Origin: Candidatus Woesearchaeota archaeon
GTDB taxonomy: Archaea; Nanobdellota; Nanobdellia; Pacearchaeales; GW2011-AR1
DNA: 9,912 nt
Reading direction: 5' to 3'
Assembly (NCBI GenBank): GCA_964485045.1
Contig: CAZAGO010000019.1
Coordinates: forward strand, 3,100 to 13,011
Shown here: piece by piece, positions 1 to 9,912 of the stretch
Layout of the letters: each line of letters begins with the position of its first letter
Numbering within the stretch: the first letter of the stretch is position 1
The notes under the pieces: model-generated
The model's database searches: none
The model's input: the letters and a program-made list of their open reading frames with translations, nothing else
Told to the model about the DNA's origin: nothing
Made by a program: the position numbers and the translations under genes

Positions 1-147
1 GCTGAAAATTTCAGTGGATTCAGCTATGCAGAACAACTTATTTCCAAGTCACATTCACTTCATCTGCTCTTCCAGAGCTGAAAATTTCAGTGGATTCAGC
101 TATGCAGAACAACTTATTTCCAAGTCACATTTACTTCATCTGTTCTT
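1..147. repeat. Imperfect tandem direct duplication, period 76 nt (copy A 1-71, copy B 77-147). It spans the last ~11 codons and stop of kae1 plus the 37 nt downstream of the stop.
   Basis: Base-by-base alignment at offset 76 gives identity over 71 nt except C/T at 56/132 and 67/143. Similarity ends after 71/147. Copy A read on the minus strand gives ...RADEVNVTWK* (stop 38-40). Copy B gives the real kae1 end ...RTDEVNVTWK* (stop 114-116). Confidence 0.9.
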
Positions 148-1103
148 TGTCTTGGTAGTATATCTAATTCTTGTGCCTCTTTATTAGAATAGTTTATTCC
201 TGAATTAAATTCTATCTCTCCTAAAAAGGCAATCATTGCAGCATTATCTACAAGCAAAGAATTTGGAGGAACAAATAATTTAGCTCCTCGTTCTTCACAC
301 ATAATTCTGCACATCTCTTGAAGACGGGTATTGCAAGCAACACCTCCCCCAAGAAGAAGTTCATTTTTTCCCGTATGCGCAAGCGCTCTTTCCGCAGTTT
401 CAACAAGCATTGCAAAAACAGTCTCTTGAGTAGAATAAGCCAAATCTTTTAAATTATATTTTTTAGAATCAATCTTTTGTTTAAGATTAGTTAAAATTCC
501 TGAAAGAGCTATATCCATACCCTTTACTTTATATGGAAGTTCTATGTAAGTTTTTCCTTCACTGGCAAGTTTCTGTATAATTGGTCCTCCAGGAAAACCA
601 ATTTCAGCATATCTCGCAAAAGTATCAATAAAATTTCCAACTCCTAAATCGAGAGTTTCACCAAAGATACGATACTTTCCAGAGGCGTATGCAATTATTT
701 GAGTATTCGCACCAGAAGTATAAAGCATTACTGGCTCTTTCGCACCGGTAATCTTTCCTATTTCAAGATGAGCAATACAGTGGTTAACAGGAACTAGAGG
801 TTTATTCAGTTTTAAATTTAATTTTTTAGCAAACCTAATTCCTTGCAATAAACACGGAGCTAGCCCCGGTCCCTGAGAAAAAGCAATTGCATCAATTTGT
901 CCTTCATCTATATTTGCTTCTCTTAAGGATTCCAAATATATTCTTTCACAATTATCTGCATGATGTTTAGCAGCATCGATAGGAATTATTCCTCCTCTCT
1001 CTGTAGTGTAAGATTTTTTAACATTAGATAAAACTTTTTCATTTTCAACAATTCCAATACCAAAAGTATGAGCTGTACTTTCAATTCCTAAGACTATTAC
1101 CAT
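114..1103 (-). CDS. kae1: tRNA N6-adenosine threonylcarbamoyltransferase Kae1 (KEOPS catalytic subunit), stand-alone and not fused to Bud32
   Basis: 329-aa ORF. The N-terminus MVIVLGIESTAHTFGIGIV matches the archaeal/eukaryotic Kae1 signature (bacterial TsaD has a different motif). The metal-binding HCIAH motif is present, as are ASKHA-fold Gly-rich motifs (GGGVACN). The length is typical. Confidence 0.93.
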   Translation of the reverse strand: MVIVLGIESTAHTFGIGIVENEKVLSNVKKSYTTERGGIIPIDAAKHHADNCERIYLESLREANIDEGQIDAIAFSQGPGLAPCLLQGIRFAKKLNLKLNKPLVPVNHCIAHLEIGKITGAKEPVMLYTSGANTQIIAYASGKYRIFGETLDLGVGNFIDTFARYAEIGFPGGPIIQKLASEGKTYIELPYKVKGMDIALSGILTNLKQKIDSKKYNLKDLAYSTQETVFAMLVETAERALAHTGKNELLLGGGVACNTRLQEMCRIMCEERGAKLFVPPNSLLVDNAAMIAFLGEIEFNSGINYSNKEAQELDILPRQRTDEVNVTWK

Positions 1104-1123
1104 TAATTTATTCTACCCCTATA

Positions 1124-1131
1124 TTTATAAA
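1124..1131. promoter_or_regulatory. Shared TATA-box candidate (TTTATAAA) in a 51-nt divergent spacer between kae1 and the nucleotidyltransferase gene
   Basis: The octamer centre is 24.5 nt from the kae1 ATG (1103) and 27.5 nt from the ATG at 1155. Archaeal TATA boxes sit about 26 nt upstream of the TSS, which implies leaderless transcripts in both directions. Confidence 0.45.
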
Positions 1132-1154
1132 ATATTATGCTTTATAAAAAAATT

Positions 1155-1961
1155 ATGAAAATCTCTCTAGTTTGTCTTGCAGCAGGAATGTCTAAAAGAT
1201 TTGGAGGAGAATTAAAACAAATGGCTAGAGTTGGCCCAAACAATGAAACACTTATAGAGTGTATAATAAATCAAGCCATACCTTCAGGATTTAGTAAAAT
1301 TATTCTAGTTGTAAGAGAAGAAACAAAAGAAAAATTTAAAGAAATTTTCAAGGATAACTATAAGGGAATTCCAGTTTATTATGCATTACAAAGTTTCGAT
1401 AAAGAAAAAAGAGATAAACCTTGGGGAACGGGAGATGCTTTATGCTCTGCAAAAGAGTTTATTCAAGAACCATTTGTAATTTGTTCTGGCGACGATCTAT
1501 CTGGAGAAAAAGCTTTTGAAATACTCGCCAATCACTTAAAAAACGAAGATGAAGAAGCAACTGTAGCAAAAAAGCTTATTGAAATGCTTCCAAAACAAGG
1601 ACAAGTAAATAGAGGTATATTTTATACAGATAAAAAGAATAGAGTAATTGATTGTAAAGAAATACTTGGAATAAGTCTTGAAAATTTTACTGAAAAAAAA
1701 TTAAAAGAAAATTATTTAGTAAGTATAAGCATATTTGCTCTACACTCAAAAACTCTTGATTTTATTGATGAAAGATTAAAAGAGTTCAAAGAAAAAAATA
1801 AAGATAATAAAGAGATAGAGTTCTATTTAAATTTAGAAATTGCAAAACTAATAAAGGAAGGTAAAATAAAGATGAAATGTTATACTACCGAAGAAGAATG
1901 GATTGGAATCACAAACAAAGAAGATGAAAAAATAATCAAAGAAAAATTAAAATATAAATAA
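1155..1961 (+). CDS. Sugar-phosphate nucleotidyltransferase-like protein (GT-A/NTP_transferase fold). The longest ORF starts at 1137, but 1155 (MKISLVCLAAG...) is preferred.
   Basis: The N-terminal LAAGMSKRFGGELKQ motif is the nucleotide-binding G-x-G-x-R-x-GG-x-K loop of this family. Further support comes from KPWGTGDAL, the acidic CSGDD motif and EEWIGITNKED near the C-terminus. Start 1155 places the motif at the usual distance from Met and fits the TATA spacing. Confidence 0.8.
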   Translation: MKISLVCLAAGMSKRFGGELKQMARVGPNNETLIECIINQAIPSGFSKIILVVREETKEKFKEIFKDNYKGIPVYYALQSFDKEKRDKPWGTGDALCSAKEFIQEPFVICSGDDLSGEKAFEILANHLKNEDEEATVAKKLIEMLPKQGQVNRGIFYTDKKNRVIDCKEILGISLENFTEKKLKENYLVSISIFALHSKTLDFIDERLKEFKEKNKDNKEIEFYLNLEIAKLIKEGKIKMKCYTTEEEWIGITNKEDEKIIKEKLKYK

Positions 1962-1980
1962 AAATAAAAAAATAAAAAAA
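1962..1980 (-). terminator. Oligo-T terminator candidate for the 49-aa ORF (minus-strand T7-A-T7-A-T3)
   Basis: The plus strand reads AAATAAAAAAATAAAAAAA and begins 6 nt past the minus-strand stop at 1987. Archaeal RNAP terminates at oligo-T tracts. The site lies in the gap between convergent genes. Confidence 0.45.
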
Positions 1981-1986
1981 GTCAGC

Positions 1987-2136
1987 TTACTTCTTTTTCT
2001 TAACAGCCTTCTTTTTTGCTTTTTTCTTTTTTCCGCCTCTAGCCATTTTAGCCTCGCAGACATTTCCCTTACCATCAACATAGTAGAGATATCCTGGCTT
2101 TCTTTTGACCACATTCTTAGCGATTACAGATCCCAT
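1987..2136 (-). CDS. Small basic protein, 49 aa, absent from the supplied ORF track: MGSVIAKNVVKRKPGYLYYVDGKGNVCEAKMARGGKKKKAKKKAVKKKK*
   Basis: Hand translation of the minus strand gives ATG at 2136-2134 and TAA at 1989-1987. GGAGGTG sits 4 nt upstream of the ATG and an oligo-T tract lies just downstream. The ORF fills an otherwise empty 297-nt gap. The 'PGYLYYVDxxGNV' core followed by a Lys tail resembles small conserved proteins I recall from archaea and CPR, though I cannot name a family. Confidence 0.65.
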   Translation of the reverse strand: MGSVIAKNVVKRKPGYLYYVDGKGNVCEAKMARGGKKKKAKKKAVKKKK

Positions 2137-2140
2137 TTTC

Positions 2141-2147
2141 CACCTCC
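2141..2147 (-). promoter_or_regulatory. Shine-Dalgarno site GGAGGTG for the 49-aa ORF
   Basis: The minus strand reads AAAGGAGGTGGAAAATG. It is the only near-perfect anti-16S match at correct spacing that I found in this window. Confidence 0.6.
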
Positions 2148-2218
2148 TTTTTCATCAATAACATGCAAAAACTTTCCCCTATTCAAAAGTCTTTACTAAA
2201 TACCAACGTGAAAACGCT

Positions 2219-2226
2219 ATTTAAAT
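2219..2226 (-). promoter_or_regulatory. Possible TATA box (ATTTAAAT) giving a ~60-nt leader for the 49-aa ORF
   Basis: This palindromic A/T octamer is centred 86.5 nt upstream of the ATG at 2136. It is the only TATA-like element in the 2137-2258 spacer. The alternative is read-through from the DUF192-like gene. Confidence 0.3.
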
Positions 2227-2258
2227 TTTGCGGAAAAAGAAGATTCTCGTCGAAAATA

Positions 2259-2603
2259 CTACTTAAGAGATTTCACCACTTTAGAATGTTTTTTTGTTAA
2301 AGGAATTTCAATTAAATTAAAAAAACCTTGTTTTGGAGGAGAAACATGAAAAGTAAATGGTTCCACTTTTTTTAAAAACAAAATTTTATTTTTATCGTCG
2401 GTCCAGATAGCAATAAAAGGAAAAAAAACAAATAAAGAGTGTATTGAAAAATAAGTCTTCTTCTTAGATAAGAAAAATAAAATTTTAGCATTTTTCTCTT
2501 TTGAAAACATCAAACCAACTACTTTTTCAAAAAAATTGCATTCAAAACCCTTCAAAAATATCTTTTTCTTTCTTTTAATTAAACCAACTCTTATTTTTTT
2601 CAT
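2259..2603 (-). CDS. DUF192 (COG1430)-like small protein
   Basis: 114-aa ORF. The GLMF...ILFF...(hydrophobic)...IAIWTDDKNKIL...NLIEIP pattern resembles the DUF192 consensus (GLM-x-r ... gmlF ... M-x-n-t-x-x-P-L-D-i-x-f-x-d-x-x-g-x-I ... vlE). A GGAGAGG lies 10 nt upstream of the ATG. The ORF overlaps the upstream gene by 29 nt. Confidence 0.55.
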   Translation of the reverse strand: MKKIRVGLIKRKKKIFLKGFECNFFEKVVGLMFSKEKNAKILFFLSKKKTYFSIHSLFVFFPFIAIWTDDKNKILFLKKVEPFTFHVSPPKQGFFNLIEIPLTKKHSKVVKSLK

Positions 2604-2973
2604 CTTTACATGTCCTCTCCAAGTACAAAGAGTATAATTTCTTTATATTTTTTTCATTCACAAAATCATGGTGTTTAAATCCTCCACCAAATCCCTGAGG
2701 AATATGCATTAACTCGTGTATTATTACTTTTGTTTTATCTTCATCACTAAGATTATCAAATCTTTCTGATAAGAATTCTAAAACATAAAATGCTTTTACT
2801 CCAAGAGCTTTTTGAAGAAGTTTTTCCAAAGAATGACATCTTGCAATCGTTCTCCTAGAAGAAGTTCCATAACTTCTAAAACATTTTATTCTAGTTAAAT
2901 CTATATGAGGAAAAAGAATCTTTGAAATTTCTTCTGCTTTTAACTGTAAATCTTCAGCAAATTCATATCTCAT
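2575..2973 (-). CDS. Predicted zinc metallopeptidase (HExxH; archaeal COG4900-like). The longest ORF extends to 3033, but Met21 (2973) is preferred.
   Basis: HELMH is followed by IPQGFGGGFKHHD, and ARCHSL is followed by AFYVLEF. This matches my recollection of the COG4900 'predicted metallopeptidase' family, whose members begin about M-x-Y-E-x-A-x-D, the same as MRYEFAEDL here. Start 2973 removes a 5'-5' overlap with the divergent MBL gene and is equidistant from the shared TATA. Confidence 0.75.
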   Translation of the reverse strand: MRYEFAEDLQLKAEEISKILFPHIDLTRIKCFRSYGTSSRRTIARCHSLEKLLQKALGVKAFYVLEFLSERFDNLSDEDKTKVIIHELMHIPQGFGGGFKHHDFVNEKNIKKLYSLYLERTCKDEKNKSWFN

Positions 2974-2994
2974 TAAAGAAATAAAACAAAAACC

Positions 2995-3002
2995 TTTATA
3001 TT
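2995..3002. promoter_or_regulatory. Shared TATA-box candidate (TTTATATT) in a 50-nt divergent spacer between the metallopeptidase and MBL genes
   Basis: The octamer centre (2998.5) is exactly 25.5 nt from the ATG at 2973 (minus) and 25.5 nt from the ATG at 3024 (plus). Confidence 0.5.
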
Positions 3003-3023
3003 CTTTTAGAATTAAACTTCTTA

Positions 3024-3545
3024 ATGATTTCAAAAATAAAAGAAAACGTATGGAGATTCAAATTTGATAAATTTGGCTCTTATGTATATTTAATAAAAAT
3101 AAAAGAAAAAAACATTCTGATAGATACCGGTTCTTTTTTTAACAGAAACCAACTAATCGAAGACCTAAAAAAATTAAATATTTCTTCAGAACAAATAGAA
3201 ACTATTATTTTAACTCATCATCATTTTGACCATACTCAAAATAAAAGCTTATTCAAAAATGCAAAAATATTTGGAAGCAAAAAAGATTTTCCACAAGAAG
3301 AAGTAAAAGATATAAAAAAAATGAATATTAAAGAGTTCAAATTAATTGAAACTCCAGGGCATTCTAAAGGAAGTATATGTATTTTATATAAAGATATTCT
3401 TTTTTCAGGAGATACTCTTTTCCATAGAAACACCATAGGAAGAACAGACTTACCTGGAAGCTCTGAAAAAGAGATGCAAGAGTCTTTAAAAAAACTTAGT
3501 GAAATAAAATTTAAAATTCTCTGCCCAGGACACGGGTGTGAATAA
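3024..3545 (+). CDS. MBL-fold metallo-hydrolase (short, glyoxalase II/hydroxyacylglutathione hydrolase-like)
   Basis: 173-aa ORF with the canonical motifs in order: THHHFDH (HxHxDH), TPGHSKGS (His), GDTLF (Asp) and CPGHG (His). Confidence 0.9.
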   Translation: MISKIKENVWRFKFDKFGSYVYLIKIKEKNILIDTGSFFNRNQLIEDLKKLNISSEQIETIILTHHHFDHTQNKSLFKNAKIFGSKKDFPQEEVKDIKKMNIKEFKLIETPGHSKGSICILYKDILFSGDTLFHRNTIGRTDLPGSSEKEMQESLKKLSEIKFKILCPGHGCE

Positions 3546-3547
3546 AT

Positions 3548-3757
3548 CTAATTAGAAACTTCTATAATCTTCTTTCTAGAACTTAATCCGGATTTAATCT
3601 TAACTTCTGCACCAAAATATTTTTTTAAAAATTTAATAAGCTCTATATTCGCTTTTCCATTCTCTGGAGCAGACTTTAATCTAACAATATATTCTTCTCC
3701 TACTTTTTGAATATCTTGCTCGCAAGAATTTGGTTTTACTTTTACTCTAATTATCAT
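3548..3757 (-). CDS. DUF167 / YggU-family (UPF0235) protein
   Basis: 69 aa. It matches the family pattern VKVKPNS...V(R)LKSAPENGKAN.ELIKFL...V.I.SG..SR.K.I.V. It overlaps the upstream YkgJ-like gene by 11 nt. Confidence 0.85.
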   Translation of the reverse strand: MIIRVKVKPNSCEQDIQKVGEEYIVRLKSAPENGKANIELIKFLKKYFGAEVKIKSGLSSRKKIIEVSN

Positions 3758-4121
3758 CTGTAGGAATAAAGTGTTTCCCCTTATTATAAACTTCTTCTAT
3801 ATATCTTTCAATATCTTTTAAACTTTTAAAAGTAAATTCTTCTTCGTAATCTTCTTGAAAAACACATTCCTTATGAGAATATTCTCGGCATATTTTAGGC
3901 CTACACTCATAATTAGTACATTTATTATTTTTATCTAAAAATTCACAAGGGGTCAAAAATTCTAAATACCACTTCTTATCTTCATCAATAAAAACGCTTA
4001 CATTTTTATGACTAACAAACCATTTTATATCTTCAAAATCTTCTACTTCTTCTGGAGTATCAATCTCAACGGCAACATGCTTACAACATTTTGCATCACA
4101 ATCGCCACAACTTTTTTCCAT
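3747..4121 (-). CDS. YkgJ-family Cys-cluster protein (UPF0153, putative Zn/Fe-chelating domain)
   Basis: 124 aa. An N-terminal CGDCDAKCC (CxxCxxxCC) is followed by C-x-F-L...NKCTNYECRPKICREY, matching the family's second cysteine motif (C-x-I-Y-x-x-R-P-x-x-C-R-x-Y/F). Confidence 0.8.
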   Translation of the reverse strand: MEKSCGDCDAKCCKHVAVEIDTPEEVEDFEDIKWFVSHKNVSVFIDEDKKWYLEFLTPCEFLDKNNKCTNYECRPKICREYSHKECVFQEDYEEEFTFKSLKDIERYIEEVYNKGKHFIPTDDN

Positions 4122-4141
4122 TAGAATAATAAAAAAATAAG

Positions 4142-4149
4142 TTTAAAAA
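4142..4149 (-). promoter_or_regulatory. TATA-box candidate for the YkgJ-like/DUF167 operon
   Basis: The TTTAAAAA tract is centred 24.5 nt upstream of the ATG at 4121. Confidence 0.35.
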
Positions 4150-4362
4150 CTATTGTAAAACAACCGCATTTCTTAAAGAATATCCTTTTGCACTCGTAGG
4201 CTCATAAACTAGTTTAATTTTTTTATCCCCTAATTCTCTTATTAAATCATAATATCCTCGAAATTGCCCTCCTAAAATAGGTTTTGCTCCCTCTGGGAGA
4301 CCGTTTTCTAAAAAACGTAAACCTTTTTCTACTTCTTGTATAGGGATAGTTTCAAGATTCAT
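4150..4362 (-). CDS. Hypothetical 70-aa protein with no recognisable family
   Basis: The ORF neatly fills the gap between ychF and the YkgJ-like gene on the same strand. Its composition is not low-complexity, and a TATA-like octamer lies 25.5 nt upstream. I recognise no motif. Confidence 0.4.
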   Translation of the reverse strand: MNLETIPIQEVEKGLRFLENGLPEGAKPILGGQFRGYYDLIRELGDKKIKLVYEPTSAKGYSLRNAVVLQ

Positions 4363-4383
4363 AATATAATATTACAAGAAGAA

Positions 4384-4391
4384 TTTAAAAA
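4384..4391 (-). promoter_or_regulatory. TATA-box candidate for the 70-aa ORF
   Basis: TTTAAAAA is centred 25.5 nt upstream of the ATG at 4362. Confidence 0.35.
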
Positions 4392-4405
4392 GATTATTGT
4401 GATTT

Positions 4406-5590
4406 TTATCTAGTAACAATCTCTAGAGCGTCTCTATGCTTCAACTCATACGCTTTTCCCAAAGCTCTCTTGCTTCGCGCGTCAATTGCTTTTATAAAAT
4501 TATTTCCGAAATCTGTATGAAGAGCATACGCAAAATCTAAAGCCGTGCTCCTTGGAGGAAGCAAAAAACAATCTGGCAAGATTCTTCCTTTGCTATCTAC
4601 CAGTTTATTTGCAGAAGCGGGAAAAATTGCAATATATCCAAGAATATTAAAAACAGCTGTATTAAGAACTGCTTGAACCCCTGTTCCCTCTTCAAACTCT
4701 TCAAGAACATCTTTTTTTATTCTGCCTAGTGCTTCTTTCTGCTTTTCATTCAAATTGCCTATAATTTCAAAAGTTTTTTCTCCAGGAATATATTTTATTA
4801 GATTTGCTTTTGTAGCCTCGCGAAGCGCAAGTTCTGAATCTGCAGAACAAGGAATAATTTTATAATCCAAATATTTTTCTTTTAGAAGCTTATAATTCTC
4901 TTTTCCATTTTCCATATCAATTTTATTTGCAGCAATTATCATGGGCTTGCTTTCTTTTCTAAGCTCAGAAGCGAATTTTATTAAATGAGATTCTTTCCAA
5001 GAACTAGGTTTTTCTGAAAAGTTAAGTTTTAATAATACTCTTTTAACATGCTCTTCATTTACTTTTAATCCCGAAAATTGCTTCGCAACAGCTTCACTAA
5101 AATTTAAACCCTCTATTTCTGCTTTTCTTGCAAAACTACTCCAAACTTTCATTAAAAGATTGAGATACCATTTATTCAATTCTTCTTCTAGAACAAGAAC
5201 ATCATTGCATGGATTATACCCTTTTGTTATTTTTCCTTCGGCATCAGTTGTTCCAGAAACATCTACTATTTGAATAAAAACATCTGCTTGCCTTAAATCA
5301 TCCAAAAATTTATTTCCAAGCCCTTTCCCTTCAGAAGCTCCAGAAACTAATCCTGCAACATCCATCAAATCAATAGGAACAAACCTATTATGATTAATAC
5401 AGAATCCATGAGCAGGCATACATTGAGTATTAAACTCTTTATCAATACAATCTATTTTAACATACCCTATACCTTGATTTGCTTTTATAGTTGTAAAAGG
5501 ATAAGAAGCAATTTCAACTTCTGCAAGAGTTGCCGCTTTAAAGAAAGTACTTTTTCCAACAGAGGGTTTTCCAACGAGTCCAATGAGCAT
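4406..5590 (-). CDS. ychF: Obg-family P-loop GTPase/ATPase, archaeal YchF-like (P. horikoshii PH0525 type) with a C-terminal TGS domain
   Basis: 394 aa. It has G1 GKPSVGKST, G2 YPFTT, G3 DVAGLV followed by GASEGKGLGNKFLDDLR, and G4 ANKID. The C-terminus (ALDFAYALHTDFGNNFIKAIDARSKRALGKAYELKHRDALEIV) is TGS-like. It is collinear with archaeal YchF-like proteins as I remember them. Confidence 0.93.
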   Translation of the reverse strand: MLIGLVGKPSVGKSTFFKAATLAEVEIASYPFTTIKANQGIGYVKIDCIDKEFNTQCMPAHGFCINHNRFVPIDLMDVAGLVSGASEGKGLGNKFLDDLRQADVFIQIVDVSGTTDAEGKITKGYNPCNDVLVLEEELNKWYLNLLMKVWSSFARKAEIEGLNFSEAVAKQFSGLKVNEEHVKRVLLKLNFSEKPSSWKESHLIKFASELRKESKPMIIAANKIDMENGKENYKLLKEKYLDYKIIPCSADSELALREATKANLIKYIPGEKTFEIIGNLNEKQKEALGRIKKDVLEEFEEGTGVQAVLNTAVFNILGYIAIFPASANKLVDSKGRILPDCFLLPPRSTALDFAYALHTDFGNNFIKAIDARSKRALGKAYELKHRDALEIVTR

Positions 5591-5613
5591 TAGAATATCT
5601 GCAAATAGGAATA

Positions 5614-5621
5614 TTTAAAAT
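5614..5621 (-). promoter_or_regulatory. TATA-box candidate for ychF
   Basis: TTTAAAAT is centred 27.5 nt upstream of the ATG at 5590. Confidence 0.4.
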
Positions 5622-5643
5622 TATTCATAAGAGGTGATTAGAA

Positions 5644-7236
5644 TTAGATAGTCTTAGGAAGATTTAAAGAAAGTTTACTTAATTTCAAAGCCTTTTTTTC
5701 CTCTTCTTCTCTCTTTCTCCTTGCCTCATCTTTTCTTCTCTTTTTAATAAAGAATATCGCAAATATTATTAGTAGAATTAATATTCCTATAAGAATAAGA
5801 ACAATAATCCACATAACAACGGAAACTGTTTCTAATTGAAAAGTATCTGAACTAACTGCAATTTTATCTTCATATATTATTTTAGAATAAAAGACATACC
5901 TTCCCATTGGTATGCCTTCTGGGACTTTTAAAGCAACTTTCTTTACAAAGATATCTTTTTGAATAGTAACATTTTCAACTCTTGAATTATAAACAATATT
6001 GTTAAAATCCATAATTCCATACTCAATAGCAACATTTACCGATGGAACATCACCAATATTTAAGGCTCTAATTTCTGCAGAAGCTAGGCCCCCTGGAAGG
6101 ACGTATTTTTTAAGAGTGGTTGTTTTAGTGTCAAAAAGAGTTGATAATTCTTGAACCTTTATTCCTAAATCTACAGAAGCGCTTATTCTTCCAGAAGTAA
6201 AGGTAATTTTTCCTGTATACAACTCTGCTCTATTCCTAGCAGAAGCATAAACATGGAAATTATAAATTCTAGATTCGCCCGGCCTTAAAACAAAACTTCT
6301 CTCCCCTAATCTAATGAATTGTGAAATGATTTGAGATGAAGACACACTTACCGTTAAATTTGTTTTTCCTTGATTAACCACAGTTACTTCTCTTGGATAA
6401 AGCTTTCCTTTCTCTATATCTATTAGATCAGATTTAGGAAGGACATACAGAATAGACTTTGTTGTTTCGTTCGGAGAAGTAAAATTTCTTCCTCCAATAG
6501 CTCCTCCCCCTCCTCCAGAGCTTCCTCCACCTTCTTCATCTTCATCAGGAGGGCAAATCCCGCAATCTTCAGGACAAGAAGAACATATCTCTCCATTATT
6601 ACAAATTCCATCACCACAATATGGAACTTCTACCTCAGAAAGAGAATATGTTGTCAAAGCGGAATGTTCCAAGTATAATACTTGAAATACAACTGTTCCA
6701 CCAGAATGACTAACAATACTACAAATACTTCCAGGACAAGATACTCCATTTCTTAAAATTTTAGGAGAAGGATAATCTATCCCATAAAAAGTAATTTTTG
6801 CTGAAACATTCAAACTTGAAAGATTTGGAGAACGAACAGAAAGAAGATTTTCAGAAATATTAAGATTAGAATCTATATTTACAACTCTATCATAAAGAGT
6901 TCCTGTAGGGCTATAAGTATCTTTGGTTAAATTAATTTCTTCATCAAAAATAATTCTCCCATATCCAAATCTATCTAAAAGCATATCATCTATTTGCTCT
7001 AATTCAAAATTACCCAAAGAATAAAAATCGGTAGTTTCTCCATCAAAATTATTTACTAAAACAAATATCTTTTGAGACTCACTTATTCCAAAAGAAATCT
7101 CCGCATCTTTTGAAACGGAATATCCTGTTAGAGATAAATCTTCAAAAAGAGAAGAAACAAAAAAAGAATTAAAAAAGAGGATATTTACAAACAAAAAAAT
7201 AAATCTAAACAAGATTAAACCTCTTTTACAATCCAT
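5644..7236 (-). CDS. Large type-I membrane-anchored surface protein of unknown family. Order of elements: signal/anchor, N-terminal domain, Cys-rich knot, acidic/poly-Gly hinge, two beta-sandwich-like modules, TM helix, charged cytoplasmic tail.
   Basis: 530 aa. Elements by residue:
- Hydrophobic N-terminus, res ~7-30.
- CGDGICNNGEICSSCPEDCGICPP, res 207-230.
- DEDEEGGGSSGGGGGAIGG, res 231-249.
- CARDB-like strings (EVTVVNQGKTNLTVSV...LRPGESRIY...YTGKITF and LKVPEGIPMGRYVFY).
- TM helix, res ~474-497.
- Tail KKRRKDEARRKREEEEKK.
- About 8 N-x-S/T sequons. Confidence 0.8.
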   Translation of the reverse strand: MDCKRGLILFRFIFLFVNILFFNSFFVSSLFEDLSLTGYSVSKDAEISFGISESQKIFVLVNNFDGETTDFYSLGNFELEQIDDMLLDRFGYGRIIFDEEINLTKDTYSPTGTLYDRVVNIDSNLNISENLLSVRSPNLSSLNVSAKITFYGIDYPSPKILRNGVSCPGSICSIVSHSGGTVVFQVLYLEHSALTTYSLSEVEVPYCGDGICNNGEICSSCPEDCGICPPDEDEEGGGSSGGGGGAIGGRNFTSPNETTKSILYVLPKSDLIDIEKGKLYPREVTVVNQGKTNLTVSVSSSQIISQFIRLGERSFVLRPGESRIYNFHVYASARNRAELYTGKITFTSGRISASVDLGIKVQELSTLFDTKTTTLKKYVLPGGLASAEIRALNIGDVPSVNVAIEYGIMDFNNIVYNSRVENVTIQKDIFVKKVALKVPEGIPMGRYVFYSKIIYEDKIAVSSDTFQLETVSVVMWIIVLILIGILILLIIFAIFFIKKRRKDEARRKREEEEKKALKLSKLSLNLPKTI

Positions 7237-7252
7237 TGTTAAAAAAGACCAA

Positions 7253-7264
7253 TTTATTTTAAAT
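7253..7264 (-). promoter_or_regulatory. TATA-box candidate for the 530-aa surface protein gene
   Basis: The minus strand reads ATTTAAAATAAA. The core octamer is centred about 23.5 nt upstream of the ATG at 7236. Confidence 0.35.
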
Positions 7265-7270
7265 ACCTTT

Positions 7271-7684
7271 CTAGAAAAGGAAAAAATCTTTTTTCAAATA
7301 AACTTTAAACTTTCCAGAATAATTCCCATACACTGCTGAAACTGGAACAGTTGCAGAAATTAAAATTATTTTTTCTTCATAGGGTTTAATCTTTATTTTT
7401 TCTTCAAAAATAAGAAAACTAGAAATATTCCCTTCAGAATTAAAAAAAGCTACGACTGGAAAAGAATAATTACTTTTTATCATCAAACTACGAGAAGCAT
7501 TAAGCCCAGGAGAAACTGTTCCGAAAGAAAGGATATTTCCTGCTTCAAAACCTGCTATCTCTTCAACTTTCAAAAAGATAGGGAATTCTTCCTCTATTAA
7601 TATAGAAGACATATTAAAAAAAATAAAAAAAGCTAAAAATAAAAGAAAGAATAAAATAAATAATCGTTTTTTAATTAAATCCAT
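7271..7684 (-). CDS. Small secreted or N-terminally anchored single beta-sandwich-like protein of unknown family
   Basis: 137 aa. The N-terminus is hydrophobic (res ~8-24). It then has LSFGTVSPGLNASRSLMIKSN ... ATVPVSAVYGNYSGKFKVYL, the same 'FG...VP-x5-G-x-Y-x-G' module pattern as its neighbours. It carries 5 N-x-S/T sequons and starts 12 nt after the stop of the upstream gene. Confidence 0.65.
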   Translation of the reverse strand: MDLIKKRLFILFFLLFLAFFIFFNMSSILIEEEFPIFLKVEEIAGFEAGNILSFGTVSPGLNASRSLMIKSNYSFPVVAFFNSEGNISSFLIFEEKIKIKPYEEKIILISATVPVSAVYGNYSGKFKVYLKKDFFLF

Positions 7685-7696
7685 CTTAAAATATAT

Positions 7697-8857
7697 TTAT
7701 TTTTTACGAAAATATTTTTTTAAAACAAATATAACTAACACAATTAAAAGTATAATTCCTACACTTATTCCTAGAATGATTTTCCAATTAAGAGATTTTT
7801 TTATAAATTCTACACTAACCAATTCACCAGAACTCTTCCCTACATCTTTTCCATAATAAAAGAATGTTATATTTGCATCATAAACCCCTTCAATAAAATA
7901 AGAAGTATCAAAATAACCTGTAATAGTTTTTAATTCCCAAGGATTTAAATTTGTTGAAGAAGTTTTGAAAAAAAGTATTTCCGATGTTTCATTTAAAAGA
8001 GAAACATCAGCGTATATTCCATCAATCTTATCATTCCATCCGCTTTCAATTTCAATATTAAACTTCTGTATTTTTTTGTCTATAATAAATTGATTGGTAT
8101 AATTTTTCAGAGATATTGCTAGTTCGCCTATTCTAAAAAAAGTATTTTCACGAGAAGGATAATCTCCTCCATATTCTACACTTAAAACTCCATTATATCT
8201 ACCAGAATTAAAAGAAGATGTTTCTAAATGTTTACGAAGAGAAATTTTTTGAGTTGGATCCAAACTTCTTTCTTCTAAATAAAGTGTTTCAACTAATTCA
8301 CTACTTTGATTTGAAAATATTTCTATCTTTGGAAAAATTGCAACCTTCTCTTTACCTCTATTTGTTACATCAAATTTAAATTCAAGACTTTCTCCTATAT
8401 TTACATCCTCTGAAGTAAAAGAAGATATTTCAACATACTTTCCAGGATAAGGAACATAGACTGAAATTAAAACTTTTATTTCTATAGCCGTTCCTATAGT
8501 GCTTTTTAGAAGTTCCTCATCAACTGCTTCTTTTACCCCTATAAGAAGCGTATGTTTTCCTGGTTTTTCTATTACTGAAGGAAAAGTTAAATTAACTCTA
8601 AAAGAACCATCTCCTAATAATTCTTTTTTATCTATACTAACATATTCTGATAAATCCCCTTCAGAGTAAATAGAATAAACAGTATTAGGATTTGCTCCAG
8701 AAAGAGAATAATCTATACTCTCTTTTAAATTTGGTTGAAAATTAATTGAATAGCTAGCAGGTGTTATCCCCAGCGCGGATGAAAAAGTTATCAGAAATAA
8801 AAATAAAAAGAAAATTAAAAAAATTCTTTTTAAAAAAAATGAATCAAATTTCACCAT
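7697..8857 (-). CDS. Type-I membrane-anchored surface protein with three beta-sandwich-like modules, unknown family
   Basis: 386 aa. The signal peptide has an SSA|LG-like cleavage context (res ~10-29). I see three modules of roughly 100 aa; modules 2 and 3 are CARDB-like (FKFDVTNRGKEKVAIF...GRYNGVLSVEYGGD and GVYDANITFFYYGKD). A TM helix at res ~357-379 is followed by KKYFRKK. There are 5 sequons. Confidence 0.8.
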   Translation of the reverse strand: MVKFDSFFLKRIFLIFFLFLFLITFSSALGITPASYSINFQPNLKESIDYSLSGANPNTVYSIYSEGDLSEYVSIDKKELLGDGSFRVNLTFPSVIEKPGKHTLLIGVKEAVDEELLKSTIGTAIEIKVLISVYVPYPGKYVEISSFTSEDVNIGESLEFKFDVTNRGKEKVAIFPKIEIFSNQSSELVETLYLEERSLDPTQKISLRKHLETSSFNSGRYNGVLSVEYGGDYPSRENTFFRIGELAISLKNYTNQFIIDKKIQKFNIEIESGWNDKIDGIYADVSLLNETSEILFFKTSSTNLNPWELKTITGYFDTSYFIEGVYDANITFFYYGKDVGKSSGELVSVEFIKKSLNWKIILGISVGIILLIVLVIFVLKKYFRKK

Positions 8858-8880
8858 ATTAAATAAACTAAAAATAAGTT

Positions 8881-8890
8881 TTTATATATT
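8881..8890 (-). promoter_or_regulatory. TATA-box candidate for the 386-aa/137-aa gene pair
   Basis: TTTATATATT lies in the 45-nt spacer. The TTTATATA core is centred 27.5 nt upstream of the ATG at 8857. Confidence 0.4.
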
Positions 8891-8902
8891 GCGTATAAAA
8901 AA

Positions 8903-9514
8903 CTAATCTATAACTGTTGCTGTAGCAGTAATTACACTTCCTTTCGCACCTTTCACTGCATCTTGAGGAACATTTAATTGAACATCAATATCTAAAGTGT
9001 CCTGAGCATCATAATAAGTAAAATTATCACATCCTGCTTGAGAGACTCCCGTAGCTGTAGCATAAGTACTAGCCAAACCAGTTGTACAAGAACTAGATTC
9101 ATTTTCAGTGACCTTTATCTGATATACAGGACTACTTCCTCCAATAAACCCTGCAGCAGTATTTGAAGTGGTTAAATTAAGCTGAATATTACAATTTCCA
9201 TCATTTCTTACAGTCAATCCCTGATCAACAACACTCCAATTTCCATCTGTAACTGTACCCTCTGAATTTAAAACAGCATAAATTGCAGTTTCATTCACTC
9301 TTCCTATTCCCCAATTAATTATATTTGTAGGAAAAGTTATAGATGCTTGAGAAACTATACTTAAATTTGCAGTTCCAATCCCCGTGGCATAACCTGTCAA
9401 AAGAGGTGTTCCTCCCATTTTATAAAAAGTAACCCCAATATTAGCCAATGCAAAGAATATAAGAATAAGGGCAAAAACAAAAAAAAATTTATTCAACTTT
9501 TTTTTCTCAATCAT
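8903..9514 (-). CDS. Secreted Thr/Ser/Gly/Asn/Ala-rich beta protein (203 aa). It is a candidate surface-fibre or coat subunit of unknown family.
   Basis: A Lys-rich n-region and hydrophobic segment (res ~10-31) are followed by LLTGYATGIGTANLSIVSQASITF...INWGIGRV...TVRNDGNCNIQLNL...DVQLNVPQDAVKGAKGSVITATATVID. It has 6 N-x-S/T sequons, 4 Cys and no C-terminal anchor. Its start is coupled to the upstream ORF by an ATGA overlap (9511-9514). Confidence 0.75.
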   Translation of the reverse strand: MIEKKKLNKFFFVFALILIFFALANIGVTFYKMGGTPLLTGYATGIGTANLSIVSQASITFPTNIINWGIGRVNETAIYAVLNSEGTVTDGNWSVVDQGLTVRNDGNCNIQLNLTTSNTAAGFIGGSSPVYQIKVTENESSSCTTGLASTYATATGVSQAGCDNFTYYDAQDTLDIDVQLNVPQDAVKGAKGSVITATATVID

Positions 9515-9750
9515 ATTTTATTAAATCCTTGTAAGATTGCCCCCATTCCTTGTATTATTAATCCCACTTGAGCAGAACTAGAATCAATCGGTTTAGAACT
9601 ATTCTTTGAAAAATAATTGCATCCAGATTCAAAACAAATAGAAAGACCTATGGAAAAAACAGAAAGAACAATTGCAAAAATCAACAAAACAATTATAATT
9701 CTTTCATTTATTTCGGAACATTTTTTTTCACTCTTTTTGAATGATTTCAT
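9511..9750 (-). CDS. Small single-pass membrane protein (79 aa), first gene of the transcription unit that contains the 203-aa protein
   Basis: A basic N-terminus (MKSFKKSEKK) is followed by a TM helix (IIIVLLIFAIVLSVFSIGLSI) and a Ser-rich tail. A TATA octamer lies 25.5 nt upstream. Its stop overlaps the next start (ATGA). Confidence 0.5.
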   Translation of the reverse strand: MKSFKKSEKKCSEINERIIIVLLIFAIVLSVFSIGLSICFESGCNYFSKNSSKPIDSSSAQVGLIIQGMGAILQGFNKI

Positions 9751-9771
9751 AAGTGATAAGAGACTTTCTCC

Positions 9772-9779
9772 TTTATAAA
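9772..9779 (-). promoter_or_regulatory. TATA-box candidate for the 79-aa/203-aa gene pair
   Basis: TTTATAAA is centred 25.5 nt upstream of the ATG at 9750, within a 48-nt spacer. Confidence 0.45.
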
Positions 9780-9798
9780 TATTTCTTCATACTAACAT

Positions 9799-9912
9799 TT
9801 ACTTCTTTTTCTTTTTTAAAACTACAAACCAAATAACATTTGAAAGAATTAATAAAATGACTATTGCTATCAAAATATTTGTTAAATTAAGCTTTCCTCC
9901 TCCTCTAACTAC
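9799..9912 (-). CDS. 3' end of a further membrane-anchored protein (partial, continues beyond the right window edge; not in the ORF track)
   Basis: Hand translation of the minus strand from 9912 gives VVRGGGKLNLTNILIAIVILLILSNVIWFVVLKKKKK*, with TAA at 9801-9799. This is the same C-terminal 'TM helix + Lys tail' architecture as the 386-aa and 530-aa proteins. Confidence 0.5.
   Translation of the reverse strand, partial: VVRGGGKLNLTNILIAIVILLILSNVIWFVVLKKKKK

Follow-up and report, generated by a model that had tools for sequence, protein, structure and literature searches.

The window, i.e. the whole 9,912-nt stretch of Woesearchaeota DNA analyzed here, contains most of a conserved cassette of DPANN archaea, the products of which are all beta-sandwich proteins, either membrane-anchored or secreted. 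By analogy with known fibres, the leading, still tentative, explanation is that the cassette builds a membrane-anchored extracellular assembly based on beta-strand complementation, namely a fibre or stalk of the donor-strand type presenting an adhesin, which is variable and often giant.

As stated in the first-pass annotation of this DNA, the genes from position 9912 down to 5644 lie on the minus strand; six co-directional genes (H, G, F, E, D and a partial C) were confirmed (Table 1). These represent most of an eight-gene cassette, (C)-D-E-F-G-H, which continues past the right edge of the window with the remainder of C, followed by B and A. All six products carry hydrophobic helices at their termini. 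A Kyte-Doolittle scan recovered the proposed N-terminal signal or anchor helix in all five complete ORFs. For the 530-aa, 386-aa and partial ORFs, it also recovered the C-terminal transmembrane (TM) helix with K/R tail, the partial ORF ending in a TM helix and KKKKK. A comparable hydrophobic segment occurred in none of nine housekeeping proteins of the window. N-x-S/T sequons were about threefold more frequent in cassette proteins than in cytoplasmic neighbours (1.9 versus 0.65 per 100 aa). By their topology signals, the ectodomains face the cell exterior; the products are extracellular or anchored, and beta-rich. All motif strings listed previously (ATVPVSAVYGNYSG, LKVPEGIPMGRYVF, LNVPQDAVKGAKGS, GRYNGVLSVEY and GVYDANITFFY) were found. 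No above-threshold match to Pfam, NCBIfam, PHROG or PDB-sequence families was obtained for the cassette proteins of the window.

Table 1. Genes and promoter-like elements of the cassette in the window.
Feature	Position (strand)	Size or sequence	Remark
Gene H	5644-7236 (-)	530 aa	ORF list
TATA-like octamer, gaaagg in front	7258..7265 (-)	TATTTAAA	21 nt before H ATG; candidate H promoter
Gene G	7271-7684 (-)	137 aa	ORF list
Gene F	7697-8857 (-)	386 aa	ORF list
BRE/TATA-like element	8879..8888 (-)	aaTATATAAAAA	21 nt before F ATG; candidate F.G promoter
Gene E	8903-9514 (-)	203 aa	ORF list
Gene D	9511-9750 (-)	79 aa	ORF list
TATA-like octamer	9772..9779 (-)	TTTATAAA	21 nt before D ATG; candidate D.E promoter
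Gene C, C-terminal end only	9799-9912 (-)	translation VVRGGGKLNLTNILIAIVILLILSNVIWFVVLKKKKK, stop	right-edge partial ORF

In MAGs and metagenomes, 12 independent Woese-/Pacearchaeota loci kept the order A-B-C-D-E-F-G-H, and the series of 79-203-386-137-530 aa recurred in 12/12 loci at identities down to ~38% (E) and ~45% (F). The loci share the coupling pattern A.B.C, D.E, F.G and H: D.E and F.G overlapped or abutted in nearly all relatives, and gaps preceded D, F and H. The stop of D overlaps the start of E (overlap of 4-17 nt in 9/10 loci), and G is coupled to F, with overlaps of 14-35 nt in relatives. Couplings and gaps gave comparative support for the three transcription units proposed earlier. 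In the window, a TATA-like octamer ends exactly 21 nt upstream of the ATG of D, F and H. Across loci, such an element was detected before F in 10/12, before H in 6/11 and, within the strict positional range, before D in 3/11 cases, so that statistical support for the candidate D promoter was weaker than for F and H; it was never detected before B, C, E or G (background rate 0.017 per position). The string gtaa(a/g)(g/a)TATAAAAA occupied the same position upstream of F in 10/12 loci, and gaaag(g)TATTTAAA the identical position upstream of H in 6/11. An element resembling the D promoter, aaatgTTTATAAA, was present in L006, L008, L012 and L014.

Since order, coupling and TATA-like elements are kept across 12 independent loci, the locus is not a chance grouping. 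A cluster of unrelated secreted hypotheticals, or a mobile or viral island, is extremely improbable and was effectively refuted by the synteny. The absence of a curated family on any protein would agree with such an origin, and hydrophobic N-termini are common in AT-rich small genomes; however, order, spacing and promoters were kept at protein identities of 38-60%, PHROG matches were absent, the GC content matches that of the flanks, and conserved chromosomal neighbours were found instead of an integrase or repeat boundary.

The earlier statement that the locus contains no enzyme or ATPase held for the window and failed for some relatives, which carry a signal peptidase I and an added MoxR/DUF58/VWA block. 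The peptidase, of the archaeal/SipW type, is located between G and H in 3/12 loci and scored above the TIGR02228 cutoff. It is a counterpart of the dedicated signal peptidases in the TasA (tapA-sipW-tasA) and Tafi (TafD) operons (PMC9245690; PMC11821415). No dedicated signal peptidase was found in the window's own cassette.

Type IV pili are the usual surface filaments of archaea, L002 and L010 encode type IV pilin-like proteins directly downstream of the cassette, and the C-terminal TM helix plus basic tail of C, F and H superficially resembles a sorting signal. A type IV pilus-like or archaeosortase-processed surface system is nevertheless very unlikely and was rejected, as its defining features (class III signal, machinery, CTERM motif) were missing. 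The N-termini had no class III signal: the hydrophobic stretch was not preceded by a [KR]-G/A cleavage site, and the conserved motif comes after the helix. An ATPase, a PilC-like platform and a prepilin peptidase were found in 0/12 loci. The C-terminal helices were not preceded by a PGF/PEF/VPXXXP-CTERM motif, and no NCBIfam sorting-signal match exceeded the threshold.

The candidate major subunit is E. It consists of a signal/anchor helix, a conserved segment ([ILF]-T-G-[FYH]-A-T..G-x-[VA]-N-L-[TS]-[VI]..I-N-F-T..I-N-W-G-x-G-x-V) and a beta-sandwich core, in which a Cys pair is conserved. The family comprises 1,941 50%-identity clusters at E<=1e-3; Gly41 was invariant in 78/78 members, two sequons were conserved, and the post-signal segment was as conserved as the core (about 2.4 bits per column). 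Neither Pfam nor PDB sequences gave a match to the family, and by sequence E matched neither TasA (PF12389), DUF1102 nor WxL, and no solved pilin. In the AF2 model, the core had a pLDDT of 70-88; the conserved segment 37-75 stayed below 50 (34-49) and was the sole part without placement in the monomer. The donor strand of the TLP-1 fibril is reported to be likewise unplaced in monomer prediction (PMC11494351). Because the E model was built on 15 sequences only, the low pLDDT of this segment may reflect a shallow alignment instead of pairing in trans. The top of the Foldseek list consisted mostly of donor-strand filament subunits (TLP-1a, AbpA, FimA, FimG, the PapG pilin domain, CfaB and cannulae), all matches being non-significant (best E 0.04, TM <=0.48; AbpA probability 0.89, TM 0.43).

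A, located outside the window, is variable, often giant (up to 7,847 aa) and adhesin-like, with LamG, FG-GAP, beta-helix, S8 or RCC1 domains in relatives. Every A protein ends in a domain homologous to E (hhalign 98.2%, E 4e-14), which matches the combination of tip adhesin and pilin domain in FimH and TafC. In A, the segment matching the N-terminal strand of E runs on covalently from the preceding domain, and for this reason the E-homologous strand may be no more than the domain's first strand.

Sequence comparison identified C as a paralog of F (blastp E 1e-20 to 1e-43). F comprises a signal peptide, three beta-sandwich (Ig-like) domains (30-135, 142-244 and 248-353 in an AF2 model of pLDDT 92), a C-terminal TM helix (358-384) and a short K/R tail. 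In the structure prediction recommended previously, the 386-aa protein has three beta-sandwich domains and a TM anchor, and the core of the 203-aa protein is a beta-sandwich. An intact gene C, spanning 522-1721, is present on L001, a Woesearchaeota contig with 98% identity; its product of ~399 aa begins with a signal peptide, continues with three Ig-like domains and carries a G[LIV]TG[KHR]V[VI]V strand ahead of the TM helix and K/R tail. The F family counts at least 207 clusters; all are labelled 'hypothetical' and come from Nanoarchaeota, Pacearchaeota and Woesearchaeota. The only curated family recurring on C/F was PF11797 (WxLIP_HBD), below threshold in 5/12 members (best E 2.5e-6, 27.9 bits versus a cutoff of 28.9), with faint precomputed matches in L010, L012 and L016. 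Foldseek returned generic tandem-Ig matches for F and, not among the best (ranks 30 and 37, TM 0.36-0.38), the Enterococcus faecium WxLIP structures 9i25_C and 9i1y_A at E ~1e-8. F resembles WxLIP, AbpB and TapA as a putative membrane-anchored accessory or stalk protein. The succession of E (203 aa) and F (386 aa) mirrors that of AbpA (204 aa) and AbpB (410 aa) (PMC9245690); F and AbpB both have a signal peptide and three beta domains.

D contains an N-terminal TM helix (11-44), a polar linker and the C-terminal strand AQVGLIIQG; every D ortholog has at its C-terminus a G-x-[VI]-x-L-x-I strand similar to the N-terminal one of E. The D-E pair was tandemly duplicated in L014 and L017. Translational coupling of D and E implies a stoichiometry of ~1:1, which is easier to reconcile with a heterodimer or tether than with a scarce terminator of a long polymer. 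G has an N-terminal TM helix (2-32), a single Ig-like domain, an L.FG.(I/V) motif and 5 sequons (0.8 expected). H, the candidate membrane-anchored base subunit, starts with a signal/anchor helix, an 'LTGY + strand' element and a conserved Nup98-S59-like domain at ~55-200 (PF04096 in 7/10 members, below threshold). Next come a Cys-rich motif and a Gly-rich linker; two CARDB-like Ig domains then lead to a TM helix (~465-501), and a long cytoplasmic tail rich in K, R and E closes the protein. The post-signal 'TG + strand' motif was present in 10/10 E and 7/8 H orthologs (chance rate for H 0.07) and in 0/25 sequences of G, B and F. The suggested single paralogous module family stood in part: C is related to F, and H Ig1 to C/F domain 2 (hhalign 90%, E 1.5e-6), G being weakly similar to C/F domain 1 (58%) and H Ig1 (40%). 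E did not fit, as its separate module is related only to the A C-terminus.

WxL clusters of Firmicutes encode a small WxL-only protein, a large protein that combines N-terminal binding domains with a C-terminal WxL, and a WxLIP of the type signal peptide-Ig-Ig-TM, a strand of which is predicted by AF2 to insert beside the WxL N-terminus (PMC10599100; PMC9772566). This composition maps one-to-one to E, A and C/F, and it favours a possible, if rather doubtful, alternative: the WxLIP-like C/F would each capture one E-type domain by strand insertion in a non-polymeric display, E and the giant A would be tethered at the surface without a fibre, and D, G, B and H would be further anchors or spacers. 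The PF11797 matches, the WxLIP structures in the Foldseek list of F, and D.E coupling, which suggests 1:1 complexes, point in the same direction. However, the WxL domain matched 0/78 E members, E has no dual W-x-L motif, DUF916 (PGBD) was not detected in C/F, and the structural matches of F are generic and led by other proteins. To our knowledge, archaea of the Woese-/Pacearchaeota group have no peptidoglycan, which would be the WxL-type ligand. Such a display also leaves unexplained the 'TG + strand' motif common to E and H, the duplicated D-E pairs and the SipW-type peptidase.

The cassette adjoins housekeeping genes in a conserved core-genome neighbourhood (window, L008, L016), is very widespread within the clade and, in the window itself, includes no curated adhesin domain. 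Together with the extracellular or anchored, beta-rich nature of every product, this would agree with general envelope proteins, S-layer-associated or membrane-proximal, which are co-located through shared regulation or secretion and have no fibre or specific attachment role. This explanation is improbable: S-layer proteins are usually single, abundant and large, the cassette is tightly linked to the hypervariable giant A with its E domain, and the shared strand motif, the specific pair coupling and the signal peptidase of some lineages argue for a specific multi-subunit assembly.

Confident matches to unrelated characterized families, a scrambled gene order, predicted structures lacking a shared beta-sandwich module or an intracellular location, which the first-pass annotation had named as contrary evidence, were not found; therefore its proposal of a dedicated surface structure instead of random hypotheticals stands. 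The proposal gains strength from the linkage to A, whose giant adhesin-like product has an E-type domain at its C-terminus. The cassette has known relatives in kind, as it parallels the Tafi, ABP and TasA donor-strand fibres and the WxL/WxLIP clusters of Firmicutes; the likeness is one of analogy, and by sequence the cassette belongs to none of them.

For the proposed donor-strand fibre or stalk, we infer strand exchange, polymerization, subunit order and adhesive function as follows. The signal peptide of E, the repeating or major subunit, would be removed near the invariant TG[FYH]A site, and the freed N-terminal strand G-x-V-N-L-T-V would pair in trans with a neighbouring E-type domain. A would be the distal adhesin, docking to the assembly via its C-terminal E-type domain. 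H, bearing the same N-terminal 'TG + strand' element, would be the base or terminator, since its C-terminal TM helix and cytoplasmic tail fix it in the membrane. The tiny membrane-anchored D, with the same end strand and coupled 1:1 to E, could cap or tether E before or during assembly. C and F, both tri-Ig proteins anchored in the membrane (WxLIP/AbpB/TapA-like), may be assembly chaperones or stalks, and B and G their small single-domain partners. Host attachment would be a plausible role, and the cassette is thus a concrete candidate for how tiny uncultured Woese-/Pacearchaeota symbionts attach to other cells.

The order (A)-B-C-D-E-F-G-H of the surface cassette, of which the window holds part of C and all of D to H, was kept in 12 of 12 independent loci (window/L001, L002, L005, L006, L008, L010, and L012 to L017). 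The 79-203-386-137-530 aa order of products noted in the first-pass annotation held in each of them, and its minus-strand layout matches the ORF list. Loci were gathered via the contexts of homologs of decreasing similarity, at 38-61% identity for E and 45-48% for F. A species-genome scan with F recovered the near-identical MAG only, because short-peptide seeding misses diverged relatives, and contexts were then obtained through exact-protein look-ups. L001, a 98%-identical contig of a Candidatus Woesearchaeota MAG, runs beyond the right edge of the window; there the partial ORF is a full 399-aa paralog of F (gene C), with the gene of a 162-aa TM protein (gene B) ahead of it. Spacing was kept across the loci: A, B and C overlap or abut and are followed by a gap, D and E overlap by 4-17 nt ahead of the next gap, and F and G overlap by 14-35 nt ahead of the gap before H.

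Features of the cassette and its surroundings in the window and in relative loci
Feature	Locus	Coordinates	Strand	Details
H	window	5644-7236	minus	530 aa
H, N-terminal ectodomain	window	6640-7075	minus	residues ~55-200
G	window	7271-7684	minus	137 aa
F	window	7697-8857	minus	386 aa
E	window	8903-9514	minus	203 aa; sequons at N50, N60, N92
D	window	9511-9750	minus	79 aa
C (partial)	window	9799-9912	minus	37 aa inside the window
F candidate promoter	10/12 loci			consensus gtaa(a/g)(g/a)TATAAAAA
H candidate promoter	6/11 loci			consensus gaaag(g)TATTTAAA
D candidate promoter	3/11 loci			consensus aaatgTTTATAAA
Start region of G	window	7684-7700		first ATG, 12-nt gap after F
Start region of G	L001	3824-3840		six codons earlier, abutting F stop
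PF18894 gene	window	2575-3033	minus	overlaps MBL-fold gene
MBL-fold gene	window	3024-3545	plus	
Signal peptidase I gene	L013	11632-12108		between G and H
Signal peptidase I gene	L015	11613-12104		between G and H
Signal peptidase I gene	L017	12012-12494		between G and H
Long cassette variant	L005	8917-14693		
Long cassette variant	L013	14280-21173		
Long cassette variant	L014	13673-20889		
Long cassette variant	L015	14375-21164		
Long cassette variant	L017	14722-21179		
Tandem duplication	L006	5726-7296		E-D-E
Tandem duplication	L014	8218-9824		D-E-D-E
Tandem duplication	L017	8050-9957		D-E-D-E
Class III N-terminus	L002	13288-14292	minus	directly downstream of cassette
Class III N-terminus	L010	8296-9096		directly downstream of cassette
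Toxin-antitoxin-like pairs	L008	1969-3013		between A and B
Toxin-antitoxin-like pairs	L002	14567-15573		
Toxin-antitoxin-like pairs	L010	1026-1656		

Three transcription units with a TATA candidate each (D+E, F+G and H) had been proposed. Over the whole window the consensus TATA octamer was found 7 times vs 7.0 expected, i.e. at chance level, and the informative signal is position-specific conservation across loci only. A TATA-like octamer ends exactly 21 nt ahead of the ATG of D, F and H in the window. Across loci, octamers ending 19-24 nt before the ATG were counted against a background of 0.017 per position; they recurred ahead of these genes and were found ahead of B, C, E and G in 0 loci. 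The positioned octamers support the three units, and leaderless or near-leaderless transcripts are predicted from them.

The left half of the window holds archaeal housekeeping genes (Kae1, NTP-transferase, MBL-fold protein, YggU, and YGR210-type GTPase), and the GC content is ~24-36% across the window, with no compositional break. The window's own housekeeping genes also flank the cassette in L016, a Pacearchaeota MAG, and in L008; the cassette is therefore regarded as a vertically inherited core-genome feature and not as an island. A mobile or viral origin was rejected on the basis of 0 PHROG matches, uniform GC, and the conserved housekeeping neighbours. Next to the MBL-fold gene, and overlapping it head to head, lies a gene of the 'putative phage metallopeptidase' family PF18894. 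The pair also adjoins the cassette in L008 and L016, together with YggU, a CxxCxxCC protein, and Kae1, which indicates a conserved chromosomal neighbourhood and not prophage debris. Toxin-antitoxin-like pairs of the nucleotidyltransferase/HEPN type (and ParE, PIN) occur at the cassettes of L002, L008 and L010, in L008 inside the cassette. Rfam families were not found in the window.

A hydrophobicity scan placed N-terminal helices in 5/5 complete surface ORFs. H, F and the partial C also finish on a TM helix with a K/R tail behind it, which is KKKKK in C. Such segments were present in 0/9 housekeeping proteins of the window. The density of N-glycosylation sequons was ~3x higher in the surface genes (1.9 vs 0.65 per 100 aa). 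Searches of the five complete proteins against Pfam, NCBIfam, PHROGs and PDB sequences gave no curated family above threshold, and no PDB sequence was matched above threshold by single sequences or by the C/F, E and H profiles.

Several loci carry variations on this plan. G of L001 starts with MYFKMDLIKK..., ahead of the start used for the window; this discrepancy is a small start-site difference or mutation. E or D-E is tandemly duplicated in three lineages, the two D-E copies of L014 being nearly identical, which suggests recent duplication of the translationally coupled pair. An extra gene of ~160 aa in L013, L015 and L017 was identified as archaeal signal peptidase I above the curated threshold (TIGR02228; 63.2, 55.4 and 54.9 bits, respectively, vs a cutoff of 51.85; second-best model SipW). 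The enzyme is a small single-domain SPase I and is encoded in 3/12 loci; in the window, G and H are separated by 34 nt and this gene is missing. In a 'long' cassette variant, H is ~660-700 aa in length and has an additional Cys-rich region at its C-terminus; behind H comes a fixed block encoding a ~57-aa protein, a ~1,300-aa Ig-rich TM protein (DUF4625/PKD-like matches), a MoxR AAA+ ATPase, DUF58, and VWA/BatA. The MoxR/DUF58/VWA part is a Bat-operon-like module; the window has the GTPase gene after H instead. Directly downstream of the cassettes of L002 and L010 lie genes whose products have Cys-rich ectodomains and N-termini of class III, i.e. type IV pilin-like (KKAISAVITTLILV and KRGLSTVVTTLIIIL); the two products matched each other in blastp (E 1e-8). 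These are an unrelated filament type adjoining the cassette.

F has a paralog in C, the two sharing ~27% identity (E 1e-20 to 1e-43). The AF2 model of F (pLDDT 92) consists of a signal helix, three beta-sandwich domains (residues 30-135, 142-244 and 248-353), and a TM helix (358-384). Ig module 1 of H aligned with domain 2 of C/F (hhalign 90%, E 1.5e-6); the similarity of G to C/F domain 1 (58%) and H (40%) was weak. The F family comprises at least 207 clusters at 90% identity, all annotated 'hypothetical protein' and all from Nanoarchaeota, Pacearchaeota or Woesearchaeota; the H family is small and fast-evolving. Right ahead of the TM helix, 7/9 C proteins carry G[LIV]TG[KHR]V[VI]V. PapD-like/ASH folds were among the Foldseek matches of F. 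The conserved N-terminal ectodomain of H gave a recurrent sub-threshold match to the Nup98-96 S59 autopeptidase fold (PF04096 in 7/10 H members, best E 2.5e-4), and NUP116-CTD was the top PDB-sequence match of the H profile (E 0.018). At the end of the domain stands 'F.V.Y(F/L)EH(S/T)(S/T).TTYSL' (VVFQVLYLEHSALTTYSL in the window). This is reminiscent of 'HF|S', the site at which Nup98 cleaves itself; not all members have the His. Autoproteolysis of the domain at 'EH|S' is possible.

E, the 203-aa candidate major subunit, was unrelated to G, B, C/F and H by profile comparison, hhalign aligning TM helices only. Every A, the variable adhesin-like protein, ends in ~150 residues that are homologous to E; blastp gave E values down to 3e-9, and hhalign aligned E residues 47-203 at 98.2% (E 4e-14). 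The size of A ranges from 299 aa to 7,847 aa, with LamG, FG-GAP, beta-helix, subtilase or RCC1/WD40-type repeats. Two module families are thus present, one of CARDB/Ig type, shared by C, F, H and G, and one of E type, shared by E and A. The first-pass annotation had suggested a single beta-sandwich module family throughout the locus; this is only partly right, as it applies to C and F, to H with C/F, and weakly to G, and fails for E. Its central proposal of a dedicated, undescribed surface assembly is supported by the gene order in 12/12 loci, the coupling of the genes, and the A-E link. With a cutoff of E<=1e-3, an exhaustive profile search recovered 1,941 E-family clusters at 50% identity; at E<=1e-30 there were 322. 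Members are almost all ~200 aa long, and the named ones are listed as 'hypothetical protein [Nanoarchaeota archaeon]'.

Conservation within the E family was analyzed with 78 members 29-47% identical to E of the window. Behind the N-terminal helix lies a segment with the consensus [ILF]-T-G-[FYLH]-[AV]-[TS]-x-x-[GA]-x-[VAI]-N-[LVI]-[TS]-[VI]-...-I-N-F-[TS]-...-I-[ND]-[WF]-G-x-G-x-V; it is conserved to the same degree as the core, with Gly41 invariant and two sequons conserved. In the AF2 monomer it was the only part left unplaced (pLDDT 34-49 vs 70-88 in the core); the overall pLDDT was 68, and the shallow alignment of 15 sequences is an alternative cause of the low confidence in this segment. 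The donor strand of the TLP-1 fibril reportedly behaves in the same way in prediction (PMC11494351). A 'TG + beta-strand' motif after the signal helix was present in 10/10 E and 7/8 H proteins and in 0/25 G, B and F proteins, the chance expectation being 0.07-0.15 per protein. Cleavage of E and H is predicted after 'TG[FYH]A' or at 'T|G'. All D proteins end in G-x-[VI]-x-L-x-I, as judged by eye. Sequons are conserved family-wide in E (N-L-S/T, I-N-F-T and G-N-W-T; N50 in 66/78 and N60 in 64/78 members), and the Cys143/Cys162 pair is invariant; sequons and Cys pair together suggest a glycosylated, disulfide-bonded extracellular protein.

Foldseek searches with the E model gave no significant match (best E 0.04, TM <= 0.48), and the top matches were almost all donor-strand filament subunits, i.e. 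TLP-1a, AbpA, FimA, FimG, the PapG pilin domain, CfaB, and Pyrodictium cannulae. AbpA (7ueg_A) was one of the two best, at a non-significant level (probability 0.89, E 0.048, TM 0.39/0.43, with a model of pLDDT 68). The subunit of the Sulfolobus thread (Saci_0406-type) was absent from the Foldseek top 50 of E, and neither E alone nor the E profile matched it among PDB sequences.

In the Tafi system (Tat-fimbriae of haloarchaea), the pilins TafA and TafE are linked via N-terminal donor strands, the tip protein TafC combines a laminin-G-like domain with one pilin-like domain, TafF is the membrane anchor/terminator, TafD is a dedicated S26 peptidase, and assembly takes place at the cytoplasmic membrane (PMC11821415; PMC12337348). 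The cassette resembles Tafi and the taf-like clusters of Thermococcales and Archaeoglobales in being a multi-gene cluster without an ATPase, and in having ~200 aa beta-sandwich subunits with an N-terminal strand, a tip protein (putative in the cassette) in which laminin-G-like adhesin domains accompany a single pilin-like domain, a proposed terminator that is membrane-anchored and carries a pilin-like element, and a dedicated S26-type signal peptidase (here in 3/12 loci). Usher-free assembly at the cytoplasmic membrane would be a further likeness. The systems differ in that E has no sequence match to DUF1102 or TafA/E-type families, and the cassette no TafG (DUF5305) or TafB homolog; E, B, G and H did not match DUF1102 or DUF5305. 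Signals are Sec-type in the cassette and Tat in Tafi, and the pilin-like domain of the adhesin is C-terminal in the former and N-terminal in the latter. The cassette adds the tri-Ig TM paralogs C and F and the small TM proteins B, D and G, which Tafi lacks, whereas its peptidase is small, single-domain, and missing from most loci including the window. Its hosts are DPANN archaea, in which systems of the Tafi type are unreported.

The succession of E (203 aa) and F (386 aa) parallels that of AbpA and AbpB, from the archaeal bundling pili (ABP) of Pyrobaculum. AbpA (204 aa), a jelly-roll pilin with an N-terminal strand that enters the next subunit, is directly followed by AbpB (410 aa), which has a signal peptide and three beta domains and is TapA-like; the bacterial TasA operon includes sipW (PMC9245690). 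ABP and TasA polymerise by donor strands without chaperone or usher. Self-polymerisation has been demonstrated for TasA, Mth60 and cannulae. In contrast to C/F, AbpB and TapA have no C-terminal TM anchor, and a giant adhesin sharing the pilin domain is undescribed there. The TasA models PF12389 and TIGR04088 did not match E or its 78 relatives, and the E profile retrieved no TasA or AbpA chain from PDB sequences. The 'TG[FYH]A' site of E bears only a loose resemblance to 'GTWA' of TasA.

In Firmicute WxL clusters, a small WxL protein and a large one with a C-terminal WxL domain are accompanied by the TM-anchored two-Ig protein WxLIP, a strand of which is predicted to insert into WxL (PMC10599100). 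The WxL/csc clusters and the cassette have in common a free-standing small domain protein and a large protein ending in the same domain behind binding domains, a protein with signal peptide, Ig domains, TM helix and basic tail (WxLIP, DUF916-DUF3324-TM; here C/F), and a predicted strand-insertion contact. C/F also gave recurrent near-threshold matches to the DUF3324/WxLIP_HBD model. PF11797 was the only curated family recurring on C/F (5/12 members, all sub-threshold), the best match (E 2.5e-6; 27.9 vs 28.9 bits) lying one bit under the gathering score. Solved WxLIP structures matched F (Foldseek E ~1e-8), with generic tandem-Ig proteins ranking above them. C/F have the signal peptide, C-terminal TM helix and basic tail, with three domains instead of two; DUF916 (PGBD) was not detected in them. 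A direct sequence tie between C and a solved WxLIP was rejected, the sole match being spurious. WxL domains are marked by dual Trp-x-Leu motifs. PF13731 (WxL) did not match E of the window or the 78 members at E<=1, and the conserved Trp residues of E stand in 'INWG' and 'GNWT', not in W-x-L. Further differences are that these archaea have no peptidoglycan, and that WxL clusters contain nothing corresponding to D, G, B, H or the shared TG-strand motif. A WxL-like complex that tethers A to the cell without polymerisation is the main rival to a fibre; it is favoured by the apparently 1:1 coupling of D and E and by the continuity of A's counterpart of the E N-terminal strand with the preceding domain, and is judged rather unlikely.

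Resemblance to the bacterial chaperone-usher pili (Fim/Pap) is analogy only; a sequence relationship was not detected. It comprises a tip adhesin of two parts (binding and pilin domain), N-terminally extended Ig-like subunits, a terminator subunit that serves as anchor, and Ig-fold periplasmic chaperones that lend a strand. The cassette differs in having no outer membrane or usher on its side, the organism being a monoderm archaeon, and in its putative chaperones, which are membrane-anchored and three-domain; usher-like or PapD-family Pfam matches were absent from the 12 loci. A type IV pilus or archaellum was rejected, as the conserved motif follows the hydrophobic helix and does not precede it; ATPase, PilC and PibD were absent from the loci, the only nearby ATPase being MoxR of the long variant. 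Archaeosortase/PGF-CTERM sorting was rejected as well: no conserved Pro-containing motif such as PGF, PEF or VPXXXP lies ahead of the helices of C, F and H, whose TM helix and basic tail gave sub-threshold TM-composition matches only in NCBIfam. E was also rejected as a WxL, TasA or DUF1102 domain (0 matches in 78 members). In none of the sequence-level tests could membership of Tafi, ABP/TasA or WxL be shown, and the shared logic is architectural. The cassette is tentatively placed among the usher-free strand-complementation surface systems. The papers on these systems and the other literature searched contained no description of this cassette or of DPANN donor-strand fibres.

A strand-complementation fibre or stalk displaying the adhesin A is tentatively preferred as the most likely mechanism, with a chance approaching even. 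By analogy, A would be the tip or large protein, E the subunit corresponding to a pilin or small protein, and H the membrane-anchored base. D, coupled to E, may donate a strand or act as a tether, and the membrane-anchored Ig proteins C/F may serve as chaperones or stalks, analogous to AbpB, TapA or WxLIP. The fullest version of this fibre would be an undescribed host-attachment organelle, near-universal in Woese-/Pacearchaeota, in which C/F as tri-Ig chaperones and the tiny D as strand donor, all membrane-anchored, take the place of chaperone and usher, the ~200-aa E polymerises on the TM-anchored H, and A, giant, hypervariable and of the same fold as E, forms the tip. In evolution it would bridge Firmicute WxL/WxLIP clusters and archaeal TasA/Tafi-type fibres. 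Taken as a whole, this version is considered unlikely.

In sediments and groundwater, few uncultured archaea are as abundant as Woese- and Pacearchaeota, which are presumed to be host-attached. We know of no attachment structure assigned to them, and the cassette is a specific, testable candidate. It covers ~1,900 E-family and >200 F-family clusters across the clade, all annotated hypothetical. Genome annotation gains ready markers in the E and F families and in the constant gene order, and metaproteomics and cryo-ET gain targets. The physical linkage to giant, fast-evolving adhesin-like proteins suggests that these are tethered via the shared C-terminal E-type domain. If strand complementation holds true, DPANN archaea would be added to the organisms with usher-free donor-strand fibres (TasA, ABP, Tafi, threads), membrane-anchored Ig chaperones plus strand donors would be a new solution, and the Gram-positive WxL/WxLIP clusters would join the same class.
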